Assembly: GCA_038058635.1 (NCBI GenBank)
Contig: JBBUAP010000001.1
Span: 197,190 to 261,189 of the forward strand
Reading direction: 5' to 3'
DNA from: Patescibacteria group bacterium
GTDB lineage: Bacteria; Patescibacteriota; UBA1384; 2-12-FULL-50-11
Length of the DNA stretch: 64,000 nt
How positions within the stretch are numbered: position 1 is the stretch's first letter; every line of letters starts with the position of its first letter. A program made the translations under genes and the position numbers. The notes under the pieces are model-generated. The model did not search any database. It worked only from the letters and a program-made list of their open reading frames with translations, and was not told the DNA's origin. This document shows, piece by piece, positions 1-64,000 of the stretch.

Positions 1-147
1 TTGGCGCATCCACCGTAGTTTCAACATAGGTGGACAATTAACCCCGTTTTTCAACCTCGATTGCTTGAGGAAGCTGCGTATGTCAGTTGTTTCAACTGTT
101 GACGAATTTGTGACACAGTCGACCGCTCTACCACTGAGCTACCCCAG
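1..147 (-). other. tRNA-like 5' portion, truncated at window edge or interrupted
   Basis: Minus-strand reading from 147: TCTGGGG-TA-GCTC-AGTGGTA-GAGC-G-GTCGA-CT... gives a canonical D-arm and acceptor 5' strand, but no matching anticodon, T or acceptor 3' strand within 1-110. The layout resembles the 5' exon of the intron-containing tRNA at 9569-9893. Confidence 0.3.
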
Positions 148-307
148 AATTTAAAAAATGTAAGGTGCTTAAACTAGTTTAGCGCAAACCTGTTGTTCGA
201 GCAACGAGTTGCTTTACTTTCGGCGACCTAATCCGTAGTCTTAAAGCTAGGGAGGGAAGATTCAACACATCAAGATCGGTATTTCAGGGGCGGCGGAGGA
301 TATTTGT

Positions 308-814
308 TTGCCAGATGCGTTCAAAAAAGCCGAACTGCTTGGTTATTACTTAGCCAAACAGGGCGTGGTAGTGGTGACTGGTGACACGACTGGCATTCCG
401 CTTTCGGCGGCCAAAGGAGCAAAACGAGGCGGCGGTTTCACGGTTGGCATCTCGCCCGCTTCCAGCTACTTGGAGCATGTCAAAAAGTACAAACTCCCTC
501 ATCGTTACACCGATTTCTCGATGTACACCGGCTTTGGTTACTCTGGTCGCAACCTCCTTTTTATCCGCTCGACCGATGCTGTTATCTTTATCTGCGGTCG
601 CATTGGTACCTTGAACGAGTTTACCATCGCCTTCGAAGACAAAAAACCGATCGGCGTCTTGACAGAATCTGGCGGTATTTCTGACGAGCTCGATCATTTA
701 CTGACCATGGCTAAGCGCGGCCGCGCCAGAATCGTTTTTGACGACGACCCCAAAAAATTGGCCGATAAGGTTATAAAACTGGCCAAAATTGACATCGGTC
801 ATATTACTGATTGA
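308..814 (+). CDS. TIGR00725/LOG-like Rossmann-fold nucleotide-binding protein
   Basis: VVVTGDTTGIPLSAAKGAKRGGGFTVGISPA motif pattern. No ATG, and the reading frame is open back to 251. The likely N-terminus is (M)KIGISGAAED, starting at ATC/ATT ~260-269 after RBS GGAGGG at 251-256. Confidence 0.6.
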   Translation: MPDAFKKAELLGYYLAKQGVVVVTGDTTGIPLSAAKGAKRGGGFTVGISPASSYLEHVKKYKLPHRYTDFSMYTGFGYSGRNLLFIRSTDAVIFICGRIGTLNEFTIAFEDKKPIGVLTESGGISDELDHLLTMAKRGRARIVFDDDPKKLADKVIKLAKIDIGHITD

Positions 815-832
815 TCTGATGACAGCTAATTT

Positions 833-890
833 TCAGTTATCAATTTCCAGTTATCAATTAGTTTCCAATTATCCAGTTATCAATAGTTCC
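833..890. repeat. three direct copies of CAGTTATCAAT plus a degenerate CAATTATCCAG copy
   Basis: Read directly: cagttatcaat at ~837, ~850 and ~876, and ccaattatccag at ~866. They lie between the LOG-like gene and the beta-CASP RNase gene. Confidence 0.6.
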
Positions 891-978
891 GAACATTGTA
901 CTACCGAAAACTTACTTCGAAGCAGCGAGCAATCAGCGACATTGAAAACTGGCAACTGTAAACTGATAACTTTTTCCC

Positions 979-2337
979 ATGACTAAGGTGTCTTTTTACG
1001 GGGCCGCTGGCGAGGTGACGGGCAGTAATTTTTTAATCGAGACAGAGAGCAATAAATATATAGTCGACTGCGGCCTCTTTCAGGGACGAGATACTATCTC
1101 TGAACTAAATGACGATCCTTTGGCCTACAACGCAGCTGAGGTTAGTCATGTTATGGTTACTCACGCTCATTTAGACCACATTGGTCGCCTGCCTGTGCTG
1201 GTCCGCCACGGCTATCATGGACCGATTTTTGCGACCGAGGCGACGATTGAACTGGCGACGATCGTTCTGAAAGACGCCCTGGGTTTGGCCGAGGAGCGGA
1301 GTCGACGGGAGGGAAAACCCCAGTTGTACGAAGAAGAAGACCTCAACCGAACCCTCCAGCAATTTCAAGCGGTTCCTTACCGTAAACCGCACCGATTGAA
1401 CGGTCAGGACCAATTTACCCTTTACGACGCCGGTCATATTCTCGGATCAGCTTCAATTTTGCTGGAAGCCGGCGGTAAAAAAATTATTTTCTCGGGTGAT
1501 ATCGGCCATTGGCCGAGCCCCCTGCTGGCTATACCCGAGCCACCGCCTGCGGCGGATTTGGTCATCACCGAAGCCACTTACGGCGGCGAAGAGCATCTTG
1601 GATCCGATGACCGGGAGCAAGTCGTCAAGAAAGCCCTCGAGTGGACCAGCCAAAACAACGGGGTTCTTTTGATTCCAGCTTTCTCAATTGAACGCAGTCA
1701 AGAACTACTCTTTTTGTTACACGAGATGTTTGAAAAACACCAATTGCCGAAAATGCCGATTTTCCTCGATAGTCCGCTGGCCATAGAAGCTCTGGCGGTG
1801 TTCGAACACCACATGGAGCTTTACCGTCGGGAGGTGGTTAAAGACGAGCACGGCGGCCACAATCTGTTTGATTTTGGCTCGTTAGCGCTGACACCAACGG
1901 TTGAGGACTCAAAAGATATCAACGACGCTCCGCACCCGAAAGTGATTATTGCTGGCTCGGGCATGATGGCCGGCGGCCGAATCGTTCATCACCTGAAACA
2001 TTACTTATCACGGCCAGACACATACTTATTGATTATTGGTTTCCAGGCGCCGGGAACACTTGGTTCAGCTATTCTGGGCGGAGCCAAATCGGTTCACATT
2101 CACGGCCAAGAGGTGGCAGTCCGAGCCAAGATTGAGGTAGCCGAAGCTTTTTCCGGACACGCTGATAATTCTGAACTGATGCAATGGCTTCGTAAGATCG
2201 AAATGCCTTCAGGCGGTCGCTTGGCGATTGTCCACAGCGAACCAGACCGTGCGGAAAAGTACCTGGCTTTCGTCAAAAGTCATCTGCCCGCGGCCAATAT
2301 TGTCATTCCCAAAATCGGCACCAGTATCGAAGTATAA
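979..2337 (+). CDS. MBL-fold beta-CASP family ribonuclease (RNase J/CPSF-like)
   Basis: HAHLDHIG metallo-beta-lactamase motif. A 452-aa protein with beta-CASP layout (D..H..H motifs and an RNA-specificity C-terminal region). Confidence 0.75.
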   Translation: MTKVSFYGAAGEVTGSNFLIETESNKYIVDCGLFQGRDTISELNDDPLAYNAAEVSHVMVTHAHLDHIGRLPVLVRHGYHGPIFATEATIELATIVLKDALGLAEERSRREGKPQLYEEEDLNRTLQQFQAVPYRKPHRLNGQDQFTLYDAGHILGSASILLEAGGKKIIFSGDIGHWPSPLLAIPEPPPAADLVITEATYGGEEHLGSDDREQVVKKALEWTSQNNGVLLIPAFSIERSQELLFLLHEMFEKHQLPKMPIFLDSPLAIEALAVFEHHMELYRREVVKDEHGGHNLFDFGSLALTPTVEDSKDINDAPHPKVIIAGSGMMAGGRIVHHLKHYLSRPDTYLLIIGFQAPGTLGSAILGGAKSVHIHGQEVAVRAKIEVAEAFSGHADNSELMQWLRKIEMPSGGRLAIVHSEPDRAEKYLAFVKSHLPAANIVIPKIGTSIEV

Positions 2338-2470
2338 AGTTTCAAGTCTAAAGTCTGATTTGTCACAATCGCTCGCTTTTCACGCCGTTCAAAGTAAGTA
2401 TCAATTGACGAAGTATTAAGTACTTGGAACTTGAAAATTGTTACTTACTTTAGACTTTAGCCTTCATACT
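2338..2470. repeat. palindromic intergenic element (AAGTCTAAAGTCTGA ... TTAGACTTTAGCC)
   Basis: Imperfect inverted repeat carrying AGTCT/GACTT words with an internal AAGTACTT palindrome. Related to the element at 2817-2965. Confidence 0.5.
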
Positions 2471-2582
2471 TAGAGCTTTCCTAGTATTAATATACTAGGA
2501 GGGGGTATATTGGGGATTGAGGAGGGTATAGTGGGGAAGCAAAGAATTACTGAATTACGAAATAACTGAATTACTAAATAAA

Positions 2583-2816
2583 ATGCAGGAACAGGAAAAG
2601 AGGAAATTTGTGGCCAGGTTAAGGAGGATGATTGGGCAAGCCCAGTCGCTAGAGCGGATATTGGCCGAAAACGATCGGGTCAAATTTGTCGGCCAGCTAG
2701 AGGCGGTGATTGCGGCGAGTCGGGCGGCCTTGAGCCTGTACGCCGAAATGGAATTAATTAATTCAGACGACCCCGAGGATATACAACTCCTCTCCCGGAT
2801 ATTAAGAAAAGGCTAA
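2583..2816 (+). CDS. CsoR/RcnR-like (DUF156-fold) small regulator lacking Cys/His metal ligands
   Basis: ARLRRMIGQAQSLERIL...VGQLEAVIAASRAAL helical pattern typical of CsoR/FrmR. The 77-aa protein has no Cys or His. Confidence 0.45.
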   Translation: MQEQEKRKFVARLRRMIGQAQSLERILAENDRVKFVGQLEAVIAASRAALSLYAEMELINSDDPEDIQLLSRILRKG

Positions 2817-2965
2817 AGTGGCAAGTCTGTAGTCTAGCCATCAAGGCTAAAGTGATAAGTCTGAAGTCTGATTTAAGTATCAAATCTTAATTTTCAAGTA
2901 CTTAATACTTGCTACTTGATCATTAAATCAGACTTCAGACTTTAGCCTTGAGACTTGCCGACTTT
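2817..2965. repeat. large compound palindrome (GGCAAGTCT...AGACTTGCC; CAAGGCTAAAGT..AGTCTGAAGTCTGATTTA / TAAATCAGACTTCAGACTTTAGCCTTG)
   Basis: Nested inverted repeats read directly, with a central CAAGTActtaaTACTTG palindrome. Sits downstream of the CsoR-like gene. Confidence 0.6.
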
Positions 2966-2970
2966 GTCGG

Positions 2971-4413
2971 CTAATTGTGTATATTCACCGGTGTACCGAC
3001 CGGAGCGTTATCGTAGACCCAATCGGCGCCGGTATCTTCGATCCGAACACAGCCGTGCGAAACTGGTCGACCCAAGTGGCTGGCCGGTTCACGGGAATTA
3101 CACTGTGGATCAAAACAGGGAACACGATGCAATCCGTAGCCTTGGTATCCCCCTCCGTCCGGGGTTCGAGCAAGGGCGTTCCATTTTTCCATCCAAATCC
3201 CCGGAAACAGCCGTGATTGAGCTAAGGAGATTTTGTTTTTTATGTAGAAAACTCCTGACGGTGTTGGCGTGCCCCTTTTGCCGCTCGAGATCATATATTC
3301 GGCCTGCTTAACTTCACCGACCATTATAAAGAGTCGTTGTTTGGTTAAATTGATGTCGATGTATAAACCCGGCCAAAGGCCGGCGACATAATCGGGATAG
3401 ACTGTCTTCTCGGTGAAGGGGATAGCCCAAGTACTAATAGTGATCGGTGAATTACTGGTGTCAGTTCGTTCGGTAATTGTACGGGTAACATCCTTAGCTA
3501 AACGAGTCAGATCGGTTTCCCGACCGTCTCTCCCCTCTTGGGTTACTTGCTGGGTGTCGAACTGGGTTGTTTTGACCAACATTTTAATGTTGATCTTCGA
3601 AGCGATAGCACTGTTTAGATAGTTACTAACTTTAGTTTGCGAGATGGTATAGCTAATCCGACCATCGACAGGGGAAAAATCGAGAAATGAGTACTGACTG
3701 CTTGGGGTGATGGTGAAATTTTTATCCTCAAAATTGAGGTAGATGGGGGTGAATTTCTGTTCAACCTCGGTTTTTGTTTGGGCGGCGAGCTCGGTAGTGA
3801 TAATCGGTGAACTTTCGGTGTATTCCAGTTCGGCTGAAGCAGCAGTACCGCTTGAGAGGGCCGTTTTTATTGCCGTATCGATGGCGGTGTCCGAAATCGA
3901 AATGCCCTTTTGACCTTCGCTGACTACTAGTTGGCCGTTACTATAACTAATGACGGCGTCTTTGGCGGCGGTGGTGACGCCGAGAATTGTCTCCACTTTC
4001 TGGCGTAAGATAGAAGGATCAGCGTCGTAGGAGAGACCGAGGGTCTTGGAGCTAAACATCGACCGCCAATATTTTAGTGCCAACCAATCGAAACTGTTTG
4101 GTGGCCGAACTGCCTGCGACAAAGTCGACTGCTCGTCCACTTTTACCCCTAATTCATCGAGGGAAGCGCTGGCCGATTTGCCATTTAAGCTAAAAGATAA
4201 CTGTAATCCAGCTAACTCACCGGCCTTGAGCTGGATTTTCTCGGTCGCCGTCGTGTACGGTAGGCCACCGATATCAACGCCGGCCACCATCGTTCGGGGC
4301 AAAACTCGACCCTCGAAATTAAGCGAGGTAATCGCCCCCAGTGCCGCCACGAGTGACAGGACGGCGGTAAAACTGAATAAAGTGATTAGCCCAACTCTTT
4401 TGCGCGAAAACAT
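2971..4413 (-). CDS. L,D-transpeptidase (YkuD domain) with N-terminal TM anchor
   Basis: C-terminal SHGCVRI catalytic motif (H-G-C). N-terminal hydrophobic segment. Confidence 0.8.
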   Translation of the reverse strand: MFSRKRVGLITLFSFTAVLSLVAALGAITSLNFEGRVLPRTMVAGVDIGGLPYTTATEKIQLKAGELAGLQLSFSLNGKSASASLDELGVKVDEQSTLSQAVRPPNSFDWLALKYWRSMFSSKTLGLSYDADPSILRQKVETILGVTTAAKDAVISYSNGQLVVSEGQKGISISDTAIDTAIKTALSSGTAASAELEYTESSPIITTELAAQTKTEVEQKFTPIYLNFEDKNFTITPSSQYSFLDFSPVDGRISYTISQTKVSNYLNSAIASKINIKMLVKTTQFDTQQVTQEGRDGRETDLTRLAKDVTRTITERTDTSNSPITISTWAIPFTEKTVYPDYVAGLWPGLYIDINLTKQRLFIMVGEVKQAEYMISSGKRGTPTPSGVFYIKNKISLAQSRLFPGIWMEKWNALARTPDGGGYQGYGLHRVPCFDPQCNSREPASHLGRPVSHGCVRIEDTGADWVYDNAPVGTPVNIHN

Positions 4414-4493
4414 ATGAGGTAATTGTAGCGCTTTAGGCTTGTACTGTAACTAACCCACTAGTTTTCGTCCGAGCTCTTGTTAAAATAGATTCA

Positions 4494-4691
4494 ATGACGA
4501 CAGACTGGACTGACTTATACCGTCAATATCGTGGCCAATGGGTGGCGCTTGAGGGTGACGAGAAAACCGTTGTTGGTAGTGGCAAAACTGCTAGGCAGGC
4601 ACTTGATAAGGCCATTGCCAAGGGCGTAGCCGAGCCTATATTAACCAAATTGCCCGATCAGCTCGTTCCCTACGTCGGCTACGGCGCATGA
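4494..4691 (+). CDS. DUF5678-family small protein
   Basis: YRGQWVAL core, 65 aa. Stop overlaps the next start (ATGA). Confidence 0.55.
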   Translation: MTTDWTDLYRQYRGQWVALEGDEKTVVGSGKTARQALDKAIAKGVAEPILTKLPDQLVPYVGYGA

Positions 4692-5080
4692 AGTTTGGCT
4701 ACAAAAAATTCGATCACTTCTACCGTCCCGTCATCCCAATTAAAGTCAAATATAAGGGTCTTTCGGTCGGTTATGAAGTTCTGATCGATTCAGGTGCCGA
4801 TTTGTGTATATTTGACGCCGAAATCGGCGAGATTTTAGGGATTGATATTGAAAGTGGTCAGCCAGGAGAAGTTAGCGGTGTGGCGGGTCAAATATCAACA
4901 ATATTCGTTCACACAGTCACGATTGAAATTGGCGGACACTCAAAAGTTATCGATGTCGGATTCCTGTCCAAAGTAACCGATGGCCACAACTACGGCGTTG
5001 TTGGTCAGTACGGTTTTTTCGACCAGTTTGTGGTAGCTTTTGACTATGCGAAAAAAGAGATTGAGCTTAAGGCGCCCTAA
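4688..5080 (+). CDS. retropepsin-like (clan AA) aspartic protease
   Basis: LIDSGADLCIF, a D-S-G-A active-site motif, in a 130-aa single-domain protein. Confidence 0.65.
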   Translation: MKFGYKKFDHFYRPVIPIKVKYKGLSVGYEVLIDSGADLCIFDAEIGEILGIDIESGQPGEVSGVAGQISTIFVHTVTIEIGGHSKVIDVGFLSKVTDGHNYGVVGQYGFFDQFVVAFDYAKKEIELKAP

Positions 5081-5094
5081 CCATTTTTTAGTTG

Positions 5095-5982
5095 TTAAAA
5101 CAGGGCCCTCTTGGTCAGTAGCTCAATAAAGCTTTCGAATGAAATTCCGGCCTTGAGTAGCTCTTTGTTTATCAGAGAGTTTTTTGTTAGGCCGGGCAGC
5201 ACATTTAACTCTAGAAAATAAGGCGTTTTGTCACGCAACATCCAATCGATACGGGCATAATGCCGACAACCGAACTGACGAAATATTTCCTCGGAAAAAG
5301 ACTGGATTTGTTTGGTCATATCATCGGAAATTCTAGCTGGAACTATCTCATCACAACTTATACCGTCGTACTTGGCCTTAAAATCAAAGAACTCATTTTT
5401 TGGCACGATCTCAATAACCGGTAAAGCTTCGACCGAACCGCGCAGATCGATTACTCCGCACGACAGCTCGGTACCACCGATAAGTTCTTCAACTAGTACC
5501 TCGGGCCCAAATTTCTTGGCGGATCTAATTGCTGGCAAGAGCTGGTCATGATTTCTGACAATGGTGACGCCGAAGCTAGAGCCCTCCTGAGAGGGCTTAA
5601 CAACTACCGGCGGGTCGGGAAACTGGTTTGCGGAACCGTCTACAGACCACTTCGGAGTCTGGAACCCCAGTTTTTGAACCGCTAGCTTAGCTTCTAATTT
5701 GTTCCAAGATAACCTACACGCCATTGGCCCGCTTCCGGTGTACGGAATGCCGGCTTTTTCTAGAATCTTTTGGATTTGCCCATCTTCACCAAACTTGCCA
5801 TGAAGAGCCAGGATTACTAGTTGAGGCTGAATGTAACTGATTCTCTCCTGCCAATTATATTCGGCGCAATCTATTATCTGATGATCAAGCTTTAGCGATC
5901 GTAGGGCGGCGACAACCGTCTCGGCACTCCATAGCGCTACTGTTCTTTCGCTGGAATTTCCGCCCGTTAAGACAGCGATCAT
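5095..5982 (-). CDS. ddl: D-alanine--D-alanine ligase
   Basis: ATP-grasp layout. N-terminal IAVLTGGNSSER and HGKFGEDGQIQ are typical of Ddl. Confidence 0.85.
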   Translation of the reverse strand: MIAVLTGGNSSERTVALWSAETVVAALRSLKLDHQIIDCAEYNWQERISYIQPQLVILALHGKFGEDGQIQKILEKAGIPYTGSGPMACRLSWNKLEAKLAVQKLGFQTPKWSVDGSANQFPDPPVVVKPSQEGSSFGVTIVRNHDQLLPAIRSAKKFGPEVLVEELIGGTELSCGVIDLRGSVEALPVIEIVPKNEFFDFKAKYDGISCDEIVPARISDDMTKQIQSFSEEIFRQFGCRHYARIDWMLRDKTPYFLELNVLPGLTKNSLINKELLKAGISFESFIELLTKRALF

Positions 5983-5986
5983 ATTG

Positions 5987-6059
5987 TGGGCCCGGATGGA
6001 CTCGAACCATCGATATCTGAGACATAAGCTCAGCGCATTAGCCGCTATGCTACGGGCCC
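5987..6059 (-). tRNA. tRNA-Ile (anticodon UAU)
   Basis: Hand-folded cloverleaf: acceptor GGGCCCG/CGGGCCC, D stem GCAT/ATGC, anticodon stem CTGAG/CTCAG with loop CTTATGT, T arm GATGG-TTCGAGT-CCATC, discriminator A. No encoded CCA. Confidence 0.8.
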
Positions 6060-6313
6060 CTAAAACGGAGTAATTTTACTCAATTTACATCATAAGGTAA
6101 AGGGTCACAGGGAGCCAGATTTGACAGGTGGGTAGCATCTGCTATTTTGTTTGAGACATCTTAGGGGTTCTTCTTCTAGGGTACGGAGGGAATTATAAAT
6201 GAGGGGATTGCTCGCAACGCCAATGTCTCTCGGTGTCTAAGAACACTCGATTGAGACCTGGCGGCGCTTGAGCGTTCCTTCAATAACCTTAACAACTAGA
6301 AGGAGAATGGAAA

Positions 6314-8578
6314 ATGAATAAGATACAAATATTCTTCGTCCGTTTTCTCGTTGTCCTCCTGGCCCTGCAGGGAACAGTCGCGGCCCAATTGCTGACCATC
6401 AAATCAGCCCAGGCCGCTGATCCCGTGCCGGCAGTAGTGATCAACGAGTTAATGTGGATGGGGACATTCGAAGACTCAAATGATGAATGGATTGAACTTC
6501 GCAATACCACCGATACCGCAATTGATATCAGTGGCTGGCAACTTACCAATGCCCAGTTCGGCGGCGATGGGGTACTAGACATTCCCGCAGGGAAAACAAT
6601 TGGGGCAAACGGCCTATTCTTAATTAGTCGCAAAGACGCCGCCAACTCGAAATTAGCTATTGAGCCAGACTTCCTGGCAAATTCGACTAATTCGCCGGGT
6701 AATATTCTACAGATTGACAATAATTGCCCTGGTGGGTCAACCACCTTTATGCAATTATTGAACCCGCTTATTGGCGATCCACCAACCGTCATCGATCAAG
6801 CTGGTTGCGATAGTTCCGGTAATCCGCTTAAGGGTAGTAGTACGCCAGCGGTCAAAAAGGCGATGGAACGCAATATCCTCATTACTGACGGGTTATTAGT
6901 CACCAGTTGGCACAATTCGGCTTCTCAAATCAACCTCGATTTAGGGGCAGTTGATTTCGCTTCGCCCAAAGCCGCCAATGGAACCACCGACACGACACCA
7001 CCAACAATTGGCACAGTGACTGATGATGGTCAGTTCACCGCCAACCCAAACCAACTGAATGCCAGTTGGACAGGATTTGCCGATCCAGAATCCGGGGTTG
7101 CGAGCTACAAAGCTGGCGTGGGCACCGCGGCCGGATTAAATGATGTGGTGGCGCTAAAAGGCATGAACTTGGTAACCAGCTACACCTTCACTGTCGCTGA
7201 CAGCGCGCTCGGTTTCCCGCTTCAGGAAAACGCGATCTACTTCGTCAATGTCGTTGCGACCAACGGCGTTGGATTAACGAGCTTAATGGCCAGCAGTAGC
7301 GGCATCACTGTCAATACCGTCAATCCGCTGACACCGGCCAATCTCAAAGTAGCCGATGTCCCATCAGATAACGGCGGCAGTTTGAAAGCGACTTGGGACG
7401 CTTCGTCGGTCGATACGACCAGCTACCAACTCAACTATCGCAAGGCAGGTGATCTAACTTGGTCGCTACCGATCAATGTTGGTCTGGCCTTGGAAAAAAC
7501 CATCAGTGGCCTGCTTAACGCACCGGTCAGCTACGAGTTCACTGTCGAGGCGATTGACTTCAACGCTCAACACTCGACTCCGAGCGCTATCGTGCTCGCT
7601 ACCGCGCTTGATAACTTGGTGCCGATCATCGACGCCAACAAAGTTGTCGTCAATCAAAACAAGCCGGGCACGGCCGATACAGTGGCCGGTTTAGCGGGAG
7701 CGGCGAACGAACCAGAAGTTGCCGTCGTCCTATTATCGGCTGCGCCTGAAGATCCAACCGCCACCGTTATCGGTTCGGTGTTAAGCAATCCCGACGGATC
7801 GTGGCCGGCCATTGGCATCGAGGACAACAAGTACAGCCGAGTCTGGTTAGTGCTAGTTGACGAGGGCGACAATGTTAGTCTGCCCTTGCAGTTGAATAAC
7901 GATATTGTCGGACCAATCGCACCGGTTCTCAACAAAGTGGTGGCTAATTGCGAGTCAAGCAACTGCCGAGTCACTTTAGACTGGCAAGCCGGCTCGACTG
8001 ACACGGCTAGCTACAAAGTCACCTATACCGTCGACGGGGTGGACCATCAGACTTTTGAAGTCACCACCACCTCAATGGCGATGGACTTAGCTACTGGTAA
8101 AAGCTATCTGTTCAAGGTAGTTGGCTATGACCAGTACGGCAACCCAAGTACAGCGAGCAATATCTTCTCTGTCACCTTAAATAAGGGCGTGAAGACAACA
8201 GCCGTACTAACAAATGGCAAGCAGGTAACAACAACTGAAGCTATTTCAGGATCGTTGGAAGTAAAAACAACTCCTGTATCTGCACCGAAACCTGCTCCGG
8301 CTCAATTTGCGCCAAAAGTTAAGGCGGCCGAGCCAGTGGTGGAGACACCGACTGAACCAACTCCCCCGCTCGTCGCCGATACCGAAAACAGTCGCGATTG
8401 GGTTCGCATCTTAGTGGTAGTAGTGCTACTACTAATCATCGCTGGTAGCTTCTATGCGCTATCACGATCGGTTCAAGAGACACCGGAAGAAGAGTTTGAC
8501 CGCAACAAAGCCGAATCGAAGGCTGAGGATACTGCGGGAACAACTAAACGCCGCGGTCGTCGACGACACCGACGCTAG
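6314..8578 (+). CDS. secreted/surface protein with lamin-tail domain, Ig/FN3-like repeats, C-terminal TM and Arg-rich tail
   Basis: Signal peptide. LTD signature VVINELMWMG..DEWIELRNTTDTAIDISGWQL. C-terminal hydrophobic helix then RRGRRRHRR. Confidence 0.6.
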   Translation: MNKIQIFFVRFLVVLLALQGTVAAQLLTIKSAQAADPVPAVVINELMWMGTFEDSNDEWIELRNTTDTAIDISGWQLTNAQFGGDGVLDIPAGKTIGANGLFLISRKDAANSKLAIEPDFLANSTNSPGNILQIDNNCPGGSTTFMQLLNPLIGDPPTVIDQAGCDSSGNPLKGSSTPAVKKAMERNILITDGLLVTSWHNSASQINLDLGAVDFASPKAANGTTDTTPPTIGTVTDDGQFTANPNQLNASWTGFADPESGVASYKAGVGTAAGLNDVVALKGMNLVTSYTFTVADSALGFPLQENAIYFVNVVATNGVGLTSLMASSSGITVNTVNPLTPANLKVADVPSDNGGSLKATWDASSVDTTSYQLNYRKAGDLTWSLPINVGLALEKTISGLLNAPVSYEFTVEAIDFNAQHSTPSAIVLATALDNLVPIIDANKVVVNQNKPGTADTVAGLAGAANEPEVAVVLLSAAPEDPTATVIGSVLSNPDGSWPAIGIEDNKYSRVWLVLVDEGDNVSLPLQLNNDIVGPIAPVLNKVVANCESSNCRVTLDWQAGSTDTASYKVTYTVDGVDHQTFEVTTTSMAMDLATGKSYLFKVVGYDQYGNPSTASNIFSVTLNKGVKTTAVLTNGKQVTTTEAISGSLEVKTTPVSAPKPAPAQFAPKVKAAEPVVETPTEPTPPLVADTENSRDWVRILVVVVLLLIIAGSFYALSRSVQETPEEEFDRNKAESKAEDTAGTTKRRGRRRHRR

Positions 8579-8657
8579 TTGAGCTACTGCTCGCAAAAAC
8601 GATCTGCCATCTGGCGGATCGTTTTTGTTAGGAGCTCAATTTTGCTAGAGTCAGAGT

Positions 8658-9059
8658 GTGATGAAGGGGGCAATGTCGCGCGAATTTATGCTGAAAGTAT
8701 TGTTAGTTGGGCTATTTGTATTTGCCGTTTATTCCAATATCAATTTGATTGTTCGCAATCATAAGTTGGGAACAATTTTGCGTGAGAAGAAAATCCAGAC
8801 CGCCCAACAGGCCTTTAATAACAGCAAATTGAAATTGTTGATCGCCTACTACCAAACCCCGTCGTTTCAGGAAGTTGAAGCTCGCCGCCGCCTAGGGCTA
8901 AAAAAACCCGACGAAAATGTTTATACGATTAAAGGATTAACCACCACCACCGACCAGAGCCCGGCCTTAAGCGACAATCTATATAACGACATCCAACCCG
9001 CTCCCCCAACCACCAAAACTAATATTCAGCTGTGGTGGCAGTACTTTTTCGGTGTGTAA
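8658..9059 (+). CDS. FtsB/DivIC-like septum formation initiator
   Basis: Single N-terminal TM followed by a coiled-coil region. EVEARRRLGLKKPDENVY matches the septum-formation-initiator C-terminal motif. Confidence 0.5.
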   Translation: MMKGAMSREFMLKVLLVGLFVFAVYSNINLIVRNHKLGTILREKKIQTAQQAFNNSKLKLLIAYYQTPSFQEVEARRRLGLKKPDENVYTIKGLTTTTDQSPALSDNLYNDIQPAPPTTKTNIQLWWQYFFGV

Positions 9060-9350
9060 GTAAAAATATAAAGTTACCCTAGTTTTTACAATAAATTGGC
9101 TATGTCTAATCTGAAGTAGGGTAACTTTTCTGTAAATCCACCTATCATTTTTAATTTTTACTTACACTCTAATATAGAGTAGGCGATTTCACCCTGAAAC
9201 GACCCTCGAAACCTTTAGTAAGCTGATAGTCGCTGACCAAAAAATCAATATGCAGCTCCGATGAGAGTACTTTTTCCGCTAGTAGTGCCGGGGGCGGCGA
9301 TTTTCCGCTTCGCTTCAACCCCTCGTTTACGCTCGTGGCCGAACTTGTTT

Positions 9351-9423
9351 GTGCCGGTGGGAAGAATTGGACTTCCGACCTGACGCTTATGAAACGTCCG
9401 CTCTAACCACTGAGCTACACCGG
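9351..9423 (-). tRNA. tRNA-Met/Ile2 (anticodon CAU), elongator type
   Basis: Acceptor GCCGGTG/CACCGGC, anticodon stem GACGT/GCGTC with loop TTCATAA, T arm GGAAG-TCCAATT-CTTCC, discriminator A. Confidence 0.85.
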
Positions 9424-9453
9424 CATGCTTGTAATTTTAATGGATTAACTCAA

Positions 9454-9479
9454 GAAAAACCAGTCTTTCGACTGGTTTT
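9454..9479. terminator. bidirectional intrinsic terminator hairpin
   Basis: AAAAACCAGTCtttcGACTGGTTTTT, a perfect stem flanked by an A-run and a T-run. Confidence 0.7.
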
Positions 9480-9568
9480 TCTCTATTTCTTGCGCCCCTC
9501 GACTTCCCTCGACAAAGCTCGGGACAGGTCGCTCGGGGTTACGCAATTTCACAGTGTTCAATTGCTAG

Positions 9569-9893
9569 TAGCGGGGGTTAGATTCGAACTAACGACCTCG
9601 TGGTTATGCGTACCATTGCAACTTTCATTGCTCCAATTTCGTCGGTTGATGAAAATGGATTTTTGGTCTGGACTGTCCCTTGGCCCGTAAGGTTGTTACG
9701 GGTCTCCACCTACCAGTCTCTACACCTTTCCGCCAGTTGGCGGACTTGGCTCGGGATTGCCTCGGCTTACACCAGGGGTTTCCCCGAATTTGATGGATAA
9801 TCTTCTTAATAGTTACCTACTAAGACGCCCAAGTTCTAAAAATACTGTTGAGCCACGCGAGCTGACCACTGCTCCACCCCGCTATCAGCCAGT
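9569..9893 (-). tRNA. tRNA(CAU) interrupted by a group I intron (exons 9861-9893 and 9569-9608)
   Basis: 5' exon AGCGGGG-TG-GAGC-AGTGGTCA-GCTC-G-CGTGG-CT. 3' exon CATAA-CCACG-AGGTC-GTTAG-TTCGAAT-CTAAC-CCCCGCT-A. Acceptor and anticodon stems pair across the intron. The 1:72 pair is intact, so this is elongator Met or Ile2. Confidence 0.8.
9609..9860 (-). ncRNA. group I intron (IC3-like, Azoarcus/Anabaena tRNA-intron type), 252 nt, no ORF
   Basis: Conserved cores read on the minus strand: CAAATTCGGGGAAACC, GCCGAGGCAATCCCGAGCCAAG, GGAAAGGTGTAGAGACTGG, ACAGTCCAGACC. The exon nucleotide before the 5' splice site is U, and the intron ends in G. Confidence 0.75.
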
Positions 9894-10163
9894 ATACCCA
9901 ATCGAACCCAGTCAGTCCAGCCAAAAGAGCTAAGAGCCTGTTTAAAATCTAACCGCAACATTAAGACTAAAAAAATACTGCTTGCCGGTTAAAACAAACA
10001 CATTTCCGCTGCAAATCACTCATTCTTCCTCACCGTATCCCGATACGGTTCATCGGTCTTCGTAATTTTCGCTCGAAATGTGTTCGTTTTTCCTCGGCAC
10101 TAGATTATAAACAGGCTCTAATTAATCGTTGATTTAAGTCGAGTTTTACTCTAGAATTCAGTA

Positions 10164-11984
10164 ATGCCAACACGAAACAGATTTTCTCGACAGTTGTTTT
10201 CGGTTTTGACCGTCATTTTTGTTGTCGCCATCGTTTGGAGTCTATTTGGTTTAGGCAAAACGACACCGACTCAAGATGTTGCCATCTCGCAGATTGTTAA
10301 AGAAGTTGGCGACGGCCGAGTCGACCAAATAATTGTTGAGGGCAATAAAATCACGGCGCTGACCAAAGATAAAATTCAACTCGTTGCCTACAAAGAAGCC
10401 AGCCAGGGACTGAAAGATTACGGCATTACTGGTGATAAAGTAACGGTTAATATCAAAAATCCCGACTCTGGTGCTCTCTGGACGACATTACTGACTGTTT
10501 TTCTACCGTTCTTACTTATCGGCGGACTACTTTACTTTATGACCCGCCAAGCTCGCTCAGGCAACAATCAGGCCATGTCGTTTGGTAAAACGACCGCTCG
10601 GCTGGACGACGGCAAGAAAGGCGTTACTTTCAAGGATGTCGCCGGCATGAAGCATGTTAAGCAAGAGTTGGTCGAGGTCGTTGATTTCTTAAAAAATCCA
10701 GCCAAGTTTAAAGCGCTGGGTGCCGAAATTCCCCGAGGGGTTTTGTTGGTTGGACCGGCTGGTGTCGGTAAAACATTGCTGGCAAAAGCCGTCGCTGGTG
10801 AAGCCGGCGTACCGTTCTACTCCATCTCCGCTTCCGAATTTGTGGAAATGTTTGTCGGTGTTGGCGCTTCGCGAGTCCGTGATTTATTTACCAAAGCCAA
10901 GAAGACCGCCCCAACTGTTATTTTTATTGACGAACTTGACGCCGTTGGCCGCCAGCGCGGCACCGGTTTGGGCGGTTCGCACGACGAACGCGAACAAACC
11001 CTCAATCAAATTTTGGTGGAGATGGATGGTTTTGATACCGAAGCTAATGTCATTGTTCTGGCGGCGACAAACCGTCCCGATGTTCTTGATCCGGCCCTGC
11101 TCCGTCCGGGCCGGTTTGATCGCAAGGTTGTTTTAGATATGCCCGATCGTCCGGAACGGGCAGAGATTTTGGCTATCCACTCTAAAAACAAACCGTTAGC
11201 CAAAGACGTTAATTTAGAAGAAGTCGCCAAGAGTACCCCGGGTTTGTCCGGCGCCGATTTGCGCAATGTCGCCAATGAAGCAGCGATTTTAGCGGCTCGC
11301 GACAATCGCAAAAAAATCGAGCAAAAGGATTTCCGTAATTCGATTGAAAAAGTTTTGCTTGGCCCAGAACGAACCAGTCATTTACTGAAAGATAAAGAAA
11401 AAGAAATCGTTGCCTATCACGAAGCTGGTCACGCTATTGTCGGGCATCTGCTGGCTGATAAAGACGAGGTCCACAAAGTGTCGATTATTTCTCGCGGTAT
11501 GGCGCTCGGTTTCACTTTAAGCTTGCCCAAAGAAGACAATAAACTTATTCCAAAAAGTCAGTTTGAGCACGAGCTGGCTCGCCTGCTCGGCGGCCGGGCA
11601 GCTGAAGAGCTGATCTTTAAGGAGGTGACGACCGGTGCTTCCAACGACCTAGAGCGAGCGACCGAAATCGCCCGTAATATGGTGACGGTCTACGGTATGA
11701 GCGAGCTCGGTCCGATCAAGCTCGGTGAGCGTGAAGAGATGGTTTTCTTGGGCCGCGAAATGGGTATGCACCGAGTCCATTCGGAAAAAGTTGCTGCTAA
11801 AATTGATGAAGAGATTAGTCGCTTGATTGATATCGGCTGGAAAACGGCAGTGGCTTTGCTAAAGAAAGAAATCAAAGTTCTGCACCATATGGCCAAAGAA
11901 TTACTAGAAAAAGAAACCCTCGAAGACGACGACTTACGGGCTGTGTTTGCTACACTAAAAGTAGCAAACAATGTCGTCGCCTAA
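10164..11984 (+). CDS. ftsH: ATP-dependent zinc metalloprotease FtsH
   Basis: Walker [12 protein letters not shown]+ [12 protein letters not shown] zinc motif. Confidence 0.95.
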
Positions 11985-12513
11985 GGGATTAGAGAAACTT
12001 TTCTGGATTACCGGCTGGATCTACGATTTTTCTAAAATCGCGACGATTTTATTAATAGTTGGGTTACTGACCCACTATTTTTTCCTGTCGGTTCTGGTGG
12101 TGAGGGGCAAGAGTATGATACCTAATTTCACCGACGGCGAGGTGCTCATGATTAACAAAATTGCTTATCGGTACGCCTCGCCAGAGCGCGGTGATGTGGT
12201 GGCGATGTATTGGCCGGGCGAAACCGAAAAACGCTTCATCAAGCGAATTGTCGGTCTGCCGGGCGAAACCGTTCGGGTTAGTGCCGGGCTGGTTTACATT
12301 AACGACGCTCATTTGGAAGAAAGCTACCTCGACTCGAGCGTCACCACTTCCAACGAACTAACCCGAACCCTCCAGAGTAACGAGTATTTTGTTTTCGGAG
12401 ATAACCGCGCCAATAGCTCGGACTCCCGAGCCTGGGGACCGGTCCCCAGAAGCTTTCTAATCGGCAAAATCGGTTCAGAAATCTTCCAGCTTTCCGCCCA
12501 AGCGGCTAATTAA
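11971..12513 (+). CDS. lepB: signal peptidase I
   Basis: GKSMIP Ser motif, KRIVGLPGE, GDNRANSSDSR boxes. Confidence 0.9.
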   Translation: MSSPKGLEKLFWITGWIYDFSKIATILLIVGLLTHYFFLSVLVVRGKSMIPNFTDGEVLMINKIAYRYASPERGDVVAMYWPGETEKRFIKRIVGLPGETVRVSAGLVYINDAHLEESYLDSSVTTSNELTRTLQSNEYFVFGDNRANSSDSRAWGPVPRSFLIGKIGSEIFQLSAQAAN

Positions 12514-14113
12514 CCAGTGGGCCGCGCAGCGTGGTGAGGAGCTTGGAGGTTCTGCTAACAAATTCCACCAATTCTCCGCCGACAGTATCGGCATCGACTT
12601 CCGAATACGCCACCAGCCAATCCGGCTGGACGATCGTGCTAGATGATTGCTCAAAACGATTAACCCATTCGGCGGTTTTGCCGAGCACAATCGCATACGA
12701 TAGATACCTCTCAAAAGTTTGATTGCGCGCCATCGCCGGATCGATCGGGTCGGGCGAACCCAAGTACTGACTATATGAAAGCCAGGCCGCCCGTTGTTTC
12801 AGACCGGTCTGACTGTATCGGGTCAGCCCGGCAGTTAGGCGTAAAATTAACCACGAAAGAACGATAGTGCCGATTAACGGAATGAGTAAGTAGGGCGTGA
12901 TGTCGCTGACGGCTGTCCAAACCAAACCTGCAACGCTGGCAAAATACAACAGTAGGGCAATCAATTTGTAACGAATTCTGGTGAGGTGCGGATTCTCAAC
13001 GAAATAGTGTTGTTGGGTAATAATCTCGTAGATATCGTTGAATGCGTCATGAACCGGCAGACTAAAAAGGGCTTGTTTGTGAAAGGCGGTAATCTCGGAG
13101 GCGGATATTTTATTTTCCAACTTCGGTAAGACTTGTTCCAGAATGTTTTTTTCCCACAGTTGGAGATGTTGATCGGGCGGTTTCCTCTTACCAAAAAAAT
13201 AATCCGGCCCATTTTTTATAATCACTAAATAGCCGCGATAACAAAGATCGACCAGTAAGGCCACGATCTCCTCCGGATAAATCTTTTTATTGACCAACAC
13301 TCCAACGATCATCGGTGAGAGTTCGCTTGGCAGCAGACTAATCGTCGGGCCAAGTTTGACTCTATCCTGACGGCGCTGACGAACGATCAAAAACAATAAA
13401 ACAACCAGAGCCAGTAGCGGCAAGGAGACACCAAGAATAATCCAAGGCAAGCTGTCTAGATTCGTTAGCGCCAACTTCGCTTCCTGAAAGCGGTTGAGCT
13501 GAAGAATTGACTTGGGCCAACTAGCACTGATTGTCATTAGTCCCTTCGGACCAGCGTAATCAGCCCGGTAGGTAATCGTTTTAGCGCCGGTCACTTCGCT
13601 CGTTGCCCCCAGCACGCCGCCGATAGCATAAGCGTTCCCGGTTAGCGACTGAATTTCGGTTTGTGCCGAGTGTTCAGGCAAGCTAAAAGTCACTTCAGTG
13701 TGATTAACCGCTACGCCCGGTTCCTGGAAAACTTTGAAAAAGAACTGGTCGCGGTCGTTATGGCGAATTAGATTGCCAGCGGTTTGGTAGCTTAAATTCC
13801 AACGACTAGCGGCGGTTCCTTCGGAAATTAGTCGCTTCGTTGCTCCGTCACGAATCAAGCGCCAACTGCTATCGGGAACCGTTTGGCCGTCGGCACTGAC
13901 GATGAGCTGACGCGGACTAGAAAATAATTGCCAGTCGAGGCCGCTCGAGCCAGCCAAGACAATTTCTTGATCGACTGTCACTTTTCCATCTAACTGGAGA
14001 GTGGCCTTAACAGTTAGGCTACTGACACCAATGGCGGCCTGGGCAGAGGGAGTAACAGACATCAGCCCGGTCAGAAGTACTGCCACTAGGATTGCTCGTC
14101 GAATATTCATCAA
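12506..14113 (-). CDS. DUF2207-like membrane protein
   Basis: Signal peptide, a large extracytoplasmic domain, then several TM helices in the C-terminal half. Confidence 0.45.
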   Translation of the reverse strand: MMNIRRAILVAVLLTGLMSVTPSAQAAIGVSSLTVKATLQLDGKVTVDQEIVLAGSSGLDWQLFSSPRQLIVSADGQTVPDSSWRLIRDGATKRLISEGTAASRWNLSYQTAGNLIRHNDRDQFFFKVFQEPGVAVNHTEVTFSLPEHSAQTEIQSLTGNAYAIGGVLGATSEVTGAKTITYRADYAGPKGLMTISASWPKSILQLNRFQEAKLALTNLDSLPWIILGVSLPLLALVVLLFLIVRQRRQDRVKLGPTISLLPSELSPMIVGVLVNKKIYPEEIVALLVDLCYRGYLVIIKNGPDYFFGKRKPPDQHLQLWEKNILEQVLPKLENKISASEITAFHKQALFSLPVHDAFNDIYEIITQQHYFVENPHLTRIRYKLIALLLYFASVAGLVWTAVSDITPYLLIPLIGTIVLSWLILRLTAGLTRYSQTGLKQRAAWLSYSQYLGSPDPIDPAMARNQTFERYLSYAIVLGKTAEWVNRFEQSSSTIVQPDWLVAYSEVDADTVGGELVEFVSRTSKLLTTLRGPLVN

Positions 14114-14224
14114 CTACTAGTATCTTACATCTCTGGTCATACAGCTACTTTTGTCCGCTATCTGGCCGATCGACTTTGATCTTTGTCTCTTAGATATCTA
14201 GTTTTGACTTTTGACTTTTGAGTT

Positions 14225-14512
14225 TTGAGTTACTTTCCAGTGTATGCTGAAAGGACAATGCGTCGTTTTGCCGTTGGCTACCTCACCACCGCAGTTGTTA
14301 TTATTTTCCTAGCTAATCTAGCATTAGTCGTATTGTATGTTCGTCAATTTGGCTTGAACGCCCAGGCGCTAGCCGACTGCCTTCCCAACGACTGCCAGAC
14401 CAGCAATGTCTTGACCGACTTCGTAGTCGTCAACAGCATTCTTGTCGGGGTATTACTGACCATCTGGTGGGCGGTGAACAAATTGCACTCTCACCAATCG
14501 GCTCACCACTAG
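14225..14512 (+). CDS. hypothetical small membrane protein
   Basis: Two predicted TM helices. No recognisable motif. Confidence 0.3.
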   Translation: MSYFPVYAERTMRRFAVGYLTTAVVIIFLANLALVVLYVRQFGLNAQALADCLPNDCQTSNVLTDFVVVNSILVGVLLTIWWAVNKLHSHQSAHH

Positions 14513-14549
14513 CTCGATAGCGCCCCTAAGTGGTAATCTGAAGCTACAC

Positions 14550-15107
14550 ATGCGTAGCAAAGTGCTTGTTGTTTTGGTTGTAGTCGTATCAATATTGGCA
14601 GCGTATACGCTGTCAAAGCCGATCACGACTCAAACCCGACAAGGGACGATCGAGCTGACGCATCTACCCGATCAGTACTGTCCGCTGTCAGCCGCCGTTG
14701 TCGCCACCGACCTCGATGCCAAGACCCCAAAAATTTTGCTTGACATCGAAGTGGCTATTGATGAGTGTCGCTACATTACCCTCGCCAAATTGTCTGGTCT
14801 CGGCAGTGAGCCGCAGTTCATTTTTGTTAAAATTTCCGGCCAGCTGGCCTTCCGCGTCCAGATTGACTCGATCAAAGGTCGTTATCAATTCGCCCCGAGT
14901 TTGGGGGATGTCAACAACGACAATATTATTGATTCCAATGACGAAACCCAGGTCAGTTCGGCGCTCTTTAGCAATGATGAGACCAAAATTTCTCTCAATG
15001 ATCTCGACCGAGACAAGAAAGTCAGCGTCTTAGACTTGAGTTTGACCAGAATTAACCGTCGTGCCGGCGTTGAACGACCGGACGGCCAGAGTTGGAGCCG
15101 GTCATGA
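14550..15107 (+). CDS. secreted protein with dockerin-like Ca-binding repeats
   Basis: DVNNDNIIDSND and DLDRDKKVSVLD match the dockerin D-x-N-x-D...D loop pattern. Confidence 0.4.
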   Translation: MRSKVLVVLVVVVSILAAYTLSKPITTQTRQGTIELTHLPDQYCPLSAAVVATDLDAKTPKILLDIEVAIDECRYITLAKLSGLGSEPQFIFVKISGQLAFRVQIDSIKGRYQFAPSLGDVNNDNIIDSNDETQVSSALFSNDETKISLNDLDRDKKVSVLDLSLTRINRRAGVERPDGQSWSRS

Positions 15108-16429
15108 GCCTTCGTGCCGTCTCGACCCGAACGGCTTTTGTGCTGGTTAGTATCGTGACGATTCTGCTGATTGTCGGTTCGGCCTTCTTGAGCAGAGTTG
15201 TTTTTAAAGCCGCCTCTTCATCCGCGACGCTCTATTTTAGCCAATCATCAATTCAGGCTAAGCCCGAGACAACTTTCAAGATCGAAATTCTAGCCGATCT
15301 GTCCGCTTCGGCCGACCTGACCGGCGTCCAGCTGGAACTTAATTTTGATCCCAAAATTGTCAACCCGACCGATTTCAAGCCGGCGGTCCGGTGGAAAAAG
15401 GTTTTCTCCAAGGTAGAAAACGGTAAGCTTTTCTTGGTGATGGTGCCAGTCGAGGACCAGGTCCAATCAAACCAAGCAGCAACGGGCTTGAGTTTGGTCT
15501 CGCTGACTTTCACAACCCTGGCTGAAGGAGCGACTAATTTGACCCTGACCGCCGCCAATACTCTGCTGGCCGTCGCCAGTACTCCGGGCGCCAAAGGAGT
15601 AGAGAATGTGGTCGAATCGGTCATTGATGCTCAAGTTAGCGTCTCCAACATGGCTATTGCTACCCCGACTGACGACTCACTAAAAGTAAACGCTATTACC
15701 ACCCAAGACGAGGTGGTGTTTTCCAGCCAAAGAATTCTTTCAACTTCGTCGATCCTAACGCCCAGCTCGGCGGTAATTTTAGTCCACCTTGAACACCCGG
15801 CCAGAGTCTCAGTTGCTTTCGGTGCCACGACGGCGCTCGGCAATCGAGCCGATTACTCGACACGCGCCGATCAAGCCGCTATCAGAATCGCTGGCTTAGC
15901 AGCCTCTCAGCGCTATTACTATCAAGTGGTGGCCGAGGACGACGACGCTACCAATCGAGTATTGGGACAGATAAAAAGTTTTGAGCTACCAGCTCTGAGC
16001 TCCGCAACTACTGTCGATCGGGCCGAGTTAACCATCTTCCCGGCTCGCGCGGCGACTGGTGCTACGGCCTACGCCGTTTTCTTTGATCAGGATAATAAAG
16101 TTGTGAGCGGTCTCAACCCAGAAATAAAAGTTGATACCGATCGGGTTTCCGCCACTAAGTTCAGCGAGGTGAGCGGTTTGTATCAGTCTGTGCTCGGCTC
16201 GCTCGAAACGGAAAAACTTACAATTTTTTCGGCCGTACTGCTGGATGGTCAAGAACTAGCAGGCGCTAATGTCATGTTCGATCCCGCGCTGGCCAATACG
16301 GCGGTCAAGCCCAATCAGACTTTCTTAGCCATTAAATTCGACCAGAAAACTATCAATGTGATTTTGGCGCTAGTGGCCGGATTGTTGATGTTGGGAGTTG
16401 GTTTCTACAAATTAGCGCGTGCTCGGTAA
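15092..16429 (+). CDS. cohesin-like domain surface protein with C-terminal TM anchor
   Basis: FKIEILADLSASADLTGVQLELNFDPKIV cohesin-like beta-sandwich signature. C-terminal hydrophobic helix plus KLARAR. Confidence 0.4.
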   Translation: MEPVMSLRAVSTRTAFVLVSIVTILLIVGSAFLSRVVFKAASSSATLYFSQSSIQAKPETTFKIEILADLSASADLTGVQLELNFDPKIVNPTDFKPAVRWKKVFSKVENGKLFLVMVPVEDQVQSNQAATGLSLVSLTFTTLAEGATNLTLTAANTLLAVASTPGAKGVENVVESVIDAQVSVSNMAIATPTDDSLKVNAITTQDEVVFSSQRILSTSSILTPSSAVILVHLEHPARVSVAFGATTALGNRADYSTRADQAAIRIAGLAASQRYYYQVVAEDDDATNRVLGQIKSFELPALSSATTVDRAELTIFPARAATGATAYAVFFDQDNKVVSGLNPEIKVDTDRVSATKFSEVSGLYQSVLGSLETEKLTIFSAVLLDGQELAGANVMFDPALANTAVKPNQTFLAIKFDQKTINVILALVAGLLMLGVGFYKLARAR

Positions 16430-18043
16430 ATGTCGCCAATCAAACGCCTAAGCAGTATGTTTTGGGGTAGCCATAACCTCAAACAAGCCGTGGGCATTTT
16501 GTTTGTAACAGTTTTGATTAGCAATGTTTTGGGCTTGGCTCGTAATGTCATTATCGCCAATCGAGTTGGCCTGACTTACGGCACGATCGGGCCGCTTGAT
16601 AGCTACTACGCTGCCTTTGTTCTGCCGGACTTGTTTTACAATTTTCTGATTGTTGGTGCTTTGGCGACGGCCGTCTTGCCGATGCTGGTCAAGCTCGATA
16701 CCGACGGCGACGATCAGGAATTTTGGCGAACATTTAATGTGCTAATTTCGACTGGATTTACGGTGATTGTTGTAGCCATGATCGGGCTTTACATCGCCAT
16801 GCCATATTTATTGCCCCTACTAATCCCCGGCTTTGACCAAGCCACCCAACAGACAACTGTTGAGCTGGCTCGGGTGTTGCTGTTGAGCCCGCTCTTTTTC
16901 ACCATCTCTCAACTGGCCAGTTCGGCCCTGCAAGCCAAGCGCCACTTTGCCACTCCCGCCCTGGCCCCAATCATTTACAATCTGGCGATTATCGGTGGGG
17001 CGCTATTGATTCCCGAATACGGCTTGTCGGTGTTAGTGGCGGGGGTAATTACCGGCGCGGCCGCTCACTTTCTGATTCAATTGCCGAGTCTCTATCGGTT
17101 GGGTTGGCAGTTTCGTTTCACTTTCGGTCTAGCTCATGATCGGGTCCGTCAGGTGATGAAAGTGATGTTACCTCGAGCGATTGCCTTGACCGGCAATCAA
17201 ATGCTTTTGGTCGTCTTCTATCATTTAGCATCGAATCTTAATTCGGGTTCAATCGCCATCTATCGTCTGACCGACGATCTGCAGACGGCGCCGGTCTTGC
17301 TACTCGCCAACACTTTGGCGATGGCAGTGCTACCGGATTTTGCTCGTCAGATTGCTCGGGACGATCAGATCGAATTCAGGGAATTAATCGGCAAGACAAT
17401 CAGATTAATTATCTTTATCTTTGCCCCGATTACCCTATTCTTCTTTATTTTTAGCCGCCCGATTATTAATCTCTATATCAGCATTGGTCACAGCATTAGT
17501 CCGCTGGAAACCGAATGGGCGGTCGATACTTTCCGGTTGTTTATCGTTTCCCTGCCGTTCCAGGGCTCAATCTTAATTTTGGCCCGATCGTATTTTGCTC
17601 GTTCCGATACTGTCCGGCCGACTATCTTTAGCTTAATATCAATCGGGATGGCCTGGTTGGCCGCAGTGCTACTAGTAAAAAATACCGAGCTCGGTCCGGC
17701 TGGGTTAGCGTTGGCTTTCTCGATCGGCTCGACAATTAACGCTTTACTGCTTTGGTCGAGTTTAAAGCTACCGTTCTCGGTCCTTTGGCGCGATAGCGAG
17801 TTGCGCTCCAATTTCCCGCCGATCTTTTTTGGCGCCGCCCTCTCTGGCGCAGTGATGTTCGTTAGTTACAAACTTTTTACGCCCCTGTCGATTATGGCTC
17901 TGGCCGGTCCATCGGCTCAAAACTTGTTTGTCATTTTGGCTAGTCTCTTCTGTGGCTTAGCGGTTTACGGTTACTGGGCCAAAATAAATAAATTAGAACA
18001 ATGGCAACTGATCAGACCAAACAATCATTCTACGGAGAAGTAG
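16430..18043 (+). CDS. murJ: lipid II flippase MurJ/MviN
   Basis: 14-TM MOP-family layout with N-terminal NVLGLARNVIIANRVG. Confidence 0.8.
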   Translation: MSPIKRLSSMFWGSHNLKQAVGILFVTVLISNVLGLARNVIIANRVGLTYGTIGPLDSYYAAFVLPDLFYNFLIVGALATAVLPMLVKLDTDGDDQEFWRTFNVLISTGFTVIVVAMIGLYIAMPYLLPLLIPGFDQATQQTTVELARVLLLSPLFFTISQLASSALQAKRHFATPALAPIIYNLAIIGGALLIPEYGLSVLVAGVITGAAAHFLIQLPSLYRLGWQFRFTFGLAHDRVRQVMKVMLPRAIALTGNQMLLVVFYHLASNLNSGSIAIYRLTDDLQTAPVLLLANTLAMAVLPDFARQIARDDQIEFRELIGKTIRLIIFIFAPITLFFFIFSRPIINLYISIGHSISPLETEWAVDTFRLFIVSLPFQGSILILARSYFARSDTVRPTIFSLISIGMAWLAAVLLVKNTELGPAGLALAFSIGSTINALLLWSSLKLPFSVLWRDSELRSNFPPIFFGAALSGAVMFVSYKLFTPLSIMALAGPSAQNLFVILASLFCGLAVYGYWAKINKLEQWQLIRPNNHSTEK

Positions 18044-18250
18044 ATAAGTTTCGCTATCGGACCAATTGGGGCTGTTTGGGCTGGGCATTGGTGATTGTTG
18101 CTGTGGTGGCACTAGCGGTTTGGTGGATTTGGAAAAAGCTCTAATTCTCGACCTGTTACCGGTTTTCGGGTAGAATAACAGGGATGCAGATCCGAAATTT
18201 CGCTATCATTTCGACCGAGCGATTGCGAGGAAAAAAGATGGCAAAGTAAA

Positions 18251-19957
18251 ATGGAAATTAGAAACTTTGCTATCATCGCTCATGTTGATCACGGTAAGTC
18301 GACGCTTGCCGATCGAATGCTAGAAAAAACTGGAACAGTTAAGGTTGGCTCAGGCAATCAACTGCTCGACACGATGGAGCTCGAACGGGAAAAGGGGATC
18401 ACAATTAAGCTCAATCCGGCGCGTATGTTTTACGAGCACAGCGGTGTCAAGTATCAATTGAATCTGATCGACACTCCCGGCCATGTGGACTTTGGCTATG
18501 AAGTTTCGCGTTCGCTGGCGGCGGTCGAAGGGGTTTTATTGCTGGTCGATGCCAGCCAAGGCATTCAGGCCCAGACTCTAACCAACCTTCAGCTCGCCAA
18601 ACAAAACCATTTAGTCATCATTCCAGTCGTCAATAAAATCGACCTGCCTCACGCTCAAAGCGAAGAGACCGCTCAACAGCTCGTTAAAGTATTGCAGTGC
18701 GCTGAAGACGATATTTGCTTTGTTTCCGGCAAAACCGGCGAAGGAGTTGACGAGCTATTAGAGGCGATTGCCACCCGAATTCCTCCGCCAACATCGAAGC
18801 CAGATGAACCGTTGCAAGCCTTAGTTTTCGACTCTTTTTTTGATGTTTTTCTGGGGGTCGTCGCTTATGTCAAAGTTGTTAGCGGCTCATTGAAGAAAAA
18901 CCAGCCGCTAATGATGCGAGTGACTGGCGTCAATTTTGATTGCTTGCAAGCCGGCTATTTGCAAATCAAACGGATAGATAATGGCACATTGGCCAACGGT
19001 GAAATTGGCTATGTCGCCACCGGCTTAAAAACGGTGCATGACTGTCGGGTCGGCGACACGATTGTCACAACGGCCGCCACCAACGCCTTACCGGGCTATC
19101 AAATTTCAAAGCCGATGATTTTTGCTTCGTTTTTTCCCGAGCCGGGCAAAGAACGGGAGCTGACGGTGGCGCTCGACAAACTCAAGCTTTCTGATGCCTC
19201 GCTGTCTTACGAGCCGGTTAGCTCGAAGGCCCTGGGACCGGGTTACAGCATCGGATTTTTAGGCCTGCTTCATTTAGAGATAATCAAAGAGCGGCTCAAT
19301 CGGGAATTTGATATTAATATTTTAGTGACCACGCCATCAGTGGCCTACAAACAAGAGAGCGACCAATGGCTCGAGCCGTGGGTGGAACTGGAAGTGGTCT
19401 GTCCGCAGGAGCATTACGGCGCCGTCAGCGATTTGGTGTCTCAAAACCGAGCGGTGTTCATCAATGTTGAGTATGTCGCCGATCGGGTCATTTGCCATTA
19501 CGAAGCGCCGCTCTCGGAAGTCATTAGCGATTTTTACGACAAACTCAAATCCGTCACTTCTGGCTACGCCTCGATGGATTACCAGCTCAAAGACTACCGT
19601 CCGGCCGATCTAGTCGCAGTTGATCTGCTGGTGGCCGGCGACAAGATTGATGCCCTAACCCAACATATGGTGCGGAGTAAAGCTGAGAGCTACGGCCGCC
19701 GGTTGGTTGAAAAACTAAAAGAATTAATTCCTCGTCAGAATTTTGAGGTCACCTTACAAGCGGCGATCGGCGGTAAAATAATTGCCCGAAGTGATATCTC
19801 GGCTGTGCGCAAAGATGTCATCGCCAAGCTTTACGGCGGCGATGTCACTCGCAAAAATAAGCTCTTAGATAAACAGCGCAAAGGTAAAAAGCGGATGCGC
19901 CAACTCGGCCGGGTTGAAGTCCCCAGCGAAGTGTTTGTGGAATTGCTGAAGAAGTAA
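18251..19957 (+). CDS. lepA: translation elongation factor 4 (LepA)
   Basis: IIAHVDHGKSTL, DTPGHVDF, NKIDLP GTPase motifs and the LepA C-terminal domain. Confidence 0.9.
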   Translation: MEIRNFAIIAHVDHGKSTLADRMLEKTGTVKVGSGNQLLDTMELEREKGITIKLNPARMFYEHSGVKYQLNLIDTPGHVDFGYEVSRSLAAVEGVLLLVDASQGIQAQTLTNLQLAKQNHLVIIPVVNKIDLPHAQSEETAQQLVKVLQCAEDDICFVSGKTGEGVDELLEAIATRIPPPTSKPDEPLQALVFDSFFDVFLGVVAYVKVVSGSLKKNQPLMMRVTGVNFDCLQAGYLQIKRIDNGTLANGEIGYVATGLKTVHDCRVGDTIVTTAATNALPGYQISKPMIFASFFPEPGKERELTVALDKLKLSDASLSYEPVSSKALGPGYSIGFLGLLHLEIIKERLNREFDINILVTTPSVAYKQESDQWLEPWVELEVVCPQEHYGAVSDLVSQNRAVFINVEYVADRVICHYEAPLSEVISDFYDKLKSVTSGYASMDYQLKDYRPADLVAVDLLVAGDKIDALTQHMVRSKAESYGRRLVEKLKELIPRQNFEVTLQAAIGGKIIARSDISAVRKDVIAKLYGGDVTRKNKLLDKQRKGKKRMRQLGRVEVPSEVFVELLKK

Positions 19958-19964
19958 AAAAATT

Positions 19965-19985
19965 CCCCCACCTGGCAGATGGGGG
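19965..19985 (-). terminator. intrinsic terminator for the convergent gene pair
   Basis: CCCCCAcctggcagaTGGGGG hairpin. The minus strand follows it with a T-run. Confidence 0.55.
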
Positions 19986-20006
19986 CACTGGGCAAAGGTC
20001 GACTCG

Positions 20007-20612
20007 TTACCGGCTTGTTGCCGGCTCGTCTTTGTAGACAATGCTTCGGTACTTCGCAATCCGGACATCTCGAAGCTTGATCCCGTCTTCGAAGCACAGT
20101 CTCTTGAGAGTTGGCATGTGAGCAAAATACTCGACCTGGCGATCGAACGGCTTGATCTGAACGCCGAGGGGTTCGACTTGAATCATAAGATCACTCAATA
20201 CCTCTTCCCGATTTCCACCCGAGTAGGTTGCTACAAAACGACCTGGAGCACCTCGTCGGAGGCACTGCTCGTAAATGTCGGGACGACCGACCTCAGTTAA
20301 TTGCTCTCTGAGCTTATCCAAATCGATCTCCCAATCGCAGTATACCCCGATGGTCTTGAGTCTCGGAATGCGTCCGTGCGTCTTTTTGATGTAGCGAATG
20401 CCGTCGCCGGCTAACTCAATCATCTTTTCTTGCGCCAATCGCCGCTTTTCTTCGAGGGTCTTGATAAGCGACTCCAAACCCAGATAATCGGCCGTAGCTC
20501 TCGCCAGGTCGAATTGATCTTCGTCGATGGTCGGGGGAGGGCTGGCGTCAGCATCGTAAACCAACTTTATCCCCACTTCCGGTAGCTTCAAAGTGAAAGT
20601 TTCATTTGCCAA
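20007..20612 (-). CDS. hypothetical protein (coiled-coil N-terminus, possible nuclease-like C-terminus)
   Basis: No confident family. A DWEID acidic cluster is present. Confidence 0.3.
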   Translation of the reverse strand: MANETFTLKLPEVGIKLVYDADASPPPTIDEDQFDLARATADYLGLESLIKTLEEKRRLAQEKMIELAGDGIRYIKKTHGRIPRLKTIGVYCDWEIDLDKLREQLTEVGRPDIYEQCLRRGAPGRFVATYSGGNREEVLSDLMIQVEPLGVQIKPFDRQVEYFAHMPTLKRLCFEDGIKLRDVRIAKYRSIVYKDEPATSR

Positions 20613-20705
20613 AGGTCTTCTCCTGTGAGGTACAAATAGTCAGCCAAAGCTGACGCTAAAGTCGAATTACTTCGGCCCTAGCGCAGCAGGAGCTGATCGC
20701 TATTC

Positions 20706-21056
20706 TTACTCGGCGTGAGCTTCGGCCCAAGCGGAACCGTCAGTATTCGTGCCGGCGGAGGCCCAGGCGCTGGCCGAAACTTCGTCGGTCGTTTCTTCAA
20801 CAAAAACGACTCGGTATCTTGGTGTGACTTTTTTGGTGGCTGGCTTTGAGGCCGGTGTCGCCGGTGCTGGCGTTGTGGCTGGAGTCGTCACAGCCGGAGT
20901 AGCTGTTGAGCTTGGTGTGCCAACTAGCGTCGGCGTATTGGCGGTTTCGGGAGTGGCGTCTTTTTTATTGTTGCGCGTCGCCACAATCGCCCAAACAATG
21001 CCAGCGACAAAAATGGCAAAGGCAATACTTAATATGATTCGAACTGTTTTAGACAT
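20706..21056 (-). CDS. membrane-anchored Thr/Pro/Ala-rich low-complexity protein
   Basis: N-terminal TM helix then a TPATTPAPATPASKPA low-complexity region. Confidence 0.4.
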   Translation of the reverse strand: MSKTVRIILSIAFAIFVAGIVWAIVATRNNKKDATPETANTPTLVGTPSSTATPAVTTPATTPAPATPASKPATKKVTPRYRVVFVEETTDEVSASAWASAGTNTDGSAWAEAHAE

Positions 21057-21075
21057 GCATTTCAGTATATCGAAA

Positions 21076-21681
21076 TTATTTCTTTTGTCGAGTCTTCCAG
21101 TCGCCAGAATTGTGACGATTGCGTCCTAAGAAGTGCCAGGCGTGTGGATCGGACTTCTCAATTTGGTCCCACATCTTTTTAGCGGTCTTGGTATATATTT
21201 TATGCTGACGAATATCGCGCCGTCGTGAAGCGCCCCATAATTTTTTCAACACTACGCCATTGGCCTGCTGTTCTCGAAGTTCGATCTCAACATCTAGATT
21301 GTCAGCGTCTTTAACGATTTGGGCTTCAATACAATCATATTTTTCGTACTCGCGCCAAATCTCAATAAATTCTTTAAGCGAAGTTTTCTCCAAGATATCG
21401 ACTATCGCTAGATCTTCATTGCGTTTGGTGTATTGGCGGGAGAGATAGTCGACGTCACCAGTGCGAGATTCGGTAATGTCGTGGACCAGTGCCATTTTCA
21501 TTAGCTTCTCGATATCAACGCCTTTCTCTTTGCTGGCTATCAATAATGCGGTCCAAGTAATTCGAAAAGTGTGTTCGGTGACATTTGCAAAATCAGCGTT
21601 TAAGAAATGTCGCCAGGTCCGCTGGACATAGCGGAGTGCGCCTAACTCAAAAATCAAATTAATGTCAGCAGAAGCACTCAT
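21076..21681 (-). CDS. HD-domain phosphohydrolase (YfbR-like 5'-deoxynucleotidase family)
   Basis: H..HD (ALVHDITE) metal-binding motif. About 200 aa. Confidence 0.7.
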   Translation of the reverse strand: MSASADINLIFELGALRYVQRTWRHFLNADFANVTEHTFRITWTALLIASKEKGVDIEKLMKMALVHDITESRTGDVDYLSRQYTKRNEDLAIVDILEKTSLKEFIEIWREYEKYDCIEAQIVKDADNLDVEIELREQQANGVVLKKLWGASRRRDIRQHKIYTKTAKKMWDQIEKSDPHAWHFLGRNRHNSGDWKTRQKK

Positions 21682-21721
21682 AACTCGACACTAGCATTTG
21701 GCTCGGAAATGGCAACGCGTT

Positions 21722-21955
21722 TCAAAAAAGGATTTTCCAAAGGCCATAGCTGGCGACTAATAGCCAGGCAATGTTTAACGCCACTGGTTGATAATCCTTC
21801 TTAGACAATGCCTCAATGATAATACTGATTGAACCGGTGATATTAAGTAGCTGATAAGCGAGACTGTCGGTGCCAAGAACACTAAAATTCAACAACGCAA
21901 AAGCAACGATAATCGCCGTGACTCCGTACCAGCCGATGATCTGCTTAACTTTCAT
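21722..21955 (-). CDS. hypothetical small membrane protein
   Basis: Two TM helices. Confidence 0.3.
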   Translation of the reverse strand: MKVKQIIGWYGVTAIIVAFALLNFSVLGTDSLAYQLLNITGSISIIIEALSKKDYQPVALNIAWLLVASYGLWKILF

Positions 21956-21957
21956 TG

Positions 21958-22028
21958 AGCGGGAAACGGGAATCGAACCCGTGCCGAAAGATTGGAAATC
22001 TCTCGTTCTACCATTAAACTATTCCCGC
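21958..22028 (-). tRNA. tRNA-Gly (anticodon UCC)
   Basis: Acceptor GCGGGAA/TTCCCGC, anticodon stem AGAGA/TCTTT with loop TTTCCAA, T arm ACGGG-TTCGATT-CCCGT. Confidence 0.85.
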
Positions 22029-22735
22029 ATGTCAGAGAAAACTTGTTCGGCCCAAAACATGATCTTCCTGAAAAGAAAGATACCGTGTCTTTTCTCGCCT
22101 CTAGCAAGTATCACAATGTGAAGTGTACCATATGGGAGGCTGTTATGTCGCTTCTGGAGCTTGTTTTTTCTGGTGTCAAATTGTGTCTTACCAAACTGAT
22201 GGTTGGGTAATCCGGCTAACTTAGACCAATAATTCTTTGCTGAAACCTCGTCATTATCTGGGTAGAGATGGACACGAAGACGAAAGTTATCATTCTTCAG
22301 GTCCAACACTTCACGAAACCACCTCATCATCAACCTGATAGTTTCAGGATCGGAGTTAGCGAAACGGACAGCCCCAGTAGTTTTAGACCCCTCGCCCATA
22401 TAAAGAGCTAATCCCAGCATCCATAAGTCCCTTTTTGTAATTGCCGGTAATTCTTTTTGTGCTTCTTGTTTTGCGATGGCCAGTGACTGAAAACGGTCTC
22501 TCTTACGAGCCATTGTCATCTGCTTGGTAGCCTTCGCTATCCTGCGCACCACCATTTCGTTTGGACGGTAAGGCAGATCTTTGAGCCAATCACTTAAGGT
22601 GCTTTTAGATACCCCAATTTCTTTTTGTATTAAGCTATACGAGTAACCTAACCCCCTCAAATCTATTGCTTGTTGCTTGAGAATTGCCAGAGTCATTATA
22701 GTACTAGCGTATCGTACACTACGATATATAGTCAA
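22019..22735 (-). CDS. HTH + single-LAGLIDADG-like domain protein (paralog A), probable homing-endonuclease-like
   Basis: N-terminal resolvase-type HTH (IQKEIGVSKSTLSDWLKD). LWMLGLALYMGEGSKT..VRFANSDPETIRLMMRWF resembles the I-DmoI motif-2 region (GLYVAEGDKT...LRIW). Paralogous to 31972-32631. The stop overlaps the tRNA-Gly 5' end. The true start is likely M14 (~22696). Confidence 0.5.
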   Translation of the reverse strand: MTIYRSVRYASTIMTLAILKQQAIDLRGLGYSYSLIQKEIGVSKSTLSDWLKDLPYRPNEMVVRRIAKATKQMTMARKRDRFQSLAIAKQEAQKELPAITKRDLWMLGLALYMGEGSKTTGAVRFANSDPETIRLMMRWFREVLDLKNDNFRLRVHLYPDNDEVSAKNYWSKLAGLPNHQFGKTQFDTRKNKLQKRHNSLPYGTLHIVILARGEKRHGIFLFRKIMFWAEQVFSDMRE

Positions 22736-22796
22736 GGGTACGATAAACTATAACTCAATCTCTCTCAAATAGTGCTAGCCCTATTTTCCTTGCTCG

Positions 22797-23207
22797 CTAG
22801 CTGTTTTTGGCCAGGTCGATAACAGTTTTGAAGGCAACGATCATCGCGGCTGGAGCCACGAAATGACTGATATTGATGAAGGCCGTACCCAGCCAGTCGC
22901 CGATATAAGGCAGAAAATCGAGCCCGGCACTACCGACCAACAGCAAGACAATAGCCGCCACCAGGAAGCTACTGGTTTCTTTGTAGGTGATGTTGAAGAA
23001 GCCAACAAACAAGCCAAGGACGGCCAGAACCAGTCCGGGCGTCGTTCGATCGGAAGTATCAGGGAAGAAACTCAAGACTATTGCCAACGCGATTCCAAAC
23101 AAGAATGCTAACTCACCCCAAGATTTTTGCTTTGTGTTTGTCATTAACTTAAGTCTAACTAGGGCGCAGGGGTTGTCAAATCTGCCAGAGGTATCGGTCC
23201 AAATCAA
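22797..23207 (-). CDS. hypothetical membrane protein
   Basis: Three TM helices. The likely start is the internal MTNTKQK (~23141), since the annotated 5' end overlaps the next gene. Confidence 0.3.
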   Translation of the reverse strand: MIWTDTSGRFDNPCALVRLKLMTNTKQKSWGELAFLFGIALAIVLSFFPDTSDRTTPGLVLAVLGLFVGFFNITYKETSSFLVAAIVLLLVGSAGLDFLPYIGDWLGTAFINISHFVAPAAMIVAFKTVIDLAKNS

Positions 23208-23490
23208 TGTAGTAGCTGCCAGCTCGTTCCTCGACTTTTATTCCCTCACCACGAAGCAATTGGGCCTGTAATTCGGCTGGAAAGGCCATATTAATAATCG
23301 ATATGCGACCCTGCGAGTTGATGACTCTCTGCCACGGCAATTGCTCACTTTCGCTGGATTGACGCAAGATACGCCCAACCATTAAAGCCGCTCGAGGACT
23401 ACCGGCCAAAGCGGCAATCTGTCCGTAAGTGGCGACTTTCCCCTGCGGAATTTGTTTAATCTGACTAATTACTTGCTCCTTGAAGGTCAT
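23176..23490 (-). CDS. alkyltransferase-like protein (ATL; MGMT DNA-binding domain without active-site Cys)
   Basis: YGQIAALAGSPRAALMVG helix-turn-helix and LPWQRV in place of the PCHRV active site, matching the ATL PWHRV class. Confidence 0.65.
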   Translation of the reverse strand: MTFKEQVISQIKQIPQGKVATYGQIAALAGSPRAALMVGRILRQSSESEQLPWQRVINSQGRISIINMAFPAELQAQLLRGEGIKVEERAGSYYIDLDRYLWQI

Positions 23491-24262
23491 CGCTGTTAAT
23501 ATACCCTATATGACGGAGGTCTGGTTCTATAGTTTATTGAGTGTCGTACTCGTCAGTCTAATCTCCTTGGTCGGGGTGATCGTTTTGGCGATCAAGCAAG
23601 ATATTCTCAATCGAATCGTTTTTATCCTTGTTAGTTTAGCGGTCGGCGCCTTGTTTGGAGACGCCTTAATCCATCTACTCCCAGAAGCTTACAAGTCTTT
23701 TGACAGCGAGCTAACAGTATCGTATCTGGTCATGGCTGGATTCCTGTTATTTTTCTTGGTTGAAAAGTACCTTCATTGGCATCACCACCACGACGAAGAT
23801 TCCGGCGTTCATATTCACCCGGTTGGTTACATCAATCTCGTCTCTGATGGTATGCACAACTTTATTGACGGAGTCCTGATCGGAGTTTCATACTTAGTTT
23901 CAATTCCACTCGGGCTAGCGACAACTTTTGCGGTAGTGTTGCACGAAATTCCCCAAGAGATTGGGGATTTTGGGGTCTTGATCAGCGCTGGCTTTACTCG
24001 CCAGAAAGCCCTTTGGCTTAACTTTGCCATCGGCTTGACGGCGGTTTTGGGGACGGTGCTGGCCTTAGTATTTGGCAGTCGGCTGGAGACATTGGCGCAA
24101 CTGGCCATCCCACTAACTGCGGGGGGATTTCTGTATATCGCCGCGGTTGATTTACTCCCCCCACTACATAAAGAAACCCGACCTTTTCGATCGCTGATAC
24201 AGCTACTGGCGATTATTGCTGGCGTCGCCATCATGGCCTGGCTGAAAATTCACGAAGGCTAG
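23480..24262 (+). CDS. ZIP-family zinc/metal transporter (ZupT-like)
   Basis: HEIPQEIGDFGVL signature. His-rich loop HWHHHHDED. Confidence 0.8.
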   Translation: MKVIAVNIPYMTEVWFYSLLSVVLVSLISLVGVIVLAIKQDILNRIVFILVSLAVGALFGDALIHLLPEAYKSFDSELTVSYLVMAGFLLFFLVEKYLHWHHHHDEDSGVHIHPVGYINLVSDGMHNFIDGVLIGVSYLVSIPLGLATTFAVVLHEIPQEIGDFGVLISAGFTRQKALWLNFAIGLTAVLGTVLALVFGSRLETLAQLAIPLTAGGFLYIAAVDLLPPLHKETRPFRSLIQLLAIIAGVAIMAWLKIHEG

Positions 24263-24783
24263 ACTTGGGACGAGTTGACAATCTCTACGCGGTCGCCGAT
24301 TTTTATGCTGTCGGCGGCGCCAGAATTAACTTCCAGCACATAATCAATCTGAATTTTCGGCGAGTAGGTTGGCAAATTCTGGGGCAAAGCATCAGAATTT
24401 GGTGCGGGAACATGGCGCGAGAGATCGACGACTTTGCCGTCAAAGATCCAGACGATATCTAGGTCAAAGCGCATATCTTTCATCCAAAACGCCGGCGTCT
24501 GGGCTGGTTCAAAGACAAACAACATCCCAGCGTTTGTTGCTAATGAATCGCGCTCACCCAAGCCAAGCGCCTGTTGTTCGTCGGTCAGCGCCAGTTCGAC
24601 ACTGAAAGTTTTCTCGCCGATCCGGACACCGCTCCGAGCGTATTGGCTTATCCCAAGTTCGGTTGCGGGAGCTGTCTCGGCGCTAAGCGTGGTTTTGGAG
24701 CTAGTCTTAATTTGGTTAACACCAAACCCGGCTACTATCACTAGTGCCGCTAAAATCCCAAAACTAATCAACTTAGTTTTCAT
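24259..24783 (-). CDS. DUF192 domain protein
   Basis: Signal/TM then GMLFVF..AFWMKDMRFDLDIVWI matches the DUF192 (COG1430) core. Confidence 0.65.
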   Translation of the reverse strand: MKTKLISFGILAALVIVAGFGVNQIKTSSKTTLSAETAPATELGISQYARSGVRIGEKTFSVELALTDEQQALGLGERDSLATNAGMLFVFEPAQTPAFWMKDMRFDLDIVWIFDGKVVDLSRHVPAPNSDALPQNLPTYSPKIQIDYVLEVNSGAADSIKIGDRVEIVNSSQV

Positions 24784-24789
24784 ACTCGG

Positions 24790-24862
24790 TCGGGCTGGTG
24801 AGACTCGAACTCACGGCCTCCGCGTCCCAAACGCGGCACGCTACCAACTGCGCCACAGCCCG
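24790..24862 (-). tRNA. tRNA-Pro (anticodon UGG)
   Basis: Acceptor CGGGCTG/CAGCCCG, anticodon stem CCGCG/CGCGG with loop TTTGGGA, T arm GTGAG-TTCGAGT-CTCAC. Confidence 0.85.
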
Positions 24863-25000
24863 TAGAGGTAATTTTACCCCATTGAAGAAGATTAATGAAT
24901 ATCCCCGAGGCAAGCCGACGGGGGTATTTTTAAACGAGATACTATAAATGTTCCCGTGGCAGAGACCACGGGGTATCTCGTTCAATGAAGAGCTTTGGCG

Positions 25001-25408
25001 CTACAAATAGATTCGGCCAATTACGAAGATGGCAATAAAGGCAATAAAAGAACTCCAAGTCAGTACGGTCAGGCCACGGGTTGAATTGAGGTCACCCGAC
25101 AGTCCTGATGCCACCTTGGCGTTAATGAGACGAACGGCGATAAAGTAATCAAGTCCGATAAGAGCTATCTTGACCCAGAATATCGGGCTGGAGTTCAACT
25201 CGTCCCAATTACGGTAGGCCATATATATCCCGGCAATCACCGTCAAACTCATGGCGTGAAGGCCAAACTTTCGAATGAAGCTAATTGCCTTGAGCTTGAC
25301 CTCGTCTAGGGGCTTACTGACAGAGAAGACGAGCGAGAAAAATACTATCCCCATCACTACGCTGGCAGAGATCAGATGCACTAAGAGTGCGAAGCGAAAT
25401 ATAGTCAT
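25001..25408 (-). CDS. hypothetical membrane protein (4 TM)
   Basis: Hydrophobicity pattern only. Confidence 0.3.
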   Translation of the reverse strand: MTIFRFALLVHLISASVVMGIVFFSLVFSVSKPLDEVKLKAISFIRKFGLHAMSLTVIAGIYMAYRNWDELNSSPIFWVKIALIGLDYFIAVRLINAKVASGLSGDLNSTRGLTVLTWSSFIAFIAIFVIGRIYL

Positions 25409-25454
25409 GTACGTTTACCCGCTTATTATGAGAATGGCGGCACGATATCCATGG

Positions 25455-26102
25455 CTACTCCTCAAATGTAATGGTCGATATTATCTGGTCAACAATCTTT
25501 AGATTTGCAGTTTCTTCGACCGAAGCAACATCACTTCCCGTCCAGGGACCACTGATTGAATATGTGTACCCGCCAGTCAGGATGTAATAACTAACATTCG
25601 TACCCCCGACAAAAGTATAGGTTACTTTTGTGGCCTTAACACCATTGATCGTAACATCCTCACTTTTACTCGAGGTAGTGCTCGGATACTCGCTAGCACC
25701 GAGTTGCGTGACGGTTTTTTTGCTAATCCCAATGTAGCCAAAGTGATCGCTAGCACCTGGGGGAGTATAGTCAACATAGAAGGTATAGCTTTTCCAGGGC
25801 TCGGCCAATGCTGTGGGGTCTGAATTTTCACGGGCGATCCAATCCTGGGGATGCTTAAAGCTAAAACCGTAGCTTGAGTTCGTGTATGACTGCCAGTCGG
25901 CAATACCCGTTGCTGTAGTAATGGCTGTAGTTTTTTTCGTCACGACAGCAGAATTATCAGTCGTGTCTGGTGCAGTATTCTGGGCCCAAACTAAGTAGCC
26001 TAGAGCAATTACCAGAACAACCCCAAAAACAGCTAGCCATAGTTTCAAACCGGTTGGGGCGTGATGCGGTGGCAATTGATTCTCTGGCGGCATAATATCC
26101 AT
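25455..26102 (-). CDS. membrane-anchored secreted protein, tandem paralog 1
   Basis: About 90% identical to the protein at 26105-26746. N-terminal TM then a Thr-rich linker and a beta-rich domain. Confidence 0.45.
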   Translation of the reverse strand: MDIMPPENQLPPHHAPTGLKLWLAVFGVVLVIALGYLVWAQNTAPDTTDNSAVVTKKTTAITTATGIADWQSYTNSSYGFSFKHPQDWIARENSDPTALAEPWKSYTFYVDYTPPGASDHFGYIGISKKTVTQLGASEYPSTTSSKSEDVTINGVKATKVTYTFVGGTNVSYYILTGGYTYSISGPWTGSDVASVEETANLKIVDQIISTITFEE

Positions 26103-26104
26103 GG

Positions 26105-26746
26105 CTACTTCTCAAAAGTAATGGTCGATATTATCTGGTCAACAATCTTTAGATTTGCAATTTCTTCGACCGAAGCAACATCACTTCCCGTCCAAGGACC
26201 GCTGATTGAATATGTGTACCCTCTAGTCACGATGTAATAATTAACATTCGTACCCCCGACAAAGGTATACGATATTTTTGTGGCCTTGACGCCATTTATC
26301 GTGACATCCTCACTTTTACTCGAGGTAGTGCTGGGATACTCGCTAGCACCGAGTTGCGTTACGGTTTTTTTGCTAATCCCGATGTAGCCAAAGTGATCGC
26401 TAGCACCTGGGGGAGTATAGTCAACATAGAAAGTGTAGCTTTTCCAAGGCTCTGCCAATGCTGTGGGGTCTGAATTTTCACGGGCAATCCAATCCTGGGG
26501 ATGCTTAAAGTTAAAACCGTAGCTTGAGTTCGTGTATGACTGCCAGTCCGCAATACCCGTTGCTGTTGTAATGGCTGTAGTTTTTTTTGTTACCGCTGCT
26601 GAGTTATCGGTCGTGTCTGGGGCGGTGTTTGAAGCCCAGACTAGGTACGACAAGGCTCCAATCAAAACAATGGCAAAAACCAGCAAGACTACTTTCAAGC
26701 TCGTGGTGGCGTGTTCGTGTTCGGTGTGTACTTCATTTAATTGCAT
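26105..26746 (-). CDS. membrane-anchored secreted protein, tandem paralog 2
   Basis: Near-identical to the protein at 25455-26102 at both DNA and protein level. Confidence 0.45.
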   Translation of the reverse strand: MQLNEVHTEHEHATTSLKVVLLVFAIVLIGALSYLVWASNTAPDTTDNSAAVTKKTTAITTATGIADWQSYTNSSYGFNFKHPQDWIARENSDPTALAEPWKSYTFYVDYTPPGASDHFGYIGISKKTVTQLGASEYPSTTSSKSEDVTINGVKATKISYTFVGGTNVNYYIVTRGYTYSISGPWTGSDVASVEEIANLKIVDQIISTITFEK

Positions 26747-26769
26747 AGTAATCTCCTCCTATAATTACT

Positions 26770-26970
26770 CTATGGGGCAGGTTGAGTATTGTCAACTTTA
26801 ACTGGCACGGCATGACGGACAATAACGCCGTCGACATCCTGGGCGGCGTAGATCAAGCCCAGCTCTTCGTTTTGTTGGACGACAAAGTAAACGAGAGTCC
26901 CAACCAGCATTAAGACAAATACTAAGAGCGACGCCTTCAAGCCCAAACCAACTTCGCTATGAACCTCCAT
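26770..26970 (-). CDS. hypothetical small membrane protein
   Basis: Single TM. Directly upstream of the paralog pair. Confidence 0.3.
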   Translation of the reverse strand: MEVHSEVGLGLKASLLVFVLMLVGTLVYFVVQQNEELGLIYAAQDVDGVIVRHAVPVKVDNTQPAP

Positions 26971-27195
26971 AGCTTTCAGCGTAGCCGAAAGCCAGCTATG
27001 TCGCTAGCGCTCGCTCCTCGTTAGAGACTCGTAGTCAGCAAACAGCCAAATGGAAAAGCCGAAAGCTGAAAGCTGACAGCCGAAAGCGATATTTGACTGC
27101 CCAGGCAGTCAGGCCTATACTGCGAGGAGCAAACAAAACAATAAAAGTTACGACAATTTTACTCGTAATGACTAACCATATGAAAGGACTAACAC

Positions 27196-28683
27196 ATGAC
27201 ACCAACAACGATCGGCGCTTTAGCCGCGGGAATTGGCTTGGCCGCTGGATATATCGTCCGTCAGATACTACTAACACGCACGCAAGAGGATCAAGAGGGC
27301 AAGTATAAAGAATTAATTCTCCAGGGTAAAGAAGAAGCGCTCAAACTCAAAGAAGAAGTCAAAAAAGAAGAGAACGACCGTCGGAAAGAACTCGAGAAAG
27401 TCGAGTCGCAATTGCGTGAACGAGAAGTTTCAATTGAGCGTCGGATGGAAAAGATTGAGGGCGAGAAAACGGAGTTGGAAGGCAGAACCCAGCAACTAGA
27501 ACTGGCCAAAGCCGACATCACGGCCCTACACGACCAGCAGGAAAAAGAGCTGGCCAAAATCGCCAAGCTAACCAAAGACGAAGCTCGGGAGAATCTGCTC
27601 AAAGAAGTGGAGAAGGATTACGCCGAAGACATCATCCGCAAAATTCGCTCGATGAAAGAGCAGATGAAATCGCATTGGGACACCGTCGCTCGAGAGTTAA
27701 TCACAACCGCGATCGAACGACTGGCAACTGACCAAACCGCCGAGATGACGATTTTCGCTTTCCACCTACCTAACGACGAGATCAAGGGCAAAATTATTGG
27801 CAAGGAAGGTCGCAACATTCAGGCCTTTGAGAAAGCCACAGGAGTCGATTTGATTGTCGACGAAACGCCGGAAACGGTTTTGATCTCCAGTTTCGACCCA
27901 ATTCGCCGCGCCGTTGCTAGTAAAGCTCTGGGAATGCTAATTAAAGACGGTCGAATTCAGCCGGCCAAAATCGAAGAATTAGTGCTTAAAGCCCAATCGC
28001 AAGTTGAGGACGAAATCAAAGACGCAGGCGAAGCAGCCGTGGAAGAAGTGAACTTGGTCGGTATCCACCCGGAATTGGTTAAGCTACTTGGCTCGATGAA
28101 GTTCCGGACATCTTACGGCCAAAACCAACTTCAACACGCCATCGAAGTTACGCATATTGCTGCGCTTCTGGCGGAAGAAGTCGGGGCAGATATTAATATC
28201 ACTAAAAAAGGCGCTCTCCTGCACGATATCGGCAAGGCCGTTTCGCACGAGGTGCCCGGCTCGCATGTTGATGTCGGTGTCGAGCTGGCTCGCAAATACG
28301 GCATGAGCGAGGAGGTTATCCATTGTATCGAGGCCAGTCACGAGGATACCGACGCCAAAACCGTTGAAGCCATTTTATCGCGCACGGCCGATGCCATCTC
28401 TTCGGCTCGCCCTGGCGCTCGTCGTGAATCGACCGAGCAGTTTATCAAGAGGATGACGGAGCTGGAGAATGTTGCTAACTCGTTTACAGGTGTTGCTAAA
28501 TCGTTCGCCATTCAAGCCGGTCGTGAAGTGCGAATTTTGGTCAAGCCAGAGATGATTGACGATCTGACGGCGATGAAACTGTCGCGCGATATTGCGAACA
28601 AAATCGAGGCGGACTTGCAGTACCCGGGTACGGTCAAAGTTAACGTTATTCGCGAAACACGGTTTGCGGAAATAGCGAGATAA
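27196..28683 (+). CDS. rny: ribonuclease Y
   Basis: N-terminal TM, coiled coil, KH domain (GKEGRNIQAFEKATGVDL), HD domain (LLHDIGKA). Confidence 0.9.
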   Translation: MTPTTIGALAAGIGLAAGYIVRQILLTRTQEDQEGKYKELILQGKEEALKLKEEVKKEENDRRKELEKVESQLREREVSIERRMEKIEGEKTELEGRTQQLELAKADITALHDQQEKELAKIAKLTKDEARENLLKEVEKDYAEDIIRKIRSMKEQMKSHWDTVARELITTAIERLATDQTAEMTIFAFHLPNDEIKGKIIGKEGRNIQAFEKATGVDLIVDETPETVLISSFDPIRRAVASKALGMLIKDGRIQPAKIEELVLKAQSQVEDEIKDAGEAAVEEVNLVGIHPELVKLLGSMKFRTSYGQNQLQHAIEVTHIAALLAEEVGADINITKKGALLHDIGKAVSHEVPGSHVDVGVELARKYGMSEEVIHCIEASHEDTDAKTVEAILSRTADAISSARPGARRESTEQFIKRMTELENVANSFTGVAKSFAIQAGREVRILVKPEMIDDLTAMKLSRDIANKIEADLQYPGTVKVNVIRETRFAEIAR

Positions 28684-28870
28684 ATCTCGGCTTTTCAGCT
28701 GTCAGCCATCAGCTTTCAGCAGAAATAGCCCGCTAGCTCACAAATCCCAAACAAGTTCCAAATATCAAGCCACAAAGTTCGGAACAGTAAAGTCTGAGGA
28801 ATTGAGATTTGTTTAGACTTTGGGGTTTCGAGATTGGGATTTCCATTACTTTTCGGCTACGCTGAATATA

Positions 28871-29086
28871 ATGGATCGAAGTGGGTTAGCGAAAAAGTTA
28901 GCCGAAAAAAGCCAGCTTTCGGAAGAGGAGGCGGGTAAATTCGTCGAGGCCTTAACGGAAACTTTGGCTGAATACTTCAAAAAAGGCGAAAAAGTTGTGA
29001 TCGCTGACTTCGGCAGTTTTTATGTTCGGGACGACAAAACTGTTCAATTCAACCCCTCGGCAAAACTCAAAGACCAGGTCGGGTAG
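28871..29086 (+). CDS. HU/IHF-like DNA-binding protein with shortened beta-arm
   Basis: GLAKKLAEKSQLSEEEAGKFVEALTETL..VVIADFGSF HU fold, but the R-N-P-x-T arm tip is missing. The start was taken at the internal ATG. Confidence 0.45.
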   Translation: MDRSGLAKKLAEKSQLSEEEAGKFVEALTETLAEYFKKGEKVVIADFGSFYVRDDKTVQFNPSAKLKDQVG

Positions 29087-29125
29087 TCCCCACAGTTTCG
29101 ACTTTTGACCTTTGAGTTATTTCTG

Positions 29126-29198
29126 TGCCCTCGGCAGGAGTTGCACCTGCGACCATTTCCTTAGGACGGAACTGCTCTATCTACTGAGCTACGAGGGC
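29126..29198 (-). tRNA. tRNA-Arg (anticodon CCU)
   Basis: Acceptor GCCCTCG/CGAGGGC, D arm GCTC-AGTAGATA-GAGC, anticodon loop GTCCTAA, T arm GCAGG-TGCAACT-CCTGC. Confidence 0.8.
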
Positions 29199-29249
29199 GA
29201 ACGAAGTGAGCCCTAGTAGTGTAAGTAGAATTAGACTGAAAGTCGAATA

Positions 29250-29268
29250 TCCACTGAGCTACGAGGGC
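29250..29268 (-). pseudogene. truncated duplicate of tRNA-Arg 5' end (acceptor + D stem/loop only)
   Basis: GCCCTCGTAGCTCAGTGGA matches the first 19 nt of the tRNA-Arg downstream. It has no D-stem return, anticodon or T arm. Confidence 0.5.
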
Positions 29269-29295
29269 TTGAGTCTAGCTTAAACTAAAGTTCTG

Positions 29296-29325
29296 GGTGG
29301 CGGGGGAATCCCCGCCACCCTGGTT
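29296..29325 (-). terminator. perfect GC hairpin GGTGGCGGGG-gaat-CCCCGCCACC
   Basis: Read directly. Lies downstream of the small minus-strand ORF. Confidence 0.5.
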
Positions 29326-29339
29326 CGTTCGACAGATGC

Positions 29340-29537
29340 CTACTCGTCTTCGAGAAGGTCTATACCCATCGCTCGGAAGCACCCTCTGATCGTTTCGCAC
29401 CCTTGCTGATCGCGACTCTCCGGTTGTTCCAAAGTTTCCCGAGGAGCCTCAACAGCTGGTTCGATCTTGTTCTTAGGGTCTTCAAAGCGCGCCTGGCGAA
29501 CTGCTGACGATAATGCGGTCAGGACCGCTGTTAGCAT
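29340..29537 (-). CDS. hypothetical small protein
   Basis: 65-aa ORF followed by the GC hairpin. No family recognised. Confidence 0.25.
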   Translation of the reverse strand: MLTAVLTALSSAVRQARFEDPKNKIEPAVEAPRETLEQPESRDQQGCETIRGCFRAMGIDLLEDE

Positions 29538-29622
29538 TCCTTGCTCCTGCTGTCAGTCTAAACGCCGCTTGCTGCGTTCAATTAAAGAACGTTACAGGTT
29601 ATAATGTCGGAAGTCAAGTTAA

Positions 29623-29695
29623 CGGGCTGTAGCGCAGTTGGTAGCGCGCGTCGTTCGGGACGACGAGGTCGTGAGTTCGAGTCTCATCAGCCCGA
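29623..29695 (+). tRNA. tRNA-Pro (anticodon CGG)
   Basis: Acceptor CGGGCTG/CAGCCCG, anticodon stem CGTCG/CGACG with loop TTCGGGA, T arm GTGAG-TTCGAGT-CTCAT. Confidence 0.85.
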
Positions 29696-29772
29696 CTAAA
29701 AAAGTGCGTGGTCACCCCGACCATTCAAAAATGGTATTTTCGCCGAGGATATATTTTGTTACTCTTGAGTTA

Positions 29773-30795
29773 ATGCCTCAAAAGATCGACATCACCAACT
29801 CCACCCTCATCCGTTTCATCCTCATTCTGCTGTCCCTGTGGTTTGTCTATTATATTCGCGATGTTTTTGTCCTGCTTTTCCTAGTTCTAATCATCGTCGC
29901 CGGACTTTCGCCAACCGTGGATCGGTGGGCCAAGAACATCACTCGACCCGGAGCAGTTATCTCGGTCTTTTTACTGATTTTCGTGGTGCTGGCGGCAATC
30001 TTTTCACTGCTGGTGCCGCCGCTGATCGAACAGATGCAGGAGTTTAGCGTTAATCTACCCACCTATGCCGAGTCACTTGACCGTCAAGGCGATGGGTTTT
30101 TACCTCAATTAACCGACCTGATTGTCAAAAATATCAACCAACTATCTGGCTCGCTCGGTAACATTGGCCAGCTGCTATTTTCTAAAACCGTCGGTGTTAT
30201 CAGCGGGGTGGTAGCGGTTATCACCGTTCTCGTGTTGACCTTCTATCTTCTGCTCGAAGAAGAGGGCTTGAAGAAAATCTATCGCGGTCTACTGCCGGCT
30301 GGCCATCACGAAGCTTTGAGCGAAACAACGCGCAAAATCGCTTCCAAACTTGGCGCCTGGTTGCGCGGTCAACTATTCCTGATGTTTGTCGTGGGCGCTT
30401 TCAGCACTATCGGTCTCTTTATCGTCGGCTCTCCTTACGCCCTCACTTTGGGTTTGTGGTCGGGCTTGACCGAAGTCATTCCAATTCTCGGCCCCTGGAT
30501 TGGCGCCATTCCTGGAGTTGTTGTAGGCCTAGCGGAGTCACCGCTCCAAGGTTTTCTAACCCTAATGGTTTATGTTGTGGTTCAGCAACTTGAGGGCAAT
30601 GTCTTGGTCCCACGCATCATGTCCAAAGCCGTTGGTCTCAACCCCTTTATTGTTATTCTGGCCATTCTCATTGGCGGCAAGCTTTACGGCTTGATGGGGG
30701 TGCTACTTTCGGTACCGCTGGCGGCGGCAATTTCGGTTGTAGCTGAAGACTGGCCTTTAATCCGCGACACATTCTCCGGTCGGCAAAAGAACTGA
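29773..30795 (+). CDS. AI-2E family transporter (PerM/YhhT, UPF0118)
   Basis: 8-TM layout with the conserved C-terminal LSVPLAAAISVV region. The start was set at the first Met after the tRNA. Confidence 0.75.
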   Translation: MPQKIDITNSTLIRFILILLSLWFVYYIRDVFVLLFLVLIIVAGLSPTVDRWAKNITRPGAVISVFLLIFVVLAAIFSLLVPPLIEQMQEFSVNLPTYAESLDRQGDGFLPQLTDLIVKNINQLSGSLGNIGQLLFSKTVGVISGVVAVITVLVLTFYLLLEEEGLKKIYRGLLPAGHHEALSETTRKIASKLGAWLRGQLFLMFVVGAFSTIGLFIVGSPYALTLGLWSGLTEVIPILGPWIGAIPGVVVGLAESPLQGFLTLMVYVVVQQLEGNVLVPRIMSKAVGLNPFIVILAILIGGKLYGLMGVLLSVPLAAAISVVAEDWPLIRDTFSGRQKN

Positions 30796-30814
30796 CCTCG
30801 GTCACTCCTGACTG

Positions 30815-31954
30815 ATGAACATCCTCATCGGCTCCGTCACTTACCCGCTAGCCAACGGCGTCACTACCTCGATCAATACTAGTGTTGATGGATTTCTGGC
30901 GGCCGGACACCAGGTGGCGATAATTGCCCCGCGCTACGACGATATTGGCAAGGCTCGACCCGAACACCATCCAATCACTTCTTCGGAAATTGGTCGCTGG
31001 TTTATGTCGGCACTCCATAAAAAGGAACGCCTTTTTTCGGTCACTAGCGCCGGTGACGAGATTGAAAAAATTGTCGAAGATTTCCAGCCGGACGCTTTTT
31101 GGCTTCATACCCTGACTTGGGCGCCCAACGCTTTCGAAAAAGCGATGCAGAAATCGGACCGGCCGAGCGTCCTGACTTATCACACCCTCGTTGAAGATTA
31201 CGGCCGGGCTTACGCCGGCGAGATCGGCGCTTGGCGAATGCGAACTCGCTCTCGAGATGTCGCCAGCGAGATGGACGCGGTTATTGTGCCAAGCTCGGTC
31301 ATTGCCAAGCGTTTGTCGCTCTACGGCGTCAGGAAAGATATGGATGTCATTCCAACAGGCATTCATATTCCCAAGACTTCCTACACCAAGCATGAGATCG
31401 CCGAACGATTTCATTTTCCAGCCGATGCCACCCTACTATTATATGTCGGCCGAGTCTCTCGAGAGAAGAATATTACTAAACTGATTCAAATGACCCAGCC
31501 ACTCCTGCAGGATCAGAAAACTGTCCTAATGTTGGTTGGCCCGGGAGATTTAGTCGAGACACAGACTCAAGCCCAAAAATGGGGCGTTGGTCGACAAGTG
31601 ATTTGTGCTGGCGCCCTGCCTAAAGAGGACACTCAAAAAATTTACGGCGCCGCCGATGCCTTTGTCTTTGCTTCGCAGACCGAAACCCAAGGACTGGTCA
31701 TCGGCGAAGCGATGCTGGCCGAGACGCCGGTTGTTGCTCTTTACTCACCGATTCAACCAGAGATCTACCCTGATCATGTTGCCGTCGTCGTTCACGATCC
31801 GCGACAGTTTGCTAATTCAGCCAAAGAGATATTGGCAGACGATGCGGGCCGAAAAATCTTAACCACCACGGCCAAAAAATTTGTCGAAGACAATTTTTCC
31901 ATCGACGGTATGATCACCAAACAAATCGCCCTGTTCGAGCGACTAATCGGCTGA
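30815..31954 (+). CDS. GT4-family glycosyltransferase
   Basis: GT-B fold with the C-terminal E-x7-E region (FASQTETQGLVIGEAM). Confidence 0.7.
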   Translation: MNILIGSVTYPLANGVTTSINTSVDGFLAAGHQVAIIAPRYDDIGKARPEHHPITSSEIGRWFMSALHKKERLFSVTSAGDEIEKIVEDFQPDAFWLHTLTWAPNAFEKAMQKSDRPSVLTYHTLVEDYGRAYAGEIGAWRMRTRSRDVASEMDAVIVPSSVIAKRLSLYGVRKDMDVIPTGIHIPKTSYTKHEIAERFHFPADATLLLYVGRVSREKNITKLIQMTQPLLQDQKTVLMLVGPGDLVETQTQAQKWGVGRQVICAGALPKEDTQKIYGAADAFVFASQTETQGLVIGEAMLAETPVVALYSPIQPEIYPDHVAVVVHDPRQFANSAKEILADDAGRKILTTTAKKFVEDNFSIDGMITKQIALFERLIG

Positions 31955-31971
31955 ATGTGGACAGGATAGTC

Positions 31972-32631
31972 CTATTGATAGTTGCTGAAAATTCCTCTGG
32001 TCCAGCCAGTTATTTTTAACAAAAGATTGGCGTCGCACACATATATATCAAAAGTCCCGAGAGGCAAGCTATCTCTTTTGCCTCGACTTGATACAATCAT
32101 TTTTCGGTAGGTTTTATAGAATTTGTCTAAACTGATACCGCTAACTTTCGACCAGTGTTTTTCAGCCAATTTGTAGTCTAAATGGGGATGGATATGAAGA
32201 TATCCGCGAAACTTATCTTTAGGAACTTTGCATATCTTTTTAAAAAATACCATCATTATCTTTATCATTTCAGGGTCACCATTTGAGAATCTAACCATGC
32301 TTTGAGTTTTGCCTCCTTCTGCCCAGTAGAGCATTGTTCCGACCAACCACAACTCCTTGTTGCTGAGTCTAGAAATCTCATTCTGGGCATTAGAGATCAC
32401 TAAGTTTCTCTTGCCCAATTCATTGCGTAGTCGAGTTGCCCTCCTCCTCTCGACTACTTCAGCATTGGTGTGGTTCGCGATTAATCGCATCTTCTGCTCG
32501 CTCGTTAGCTCGATGTCTCTAACCCAGAGGCTTATGCTACTTTTGGCAACTCCTAGTCTCTTGGTAATTTCCTTGAGAGAGTGACCTTGCCGTCTCAATT
32601 CCTGAGCTTTTAGTTTTTCAATCTTCTTCAT
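31972..32631 (-). CDS. HTH + single-LAGLIDADG-like domain protein (paralog B)
   Basis: HTH LKEITKRLGVAKSSISLWVRD. LWLVGTMLYWAEGGKTQSMVRFSNGDPEMIKIMMVFFKKI closely resembles I-DmoI motif 2. About 35% identical to the protein at 22019-22735. Confidence 0.5.
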   Translation of the reverse strand: MKKIEKLKAQELRRQGHSLKEITKRLGVAKSSISLWVRDIELTSEQKMRLIANHTNAEVVERRRATRLRNELGKRNLVISNAQNEISRLSNKELWLVGTMLYWAEGGKTQSMVRFSNGDPEMIKIMMVFFKKICKVPKDKFRGYLHIHPHLDYKLAEKHWSKVSGISLDKFYKTYRKMIVSSRGKRDSLPLGTFDIYVCDANLLLKITGWTRGIFSNYQ

Positions 32632-32691
32632 CTACAAAACCGCTGAGTACATTACTACTTAAGCGTAACTCAGGAGTTCGAAATGTCAATG

Positions 32692-32764
32692 TGGGTGGTA
32701 GAGGGCTCGAACCTCTGACCCCTTGAGTGTAAATCAAGTGCTCTACCAACTGAGCTAACCACCC
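32692..32764 (-). tRNA. tRNA-Val (anticodon UAC)
   Basis: Acceptor GGGTGGT/ACCACCC, anticodon stem CTTGA/TCAAG with loop TTTACAC, T arm AGAGG-TTCGAGC-CCTCT. Confidence 0.85.
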
Positions 32765-32768
32765 ATCG

Positions 32769-32851
32769 TGCCGGGGGCGGGAGTCGAACCCGCACGCCCT
32801 TTCGAGCAGAGAATTTTAAGTCCTCCGTGGCTGCCATTACACCACCCCGGC
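32769..32851 (-). tRNA. tRNA-Leu (anticodon UAA), long variable arm
   Basis: Acceptor GCCGGGG/CCCCGGC, anticodon loop CTTAAAA, a ~15-nt variable arm, T arm GCGGG-TTCGACT-CCCGC. Confidence 0.8.
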
Positions 32852-32855
32852 ATTT

Positions 32856-33824
32856 TTACTTTTTTTCTGCTTTCTTGACTGCAGTTTTGCGTACGACGCC
32901 CCCTATTGTACCGGAAACCAGCGCCTCTGTCGCTAAGAAACCGGCCACTTTTCGGCCGCCGTTGCCACCCAAAAGTTTAGCTAAACGACCAACATTGAAG
33001 GTCCGGCTTCGGGTTCGTAAACTTCCGCGCCAACCGTCATCAGTTTCCACTAGCACCAGCGTTGCCTTAGTGCCTTCGATTGAACATAGATATTTCGCCA
33101 AACCAGCTAGGTCGGTTTCGGTGGCGCTGGTTTTGGCGAGCGTCGCTTTACTAACCCGGGCGACGGCGATGCCGAGCGAATTAATCGAAACTGATCCCAA
33201 CACTTCTCCCCACAATCGCATCTTTTTCAGTTCCCGATGCGGCTCCAAAGTTGAGCGCAGGCGTTGATAATCGGCGCCTTGACGAACCAATCTTGCCGCC
33301 AATCGGAGCGTGTCGCTGGAAGTATTGGCGTACTGAAAACCGCCGGTATCGGTATGAATTCCCAGCAACAAGGCCGTTGCGACACCAGAGGTAATCGGCA
33401 GACGCAATTCATCGATAATATTGGCGACCATTTCGCAGGTCGATGACGCCTTAGGATCACGATAATACTCGTTGGCGATTGTCGCTAAATCACCCATTTG
33501 ATGATGATCAATGACGATGATCTTATGGCGCTTGGCTAACCGCGTCAGCTCTGACGCAAAACCGGTCCGTTTAAGGTCAGGGCAGTCGAGCACGACAAAT
33601 AGACCGGCGCTCGGCGACAACGATGAATCGATCGAAAATGGACCAAGCGCCTCGGTAAAGACGCCGGCGATCGGACTGACGCAAGCCAGTTTTATCTTTT
33701 TTTCGGGCAGGGCTCGTACTAGCGCCAAAGCCGAACCGATAGCGTCGCCGTCGGGATGTTGATGGAGAATCAAGACGAGCGAGTGTGCGAGGCGAAGCGA
33801 TCCGGCAATCGACTTCGCTGACAT
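32856..33824 (-). CDS. DHH-family phosphoesterase (NrnA-like oligoribonuclease/pAp phosphatase)
   Basis: HQHPDGDAIGS (DHH motif I), VIDHHQ (DHH) and GGH region. Confidence 0.75.
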   Translation of the reverse strand: MSAKSIAGSLRLAHSLVLILHQHPDGDAIGSALALVRALPEKKIKLACVSPIAGVFTEALGPFSIDSSLSPSAGLFVVLDCPDLKRTGFASELTRLAKRHKIIVIDHHQMGDLATIANEYYRDPKASSTCEMVANIIDELRLPITSGVATALLLGIHTDTGGFQYANTSSDTLRLAARLVRQGADYQRLRSTLEPHRELKKMRLWGEVLGSVSINSLGIAVARVSKATLAKTSATETDLAGLAKYLCSIEGTKATLVLVETDDGWRGSLRTRSRTFNVGRLAKLLGGNGGRKVAGFLATEALVSGTIGGVVRKTAVKKAEKK

Positions 33825-34285
33825 CAGGCGAGAACAATGTACTCTCGGCCCTCCTCTGGCATGGTAGTATCGGATATTTTTGCGCTCTCAACAGGGTCAG
33901 ATTTAATCGATCCCTTAACTTCTTCGACATCAGACTTGGCGCTGACGATAACTAAATTCGGGTCGTACTTTTCGAGCGTCTCATTAAAGAAAGTTTTGTT
34001 TAAGATCGGCAAGGATTGGCTGAAAATGACGACATCGCTGGGAGAAAATTGGGCTTTTTCAAAGGCGGTTGGTTTGTCGGCGCCAAAGACATAAACAATT
34101 TGAAGTTTGTCCCAGACGATTAGAGCGGCCGACTGGCCGTAAACAATTTCGACGCCATCGGCTTCATATTCGCCTGGCTCGTCGACGGTGAGCTCACCAA
34201 GCTCAATCTTTCGTTCAGCCAACGTTAATTTTTGCTGGGTATTCTTCAGCTCGAAACCGGTTGCGTTTGTTTTGGCTTGGAGCAT
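33824..34285 (-). CDS. hypothetical protein
   Basis: No His residues, so it is unlikely to be MBL-fold. No family assigned. Confidence 0.3.
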   Translation of the reverse strand: MLQAKTNATGFELKNTQQKLTLAERKIELGELTVDEPGEYEADGVEIVYGQSAALIVWDKLQIVYVFGADKPTAFEKAQFSPSDVVIFSQSLPILNKTFFNETLEKYDPNLVIVSAKSDVEEVKGSIKSDPVESAKISDTTMPEEGREYIVLA

Positions 34286-34294
34286 TTCTGTTGA

Positions 34295-35374
34295 TTACTT
34301 TTTAGTGGAGTCGGCCAGTTTCAGGGAGATTTTGCGGAGCTCTGGCTCAATCGTCACGACTTCAAACGAATAGGTCTGGCCGTCTTTAATAACGCTGTCC
34401 GGCTTGGCGCCTTCTGGCATTTGACTGACATGGAACAAGCCCTCGAGATTGTCGCTCAAACGAACGAACGCGCCATAAGGAGTAACGCGAGTAATTTGGC
34501 CGTCAATGATTTGGCCGACGGTTAGATTTTTGATCTCGCTCTGCCATGGATCTGGTTGAAGTTTCTTCATCGATAGCGAGACGCGTCCACCTTCGACGCT
34601 CACAACTTCCGCTTCGACTTCCTGACCGGCTGTGAAGTGGTCACGCAAATTGCTAATTCTCTGCCAGGAAACTTGGGAAATGTGCACTAGTGCCTCTAGG
34701 CCGCCGATGTCGACGAACAAGCCGAAATCGACAATGCCAGTAACTTTGCCTTTGACCTGCTGGCCAACTTCAAAGCTTAGGGCTTTCTCTTCTAAATCAG
34801 CATCGCCAGCCGCTTTTTCGGAAAAGACGATTTTATTGGTTGGTTTGTCGTAAGACATAATCTTAACATCGATGGTCTGACCGATTAGCTCCATCAGTTT
34901 GGTTTGAATCTGGCTGCGGTCGCCGTTAACGCGCGGGTAGTGTTTGGCCGAAAGTTGGCTGACAGGAATAAAACCTTGCATATCGCCGTACTGGGCGACG
35001 AGGCCGCCTTTGTTGGCTTGAATAACCTTAACGCTGATTGCTTCGCCTTCGGTATTGCGCTTTTCGAGCATGCCCCAAAGCTTTTCCTTCTCGGCTTTTT
35101 TGAGCGATAGAATGACATAGCCGTTATCGTTTTCGGTCGTTAGCACATAGGCACGGATCGTGTCGCCGGCTTTAAAACGGGCGGCGTCGGCCGAAAGCTC
35201 TTTTTCCGGAATGATGCCGGTTGCCAGTCCCGCGACATCAACCAGGATATGGTCTTTGGTCGTGGAGATAACCGTTACATCAATAACTTCACCGTCGGTA
35301 AACGGTACGAGTGTGTCGCCGAGTAATTCGACGAGTGCATCCATGGTAGTTGGGCTGGCTAGTGTTTTAGGCAT
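34295..35374 (-). CDS. rpsA: S1 RNA-binding domain protein (ribosomal protein S1-like, 4 S1 repeats)
   Basis: Four repeated OB/S1 motifs (e.g. GQIIDGQITRVTPYGAFVRL and GQQVKGKVTGIVDFGLFVDIG). Confidence 0.7.
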   Translation of the reverse strand: MPKTLASPTTMDALVELLGDTLVPFTDGEVIDVTVISTTKDHILVDVAGLATGIIPEKELSADAARFKAGDTIRAYVLTTENDNGYVILSLKKAEKEKLWGMLEKRNTEGEAISVKVIQANKGGLVAQYGDMQGFIPVSQLSAKHYPRVNGDRSQIQTKLMELIGQTIDVKIMSYDKPTNKIVFSEKAAGDADLEEKALSFEVGQQVKGKVTGIVDFGLFVDIGGLEALVHISQVSWQRISNLRDHFTAGQEVEAEVVSVEGGRVSLSMKKLQPDPWQSEIKNLTVGQIIDGQITRVTPYGAFVRLSDNLEGLFHVSQMPEGAKPDSVIKDGQTYSFEVVTIEPELRKISLKLADSTKK

Positions 35375-35376
35375 AA

Positions 35377-35883
35377 TTAATTCTTCTTTTTGTTGGGAGA
35401 CTTTTCTTTGCTCTTTGGAATATACCTGAAGAAGCGTTCTCTTTCAAGGTAGTCACGGCGTTTAGCGGGGGCGACGCGTCGTTGATAGAAGGCGACCCAA
35501 CCAATCCAGACGATAATTACCACCAGACTGGCCAGAATGACCAGCCGACTTGAAAGATAAGTAATTGCTTGGGAGCGGAAAAAGGCGTAGCTGATGGCGA
35601 TAATAATAATGAAAGCGACGATGTTGGCGAGTTGATTGATCGGGGCCTCGTAGATCGGCACGGACGCTTGGGCGAGCTTGAGTCGTCGGCGCCAAATGCT
35701 TAATCCGACGATTAGCGCGATTACTAACAAGATGGTTGTCAGGCCGTACGAGGTTTGCGGCGACAGCCCTGTTTCGCTCCAGTAGCTCCAACTGAAGAGA
35801 TTCTTTAAATCAGCCCAAGCAAAGCGTTGGGAATCGAGATAGTTACCGATGGTGGCGAAACGGCTGGTGAAAAAATTGCTCAT
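35377..35883 (-). CDS. hypothetical membrane protein
   Basis: Three or four TM helices and a basic C-terminus. Confidence 0.3.
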   Translation of the reverse strand: MSNFFTSRFATIGNYLDSQRFAWADLKNLFSWSYWSETGLSPQTSYGLTTILLVIALIVGLSIWRRRLKLAQASVPIYEAPINQLANIVAFIIIIAISYAFFRSQAITYLSSRLVILASLVVIIVWIGWVAFYQRRVAPAKRRDYLERERFFRYIPKSKEKSPNKKKN

Positions 35884-36209
35884 CAGCTGATTTTACCCCC
35901 CGGTTCCACTTTTGTCACTGGTGTCAGCATTACCGGAGCATCTTCGTTCGAAGCGCAGAGCATCATCCCCTGGCTCGTCACGCCGGCCAATTCTTTTGGC
36001 TCGAGATTAGTTAAGAACGGCGCCTGCTCGCCAACGAGTGTGGCCGGATCTTCGATGGTTTTGCCGATGCCAGCCAAAATGGTTCGAGATTCATCGCCAA
36101 AATCCACTGTTAGTTTCAGCAGTTTTTTAGAGTCCTCTAACCGCTCGGCCTGCGTGATGGTGCCGATACGAATGTCTAGTTTTTGGAAATCTTCGATGGA
36201 GATAATCAT
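35883..36209 (-). CDS. tRNA-binding protein (CsaA/Trbp111-like OB-fold)
   Basis: FQKLDIRIGTITQAE..KKLLKLTVDFG matches the MetRS C-terminal tRNA-binding domain family. Confidence 0.7.
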   Translation of the reverse strand: MIISIEDFQKLDIRIGTITQAERLEDSKKLLKLTVDFGDESRTILAGIGKTIEDPATLVGEQAPFLTNLEPKELAGVTSQGMMLCASNEDAPVMLTPVTKVEPGGKIS

Positions 36210-36769
36210 CTTACTTTTGGCATATTAACAGGATTTACGTAGGTTTCCTCAACATTTTGGGTGAAAGACTTCAGCTCGTCGTTGTTCATAATCTCGACTC
36301 CGAGATCACTGGCGGTACCTCTAATCAAGCTTTCGGCTCCGGATTCCTCGTCTTTTGAGCTAACCATCACTTCGAACTCAAGATGGTATCCCCAAGTTTT
36401 ACTGTATTTAACCGCGACTTCCACTCCCTTGTATTTGAAATCGTGACGAAGAATTATCGGCTCAACTAAATACTTATGGCCCAGCTCTTCAAAAAGTTTA
36501 ATTGCTTTTTGGGTGTCTGTTTCGGCGATTGGAAATTCTATCTCTTCAAAGGAGTGTCCGTAGCCAATCTTTGTTAGCTTTAAGGTTATTTTTCCGGTTC
36601 TTTTAGTAATGTTGTTCGTCACTTTGAGCAGGCGATCAGGCATAACGAAGAACCAAACTCTCTTATCGTCGGCGCCTAGATCCTTCCCGTGTTTCAACAG
36701 GAACTTCAAAACGCGGTCGTAAATTTTTCTGTCAATTTGAGATCGGAATTCAACTTCAATATTTTTCAT
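36206..36769 (-). CDS. CYTH-domain (triphosphate tunnel metalloenzyme) protein
   Basis: N-terminal IEVEFRS (the ExExK motif) and later E-x-E pairs (EIEFPI, HLEFEV). The start was set at the internal Met to avoid overlap with tRNA-Phe. Confidence 0.55.
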   Translation of the reverse strand: MKNIEVEFRSQIDRKIYDRVLKFLLKHGKDLGADDKRVWFFVMPDRLLKVTNNITKRTGKITLKLTKIGYGHSFEEIEFPIAETDTQKAIKLFEELGHKYLVEPIILRHDFKYKGVEVAVKYSKTWGYHLEFEVMVSSKDEESGAESLIRGTASDLGVEIMNNDELKSFTQNVEETYVNPVNMPKVR

Positions 36770-36772
36770 CCG

Positions 36773-36844
36773 TGCCGAAGGGGTGAATCGAACACCCGAC
36801 ACCACGTGCTTCAAACGCGTGCTCTACCACTGAGCTACTTCGGC
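36773..36844 (-). tRNA. tRNA-Phe (anticodon GAA)
   Basis: Acceptor GCCGAAG/CTTCGGC, anticodon stem CGCGT/ACGTG with loop TTGAAGC, T arm GGGTG-TTCGATT-CACCC. Confidence 0.85.
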
Positions 36845-36860
36845 AAATTTTATAATGTAC

Positions 36861-36917
36861 GGCTCTACCACTGCTTGCCCACCGAAGCCTTGGCGAAGGT
36901 GGGAGCTACTTCGGCTA
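36861..36917 (-). pseudogene. truncated duplicate of tRNA-Phe 5' end with a 29-nt hairpin inserted in the D-loop
   Basis: GCCGAAGTAGCTC-[CCACCTTCGCCAAGGCTTCGGTGGGCAAG]-CAGTGGTAGAGCC. It lies 17 nt upstream of the intact tRNA-Phe. No anticodon or T arm. Confidence 0.5.
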
Positions 36918-36950
36918 ATTACAAACCATATTTTATCTCACTTTAAGGAT

Positions 36951-36988
36951 AAGAAAAAGGCGGTGGGAGTTGTACAGCTCCAACCGCC
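36951..36988 (-). terminator. intrinsic terminator (minus strand)
   Basis: GGCGGTGGGAG-ttgtaca-GCTCCAACCGCC hairpin. The minus strand follows it with TTTTTCTT. Confidence 0.6.
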
Positions 36989-37002
36989 TTCCGGGTCTCG
37001 GG

Positions 37003-37215
37003 TCAGCTGATTGAGATCGCTCCCAAGCAGGTGAACGAAAGCTCATTGTCGGGGATTCTCCATCGATCCAGCAACTTCGCTTGCTGGGGAGAGGAAACCA
37101 AGTTCAGAAGCTTGTTTCGCGCCTCGAGGCTACCCTCATTGGCAGGGCGAGCCAGGGCTTGAATCAACCTCATTTGTTGCATGCAAGACAAGAACTCAAG
37201 ATGCGGTCGTCTCAT
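37003..37215 (-). CDS. hypothetical small protein in GC-rich islet
   Basis: 70-aa ORF ending just upstream of the minus-strand terminator. Divergent from the XRE gene. Confidence 0.3.
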   Translation of the reverse strand: MRRPHLEFLSCMQQMRLIQALARPANEGSLEARNKLLNLVSSPQQAKLLDRWRIPDNELSFTCLGAISIS

Positions 37216-37406
37216 ATACCACCCTCCTCGATCGTGGAAGTATGGACTAATAATACTATTTTTTCAAGGGTTTACAGCCCTATTTTTTGGTGGAGACGAC
37301 TGAACGCCATTCGCACTCAGATCATATCTGGAAAATACTACTTCGAAAAGTTTCGTCTACCGAAGGAATAAGCTACCGCATGTACCTACGATAGCCCCTT
37401 CCCCTA

Positions 37407-37435
37407 TTGACTAGCGCATCGCTCTTAGCTACAAT
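37407..37435 (+). promoter_or_regulatory. sigma70-type promoter TTGACT-N17-TACAAT
   Basis: Near-consensus -35 and -10 with 17-bp spacing, ~30 nt upstream of the GGGAGG RBS and GTG start of the XRE gene. Confidence 0.6.
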
Positions 37436-37465
37436 GTCGCAAGTTCATTCATAGGGAGGTAACGA

Positions 37466-37942
37466 GTGGGTTCAGATCAGAAAGACCAGCTTCGTATCTT
37501 GGAAGAAGGGCATGAGATAACCGACACAGAGGTCGCACGACAAGTACTCAGAGCCGCTCGAACGCGATTCGGCGTAGAGCAGAAGGAGATGGCGGCATTT
37601 CTCGGCGTCGGCAGTCGAACCTATCAGCGGTGGGAGCAAGAAGGCACGCTTTTCAAGACTCCTGGCAAAAGGCGAAAGCTCTGTTTATTGCAGTCTGTCG
37701 CCCGCATGGGCCTTGAGGATGCCGTTTCAACGATACGTCAAGCAGCACCCTCCGAGTCATTCAATCTTGAGGTCAGCGAGATTCCTGCGGGAATCATGCA
37801 AGCCTTTGCGTCTCACGGGCTGTCGGCCAATATCGACATCCTTCAGCGACTCGCTACAGTGGAGAAGGTTCTGGGGTTCAAACTCCAAGAAGAGAGCTGG
37901 GCGATGCTTGTCACCGACTATCGCAACGCATCACTCTCCTAG
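37466..37942 (+). CDS. XRE-family helix-turn-helix transcriptional regulator
   Basis: EMAAFLGVGSRTYQRWEQEG HTH. GTG start preceded by GGGAGG. Confidence 0.55.
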   Translation: MGSDQKDQLRILEEGHEITDTEVARQVLRAARTRFGVEQKEMAAFLGVGSRTYQRWEQEGTLFKTPGKRRKLCLLQSVARMGLEDAVSTIRQAAPSESFNLEVSEIPAGIMQAFASHGLSANIDILQRLATVEKVLGFKLQEESWAMLVTDYRNASLS

Positions 37943-38082
37943 ACCGCGCTTAGACCAAAGAGCCCAGACTGCAATTGCAGGCTGGGCCCTAGTTCTGCCC
38001 ACAAAATCTCATTTGCGCGTGGGTGCAGTAGTAGCTCGCCTTGCCTATCAATATGTGGTTTCCGAAAATGGAATCGTTTTTG

Positions 38083-38163
38083 TGGGCGAGGTGGGACTCG
38101 AACCCACATGCCTTTCGGCGCTGGTTCCTAAAACCAGTGCGTAAACCATTTCGCCACTCGCCC
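38083..38163 (-). tRNA. tRNA-Leu (anticodon UAG), long variable arm
   Basis: Acceptor GGGCGAG/CTCGCCC, anticodon stem CTGGT/ACCAG with loop TTTAGGA, T arm GTGGG-TTCGAGT-CCCAC. Confidence 0.8.
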
Positions 38164-38209
38164 GAAATACACCTTCAATTCTACGTTATTTTGGAGTGAA
38201 AATCGAGTC

Positions 38210-38653
38210 CTAGATCGTGATTCGGCTTTTCATTTTCTCAAACGTCTTTGGGCCGATGCCTTTGACTTTTTCGATATCTTCAATGCGAATGAACGGGCCG
38301 TTGGTGGTGCGATAGTTGATTATCGCGTTGGCGTAAGCTGGGCCGATGCCAGGCAAGGTATCGAGCTCGCTAACTGAAGCGGTGTTGATATTAACAATCC
38401 CCGTAGTCGGCGTCGCGGTTGCGGTGGTATCGCTTGATGCCGTCGAAGAGGTTGGCGTAGGGTTTTGTAAAGTACTACTAATATCACTAATGACCGATTG
38501 GGTTGGAGTATCTGACTCAACGATCGTCGATTGCTGGCCAGTTTTGTTATTAACTGATGTTCCGAGCAAAAAACTCGACCCGGCCACCACCAGCATCACC
38601 AAAACCCAGCCGATATTACCGCCGAGCTGGTTCTCAAGAGCGCGTTTTGCCAT
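38210..38653 (-). CDS. comEA: ComEA-family helix-hairpin-helix DNA-binding competence protein
   Basis: N-terminal TM and C-terminal tandem HhH (LDTLPGIGPAYANAII...IEKVKGIGPKTFEKM). Confidence 0.8.
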   Translation of the reverse strand: MAKRALENQLGGNIGWVLVMLVVAGSSFLLGTSVNNKTGQQSTIVESDTPTQSVISDISSTLQNPTPTSSTASSDTTATATPTTGIVNINTASVSELDTLPGIGPAYANAIINYRTTNGPFIRIEDIEKVKGIGPKTFEKMKSRITI

Positions 38654-40658
38654 CCTTATGTTGTAGCACAACTTTTTTTAATTCGGGATAACTGTCGAGT
38701 CCGGTGGCCAGAATTTGCTCGGCCGCGCCAAAAGCCGTCTTAATCGCCGGGGCGTCGGATAGAGTCGCGTACTTTAGTTGCGGCAGACCGCTTTGTTCGA
38801 TGCCTACTAACTCACCGGGGCCGCGCAGTTCCAAATCGGCTTCGGCTATTTTTAAACCGTCACTGGTTTCGGCCAAGACCGCCAGGCGTTTTTTGGCGAG
38901 CTCTGTTTCGACTGATTGAGCCAGATAGCAAACGGACTCTCGTTCACCGCGACCGACTCGACCGCGCAACTGATGCAAAGTCGCCAGTCCAAACCGATCG
39001 GCCTCTTCAATCAAAATCCAGCTCGCCAGCGGATTGTCGATACCAACCTCAACCACCGTTGTGGATAGCAAAATATCTATTCCACCAGTTTTGAACTGTT
39101 TAATAATCTTCTCCCGCGCCTCACTTTTGATCTTGCCGTGAACGACACCGATCCTTGCAGTTGGAAATCTGGCTGTTAATCGATGCTCTTCGGCGGTTAC
39201 CGCTTTTCGCTCGGCTGTGAACAGCGTCGCCGAGCTGACGGCCGATTCGTTAATCAGCGGACAGATGACAAATCCCGGCTGACCAGCGTTGATTCTTTTC
39301 TCAATTTCTTTCTCAGCTTCTGACCGACCATTTTCATCAAACACGACGGTCGTGACCGGTTTTTGATGAACAGGTTTGTCGAGCAAGTAAGTAATATCCA
39401 AATAGCCGAACAAACTTTGGGCAAGAGAACGGGGGATCGGGGTGGCGCTCATCATTAATAAGTGAGTGGTGGGGTATCGAGCCAAAACGGTCTGCCGCTG
39501 TTCGACGCCAAAACGATGTTGCTCGTCAATAATAATTAGCCCCAAATTGTTGAATTTAATTTTTGGCTCCAACAGAGCGTGAGTGCCGACAACAACATCG
39601 GCCTCGAGGTGGTTTTCTTTGGTCGCACTCGTGACCAGGGCAACTTTCAGGCCCAATGGAGCGAGAATATCTCGGAGCGTCTCGGCCTGCTGGATGGCTA
39701 AGATAGCGGTTGGATTTAACCAAATTACCTGTCGCTGGTTCTGGCAAATAGCCGCGGCGGCGATCATCGCTACCGCCGTTTTGCCGCTACCCACTTCGCC
39801 ATAAAGCAGGCGATACATTGGGTGGTCGAGCGCTAAATCTTGGACAATCTGCCAGCTGGCGCGGCGCTGGCCGTCAGTTAATTTGAAGGGCAGAGCCCCG
39901 ACAACTTTCTTCAATTCTTCAGTATTGATATCAAACTTTTCTGCTCGGAGAGCTAGGCGCTCTTTTTTGGCGAGCAAGACTTGGGTCGATAAGACTAACA
40001 GCTCCTCGAGCCCTAGTAACTGCCTCGCTCCCTCTAGAGCAGCAGTGTCGGTGGCAAAGTGAACGGCGTCAATCGCTTCGGCGCGGCTAGGTAATATTTG
40101 GTCGCGACGAAATGCTTCGGGGACGATGTCTTGAAATTGACTAATCAGCCCTCGGGCGGTTGTAATCAGTCGCCGAATTGTCGCTTGATACAAACCAGCG
40201 GTCGCCGGATAGATTGGCGTTACTTCCAAATTGTTAATCAATTTTTTGACAAAAAATGGATTGCCCAAGCTTGGGGCGATTCGCTTTTCGCCGTAAAGCA
40301 TCACCTCTGTCCCCACTCGTAGTTGGCCCATTAGATAGCGCTGATTAAACCACAAGGCGTTGATTGTTCCCGATTCGTCACGAATTTTGGCTTGAACAAT
40401 CATCACCCCGCGCTGGCTGCGGCGGCTGTGGACAGATTCGATGGTGCCGGCAATGACGCTCGGCATTTTGACTGACAACCGACTAATCGGCACTAGTTGC
40501 GACCGATCTTCTAGACGGTTTGGAATCAATTCGAGCAAGTCTTTGATTGTGATGACGCCAAGATTTCCCAACTTTTTGCCCAAAAACTCGCCGACACCAG
40601 GCAATTTTTCAATCGGGTCGGTTAATTTGAGAGGATTAGACTTGGTTATAACCATCAC
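38634..40658 (-). CDS. recG: ATP-dependent DNA helicase RecG
   Basis: Wedge/OB domain, SF2 helicase Walker A GEVGSGKT, DEQHRFG, and the C-terminal helicase domain. Confidence 0.9.
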   Translation of the reverse strand: MMVITKSNPLKLTDPIEKLPGVGEFLGKKLGNLGVITIKDLLELIPNRLEDRSQLVPISRLSVKMPSVIAGTIESVHSRRSQRGVMIVQAKIRDESGTINALWFNQRYLMGQLRVGTEVMLYGEKRIAPSLGNPFFVKKLINNLEVTPIYPATAGLYQATIRRLITTARGLISQFQDIVPEAFRRDQILPSRAEAIDAVHFATDTAALEGARQLLGLEELLVLSTQVLLAKKERLALRAEKFDINTEELKKVVGALPFKLTDGQRRASWQIVQDLALDHPMYRLLYGEVGSGKTAVAMIAAAAICQNQRQVIWLNPTAILAIQQAETLRDILAPLGLKVALVTSATKENHLEADVVVGTHALLEPKIKFNNLGLIIIDEQHRFGVEQRQTVLARYPTTHLLMMSATPIPRSLAQSLFGYLDITYLLDKPVHQKPVTTVVFDENGRSEAEKEIEKRINAGQPGFVICPLINESAVSSATLFTAERKAVTAEEHRLTARFPTARIGVVHGKIKSEAREKIIKQFKTGGIDILLSTTVVEVGIDNPLASWILIEEADRFGLATLHQLRGRVGRGERESVCYLAQSVETELAKKRLAVLAETSDGLKIAEADLELRGPGELVGIEQSGLPQLKYATLSDAPAIKTAFGAAEQILATGLDSYPELKKVVLQHKDGKTRS

Positions 40659-40680
40659 TTGCTGTAGTCTAGTTCTTGTG

Positions 40681-40860
40681 ATGATTCAAGACAAGGAACA
40701 CCCAGCTTTGTTGTGGTACGCATTTGGCTTTTTTCTGTTACTCGCCATCGTTGGCTATCTAATACTGTCAAACGTTGATAATACCCCAGCTCTTAGTGAC
40801 AGCTCGGCTGTTCTGAAAGTTCCTAGCTACCAAAACCTCTTCGGCGACACTACGAATTAA
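40681..40860 (+). CDS. hypothetical small membrane protein
   Basis: 59-aa ORF with one TM helix. An intrinsic terminator follows immediately. Confidence 0.3.
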   Translation: MIQDKEHPALLWYAFGFFLLLAIVGYLILSNVDNTPALSDSSAVLKVPSYQNLFGDTTN

Positions 40861-40867
40861 CAAAACC

Positions 40868-40914
40868 GAGAGTTTGAACAGCGACCCTTCCGGTTCAAAC
40901 CTCTTGGTTTTCTC
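40868..40914 (+). terminator. intrinsic terminator
   Basis: GAGAGTTTGAAC-loop-GTTCAAACCTCT followed by TGGTTTTCTC. Confidence 0.55.
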
Positions 40915-41043
40915 AACACCCCTGTGGGAAGCGTGCGGGGTAGGGAGTGTGAGGGTGTAGGGGCTGCTTCGCAACTAAGCCCCTCACCCTCACAAAAAAG
41001 CCGCGACGCAGTCGAAAACTACTTAATTGGTCAATTAATTTCG

Positions 41044-43170
41044 TCACCCTAAAGTAACTTCGACGAAGTGTGTTCCTCCGGCGAAGGGGCGGATGACATT
41101 GCCGGTCAGGCGGACGCCGTCGACGATAATTCGATCAATGCCCTTCGAAACCCGAAACGGATTTTGGATTCGAATATGATAATCCGCCCCTCGAAATTGT
41201 CGTGTCACTTCGACCTGTCGCCAATCTTTTGGTAGACACGGATCGATCTTCAACCCACCCAGAACTGGTTGGACCCCGAGAATCTGCTCGAGCATAGCTA
41301 TCCAGAGCATGCCCGCTCCGGTACTACCCCAACCAGAAGACCCTCGCCCGAAATGATGATGCGGAGGTCCATTGATACTATCAGCTACAATGTATGGTTC
41401 GACTCGATAGATGGTCGGTTCGGCCGCTCTTACTTGCGGATTGATCTGCTTCCAAACTCGCTGTGCCTCGTCGCCTTGGCCGATCGAAGCTTTAGCCCAG
41501 ACTAATCTAGCCGAAACACTAGTTACAATGGCGCAGTTGCGACCGCTTCCCGGACTATCAACCGACTCGCAATAATCATCGTTTGCGAGTGGATAGACCG
41601 GTGTGAAATTCAGTGTCCCGTATTTGGTGCCCAGCTTCTGATCGACCGATCGAAGCGCTCCCTTGGCTCGCTCAAGCGTGACTAAACCACCGATAATCAA
41701 CCAAGCTTGGGCCTCGGCGTCGATCTGTCGGGGTTTATTTTTTTGACCAATCTTGCCGTGCGCTGAGTGGATGCCGGCGCTGTAACATCGACCCGATCGA
41801 AGGTGCTGATCGACAGCACTCTTAAGTCTCTCAAGTAATCGGGTGTACCGATCGACGAGTTGATGCTCGCCAAAATGCTCCAGAATTGGGATAGCTTCCC
41901 GCCAATAGTAAGCCACTTCCCCCGTCAACGCCGCTGATTCTAGTGAATCCTCGCCAACCCTATTTTTTATTAGACCCCTCACCGACAGCTGGTCTTGGCA
42001 GTAGTTTAGGGCGCGAATAAAATGATGCAAGACTGTGCCGTCGCCACCGTCGCGGTATTCGACGCGGCGATGAAATAAATCGTAGTCGCCAGTTTCTTTG
42101 AGATAAGCGATAAGCAGTCGACAGAGAGTAGTGGTTGGTTTGACATTATCGAGCTCACCATTTTTGGTTTGGGTTGAAAGGACCGATTCGATGTCAGCGG
42201 CGGTGGTTTGTCCAAGCGACAGACCGGTGATTAGGCGATCTAGATGTGCCTGCTGATTGTGGTCAAGCGAGTTTAAGCTCTGAAACTTCCAAAATTTATT
42301 GAATAACTTGTTCGTGTCCGAATCGGGCGTCTTGATCGTGACGCGACTAAGCCATTCTTGTTGTAGCTCCTCTGTCCGCGCTAAGGATTTAGCAACCGCT
42401 CCGGGATGTTTGAGTAGGGTGATGGATTGTCGGGTGGAGCTCAGATCAAATGTCCGGCCAGTAAACACATTCAAGTGAGTCGTAACATTTTTCCCCAAGG
42501 TCAAATGGTAGCTGATCGTCATCAGAGCATTCTCTCCTGCCGCCGTGCTTCTACCACCCTTCCCTTCGATGACGGCTTGCGGAGCTGAAAAGCTGCCGTA
42601 TTGGCCCAAAAAAGCTTCTTGACTACAATCAAAACTATCAAGAGCGCGGTCACTAGCACAGAAGAAAGTTACGGTTGGGTCGAGGCGATTCTGGCCGACC
42701 AGCATGCCTTTTTCCATCTCAGCTTCATTGACCTTTTCTGGTAAGCCAGCAACAAAGTAAACTGCCAAACGGCGTTTTTTATCCCCGATGTTCTGCAAGC
42801 GTATTTGCCAGACTTCGCCGTCGAATTTGTCAGGCACAAAAACGCTAGCGAAAGCATCGATCTGATCATATTTATAATGGAAATCCGTCACCCCAACTCT
42901 ATGTCGACACTCAAAGGCGTCAAAACGCCCACCGACCGGTTGCCAAGTTAGTGACCAGAACTTATCTGAGTCTAAATCGCGGATATAGACATAGCGTGTC
43001 GTCGGGCTGGTTGGGCCGTCGTAACCAAGGGTTTGGGTAGCTTGGCCGTCTTGCGCAATCTCAAGTCGATAATGCCCATTAGTCAGTAAATTGAACCACG
43101 GTTGTGGCGTATCGGGTCGCCCTATTACAAACTCCTCGCCGTTAGGCGCCAATTCTCCAAATCCCTCCAT
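41044..43170 (-). CDS. GH94-family glycoside phosphorylase-like protein (cellobiose/chitobiose phosphorylase type)
   Basis: The N-terminus EEFVIGRPDTPQPWFNLLTNG...YVYIRDLDSDKFWSLTWQP parallels the cellobiose phosphorylase N-terminus (EYVITTPHTPYPWINYL...YLYVNDGGDVW). 708 aa with an (alpha/alpha)6-type C-terminus. Confidence 0.6.
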   Translation of the reverse strand: MEGFGELAPNGEEFVIGRPDTPQPWFNLLTNGHYRLEIAQDGQATQTLGYDGPTSPTTRYVYIRDLDSDKFWSLTWQPVGGRFDAFECRHRVGVTDFHYKYDQIDAFASVFVPDKFDGEVWQIRLQNIGDKKRRLAVYFVAGLPEKVNEAEMEKGMLVGQNRLDPTVTFFCASDRALDSFDCSQEAFLGQYGSFSAPQAVIEGKGGRSTAAGENALMTISYHLTLGKNVTTHLNVFTGRTFDLSSTRQSITLLKHPGAVAKSLARTEELQQEWLSRVTIKTPDSDTNKLFNKFWKFQSLNSLDHNQQAHLDRLITGLSLGQTTAADIESVLSTQTKNGELDNVKPTTTLCRLLIAYLKETGDYDLFHRRVEYRDGGDGTVLHHFIRALNYCQDQLSVRGLIKNRVGEDSLESAALTGEVAYYWREAIPILEHFGEHQLVDRYTRLLERLKSAVDQHLRSGRCYSAGIHSAHGKIGQKNKPRQIDAEAQAWLIIGGLVTLERAKGALRSVDQKLGTKYGTLNFTPVYPLANDDYCESVDSPGSGRNCAIVTSVSARLVWAKASIGQGDEAQRVWKQINPQVRAAEPTIYRVEPYIVADSINGPPHHHFGRGSSGWGSTGAGMLWIAMLEQILGVQPVLGGLKIDPCLPKDWRQVEVTRQFRGADYHIRIQNPFRVSKGIDRIIVDGVRLTGNVIRPFAGGTHFVEVTLG

Positions 43171-43225
43171 AAACTAATCTTAACCCACTTTTTCCCAGAG
43201 GGGTAATTACTGTTACAATCTTAAT

Positions 43226-44218
43226 ATGCCTCAATTGCGTCAGAATATTGTTACTGGTGAGTGGGTGGTAATTGCGCCCGAGCGATCGAAGCGACCGACT
43301 GATTTTGTTGCCGCTGAATCAATTAAGCCCCAGCTAAAGGCAGAATGCCCATTCTGTACTACTAACGCGTCCGGCGCCTACAATACTCGTCAAAAAGAAT
43401 ACGAATCCAACCTTATCTACGTAGCCCCAAACAAGTTTCCAGCTTTTGTTGAAGATGTTGAGCATTGCAGTCCCCGAACCTTCAAGCTTGAGAATAACTT
43501 TTATAACGCCCGGCCGTCAACAGGGGGACACGATCTAATTGTAGCCAAGGATCACGATCACCAAATTTACGACTTTTCCGAGGAAACTTGGTTTGAGATG
43601 TTGGAAATGGCCCGTCACCGTTACATCTACTGGCGTCAAGATTGCAATACTCGCTACTCAATGCTTATTTACAATCAGGGCGTCAGAGCCGGTGCCTCAA
43701 TCTACCACCCCCACGCCCAACTTTTTGCCAGCAATATCATCCCGAACCAAATCTCACGTGAATTAGACGGGGCGTTGGATTATTTCAGCGACAACGGGTC
43801 GTGTGTCTTCTGCGATCTTGTATCTCACGAACGAGAAGAGAAGGTCCGGGTTCTAACCGAAACTGATGATTTGATTGTCTTCACTTTCTATGCCGCTCGC
43901 TTCCCATTTGAAATTTGGGTTTTGCCAAAAGAGCATCTTGCCAACTTCGCCACCGTTAAACCTGAACTCATTAAATCATTAGCAACTGTGATGAAGGGAG
44001 TTGTTAGTCAGCTGGGCACAACTCTCCAAAATCCATCATTCAATCTTTATTTACACGACCTACCAACTGGCGTTGAACGAGCTGATTATTACCACTGGCA
44101 TATTGAAATTGCGCCACGCGTCTCTACCTACGGCGGTTACGAACTTGGCTCGGGCACGATCATCGATGTTATGAGTCCGGAAGACGCCGCCGACTATTTG
44201 CGGCAGAATAAGGTCTAG
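43226..44218 (+). CDS. GalT-like HIT-superfamily hexose-1-phosphate nucleotidyltransferase / NDP-sugar phosphorylase
   Basis: N-terminal CPFC zinc motif and the HPHAQ HIT-like motif (H-x-H-x-Q). Confidence 0.7.
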   Translation: MPQLRQNIVTGEWVVIAPERSKRPTDFVAAESIKPQLKAECPFCTTNASGAYNTRQKEYESNLIYVAPNKFPAFVEDVEHCSPRTFKLENNFYNARPSTGGHDLIVAKDHDHQIYDFSEETWFEMLEMARHRYIYWRQDCNTRYSMLIYNQGVRAGASIYHPHAQLFASNIIPNQISRELDGALDYFSDNGSCVFCDLVSHEREEKVRVLTETDDLIVFTFYAARFPFEIWVLPKEHLANFATVKPELIKSLATVMKGVVSQLGTTLQNPSFNLYLHDLPTGVERADYYHWHIEIAPRVSTYGGYELGSGTIIDVMSPEDAADYLRQNKV

Positions 44219-44303
44219 AACGGCTTGCTTGTCACCCCTAATTCATCTAAACTTTTGGCAAACGATTAATGATATCTAAAAGCGCTCCAGTAACGAATCT
44301 CGG

Positions 44304-45740
44304 ATGAAAATATTATTTGTTGTTTCGGAAGTGGCGCCCTATGTTAAAACCGGCGGTTTGGGCGAAGTTATGAATGCCTTACCCAAAGAATTACACCGTC
44401 TCGGCCATGATGTCGCAATCTTTATGCCCTTGCACGGTAAGATTGATCGTCAACGCTTTCCGTTACTGCCAATCGGACGGGCAAAAACACTCCGTCTCGG
44501 CCGAAGTAAAATTCCCCATCGATTCATGGCTAGTCTCCTCTCCCAAGTGGTGCCGGTATATTTTTTCGACCAGCCGAAATTGTTTGGACAGCGCGACCAA
44601 GTTTACGGGGGGATTGACGGTAATTATCGCTACCTAGTTTTTAATCAGGCCGTCTTTTCTCTGCTGGAAACTCTCGACTGGACGCCGGATATTATCCATT
44701 GCCACGACTGGCCGTCGGGATTAATCCCGAACTACTTTGCCAACCTACCGGCTCGCTCGAAGCTCAACAATATTAAGACGGTTTTTACTATCCACAACCC
44801 AGCGTTTACCGGTACGACCAATGCCTGGCAGATTGCCCCGGAATTCAAAGATAATGTCGAAACTCCGGTACCGACCGACCGTAATAAAATGAGCTACCTC
44901 AACTTTTTAGAGCGAGGCATCCGTTATGCCGATGTCGTAACAACGGTTTCCGAACCACACGCCGAAGAACTGAAGGAGCCATTAACCGATCATGGCTTGA
45001 GTGATCTTCTCAAGGCCAAGAAGAGACGGTTCTTTGGTATCCGCAACGGCATCGATTACAACATTTTCAACCCGCGGATCGACAAACACTTACCGGTCAA
45101 CTACGACGAAGGCATTCTCCATCGTAAATACGACAATAAACGAGCCCTCCAGCACAGACTTGGTTTGACGGTTGACGATCAGATTCCAATGATTGGTATG
45201 AATACTCGTATCTCCGAGCAGAAAGGTTTTAATTTGCTCTTTGAAGTATTGCCCAATATCTTGGATCTTGGCGTTCAGTTCGTGATAGTCGGTACCGACC
45301 AGGGCGGCTATGTCAAAACCCTGAATGAATTCGCTAAAAAGTATCCAGCCCAATTTGCTTACCGTCCGTATTCAGAGGAGTTGGGGAGTCTGGTATACGC
45401 CGGGTCGGATTTGTTTCTAATGCCGTCTCGCTACGAACCGTCGGGCTTGGGGCAGATGGTCTCGCTTCGTTACGGATCGATTCCATTAGTTCGTCGAACC
45501 GGTGGCTTGGCTAGCACAATCACAAATTACAACCCGAAAAATAATACTGGCATCGGTTTTGTTTTCGATGCTTACACGAGCTCAGCCCTTTTTGTTTCTG
45601 TTAAGCGGGCGTTGCGAGTTTTCCAGAACAAAAAGCGTTGGTGGGAACTGATGCGTCGGGCGATGAACACATCCTATTCTTGGGAGCTACCGGCCAAGAA
45701 ATACATTAAGGCTTACCAACTCGCGGTCAAAAAGTTTTGA
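44304..45740 (+). CDS. glgA: glycogen synthase (GT5)
   Basis: KTGGLGEV N-terminal motif and a GT-B C-terminal domain. Confidence 0.85.
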   Translation: MKILFVVSEVAPYVKTGGLGEVMNALPKELHRLGHDVAIFMPLHGKIDRQRFPLLPIGRAKTLRLGRSKIPHRFMASLLSQVVPVYFFDQPKLFGQRDQVYGGIDGNYRYLVFNQAVFSLLETLDWTPDIIHCHDWPSGLIPNYFANLPARSKLNNIKTVFTIHNPAFTGTTNAWQIAPEFKDNVETPVPTDRNKMSYLNFLERGIRYADVVTTVSEPHAEELKEPLTDHGLSDLLKAKKRRFFGIRNGIDYNIFNPRIDKHLPVNYDEGILHRKYDNKRALQHRLGLTVDDQIPMIGMNTRISEQKGFNLLFEVLPNILDLGVQFVIVGTDQGGYVKTLNEFAKKYPAQFAYRPYSEELGSLVYAGSDLFLMPSRYEPSGLGQMVSLRYGSIPLVRRTGGLASTITNYNPKNNTGIGFVFDAYTSSALFVSVKRALRVFQNKKRWWELMRRAMNTSYSWELPAKKYIKAYQLAVKKF

Positions 45741-45772
45741 CTCTGACTGGCTAAATTGAGAGAATCGTATTA

Positions 45773-47266
45773 ATGCGCTGGGCGAACTTTCTCCACATCT
45801 ACCAACCGGCCGATCAGCAGCCCGATATTCTTGAAGCCATTGTCACCCAAAGTTACCGTCCTTTACTCGAAGGAATTCGTCGCCATCCTCGTGTTCGTCT
45901 GACTTTAAATGTCAGCGCCGCCTTGCTCGAACTTTTTGACCACTTCGGTTATTCAGATCTCATTGACGACCTCCGCACACTTGGTCGAGAAGGCCGAGTG
46001 GAATTCACTGGCACCGCCAAGTATCATACTTTCTTGCCACTATTGGAGGAAGATGAGATTCGTCGCCAGATAATTATCAACAATGAGGCAACAAAACATT
46101 TTCTGGGTGACGCGTATCAGCCGAAGGGATTTTTTCCACCAGAGATGGGCTATCAGGCTAACCTGCCGAAAATCTTGGCAGAGTTGGGATTCGAATGGGT
46201 GATCCTTGATGAAATTGCCCTCGGGACTCAGCCGGATATGGTAGATTACACAAAAACTTACACTATCGAGGGGACTAAATTGGGTGTTTTCTTCCGTCAG
46301 CGCCGAACCAGCAATATGATTATGAGCGCTTTAGTCCGCTCACCCGAGTCATTTGCGGAGGCGATGGAAGAAGATCTGAAATCTGATCGTTACTTGCTTA
46401 CCGGTATGGATGGCGAGACTCTCGGTCATCACCGTCCGGGGATGGAAAAAATATTCTTCGAGTTATTGGAGATTCCTGCTATTGAGCCGGTAACGGTCTC
46501 TGACTTACTGCGAATCTATCCCGAAACGGTTGCCGTTACGCCGGTGGCGTCGACTTGGGCATCAAGCCCCGAAGACATTAAGAGAAATGTCCAATTTTTG
46601 TCTTGGCACGATCCGGAAAACCCGATTCACGGCTGGCAGTGGGAATTTGTCGCCCTAGTTTTGAAGGAATTTAGGATGCTCGACCAGAGTAACCCCGCTT
46701 GGACAACCGTTCGTCAGAAGCTCGATCAAGCTCTGGCGTCTGACCACTTTTGGTGGGCGTCGGCTAAGCCCTGGTGGGGATTGGAGATGATTGAGGTTGG
46801 CGCTTATCATTTGCTCGATATAATCGAAACTATTCCCGATGTTGACACGAGTACAATTGATCAAGCCCGTCATTACTACGACCAGATTGTTTCGACGGCC
46901 TTTCAGTGGCAACGATCAGGAAAGATTCGCCAAATGACCAAAGAGCAACAACTCTCCCACCGGATTCCCCTTAAAGATCGGACCGTAGGCAAAGGCGGGG
47001 CCGAAGCTGGTGTGTATGAAGCTTTTGTAGCGATGATGCGGGAACGTGAAAAAGTCGCCACTACTGCTGGGGAGTATGAGAAGGCGATATTGTGGCGAGA
47101 TGCCGTCTATAAACTCGAGAATGGCTGGGATATTTACGATTCGATCAATGTCATTGACTTACTCCGGATCGAAATACCTAACCAAGAAGTCGAGAAGACT
47201 ATTCGGGCCTATAAAGACCGTTACTACCAAATCCGTGGCGGCCAACCAGAGCAACGCGGGAGCTAG
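45773..47266 (+). CDS. GH57-family alpha-glucan-active enzyme (amylopullulanase/branching-enzyme type)
   Basis: LHIYQP (GH57 region I, the H-Q-P motif), YHTFLP, and PPEMGY acidic catalytic-region candidates. Confidence 0.7.
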   Translation: MRWANFLHIYQPADQQPDILEAIVTQSYRPLLEGIRRHPRVRLTLNVSAALLELFDHFGYSDLIDDLRTLGREGRVEFTGTAKYHTFLPLLEEDEIRRQIIINNEATKHFLGDAYQPKGFFPPEMGYQANLPKILAELGFEWVILDEIALGTQPDMVDYTKTYTIEGTKLGVFFRQRRTSNMIMSALVRSPESFAEAMEEDLKSDRYLLTGMDGETLGHHRPGMEKIFFELLEIPAIEPVTVSDLLRIYPETVAVTPVASTWASSPEDIKRNVQFLSWHDPENPIHGWQWEFVALVLKEFRMLDQSNPAWTTVRQKLDQALASDHFWWASAKPWWGLEMIEVGAYHLLDIIETIPDVDTSTIDQARHYYDQIVSTAFQWQRSGKIRQMTKEQQLSHRIPLKDRTVGKGGAEAGVYEAFVAMMREREKVATTAGEYEKAILWRDAVYKLENGWDIYDSINVIDLLRIEIPNQEVEKTIRAYKDRYYQIRGGQPEQRGS

Positions 47267-47272
47267 GAAGTT

Positions 47273-48133
47273 ATGACTAAGTTGGTTTTTACGCCGGGCT
47301 TGAAATCTAAGCTGAAGGACCTTCTTGGGAGCAACATCGTCAAGGTCGATTACGAGTCTCCAGTTACTGATACGGCGCTGGTTGCAAAGCTGACATTAGC
47401 AGACGGTCGGAAGGTACGATACAATTCTCGTCCCGGACAATCTGGAGTTACCACCTACGAATTGCCAAAATACCTAAGTCAGTTCAACCTTACTAGGGAC
47501 AAAACAGCAATTCTCGAGCCTATAGCTTTCATGTCTGACGAGCAAGCCATCATTTACCCACACATCGAAGGTAATACCTTAAAAAAATTATTTCCCGATG
47601 TAGCAGTAGATCCTTGGTTCGTTAGAATGGGTCAGTTACTGCGCGCGATTCACAATGCTCCGCCACCCGAATTTCTAGATAGAGTTTCCGCGGAAGATAT
47701 ACTGAAGCCGCTGATAGCTAAGGGTTTTGAGACTGCAAATACAGCACAATTAGTTAAACTGCTTGAAGGGGTGCCTCTTGATAACGTCTGCCATGGCGAT
47801 CCTGACCCATGCAATTGGCTGGTAGACGAAGATTCCGACCTTCTAACACTGATCGATTTTTCAGACGCCGGAAGATCAAGTGCAATGCACGATATCGCTA
47901 TTCTCTTATGCCACTCACGTCTTTCTGGCGCACCGGCTAACTTTGAGGAAGCTTTTTGGTCCGGCTACGGTCCAATTGATCAAGATGTGCAACACTATTT
48001 GAAGCTTTGGTTGGGTGTGGTTTACTTACGTAATGCTTACTACATTGAAACCTGGATTCCAGCTGGTGATCCCAAAAAGCCGAAGTTGATGAGCGAGCGC
48101 CTGGGTATGGCAGAAGAGTTAATGAAACAATGA
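47273..48133 (+). CDS. APH/ChoK-fold phosphotransferase (sugar kinase-like, possible maltokinase)
   Basis: Brenner motif HGDPDPCN and IDFSDAG (DFx). Positioned inside the alpha-glucan cluster. Confidence 0.55.
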   Translation: MTKLVFTPGLKSKLKDLLGSNIVKVDYESPVTDTALVAKLTLADGRKVRYNSRPGQSGVTTYELPKYLSQFNLTRDKTAILEPIAFMSDEQAIIYPHIEGNTLKKLFPDVAVDPWFVRMGQLLRAIHNAPPPEFLDRVSAEDILKPLIAKGFETANTAQLVKLLEGVPLDNVCHGDPDPCNWLVDEDSDLLTLIDFSDAGRSSAMHDIAILLCHSRLSGAPANFEEAFWSGYGPIDQDVQHYLKLWLGVVYLRNAYYIETWIPAGDPKKPKLMSERLGMAEELMKQ

Positions 48134-49509
48134 AAGTCGCTTTTATCGCCAGTGAATGCACCCCGCTAGCTAAGGTTGGTGGCTTGGGTGATGTCATCGG
48201 CGCTTTGCCAAAAGCTTTGGCTGAATTAGAGGTTGAGCCAATTATTCTGCTGCCCTACTACCGATCGATCGAAAAATACAAACCAACCAAGACCGATATA
48301 GAGCTCGAAACTACTGACGGTGATGGCAAAATAATTTGGTCGGTTTTCGAAACTGTTTTGCCGGAAACTGCCATCAGAGTCTTACTTTTACGACATCCTG
48401 ATTTTTGGATTGACGAAGTTTATGACTCGCCTAACGACCCCTTTCGTTTCGCGTCTTTCAGTATCGCCGCCGCCGCCCTTGCCCAGAAACTCAAGGTTAA
48501 TGTTGTCCACTGCCACGACTGGCACACGGCTTTGGCGTCGGTCGTACTCAAGGGTCGAGGGATTCCGACAGTAATTACCATTCATAATGTCCATCCAGGT
48601 ACGGGTCTAGACCAGATCTCCTCCGAACAACTCGGCACTCTAGGCATCGATACGACCAAGCTCGCCGCCGCTAAAGATGATCGGTCGAACTCATTTAGTT
48701 TGCTTGCCCAAGGTGTTGCCGCCGCCAATTTTATTACCACTGTCAGCCCGACCCACGCTGAAGAAATCAAAGCCGAAGCATTTGGCGGATCGCTGGCTGA
48801 ACTTTTTCGCCGACGATCAAAAGATCTCGAGGGCATCGTTAACGGCATCGATGTTGAAGTTTTTAATCCGGTCACCGATTCCAACATCGCTGAGAACTAT
48901 TCAGCCGAAAATCTTACTGGCAAGACGGCTTGTCGACAGGATTTGGAGCGCGCTGTTGGTTGGGAGCACTCCGACGCTCCGATCCTTGGTGTCGTCACCC
49001 GACTAACCAACCAGAAGGGGTTGGATCTAATTGCCTCAATCCTCCCAGATTTGGCGGCTGCCGGAACGAGGGTGATTATTCTTGGCACCGGAGAAGAGGC
49101 GATCGAAAGTAAGCTGACCAATTTAGCGGCGAAGTATGCCGATAATCTGAAAGCCCTGCTGCGCTTCGATGCCGTTTTAGCTCAAAAAATTTACGCCGGG
49201 TCAGACATGTTTTTGATGCCGTCGCGTTTTGAGCCTTGCGGATTAGGCCAGATGATCGCTATGCGCTACGGTACTCTGCCCGTCGTTAATAAAACCGGTG
49301 GTCTGGCCGATACTGTCATCGATAACCAAACGGGGTTCGTCTTAGAGCCGTTGTCGGCGAAGAATTTACTTACAACTATTGAGCGCGCTCTGGCTGTCTG
49401 GCACGACCACTCTAGCTGGCGAACGATGCAACTGACGGCGATGAAACAGGATTTTTCCTGGACCAAATCAGCCAAGCGCTATATCGAGATCTACAAAAAG
49501 TTGGTCTAG
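48130..49509 (+). CDS. second GlgA-like glycosyltransferase (GT5/GT4 glycogen synthase paralog)
   Basis: KVGGLGDV motif. Start overlaps the upstream stop (ATGA). Confidence 0.8.
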   Translation: MKVAFIASECTPLAKVGGLGDVIGALPKALAELEVEPIILLPYYRSIEKYKPTKTDIELETTDGDGKIIWSVFETVLPETAIRVLLLRHPDFWIDEVYDSPNDPFRFASFSIAAAALAQKLKVNVVHCHDWHTALASVVLKGRGIPTVITIHNVHPGTGLDQISSEQLGTLGIDTTKLAAAKDDRSNSFSLLAQGVAAANFITTVSPTHAEEIKAEAFGGSLAELFRRRSKDLEGIVNGIDVEVFNPVTDSNIAENYSAENLTGKTACRQDLERAVGWEHSDAPILGVVTRLTNQKGLDLIASILPDLAAAGTRVIILGTGEEAIESKLTNLAAKYADNLKALLRFDAVLAQKIYAGSDMFLMPSRFEPCGLGQMIAMRYGTLPVVNKTGGLADTVIDNQTGFVLEPLSAKNLLTTIERALAVWHDHSSWRTMQLTAMKQDFSWTKSAKRYIEIYKKLV

Positions 49510-49991
49510 GCCGGAAGCATAAAGACTTGGCTTAAAGCGATTGCCACCGCGTCGGCGGCGTCGTCGCCGAGTTTCTTTTTTTCGTCGACACTAAAATAGT
49601 GACGAACGAAATTCTGAACATCTTTTTTCTTGGCTTTGCCGTTGCCGAGCAAGACTTTTTTTAAGCGCAGCGGGGCAATTTCCACAATCTCAATGTTGGC
49701 CTGTTGGGCGGCCAGCAGGACCACCCCGCGGGCCTGACCAACGGCAAATGCCGTCTTAGCGTTGTTGGCAAAGAAAATCATCTCGATGGCAATCAGATCC
49801 GGCTTAATTTCGTTAAAGCGCTTGACCATCTCGTAGTATATAAAGGAAAGCTTCTGCGGCTCCGGCGAATTGGGCGTGGTGACGATGCAGTCGTAATGAA
49901 TTAGATTCGGCTTGCCGCCGATAATCTCAATCAACCCCAAGCCCAGTCTCCCCGACCCCGGGTCAATCCCCAAAATTCTTTTCCCCCTCAT
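49506..49991 (-). CDS. ruvC: crossover junction endodeoxyribonuclease RuvC
   Basis: ILGIDPGSGRLGLGL N-terminal motif and RNase H-like fold. Confidence 0.9.
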   Translation of the reverse strand: MRGKRILGIDPGSGRLGLGLIEIIGGKPNLIHYDCIVTTPNSPEPQKLSFIYYEMVKRFNEIKPDLIAIEMIFFANNAKTAFAVGQARGVVLLAAQQANIEIVEIAPLRLKKVLLGNGKAKKKDVQNFVRHYFSVDEKKKLGDDAADAVAIALSQVFMLPA

Positions 49992-49998
49992 CGTTTAC

Positions 49999-50727
49999 TC
50001 ACCCTAACAGGTTTTCGGCGATTTCGAAGTTGCTGGCGACTCGCGTCACATCATCAAGCTCTTCCAACGCTTCCGCCAATTTGATAATTTTTTCCGCTAA
50101 TTTCTCATCGGTAATTGGGACGCTGGCGATGGGATGATACACAAAGCTAATGTCGTGACTCTCAAATCCAGTTTCCGCCAATTGGCGCCGAACATGCTCG
50201 AGCTCTTTCGGGTCGGTGTAAACAAAAACTTTTCCATCAGCGGTTTCAAAATCTTGGGCTCCGGCATCAATCGCCGCCAACTCCAACTCGTCTGGTCGGT
50301 CAGTTTCAAAGACAATTTGGCCTCGTCGTTTAAATAGATAGCCAACCGAACCCGATTCAGCCAATTTGCCGCCGTTCTTATTTAAGACCGCCCGAATGTC
50401 GCCAGTTGATCGATTATGATTGTCGGTGGCGGCCTCAATCAAAAAACCGGTTCCGCCCGGGCCGTAGGCCTCGAAGACAATCTCTTCCAGGTTGGCGGCG
50501 TCGCTACCCCTAGCTTTGTCAATCGCCCGTTCGATATTGTCCTTAGGCATATTAGCCCCGTGGGCTTGGTCGACGGCCACCCGTAATTGAAAATTCATAC
50601 CAGGGTCAGTACCGTGCCGAGCAGCCACCGTAATTGCTCGAGATAATTTACTAAAAACCGCCCCTCGTTTGGCGTCGGCCGCCCCCTTCTGATGTTTTAT
50701 TGAACTCCACTTGGAATGACCGCTCAT
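49999..50727 (-). CDS. yebC: YebC/PmpR family DNA-binding transcriptional regulator
   Basis: MSGHSKWSSIKHQKG N-terminus and the rest of the protein match the family closely. Confidence 0.9.
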   Translation of the reverse strand: MSGHSKWSSIKHQKGAADAKRGAVFSKLSRAITVAARHGTDPGMNFQLRVAVDQAHGANMPKDNIERAIDKARGSDAANLEEIVFEAYGPGGTGFLIEAATDNHNRSTGDIRAVLNKNGGKLAESGSVGYLFKRRGQIVFETDRPDELELAAIDAGAQDFETADGKVFVYTDPKELEHVRRQLAETGFESHDISFVYHPIASVPITDEKLAEKIIKLAEALEELDDVTRVASNFEIAENLLG

Positions 50728-50885
50728 TGTCTCGATTCTACTCTGAAAATCTCAGCCTAACCACCCCCAAATCCCGATTTCAAAACTAATCAGCTCCCAC
50801 TGTACCGTATGGGTTTAAACCCATACGAGAGACTATAATGTATCTCCGTGTGCGGAAGGATAGTGCGTTGTCAGACTGTCTACTA

Positions 50886-51785
50886 TCACAGGCTGGTTTG
50901 GTAGGAATAGCCCTCGGGGGTGATGTCGAAACGGATCGTGCCGGATTGGTCGGTGCGTAAGACCGGAATGCCGAGTTGCTGGAGATGTTCGAGCGTGATT
51001 TGGTGAGGGTGGCCGTAGCGATTATTCTGGCCGGCCGAGATAATAGCGACTTTCGGCGAGACCGCCTGCAAAAACGGTACCGACGAGCTGGTATTACTGC
51101 CGTGATGGCCAACTTTCAAGATATCGGCGTGTTTAACAATCCCCCGCGCTAGCATATTGGCTTCGTGTTCGCTTTCGGCGTCGCCTGTTAACATGGCGGT
51201 CGTTGGGCCGTACTGCCAGTAAGTGACGACGCTAGCGTCGTGAGGATTTTCCGGCGCCCGAGCGGCAAAACTTTCCAGCGGATAAAGGGTGATGCCAGTT
51301 AAACCACTGACAGTAAATGTTTTGCCGGCAGTGACATCGATGATTTTAATCTTTTTTTCCGCTACTAACGCCACAAATTTTTTATAGGTCGCCGAGTCGT
51401 AAGTAGCGCCCGAAATCCAAATTTCATCCACTTTATAGCGCTCCAACACGCTGTATATTCCCGAAAGATGGTCGGCGTGGTTGTGGGTGACGATGATCAG
51501 ATCAATCTCTTTGTCGGTCAGCGGCATTGCTTTGGAGAGTTGCGACAGAACCGAGGTGTTCGGTCCGCCGTCGATTAAAACTTGGTGTCCGTCGCTAGTG
51601 TCAAACAGAGCTGAATCGCCCTGGCCGACATCGAAAAACCATAGTCTTAAAGCGCTATCGCGCTCGGCCGCTTGAAATTGGGAGGTGCCAAAAGTAATAA
51701 GAAGCAAGGCGATAACGGCCAGAACAAATTGTAGCGCTTTGTTCTTCCCGAGAAAGCGGAGGTAGCCAGTGTCGCTAGCTGGCAT
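50886..51785 (-). CDS. comEC: ComEC C-terminal MBL-fold domain protein, encoded as a separate ORF
   Basis: HNHADHLSG metallo-beta-lactamase motif with its own N-terminal TM. The start was taken at the internal MPASD. Confidence 0.65.
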   Translation of the reverse strand: MPASDTGYLRFLGKNKALQFVLAVIALLLITFGTSQFQAAERDSALRLWFFDVGQGDSALFDTSDGHQVLIDGGPNTSVLSQLSKAMPLTDKEIDLIIVTHNHADHLSGIYSVLERYKVDEIWISGATYDSATYKKFVALVAEKKIKIIDVTAGKTFTVSGLTGITLYPLESFAARAPENPHDASVVTYWQYGPTTAMLTGDAESEHEANMLARGIVKHADILKVGHHGSNTSSSVPFLQAVSPKVAIISAGQNNRYGHPHQITLEHLQQLGIPVLRTDQSGTIRFDITPEGYSYQTSL

Positions 51786-52974
51786 CTTTTTCTTCGACGG
51801 CGAGTCGGTCAAACAAATCGTATTGCAGAGGCCGTCGGACATTGAGCCACTCCAACCCGCCGACAATAACGATCATCAATCCGGCAACAATCCACACCGG
51901 TAAAGTTAAATTAGTTGAAGCGAATTGCCAGCTTGCCAGTTTTTCGCTCGAAAAAATAATCCAAGTCAAAAGCGGCCAGCTGGCCAACATGATCGCATTG
52001 CCGATGACGGGAATAACCATCAACAGCGCGCCGATAATGCCGATCGTCATCACCAGCGGAACTAGCGGTAAAACCAAGATATTGGACAGCGGTGAAATCA
52101 CCGATAGTCGCTCAAAGTGAGCGATAATCAGCGGTGCGGTTAATAAAATCGCCGAGAAAGTTTCCGCTAATATATGTCGCAAAATCACTGGCAATTTTGT
52201 TCGCATCAGCAGGCGGTTTAGGTACGGCGAGAGGCGAACCAGCCCGTAAGTGGCGGCGACCGAAAGCTGGAAGCCAACATCGAAGATAATCTTCGGCTCG
52301 AACATCACCAAAACCGCCGCTGCAAATATCAAGATGTTGACCGCACGGCTGGGGCGACCCAAGTATTTCGCTAAAATGACCGTCAAGGCCATCGCCGCCG
52401 CCCGCAAGATCGAGGCCGGGGCACCGGTAATAATAACAAAGAGCAGAATCAGCGCTGACGATACCCAGAGAGCTTTACGGCCGATGAGCGGCCAGAAAAT
52501 ACTGGTAGTGTTGGCAGTCAAAATCGTTAAATTGTAGCCAGAGACGGCGATGATATGGGTTAAGCCGACGGCGCGGAAGATGTCGATCAAATCTTTATCG
52601 AGTTTAATTCGGTTGCCCAATAGGATGCCAGACATCAGTGAGCCGTGCGGCTCGGGCAGAGCCAGAGAAATTTTGTCGACGATCAGATCCCGCAAATTAC
52701 CCAGCGCACCTGCCAACTGGCCGATAACGGTTAGATTGAGCCAGACTTCGCCGGTAGTCACTTGCCACAGAAATGCCCCGAACGACAAGCCAAAAAGAGT
52801 AAAGGCGATGGTTTCGATCGGTTCGTCTTGGCCGCTCAAGGCAACTATTAGCCAGATGGCGGTGACCCAGCCGATAATTAAGCGATCGATTTCAAAGTAC
52901 GATCCGATCACCGCCCCAGCAATTACTGCCAGGCAAGTCAGAGCAAATTTTCGGGAAGGGGTTAGCCACTCCAT
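51775..52974 (-). CDS. comEC: ComEC/Rec2 competence-channel domain protein (membrane part)
   Basis: Multi-TM with HIIAVSGYNLTIL, the competence-domain signature. Confidence 0.7.
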   Translation of the reverse strand: MEWLTPSRKFALTCLAVIAGAVIGSYFEIDRLIIGWVTAIWLIVALSGQDEPIETIAFTLFGLSFGAFLWQVTTGEVWLNLTVIGQLAGALGNLRDLIVDKISLALPEPHGSLMSGILLGNRIKLDKDLIDIFRAVGLTHIIAVSGYNLTILTANTTSIFWPLIGRKALWVSSALILLFVIITGAPASILRAAAMALTVILAKYLGRPSRAVNILIFAAAVLVMFEPKIIFDVGFQLSVAATYGLVRLSPYLNRLLMRTKLPVILRHILAETFSAILLTAPLIIAHFERLSVISPLSNILVLPLVPLVMTIGIIGALLMVIPVIGNAIMLASWPLLTWIIFSSEKLASWQFASTNLTLPVWIVAGLMIVIVGGLEWLNVRRPLQYDLFDRLAVEEKDAS

Positions 52975-53037
52975 GGTCGAAACTTAACAGAATTTAACCT
53001 GGACGCAAACCTTGTTTGGCGGTAAACTGGTGTCAAT

Positions 53038-53547
53038 ATGGCCAAGAAACCAACCAGTCCAAAACTAACCCACTTCGAAAAAGAACTAGCCGCGGAGCAC
53101 GAGGCCAAGCTGCGCCTGGCGGCGGAGTACGCTAACTACCAAAAACGAGTTGAGGTTGAAAAGGATGCCTTAAGAAAGCACGCCAGTCGCGACTTGCTGG
53201 AAAAACTTTTCCCCATTTTTGATAATTTTTACCGGGCCAGTACACATGCGCCGGAAGTCAGTTTGGAAGATCTGCCAAATCTGACCGAAAGCGATTACCA
53301 GAAAATCTTTAACTATTTTTCTGGCCTGCGTTTGATTGAAAAACAGCTCGAACAAGTTTTGGGCGAAGCCGGACTAAAGCGGATTCCGACTGCTGACCAA
53401 CCATTTGATCACAATCTCCACGAAGCCATCTCTCACGAACCCAGCGTCGAAGTCCCGGCCGATCATATCATTGCTGAAATCGAAGCCGGCTGGACAATCG
53501 ACGACACGGTTATTAAACCCGCTAAAGTCCGGGTTTCCAAAGGGTAG
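53038..53547 (+). CDS. grpE: nucleotide exchange factor GrpE
   Basis: Coiled-coil N-terminus and the C-terminal beta domain PFDHNLHEAI...IKPAKVRV. Confidence 0.85.
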   Translation: MAKKPTSPKLTHFEKELAAEHEAKLRLAAEYANYQKRVEVEKDALRKHASRDLLEKLFPIFDNFYRASTHAPEVSLEDLPNLTESDYQKIFNYFSGLRLIEKQLEQVLGEAGLKRIPTADQPFDHNLHEAISHEPSVEVPADHIIAEIEAGWTIDDTVIKPAKVRVSKG

Positions 53548-53809
53548 GGTAGTTTTGGCCCGGCGGATGCCGGGCCGTTCGGGATGTGACCGGAGATCGG
53601 AAAGGCTGGGTCGTGGATGCAGGTTGGATCGTTCGGTTAGCTCGCGAGCGAAGCGATCAGCTTCTTCCATTGCCGCCAGTAACTTAGTGACATTTTCCGG
53701 CACTTCCAGCCAGGCCTTCACCCGAGTCACTACTTCTTCGGTCGATAGCTTCGTTGGTTCATTGGGCATGATCTGCCTCCTCGTGTCCTAGACTAGCACT
53801 TTCCCGTCC

Positions 53810-53849
53810 TTGACAAAATGTAAAGCGTCCTTTACATTTGTTGTATGAT
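53810..53849 (+). promoter_or_regulatory. dnaK promoter (TTGACA-N17-TACATT) overlapped by palindromic operator AATGTAAAG-cgtc-CTTTACATT
   Basis: Read directly. A perfect 9-bp inverted repeat with a 4-bp spacer sits between the -35 and across the -10. It is not CIRCE and not HAIR. Confidence 0.55.
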
Positions 53850-53875
53850 ATTCAAAACAAAGGAGGAACTCTAAT

Positions 53876-55804
53876 ATGGCAAAAATTATTGGAATTGATC
53901 TAGGTACAACTAACTCGGCTTCAGCTGTTATTGAAGGCGGCAAAGCCAAAATGATCCCGACCGCTGAAGGCGGCAATCTGGTGCCGTCGATTGTGGCGGT
54001 CAACAAAAAAGGCGAACGCCTCGTCGGCACGCTGGCCAAGCGCCAGTCTGTTACCAACCCCGAAAACACTGTTTACTCCATCAAGCGCGTCATGGGTCGC
54101 AAGTTCGAGGACGAAGAAGTCCAGCGCGACATCAAGCTGATGCCGTACAAAATCGTCAAAGCTAACGGCGGCGTCAAAGTCACCATTGGCGATAAAGATC
54201 AAACCCCCCAGGAAATCTCCTCAATGATCCTCGCCAAGATCAAAGCCGATGCCGAAGCCTACCTCGGCGAAAAAGTCGACGGCGCTGTCATTACCGTCCC
54301 GGCCTACTTCAACGACTCCCAGCGCCAGGCCACCAAAGACGCGGGCACAATCGCCGGCCTCGACGTCAAACGCATTATCAACGAACCAACCGCCGCCGCT
54401 CTGGCTTACGGAATCAACAAAGAAGACAAAAAAGATCAGAAAGTCGCCGTTTACGACTTTGGTGGTGGAACATTTGACATCACCATCATCGAAATCGGCG
54501 AAGACAAAGGCGAATCCAGCTTCGAAGTCCTCTCCACTAACGGCGACACGCACTTAGGCGGTGACGATATCGACATTCAAGTCATGAACTGGATTGTCGA
54601 TGAATTCAAAACCAAAGAAGGGGTTGATTTGAAGGGTGACGCCATGGCGATGCAGCGCGTTAAAGAAGCAGCGGAAAAAGCCAAGATCGAACTCTCGCAA
54701 ACCCAAGAAGCCGAGATTAACCTGCCGTTTATCTCTGCTGATGCTGATGGTCCAAAGAACCTTCAGATGAATCTCTCCCGCGCCAAGTTGGAAAATTTGG
54801 TTGGCGATCTAGTCAAAAAAACCCAGGGCATCTCCGAGGCCGCCCTCAAAGATGCCAAACTGACCAAAGCTGACATCGACGAAGTAATTCTCGTTGGTGG
54901 TATGACTCGCATGCCGTTAATCCAGCAAATTGTCAAAGATGTTTTTGGCAAAGATCCGAGTAAAGGTGTCAACCCAGACGAAGCCGTTGCCTTAGGTGCG
55001 GCCATTAACGGCGGCGTGCTTTCCGGTGAAGTCAAAGACATTCTCTTGCTCGATGTCACCCCGCTGACACTGGGCTTGGAAACATTGGGTGGAGTAATGA
55101 CGCCGTTAATTGAGCGCAACACCACTATCCCCGCCTCCAAAACCGAAACCTTCTCGACTGCTAGCGACAATCAGCCTTCAGTTGAAATTCATGTTTTGCA
55201 GGGCGAACGACCGATGGCCGGCGACAACCGTACTCTGGGTAAATTCCATCTCGATGGTATTCCACCGGCTCCGCGTGGCGTCCCGCAAGTCGAAGTCACC
55301 TTCGATATCGACGCCAACGGCATTCTCAATGTCAAAGCCAAAGACAAAGCGACTTCCAAAGAGCAACACATCACCATTACCGCCAGCTCTGGTTTGTCCA
55401 AAGAAGAGATCGAAAAGATGAAAACCGAGGCCGAGGCCCATGCCGCCGACGACGCTAAGAAAAAGGAACTCGTCGAAGAGCGCAACGCTGCCGAAAACCT
55501 CATTCACCTCTCCGAAAAAACCCTCAAAGACGCTGGCGACAAGGTCAAGCCAGACGACAAGCGCGAAGTCGAAGACGCTGTTACCGCCGTCAAAGCCGTC
55601 ATCCACAACGACGACAAAGACAAAATCAAAGAGGGAGCGGAAAAACTAAGCGCCGCCCTCCAAAAAGTTGGCGCCGCGATGTATAAACAGAACGCTGCCG
55701 ACGCGCCAAAACCGGAAGAAGAGCTGCCAAAGGACGACGGCACCCCGGACACAAATGTGCCGGAAGAACCAAAGTCGGACGAGCCGAAAGAAGAAGCAAA
55801 GTAA
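53876..55804 (+). CDS. dnaK: molecular chaperone DnaK (Hsp70)
   Basis: [18 protein letters not shown], and the full-length Hsp70. Confidence 0.95.
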
Positions 55805-55826
55805 AAGCTCGGGAGTAGCGTAGAAA

Positions 55827-55856
55827 GCGGCGGGCTTATCAGCCCGCCGCTTTTGT
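55827..55856 (+). terminator. intrinsic terminator of dnaK
   Basis: GCGGCGGGCT-tatc-AGCCCGCCGC followed by TTTTGT. Confidence 0.75.
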
Positions 55857-55988
55857 AAGCACTGTTCGGTTAACCTGGGAAAGAGTAAAATATGAGCAAT
55901 GTCTGACGATCAAAATAACCAACTTCGAACTCAATTTTGGGAGGCTGCCAGAGGGTTAGTAGCAAGCCCTAGAAACATATAACAAATC

Positions 55989-57050
55989 ATGCGCGTAATT
56001 ACTTGGAATGTGAGAAGGGCAACGGAAACAAGTGCTGTCTGGAAAATTTTAACTGATATGAATCCAGATATTGCATTGCTCCAGGAGGTAACGAGCATCC
56101 CAGAAGTTATCAAGGAATCATTTAAAGACGGTATCAAATTTCACAAAGCCATCGGTAAAACTGGAAAACCTCAACAGTTTGGTACTGCAGTTCTGGTGAA
56201 GGGGAAAATCATTGACGAGCTACCCCTATCTTCCGAATATGATTGGGTAAATCACGAGCTTGAGTACTTCGCTGGGAACCTCGTAGCTTGTGTTGTCCAG
56301 CCTACCGGATATCCAAAACTCAATGTCGTTTCTATTCATAGCCCTGCTTGGCCAATAGACACTTCTAAACATCAGAATATTGATATTGAAACAATAAAGC
56401 TGAAACAAAATCCGAAGCTATGGGTTACTGAAATTCTTTGGTCTGCTCTGAAGAATGCGAATTTAGTAGATGTTCCATGGATTGCGGGTGGCGACCTAAA
56501 CAGTTCAGAAACTTTTGACTCAACTTTTGGTGGAGGAAACAGGGAATTTCTCGATAGGATGGGAGCATTAGGTTTTACTGAATGTCTTAGAAAACACCAC
56601 GGTAAGTTGGTCCCGACATTTAAAAATCCGAGGGATAAAAGAATAACTCATCAAATAGACCACCTCTTTGTGACTAGTCCACTCAACTCAACACTAGAAG
56701 CATGTAGCATAGGAGACGAATCGGCTATTTTCGGGGGATCGGTCAGCGACCATTTACCAATAATCGCGGACTTTAAGTACTCACAAGACATACCACCCTC
56801 TATAGAAAATTTCATCGCTAAGAATAACTGGGTCTTTGCCAAAACCATGGCCGAGATACCTCACTATTATATTGTGAGAGATAATTTATCGGAAAATGAT
56901 AAGAAACTATTTGATGAATTTGATGTGTTTATAAAAAACAATGGCTACACAAAAGAATTCTACTCCAAGCAATACACCTATTTTGATGTAGGGAAATTCA
57001 GATATTGGGTAATAGAGAACATTCTAAACAGAGCCGAGTTAGAAATTTAA
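55989..57050 (+). CDS. endonuclease/exonuclease/phosphatase (EEP) family nuclease with ~85-aa C-terminal extension
   Basis: VITWNVR start, GGDLNS, SDHLPI: the EEP catalytic motifs. AT-rich codon usage. First gene of the island. Confidence 0.7.
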   Translation: MRVITWNVRRATETSAVWKILTDMNPDIALLQEVTSIPEVIKESFKDGIKFHKAIGKTGKPQQFGTAVLVKGKIIDELPLSSEYDWVNHELEYFAGNLVACVVQPTGYPKLNVVSIHSPAWPIDTSKHQNIDIETIKLKQNPKLWVTEILWSALKNANLVDVPWIAGGDLNSSETFDSTFGGGNREFLDRMGALGFTECLRKHHGKLVPTFKNPRDKRITHQIDHLFVTSPLNSTLEACSIGDESAIFGGSVSDHLPIIADFKYSQDIPPSIENFIAKNNWVFAKTMAEIPHYYIVRDNLSENDKKLFDEFDVFIKNNGYTKEFYSKQYTYFDVGKFRYWVIENILNRAELEI

Positions 57051-57133
57051 AGGCGCGCAAGTAACGACTACTGATAGGACCGACGATTTTTCTATGAATT
57101 GAACCTGTTTTACGATACAATCTAGTCAAGACA

Positions 57134-58831
57134 ATGCCAAAAACAGATATTTCGGTCAGAGAATTAGTAGACAAAGTTCAACATAACGATCTAATCCTTC
57201 CGGAAATGCAGCGTCGTTACGTCTGGACCGGTACTCGTGTCAGAGATTTGCTCGACTCGCTATATCGATGTTACCCGTCGGGTACGATCTTAGTTTGGGA
57301 AACAGACGATAGTATCAAGACTAGAAGTCTGGCTGTTGGCATCAGCGGGAACCCGACCACATCTCAGAAGCTGCTACTTCTAGATGGTCAGCAACGCCTA
57401 ACTTCTCTTACCGCTGTTCTTAACGGTCAACCAATTATTATCCGGAATCGTAAAAGACCTATCGATATCTTGTTCAACCTAGAGCACCCGGAGGGTCCGC
57501 CAGTCGAAATAGACGAAGTGTACGAAAACGGTAATTCGGAGGCACCCCAAGAAGATTCGCAGGAAGTACAAAGAGATCTCCAGGAAGAATTGAAAAAACG
57601 TACATTTGTTGTCTCTTCACCTGTATTAAGAAATGATCCCCACTGGGTTAATGTGTCCGATATATTCACTAAGACTGACAGGGAGATTCTAAAACCAATT
57701 GGAATTAATTCCGATGATGAAATTTGGGAGAAGTATTCAGACCGACTGAAGAAGGTCCGAGATATTAAGGACTACCAGTATGTGATGCAGGTACTTCAGA
57801 AGAATATGTCGTATGAAGAAGTTACTGAAATCTTTGTTCGGGTTAACTCGCTCGGTGCGAAATTGCGTAGCTCTGATCTTGCCCTAGCCCAGATAACCTC
57901 AAAGTGGCGTGGATTTATGGACCTGCTTGAAAAGTTTGCTGACGAATTTGGCGATGATTCAGAATATGTCGCCGAATGGGTAGCAATCAGAATGTTAACT
58001 GTATGCGCAACCAAGCAATGTAAGTTCAAATCTATTAACCGAGTTAGTAAGGAAAATCTGGAAGTGGCTTGGACACAAGCCAAGGCCGGAATGCATTTTG
58101 CCATCAACTTTTTGCGAAACAATGCTGGCATAGAATGCCTAAACCATATATCCGCATCGATGCTGATAATTCCAATAGCAGTATATGCATCGCTTAAAAA
58201 CGAAAAGCTAAGTCCACTTGAGGAAAAACAATTACTGAAATGGTTTTATTATGCCCATATGCGCGGCCACTACGGCATGGGATCATCGGAAAGCATTTTG
58301 AATGCAGACTTAGCGGTACTTTATAAAACCAAAAGTGTCGAGGAGCTGCTTAAGAGCTTATTTGCTCATGTAAAACAATTTGAAGTCACACCTCAAGAAA
58401 TTGCAAAAAAAGGTACTAATAGCCCGTTCTTCACCATGCTTTACTATATTTTGAAGCATGGGGGTGCCAAGGATTGGTTTACTGGAATAAAAATCTCTGA
58501 GAAATCCACTGGCTCATCTCACACCATCCAATACCACCATATTTTCCCTAAGTCACTCTTGCAGAGACTGAATGTCGATTCCCAAGAGATAAACGAGATA
58601 TCCAACCTCGCTTTCATAAGCGGAAGTACTAACAGAGAGATAACGAACAAAGAGCCCAAGGTCTATCTCCAAAAACAAGTAATCGAAAGAAATGGTGAAG
58701 AAACACTAGTGTCCCAACTAATTCCGCTAGATAAAGATATGTGGGAACTCAGTAATTATAATCAGTTCCTAGATTACCGACGCGAAGCCATCACGAAGGC
58801 AATAAATAAATTTATGAAAACTTTCGAATAA
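57134..58831 (+). CDS. GmrSD-like type IV restriction protein (DUF262 ParB-like NTPase/nuclease + DUF1524 HNH-like)
   Basis: DGQQRLTSL (the DGQQR motif) in the N-terminus. C-terminal IQYHHIFPKS (DUF1524 His-Me finger). Confidence 0.75.
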   Translation: MPKTDISVRELVDKVQHNDLILPEMQRRYVWTGTRVRDLLDSLYRCYPSGTILVWETDDSIKTRSLAVGISGNPTTSQKLLLLDGQQRLTSLTAVLNGQPIIIRNRKRPIDILFNLEHPEGPPVEIDEVYENGNSEAPQEDSQEVQRDLQEELKKRTFVVSSPVLRNDPHWVNVSDIFTKTDREILKPIGINSDDEIWEKYSDRLKKVRDIKDYQYVMQVLQKNMSYEEVTEIFVRVNSLGAKLRSSDLALAQITSKWRGFMDLLEKFADEFGDDSEYVAEWVAIRMLTVCATKQCKFKSINRVSKENLEVAWTQAKAGMHFAINFLRNNAGIECLNHISASMLIIPIAVYASLKNEKLSPLEEKQLLKWFYYAHMRGHYGMGSSESILNADLAVLYKTKSVEELLKSLFAHVKQFEVTPQEIAKKGTNSPFFTMLYYILKHGGAKDWFTGIKISEKSTGSSHTIQYHHIFPKSLLQRLNVDSQEINEISNLAFISGSTNREITNKEPKVYLQKQVIERNGEETLVSQLIPLDKDMWELSNYNQFLDYRREAITKAINKFMKTFE

Positions 58832-58920
58832 GCACGATGGGGAATAACAATTTGCTGGGACCCAGCGACCGTAAAAACTTTCCTGTAACTCAAGTCCTGT
58901 TGGTAGTAAAATCGGACTAG

Positions 58921-59103
58921 ATGGACGTGGGCAAGTACGAAGCATTCAGGGAGGGTTTCTCGAAAATGACAAATGAGGAACTGGTAGAAGCTCTCCGAGA
59001 TGATAACAGAAAGGCCGGCTGGACAAGTTCTAGGGATATGTTTCTAGGGGCGCTTAAAGAAGAATTCAAGCAAAGGGGTCTACATTATCCTCCGAATCAA
59101 TGA
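58921..59103 (+). CDS. hypothetical small protein flanked by direct repeats
   Basis: 60-aa ORF. Flanked by degenerate direct repeats AATTTGCTGG(G/C)ACC(C/T)AGC at ~58847 and ~59119. Confidence 0.3.
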   Translation: MDVGKYEAFREGFSKMTNEELVEALRDDNRKAGWTSSRDMFLGALKEEFKQRGLHYPPNQ

Positions 59104-59243
59104 ACAGTAACAATGACTGAATTTGCTGGCACCTAGCCCGCTGTTTGCTACCCGAACATTTCCCGTAAAATATGCTCTTGACAGTGTAATAGACTGCAGT
59201 GGTAGGGTGAGGATGCAGTTTACTGCCTAGAAAGGAGAAGAGA

Positions 59244-59393
59244 TGGCAAAAAACGAAAAAACTGGTAAAAAGCCCGGGACGATTGCTTCGGAACTGCTTA
59301 GATCTAAGGCAATCCCAAAGAGAATCAAGACTGTAGCAGCAAGTGACCTAACCCAGCGACCAGACAAGCGTAAAATGATACGCAAAAAGTAAC
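59244..59393 (+). CDS. hypothetical small basic protein (49 aa)
   Basis: AAAGGAGAAGAG RBS then ATG. MAKNEKTGKKPG...KRKMIRKK is Lys/Arg-rich. Not in the supplied ORF track because it is under 60 aa. Confidence 0.35.
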
Positions 59394-59492
59394 TTCTCGA
59401 GGGTAGAGCCAGCGGGCGTAAGACCCACTCATGACTCAATTCGTGGAAGGTAGGGCGTTACCAACGGCGACCATTAGACAGAAGTTCGCAAG

Positions 59493-59515
59493 AACCCGCT
59501 TTATGCGGGTTTTTG
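59493..59515 (+). terminator. intrinsic terminator
   Basis: AACCCGC-tttat-GCGGGTT followed by TTTTT. Confidence 0.7.
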
Positions 59516-59557
59516 CTATGAATCCAACCTGTTTAGCAGTACAATTTGGGCAGATTA

Positions 59558-60226
59558 ATGAAAATAAAGGATTTGCCAAAAGTTGAACGCCCAAGAGAGA
59601 AGCTTATCACCAAAGGCGCAGAGAATCTTAAGGACTCGGAGCTATTGGCTATTCTTTTGCGTACGGGTAAGGCCGGCAAAAATGTGGTTGAAATTGCTTC
59701 GCAGATTTTAACCAAGTATTCCAAAAAGCGACTTTTACAAATGACCTATCAGGACTTCTTGAATGTAAGCGGAATTGATTCGGCAAAGGCCACAACGCTT
59801 CTCGCCGCCTTCGAGCTCTCAAAACGGGCGCTGGAAGTTGACGATACAAATTTGCCAATAGTTGCCACTCCCAAAGATGTTGTCGCCCACCTGACAGATT
59901 TGTGCGACAAGCAAAAGGAGCATTTCGTGGCGTTGTATCTTAATGCCCGTAATCAAATAATCCATAAAGAAACAATTTCGGTTGGCACGCTAACTGCTTC
60001 CCTAGTGCATCCGCGCGAAGTTTTCGAACCAGCGATACGACATTTCGCCTCATCGATAGTTGTCGCCCACAACCACCCTTCCGGCGATCCCGCACCATCA
60101 GAGGAAGATATTAAGCTGACGAAAAATCTAGTCCAAGCCGGTAAAATACTGGACATAGATTTGTTTGATCATATTATTGTGACCAAGAACGTATTTTTTA
60201 GCTTTAAAGAAAAAGAACTAATTTAA
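59558..60226 (+). CDS. radC: RadC-like JAB/MPN domain protein
   Basis: LPKVERPREKL N-terminus, HhH, and the HNHPSGDPAPSEED JAMM motif. Confidence 0.85.
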   Translation: MKIKDLPKVERPREKLITKGAENLKDSELLAILLRTGKAGKNVVEIASQILTKYSKKRLLQMTYQDFLNVSGIDSAKATTLLAAFELSKRALEVDDTNLPIVATPKDVVAHLTDLCDKQKEHFVALYLNARNQIIHKETISVGTLTASLVHPREVFEPAIRHFASSIVVAHNHPSGDPAPSEEDIKLTKNLVQAGKILDIDLFDHIIVTKNVFFSFKEKELI

Positions 60227-60236
60227 TTAAATAACT

Positions 60237-61826
60237 ATGAAAACTAATCGAAAACAATTACACGAGAGACTCTGGTCAGCGGCGGTACAACTCCGAGCAA
60301 ATTCTGGGTTGAAGCTCAACGAAATATCCGAGCCAATATTGGGTCTGATTTTTCTTAAGTTTGCCGATGTTCGTTTTAAGAAAGTTCAGACGGGAATCGT
60401 GTCAGAGAGAAAGGCCGAGTATTCTACTTCCACCCGCGTGCGCCCCGTCAGCCCGGATGACTATAAGTCAAAAGGCGTGTTGTATCTGCCTAAAATCGCT
60501 TCGTACTCATATTTAATGAACCTGGCGGAAAGTAGCAATATTGGCAAAGCCATCAACGAGGCAATGCAAGCGATTGAAGAGGCCAATACCGACCTAGCTG
60601 GTGTTTTGCCACAGGACTACACCTCTTTGCACAAAAAGGCCGATGAAAACAGTCAAATTTTGATAACGCTTCTCAAAAATTTCAACCAAATTCCCGACGA
60701 TATTGAGGGCGACGCCTTCGGTGGAATCTATGAATACTTTCTGGGTGAGTTTGCCCGTGCCGAAGGAGCCAAAGGTGGCGAGTTCTTTACACCGCAATCA
60801 ATCGTCAAACTATTAGTAGAGATTATTGAGCCGTATCACGGGAAGATACTTGATCCGGCCTGTGGAAGTGGCGGAATGTTTGTGCAATCGGCTAATTTTG
60901 TTAAATCTCACACTAACGGCAAGTCGCAAGTAATGAACGAAGTAGCGCTTTACGGTCAAGAGAAAGGTAGCAGTAATATTCGAACCGCCAAAATGAATCT
61001 GGCGATTCATGGCTTGTCTGGAAAAATTGCCGAGGTTAACTCTTTTTACGAAGACGCCTTTCAAAGCGTGGGTAAGTTTGATTTTGTGCTGGCCAACCCA
61101 CCGTTTAATGTCAAAGGTAAAGATAAAAACGGCCAGATCGTCATTGATCCAGCTCGTCTTCAGGGCGATCCGCGCTATTATCTCGGTTTGCCACTCACAG
61201 GCAAAAAAGAAATCAGCAATGCCAATTATCTCTGGATGCAAATGTTTGCCAGTGCCTTAAATCCGCAAGGGCGAGCGGGGTTTGTGATGTCCAATGCTTC
61301 TGGGGACGCTGGCAATGCGGAAAAAGAAATCCGCAAAAAAATGATTGATGCCGGAATGGTGGATGTGATTGTGTCGGTTGGAAACAATATGTTTATGAAT
61401 GCGACGCTCTCCTGCACGCTTTGGTTTTTCGACAAACGCAAAGCAAATTCAGACAGGAAGAACAATATTCTCTTCATCAACGCTCAAGATATTTTCACGC
61501 CAGTTCCGGATGAGCGTGTCGATAGATATTGGACCGATGAGCAAATTCAAGAGATTTCCTCTATTGTTCGACGGTATCGCGCCGAAGAAGGCGAAGTTAA
61601 CTACCAAGACAGTAAGGGACAATGCAAAGTGGCGACGCTTGATGAAGTCCGCACCAATGACTACTCGCTCAATCCGGGGCGGTATGTCGAGATCGTAGAA
61701 AAAGAAATGAGCGATGTGGACTTTGACGCTAGTATGAAAGAATTGATGGGCGAATTTACCGGTCTCACCACGCAAGCGCACAAGCTAGAAAATAAAATCC
61801 AGGAGGATTGGAAAAAGATTTTATAA
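60237..61826 (+). CDS. hsdM: type I restriction-modification system DNA methyltransferase subunit M
   Basis: HsdM N-terminal domain, the AdoMet motif DPACGSGGM, and the NPPF motif LANPPFN. Confidence 0.9.
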   Translation: MKTNRKQLHERLWSAAVQLRANSGLKLNEISEPILGLIFLKFADVRFKKVQTGIVSERKAEYSTSTRVRPVSPDDYKSKGVLYLPKIASYSYLMNLAESSNIGKAINEAMQAIEEANTDLAGVLPQDYTSLHKKADENSQILITLLKNFNQIPDDIEGDAFGGIYEYFLGEFARAEGAKGGEFFTPQSIVKLLVEIIEPYHGKILDPACGSGGMFVQSANFVKSHTNGKSQVMNEVALYGQEKGSSNIRTAKMNLAIHGLSGKIAEVNSFYEDAFQSVGKFDFVLANPPFNVKGKDKNGQIVIDPARLQGDPRYYLGLPLTGKKEISNANYLWMQMFASALNPQGRAGFVMSNASGDAGNAEKEIRKKMIDAGMVDVIVSVGNNMFMNATLSCTLWFFDKRKANSDRKNNILFINAQDIFTPVPDERVDRYWTDEQIQEISSIVRRYRAEEGEVNYQDSKGQCKVATLDEVRTNDYSLNPGRYVEIVEKEMSDVDFDASMKELMGEFTGLTTQAHKLENKIQEDWKKIL

Positions 61827-61829
61827 GTA

Positions 61830-61874
61830 GTTTACATTAGACTTGCTAATGTAAACGAAAACATGTAATATGTT
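61830..61874. promoter_or_regulatory. tandem palindromes upstream of fic: GTTTACATTAG-acttg-CTAATGTAAAC and AAACAT-gtaat-ATGTTT
   Basis: Perfect 11-bp and 6-bp inverted repeats read directly. A TAATAT -10-like hexamer sits 12 nt before the fic ATG. Confidence 0.5.
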
Positions 61875-61883
61875 TATATCTAA

Positions 61884-63062
61884 ATGAGCAATGTAAACAA
61901 AGCAAAAATAGGCCGATATACAACTCAGAAAGAGGGTTTTAAAGCCTTTACGCCTTTTCCATTCCCCCCAAAGGACAGTTTTGAGATAAGCCCACATCTG
62001 CATAAAAAACACGAAGAAGCCATCAGATTGGTCGGCAAGCTCGATGGCATTACGCATCTTTTGCCAGACAAAGATTTCTTTCTTTTGATGTTTATTAAAA
62101 AGGATGCGGCATATTCAAGCCAAATCGAAGGTACAAAAGCCACTTTGCAAGATGCAGTCGCGGCTCCTGTAACCGAAGAAAAATCTCGTATGCATCCGGA
62201 TGTAGATGACATCACCCATTATGTTAATGCAGTCAATTACGGGATTGAGAGAACAAAAACATTGCCCATTTCTCTGCGACTGATAAAAGAAATACACGCT
62301 CGCCTTATGACAGGCGCACGGTCAACCCAGCATGCCTATCCGGGAGAATTTCGGCGTAGCCAAAATTGGATTGGCGGGAAATCGCCGATGGATGCATCTT
62401 TCGTACCTCCAGCACCGAATGATATGCAGAATTCTTTGGACGATTTGGAAAAATTTATTCACGCAAAAGACGACCCACCTTCTTTGATAAAAGCAGGTTT
62501 ACTTCACGCGCAATTTGAGACGATCCATCCATTTACAGACGGTAATGGTAGAACAGGGCGAATGCTTATTGCCATGTATATGCATAGTGCCGAGCTTTTG
62601 GAGTTGCCGATTCTGTATCTTTCAAGCTATTTCAAAAAGCACCAGAAACTGTATTACCAAAAACTACAGGAATACCATGACGAAGACGCAAACATCAACG
62701 GATGGTTGGAATTTTTCCTTGAAGGCGTGGCGGAAATAGCCGACTCTTCTGTTGAAACATGCGCAAAAATTACCGCCCTACGAGACAAAGATTTTGCCAA
62801 AATGCAAAAACTCGGCAAAAAATCCGCGGAGTCCACGCTGGAAATAGTCCGCAAATTATATGGCCAGCCAATCGTTGGCGTGGCGGAAATTATGAAGTGG
62901 ACGGGTTTTACCGCGCCCGGCGCATACAAAATTATTGAACGCCTCAAGAATCTGGGAATTCTTGATGCTCTTGGTGATGCTCAATATGGCCAAAAATACA
63001 TCTATGCTGATTATTATGAAATTTTCGACGACTCTTTCAGAGATGCAAGGGCGAAAAAATAA
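61884..63062 (+). CDS. fic: Fic/DOC family protein
   Basis: HPFTDGNGRTGR matches the canonical Fic motif HxFx(D/E)GNGRxxR. Confidence 0.9.
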   Translation: MSNVNKAKIGRYTTQKEGFKAFTPFPFPPKDSFEISPHLHKKHEEAIRLVGKLDGITHLLPDKDFFLLMFIKKDAAYSSQIEGTKATLQDAVAAPVTEEKSRMHPDVDDITHYVNAVNYGIERTKTLPISLRLIKEIHARLMTGARSTQHAYPGEFRRSQNWIGGKSPMDASFVPPAPNDMQNSLDDLEKFIHAKDDPPSLIKAGLLHAQFETIHPFTDGNGRTGRMLIAMYMHSAELLELPILYLSSYFKKHQKLYYQKLQEYHDEDANINGWLEFFLEGVAEIADSSVETCAKITALRDKDFAKMQKLGKKSAESTLEIVRKLYGQPIVGVAEIMKWTGFTAPGAYKIIERLKNLGILDALGDAQYGQKYIYADYYEIFDDSFRDARAKK

Positions 63063-63064
63063 CA

Positions 63065-64000
63065 ATGGCAACTTTTCAGAAAGTAAGAATTAAAGATATT
63101 TGTAAAATTAACCCCGATTCAATAGGGCGTAATTTTAACCATAAGATGATAGAATACGTGGATATTTCAAGCGTGGGTATTGGTAACTTAGCCGAAACTC
63201 AAGAGGTAGATATTCAAAATTCACCCAGTCGAGCTAAACGGTTAGTAAAATCAGGAGATATAATTATTTCAACCGTCAGACCAAACAGAAGATCGTTTTT
63301 CTACTTCAAAAATCCAAAAGAAAATACTGTTGTTTCTACGGGATTTGCTGTTTTGAGGGCGTTGGAAAACAACAACCCAAGATATTTATACTACTCTGTC
63401 ACAGATCAATCATTTACGGCTTATTTAACCAAAAATGCTAAGGGTTCTGCTTATCCTGCGGTGGATGCGGATATAATTTATGATGGTGAGGTTTTTGTTC
63501 CTGAAAATATTGAAACTCAAACCTGCATTGCCTCTGTCCTTTCTGCCTACGACGACCTGATTGAAAACAACGAAAAGCGCATCAAGCGCTTGGAAGAAAT
63601 GGCACAACTTCTATATACCGAATGGTTTGCTTTGCCGTCCGTAGCTCATAGCGATAGCGAAGATGTAAAGGAGGGTGAACTACCAGAAGGATGGGAGGTG
63701 AAGAAATTGGGAGATTTAATAAAAATAAAAAGGGGAAAGAATATAACCCTTGAAACAGCTAGACCCGGTAATATTCCTGTCGTTGCCGGAGGTTTAGAGC
63801 CAGCTTATTTTCACGATACGCCAAATGCCAGTGGTCCTGTGGTTACAGTAAGTGCGTCGGGTGCAAATGCGGGATTCATGCGATTATACTTTGAAAAAAT
63901 TTGGGCCTCAGATTGCTCCTTCATCGATTCAAGTGTTACGCCGCACGTTTACTTTTACTACTTATTTTTGAAAAGCAAAAAGGATACCGTTTCTCGTTTG
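63065..64000 (+). CDS. hsdS: type I restriction-modification specificity subunit S (partial, runs off the window)
   Basis: Target-recognition-domain layout. Conserved central helix region NEKRIKRLEEMAQLLYTEWF. No stop codon before the window end. Confidence 0.8.
   Translation, partial: MATFQKVRIKDICKINPDSIGRNFNHKMIEYVDISSVGIGNLAETQEVDIQNSPSRAKRLVKSGDIIISTVRPNRRSFFYFKNPKENTVVSTGFAVLRALENNNPRYLYYSVTDQSFTAYLTKNAKGSAYPAVDADIIYDGEVFVPENIETQTCIASVLSAYDDLIENNEKRIKRLEEMAQLLYTEWFALPSVAHSDSEDVKEGELPEGWEVKKLGDLIKIKRGKNITLETARPGNIPVVAGGLEPAYFHDTPNASGPVVTVSASGANAGFMRLYFEKIWASDCSFIDSSVTPHVYFYYLFLKSKKDTVSRL

Follow-up and report, generated by a model that had tools for sequence, protein, structure and literature searches.

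Proteins of the GmrSD family have already been described beside type I restriction-modification (R-M) loci, and often embedded in them (bioRxiv 10.1101/2024.01.29.577857), and SoFic is a known abortive-infection AMPylase (PMC12249575). In type I systems that carry embedded genes, such as EcoprrI with PrrC and the loci of the "guilt-by-embedding" study (bioRxiv 10.1101/2024.01.29.577857), the order is hsdM-[embedded gene]-hsdS-...-hsdR, in one orientation. We observed the same organisation in a Patescibacteria (CPR) genome, in a stretch of DNA of 64,000 nucleotides (the window) and the sequence that follows it, where it belongs to a cluster of genes located downstream of dnaK (Table 1).

The GC content of the window is 0.491 over bases 1-55800 and decreases to 0.425 over bases 55862-64000, the fall starting after the dnaK terminator, which marks the left edge of the AT-rich defence island that a first-pass annotation had placed downstream of dnaK. 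All its genes (EEP, GmrSD-like, two small ORFs, RadC, HsdM, Fic and HsdS) are on the + strand, and the domain identities first given to them were confirmed by the ORF list, Pfam, PADLOC and NCBIfam. PADLOC, which had been suggested as a check of the region, recognised HEC-05, MTase_I, SoFic and Specificity_I. The statement that every gene is associated with defence or mobile elements was slightly overstated, since such a role is only putative for the two small ORFs and for the EEP gene. A tRNA scan of the source contig for an integration site and an Rfam scan of the island for a non-coding RNA in the gap occupied by the small ORFs found none.

What lies downstream of dnaK is indeed an anti-phage defence island, and most of the separate modules that make it up are known. 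Our preferred reading, to which we give a probability of about 0.78, is that this segment of the CPR genome was acquired horizontally and that its modules lie side by side and are independent of each other. Read in this way, it would be a classic example of defence in layers in a CPR bacterium, where a type I R-M system with its embedded SoFic-like gene is combined with a type IV enzyme resembling BrxU. As such the island is a useful annotated example but an unsurprising one, and the value of the analysis lies in a by-product, a large domain family without match in the libraries searched, which we call X.

Table 1. Features of the island and of its left border, numbered from the first base of the window.
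Feature	Position	Strand	Evidence or remark
dnaK	53876-55804		
dnaK intrinsic terminator, GCGGCGGGC-TTATCA-GCCCGCCGC + TTTTGT (hairpin and T-run)	55827..55856	+	Direct sequence reading; left edge of the low-GC island
EEP gene (353 aa)	55989-57050	+	
EEP (ExoIII/APE1-like) nuclease domain of EEP-X, residues 1-265	55989..56783	+	PF03372; conserved catalytic residues; AF2 and Foldseek
X domain, residues ~266-353 (~88 aa)	56784..57050	+	alpha-beta-beta-alpha-beta4 fold
Promoter-like element, CTATGAAT-N-AACCTGTTT-N5-TACAAT	57092..57121	+	12 nt before the GmrSD-like start codon
BrxU/HEC-05-type GmrSD-family protein (DUF262 + DUF1524), 565 aa	57134..58831	+	PF03235; PADLOC HEC-05; BrxU 7P9K
Small ORF (60 aa), putative coding	58921..59103	+	No family; called as a gene on the source contig (L130)
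Small basic ORF (49 aa)	59243..59392	+	AAAGGAG ribosome-binding site; phrog_5079 at 3.7e-6
Terminator-like hairpin, AACCCGC-TTTAT-GCGGGTT + T-run	59493..59514	+	Between the small ORFs and radC-hsdM; direct sequence reading
Promoter-like element, second copy	59515..59545	+	12 nt before the radC ATG at 59558; alignment with the first copy
RadC (UPF0758_N + JAB; HNHPSG at residue 175)	59546/59558-60226	+	PF04002 1.9e-44; 10 nt upstream of hsdM
HsdM methyltransferase (DPACGSG, NPPF)	60237..61826	+	PF02384 5.5e-81; PF12161; PADLOC MTase_I 7e-182
SoFic-like class II Fic AMPylase	61884..63062	+	Between hsdM and hsdS; PADLOC SoFic; Pfam Fic and Fic_N
HsdS, cut by the window end	63065..64000	+	PF01420; PADLOC Specificity_I 4.8e-43

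RadC, the first protein of the type I operon, scores 245 bits with the NCBIfam model NF000642 (cutoff 180). The Fic gene is indeed embedded between hsdM and hsdS, as noted at first sight. Its product has an intact Fic motif of the form HxFx(D/E)GNGRxxR (HPFTDGNGRTGR at residue 215) and an intact inhibitory motif (SSQIEG at 78), and the PADLOC SoFic model matches it over positions 5-359 of 361 (1.1e-106). With the NCBIfam SoFic equivalog NF046030 it reaches only 141 bits for a cutoff of 550, so that it is not a SoFic equivalog and "SoFic-like" is the safe label. The hsdR gene, presumed to lie beyond the window, is present on the source contig, a Patescibacteria MAG that encodes the entire HsdS (385 aa), orf291, HsdR (1052 aa, with HSDR_N, ResIII, SWI2_SNF2 and T1RH-like_C domains) and a DUF6994 protein. 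With orf291 and HsdR the contig supplies the remainder of a complete type I system. The operon radC-hsdM-[fic]-hsdS-orf291-hsdR would attack unmodified DNA, and the embedded SoFic-like AMPylase may act as its abortive-infection back-up.

The GmrSD-like protein contains a DUF262 domain (PF03235, 1.7e-30, 107 bits for a cutoff of 33.2) in which the DGQQR motif of NTP hydrolysis is present (residues 84-88), as well as RDLLDS at residue 37 and HHIFP at residue 468. Its putative DUF1524 domain (PF07510) scores 21.1 bits, just under the cutoff of 23 bits; HHIFP is aligned to the DHIYP of BrxU and the downstream N residues are present. In addition, the HEC-05 model of PADLOC covers the protein at full length (positions 23-594 of 600, 3e-50) and BrxU (7P9K) matches residues 7-551 (E = 3e-15). 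Judged by these motifs and alignments, it is a type IV enzyme of the BrxU/HEC-05 type with predicted activity. It would work as a stand-alone restriction system, the NTP-dependent DUF262 and the His-Me/HNH DUF1524 attacking modified phage DNA.

The protein encoded upstream, EEP-X, matches PF03372 over residues 4-255 (48 bits, cutoff 24.5). Its AF2 model (pLDDT 84) gave as top Foldseek matches ExoIII (1ako), Mth212, APE1, NExo and the L1/TRAS1 endonucleases. Among 27 relatives, residues N7, E33, D169, N171, D224, H225, D254 and H255 vary hardly or not at all; a catalytically dead EEP, named by the first-pass annotation as an outcome that would speak against its idea, was rejected because of this conservation. 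From its Pfam match, its conserved catalytic residues and its ExoIII-like fold, the domain is assigned to the DNA-acting clade of the Exo_endo_phos superfamily. The EEP-X gene of another locus (L010) was considered as a pseudogene and this was also rejected: its in-frame stops are all TGA, four of the six at conserved Gly positions, which indicates genetic code 25.

Since the nearest folds are those of base-excision-repair enzymes, EEP-X could be a housekeeping or repair AP-endonuclease/3'-exonuclease found at the island edge by chance, X being an accessory that binds a lesion or a partner and has no role in defence. A weak NCBIfam xth match, the metabolic or housekeeping genes that surround many EEP-only homologues and the lack of any PADLOC match for EEP-X are in line with such a function. 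However, the xth scores are far under the equivalog cutoffs (TIGR00633 and TIGR00195, 38 versus 99 bits and 31 versus 183 bits), and the EEP gene has the lowest GC content of the island, 0.395 compared with 0.49 for the genome. Its relatives are distributed patchily across unrelated phyla with 57-79% identity, and the neighbourhoods of the family often contain type I and ISP R-M systems, McrBC-like genes, PDC-S11, toxin-antitoxin (TA) genes and recombinases. We consider a repair function unlikely.

The EEP and GmrSD-like genes are, as first described, adjacent and co-oriented; they lie on the + strand, 83 nt apart and with no recognisable terminator between them. It was proposed that they may constitute a two-gene immunity module; for example, GmrSD would sense or nick modified DNA and the EEP exonuclease would degrade it. 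The adjacency recurs in L001, where EEP-X is followed by GmrSD_N after an 88-nt gap, and in L027, where a GmrSD gene (42% identity) precedes an EEP-only gene, and in L050 two other genes separate GmrSD from EEP. These three are nevertheless the only loci, among 105 non-redundant EEP loci, with a GmrSD-like gene within 5 kb, and the order, the spacing, the GmrSD subfamily (23-42% identity) and the EEP type all vary between them. Conversely, none of the four closest GmrSD relatives (82%, 77%, 68% and 62% identity) has an EEP neighbour; three of the four are instead beside DNA methyltransferases, and the neighbours recorded are HsdM, MTases of the Eco57I and N6_N4 types and a GIY-YIG gene. Conserved co-occurrence of the two genes is lacking, which is essentially the outcome that had been named beforehand as speaking against the module, and we do not retain it.

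The context of the EEP relatives agrees with this. In the closest one for which the context is available (L148, 76% identity) a Type ISP R-M gene adjoins and GmrSD is absent, and among the next ones (59-75% identity) GmrSD is adjacent only in L001 and two genes away in L050. Two neighbourhood censuses, of 150 and 106 genes, each counted GmrSD_N only twice; the neighbours were very diverse (130 Pfam families for 150 neighbours and 104 for 106), and R-M methyltransferases are found next to EEP-X as often as GmrSD. Close relatives of either gene thus occur without the partner, and BrxU-type proteins function alone.

The GmrSD-like gene also seems to have its own promoter-like element, common to radC-hsdM, although it is recognised by its consensus and CPR promoters are poorly known. 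The element has two matches in 64 kb, for 0 expected, precedes hsdM in another locus (L125) and is absent before the EEP gene; a generic promoter and terminator scan gave fewer hits than shuffled sequences and was uninformative. Altogether, joint function of the two proteins as one immunity system appears very improbable. According to our preferred reading, the genes would be neighbours because defence genes cluster. The four independent juxtapositions (the window, L001, L050 and L027) exceed random placement, so that a loose functional synergy may exist.

The C-terminal part of EEP-X had been reported as an uncharacterised domain of ~85 aa; we delimited it to ~88 aa and, in the libraries searched, it has no family match. 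The best Pfam match is CotH at 0.007, under its cutoff, and none of the 120 best X homologues has a Pfam domain on record. No match was obtained with NCBIfam and PADLOC, the best PHROG value (0.02) is not significant, comparison of the X profile with PDB sequences gave only noise, and no solved PDB fold matches X convincingly. The family is nevertheless large, with 3,222 clusters at 50% identity. In an alignment of 57 sequences, W281, A284, K285, T286, M287, P291, H292, Y294, F308, I315, G319, F324, Y331, Y339, W340, N347 and R348 are invariant. A tblastn search of 50,697 phage genomes with X and EEP-X gave no matches, suggesting that the family is not phage-borne; single-protein scans of viral contigs matched only four contigs and a BFVD search returned one unnamed viral protein of 93 aa.

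The distribution of X is modular. It is either fused to EEP or encoded by a separate ORF that is immediately downstream, upstream or convergent. Stand-alone X genes are found 3-13 bp after PD-(D/E)XK-like genes, and HNH nucleases adjoin X genes. Other fusions join X to SAM methyltransferases, to an HD domain or to a second X in tandem, while with PD-(D/E)XK-like proteins it is either fused or adjacent. About 70% of EEP-family loci are devoid of X, suggesting that it is an accessory and not an obligatory antidote.

A small protein encoded directly downstream of a nuclease gene or overlapping it, either fused or split, recalls a toxin-antitoxin system. EEP-X could be a fused TA or autoinhibited abortive-infection nuclease in which X, as antidote or sensor, silences the nuclease until a phage factor binds, as in CapRel, the stand-alone nucleases and X being the unfused form. 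One small family associated with several nuclease folds would then resemble "promiscuous" antitoxins, and the neighbourhoods often contain TA genes. However, the many EEP loci without X nearby show that the nuclease is tolerated without it, and fusions to SAM methyltransferases, to an HD hydrolase and to X itself in tandem are odd for an antitoxin. Moreover, aromatic and polar positions of X are strictly conserved, which suggests that it recognises one common ligand rather than three unrelated nuclease folds. We give a fused TA or autoinhibited nuclease of this kind little chance.

We rather infer that EEP-X is a self-contained nuclease carrying a portable targeting or regulatory domain, with a probable role in defence. 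As a solitary single-gene unit of the island, it would associate a DNA nuclease of the ExoIII/APE1 type with X, which may bind a ligand or a nucleic-acid feature and thereby direct or gate the nuclease. More tentatively, and with clearly lower confidence, X might represent an undescribed and widespread recognition or regulatory module that has been recombined with at least three nuclease folds (EEP, PD-(D/E)XK-like and HNH) and with methyltransferases. In its pattern of fusions and neighbours, with several nuclease folds, methyltransferases and R-M-rich contexts, X resembles the domains that serve as readers or regulators in modification-dependent restriction enzymes. Should it read a DNA feature, for example a base modification, EEP-X and its split versions would constitute a new restriction-like class, including the first restriction-type enzyme on the EEP (DNase I/ExoIII) fold. 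To our knowledge, no EEP-fold restriction enzyme has been described. Once characterised, X could provide a function for thousands of small proteins now annotated as "hypothetical", and for the nucleases that accompany them.

Compared with EcoprrI-PrrC, the type I locus of the window differs in that the embedded gene encodes a Fic AMPylase, a second embedded gene (orf291) lies between hsdS and hsdR, and radC is joined to the front of the operon. The Fic protein matches the SoFic HMM at full length with its Fic and inhibitory motifs intact, whereas it stays under the NCBIfam equivalog cutoff. The GmrSD-like protein shares with BrxU/HEC-05 the DUF262-linker-DUF1524 architecture, with an end-to-end alignment and with the motifs RLFDS (here RDLLDS), DGQQR and DHIYP (here HHIFP) in register. 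Unlike in BrxU, the nuclease motif starts with H and not D and PF07510 is under its cutoff; the identity between the two proteins is low. As with BrxU and other GmrSD-like genes, its gene is located beside an R-M-type system, but upstream of the type I operon and not inside it.

The EEP domain has in common with ExoIII, APE1, Mth212 and the LINE-1/TRAS1 endonucleases the fold and the catalytic constellation. It is only 16-21% identical to them and under the xth cutoffs, and EEP-X differs by the additional C-terminal X domain and by its mobile or defence context. Finally, in the modular type IV enzymes, SRA, EVE, YTH or wH readers are combined with PD-(D/E)XK or HNH nucleases; X is likewise one small domain associated with varied nuclease folds, and likewise found in R-M-rich neighbourhoods. 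In contrast to these readers, X, a putative nucleic-acid binder, has no detectable kinship of sequence or fold with them, and it is additionally fused to class I methyltransferases of non-DNA type and to an HD domain.

The ORF map and the profile searches bore out the gene content and coordinates proposed in the first-pass annotation for the AT-rich stretch downstream of dnaK (see table), whose reading as a defence island, with its gene identities, was right. The GC content is 0.491 over bases 1-55800 against 0.425 over 55862-64000, with the island minimum in the EEP gene (0.395), and every island gene lies on the + strand. A Patescibacteria MAG protein (P0241) is 100% identical to the GmrSD-like protein (DUF262/DUF1524) of the window, and its contig is L130, the source contig extending past the window end. 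There, HsdS (385 aa) is followed by a 291-aa gene that has no annotation, then by HsdR (1052 aa) and DUF6994. hsdR thus lies outside the window, as had been guessed, and the type I system is complete since L130 carries full HsdS and HsdR. The 291-aa gene, located between hsdS and hsdR, probably encodes a coiled-coil protein and is the second gene embedded in this type I operon, besides Fic.

Features of the island and its flanks, in window coordinates
Feature	Position	Strand	Match or remark
Antisense ORF, 131 aa	53374-53769	-	overlaps grpE 3' end and grpE-dnaK spacer
dnaK end	55804		
GC-rich hairpin and T-run	55827-55856		
EEP-X	55989-57050	+	PF03372 spanning residues 4-255
Promoter-like element, copy 1	57092-57121		12 nt upstream of GmrSD-like ATG
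GmrSD-like	57134-58831	+	PF03235 1.7e-30
Small ORF, 60 aa	58921-59103	+	no family
Small ORF, 49 aa	59243-59392	+	phrog_5079 3.7e-6
Promoter-like element, copy 2	59515-59545		12 nt upstream of radC ATG
RadC	59546/59558-60226	+	PF04002; NCBIfam 245 bits
HsdM	60237-61826	+	PF02384 5.5e-81
Fic	61884-63062	+	PADLOC SoFic 1.1e-106
HsdS	63065 to window end	+	PF01420
291-aa gene	~64702-65577 (L130 17569-18444)		outside the window

Two smaller ORFs deserve mention. The 49-aa ORF encodes a basic protein, is preceded by a strong AAAGGAG ribosome-binding site and probably represents a genuine small gene; the phage family that it matches has no known function. The antisense ORF near grpE, which the public record annotates as a gene, has no family match and is probably spurious.

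The GmrSD-like protein matches along its full length the PADLOC model HEC-05 (3e-50), which is BrxU according to Payne et al. (bioRxiv 10.1101/2024.01.29.577857). Its residues 7-551 align with the sequence of the BrxU crystal structure 7P9K (E=3e-15), and its motifs RDLLDS (37), DGQQR (84) and HHIFP (468) line up with RLFDS, DGQQR and DHIYP of BrxU. A BrxU-like type IV enzyme beside a type I R-M system is an arrangement described before (Payne et al., bioRxiv 10.1101/2024.01.29.577857); such neighbours would presumably mount a complementary attack, on modified versus unmodified DNA. The Fic protein matches the SoFic model along its full length, with intact catalytic HPFTDGNGRTGR and inhibitory SSQIEG motifs, SoFic being a known abortive-infection AMPylase (PMC12249575). 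Since it scores under the NCBIfam SoFic equivalog cutoff (141 vs 550 bits), "SoFic-like" is the safe label. Co-oriented genes embedded within type I R-M are a documented phenomenon. As a whole, the island adds a further example to kinds already known: a type I R-M system with a SoFic-like gene inside it and a BrxU-like type IV enzyme at its flank. RadC carries the JAB motif HNHPSG and its gene lies 10 nt upstream of hsdM. The same adjacency was seen in an unrelated metagenome contig (L088, ~4098-5945; RadC 46% identity), and radC may recur at the front of some type I R-M operons.

The first-pass annotation had further proposed that the EEP nuclease and the GmrSD-like protein form a two-gene immunity module. 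Relatives of the EEP protein are of two sorts: about 30 are full-length (57-79% identity), and hundreds consist of EEP alone, at ~265 aa. From genomes, metagenomes and viral contigs we collected 124 EEP loci, 105 of them non-redundant, with a flank of at least 2 kb on at least one side in 72 of the 105. The search of these loci used four divergent DUF262 queries and a 5-kb limit. Only three of the 105 have a GmrSD-like gene within 5 kb: in L001, EEP-X is followed by GmrSD_N, then HsdR and HsdM; in L050 (identical to L007), the pair is split by two unrelated genes, including RhuM; L027 has the reverse order, an EEP protein without the C-terminal domain and a GmrSD at 42% identity. No dominant partner family of EEP appeared in either Pfam neighbour census: over all loci, 150 genes fell into 130 families, with GmrSD_N found twice, and within ±3 positions of the loci bearing the C-terminal domain, 106 genes fell into 104 (GmrSD_N 2, N6_Mtase 3, ResIII 2, SNF2 2, PDDEXK 2). 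Of the EEP relatives with context, the closest (P0003, 76% identity) has as neighbours a Type ISP R-M gene and a ParB-MTase/LexA-like region, and relatives at 59-70% identity have no adjacent GmrSD.

From the GmrSD side, no EEP gene was found near any of the four relatives examined, whose contexts are HTH...GmrSD-HsdM (P0243, 82% identity), GmrSD-orf-Eco57I-type MTase (P0245, 77%), DUF2130-GmrSD-GIY-YIG (P0246, 68%) and HTH-GmrSD-N6_N4 MTase (P0318, 62%). With 3/105 EEP loci and 0/4 GmrSD relatives, the proposed module is not conserved and is not real as a unit. The few juxtapositions, commoner than random gene placement would give and not commoner than R-M genes beside EEP-X, are compatible with ordinary defence-island clustering.

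A promoter- or operator-like element of ~30 nt, CTATGAAT-N-AACCTGTTT-N5-TACAAT, is present in exactly two copies in the window's 64 kb, where 0 would be expected, the radC copy directly after a terminator-like hairpin; the EEP gene has no copy in the window. Because the element is common to the GmrSD-like gene and radC and not to EEP, it suggests that the GmrSD-like gene is transcribed as a separate unit, under control resembling that of the type I cassette and not together with EEP. Its core is also found upstream of hsdM in L125 (5326-5343), a related island from Patescibacteria, and the element may serve defence cassettes of this lineage as a common regulatory site.

The EEP nuclease itself is intact: a catalytically dead domain, which the first-pass annotation had named as grounds for refutation, is rejected on the conserved active site, with N7, E33, D169, N171, D224, H225, D254 and H255 invariant or nearly so across the 27 relatives aligned. 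It has no PADLOC match. The AF2 model (pLDDT 84) predicts a fold most similar to those of ExoIII, Mth212, APE1, NExo and the L1/TRAS1 endonucleases, all members of the DNA-acting EEP clade. Such a fold would suit a repair AP-endonuclease merely adjoining the island, a reading that we disfavour because of the low GC, the patchy, high-identity spread across phyla and the mobile, R-M-rich contexts; the protein also scores far under the xth equivalog cutoffs.

Two homologues were observed apart from this. One, of EEP-X (L010 8001-9100, contig labelled "Candidatus Peribacteria"), contains six in-frame TGA, and we rejected its reading as a pseudogene since four of them stand at conserved glycines, pointing to genetic code 25 (UGA = Gly). 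The other, of EEP and from a cultured organism (Sinorhizobium sp. K101 plasmid pK101b, L157 4635-5804; 35% identity), has a ~120-aa N-terminal extension in place of the C-terminal domain and adjoins an AAA ATPase and restriction endonuclease pair, IS66, and an ImmA/IrrE (Peptidase_M78) + DUF4411 pair also present in L001.

The C-terminal ~88 residues, X, are fused to EEP in the window and close relatives. Elsewhere X is a separate ORF directly downstream of EEP with typical operon junctions (L058, L096, L120, L111, L113/L124, L117), upstream of it (L067) or convergent with it (L061, L112), and about 70% of EEP-family loci are without X. A profile search of a 90%-identity database gave 4,728 clusters, the best 120 having no Pfam domain on record; an exhaustive search gave 3,222 representative clusters with E<=1e-3, of which 1,650 reach E<=1e-10. 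Among the matches listed (best 120, best 150), most are stand-alone proteins of ~85-155 aa. X was found in none of the 50,697 phage genomes searched. X itself seems to constitute a domain family not described before. Its predicted structure (X-only model of very high confidence, pLDDT 92.6) is alpha-beta-beta-alpha-beta4; it is near-neutral (mean net charge -0.7), with invariant aromatic and polar residues W281, K285, T286, H292, Y294, F308, F324, Y331, Y339, W340, N347 and R348.

X is distributed as a module. It stands alone 3-13 bp downstream of genes of 317-368 aa that are unannotated and carry PD-(D/E)XK-type motifs (L125, L126, L127), the L125 partner matching PADLOC candidate PDC-S11 (2e-16) and a Rhizobium partner weakly matching PDDEXK_4; it lies beside HNH nucleases and a C5-MTase (L150, L151) and, on a Butyrivibrio plasmid, beside McrBC, WYL and HIRAN genes; on a Desulfotalea plasmid it is fused to a ~345-aa N-terminal region. 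Thirty-six longer proteins include class I SAM methyltransferase fusions (8), HD domain, DUF6508 and weak ParB_N fusions, and tandem X-X proteins. The related island L125 (2529-9533) carries, in this order, Fic, the PDC-S11 gene with stand-alone X (90% identity to X of the window), HsdM, DUF4357 and HsdS; X is swapped between nuclease partners inside a near-identical island architecture. On the unrelated contig L150 (3237-3983), a DUF6994 gene (5.5e-90) immediately precedes stand-alone X and an HNH nuclease, and DUF6994 follows hsdR in the window's own genome (L130 21639-21698), so a link between the two domains is possible.

A small downstream partner would also fit a fused toxin-antitoxin or an autoinhibited Abi nuclease, which we disfavour because X is missing from most EEP homologues and also occurs in fusions with MTase and HD domains. 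The best-supported reading is that EEP-X would be a self-contained, horizontally mobile DNA nuclease that may act in defence, with X as a portable module for recognition of a ligand or nucleic acid, or for gating. The follow-up value lies in X, not in the proposed EEP+GmrSD pair. The combinations of X with nucleases follow the logic of modular type IV enzymes, in which a reader domain is joined to interchangeable nucleases, and EEP-X is an uncatalogued variant of this "nuclease + accessory domain" theme.
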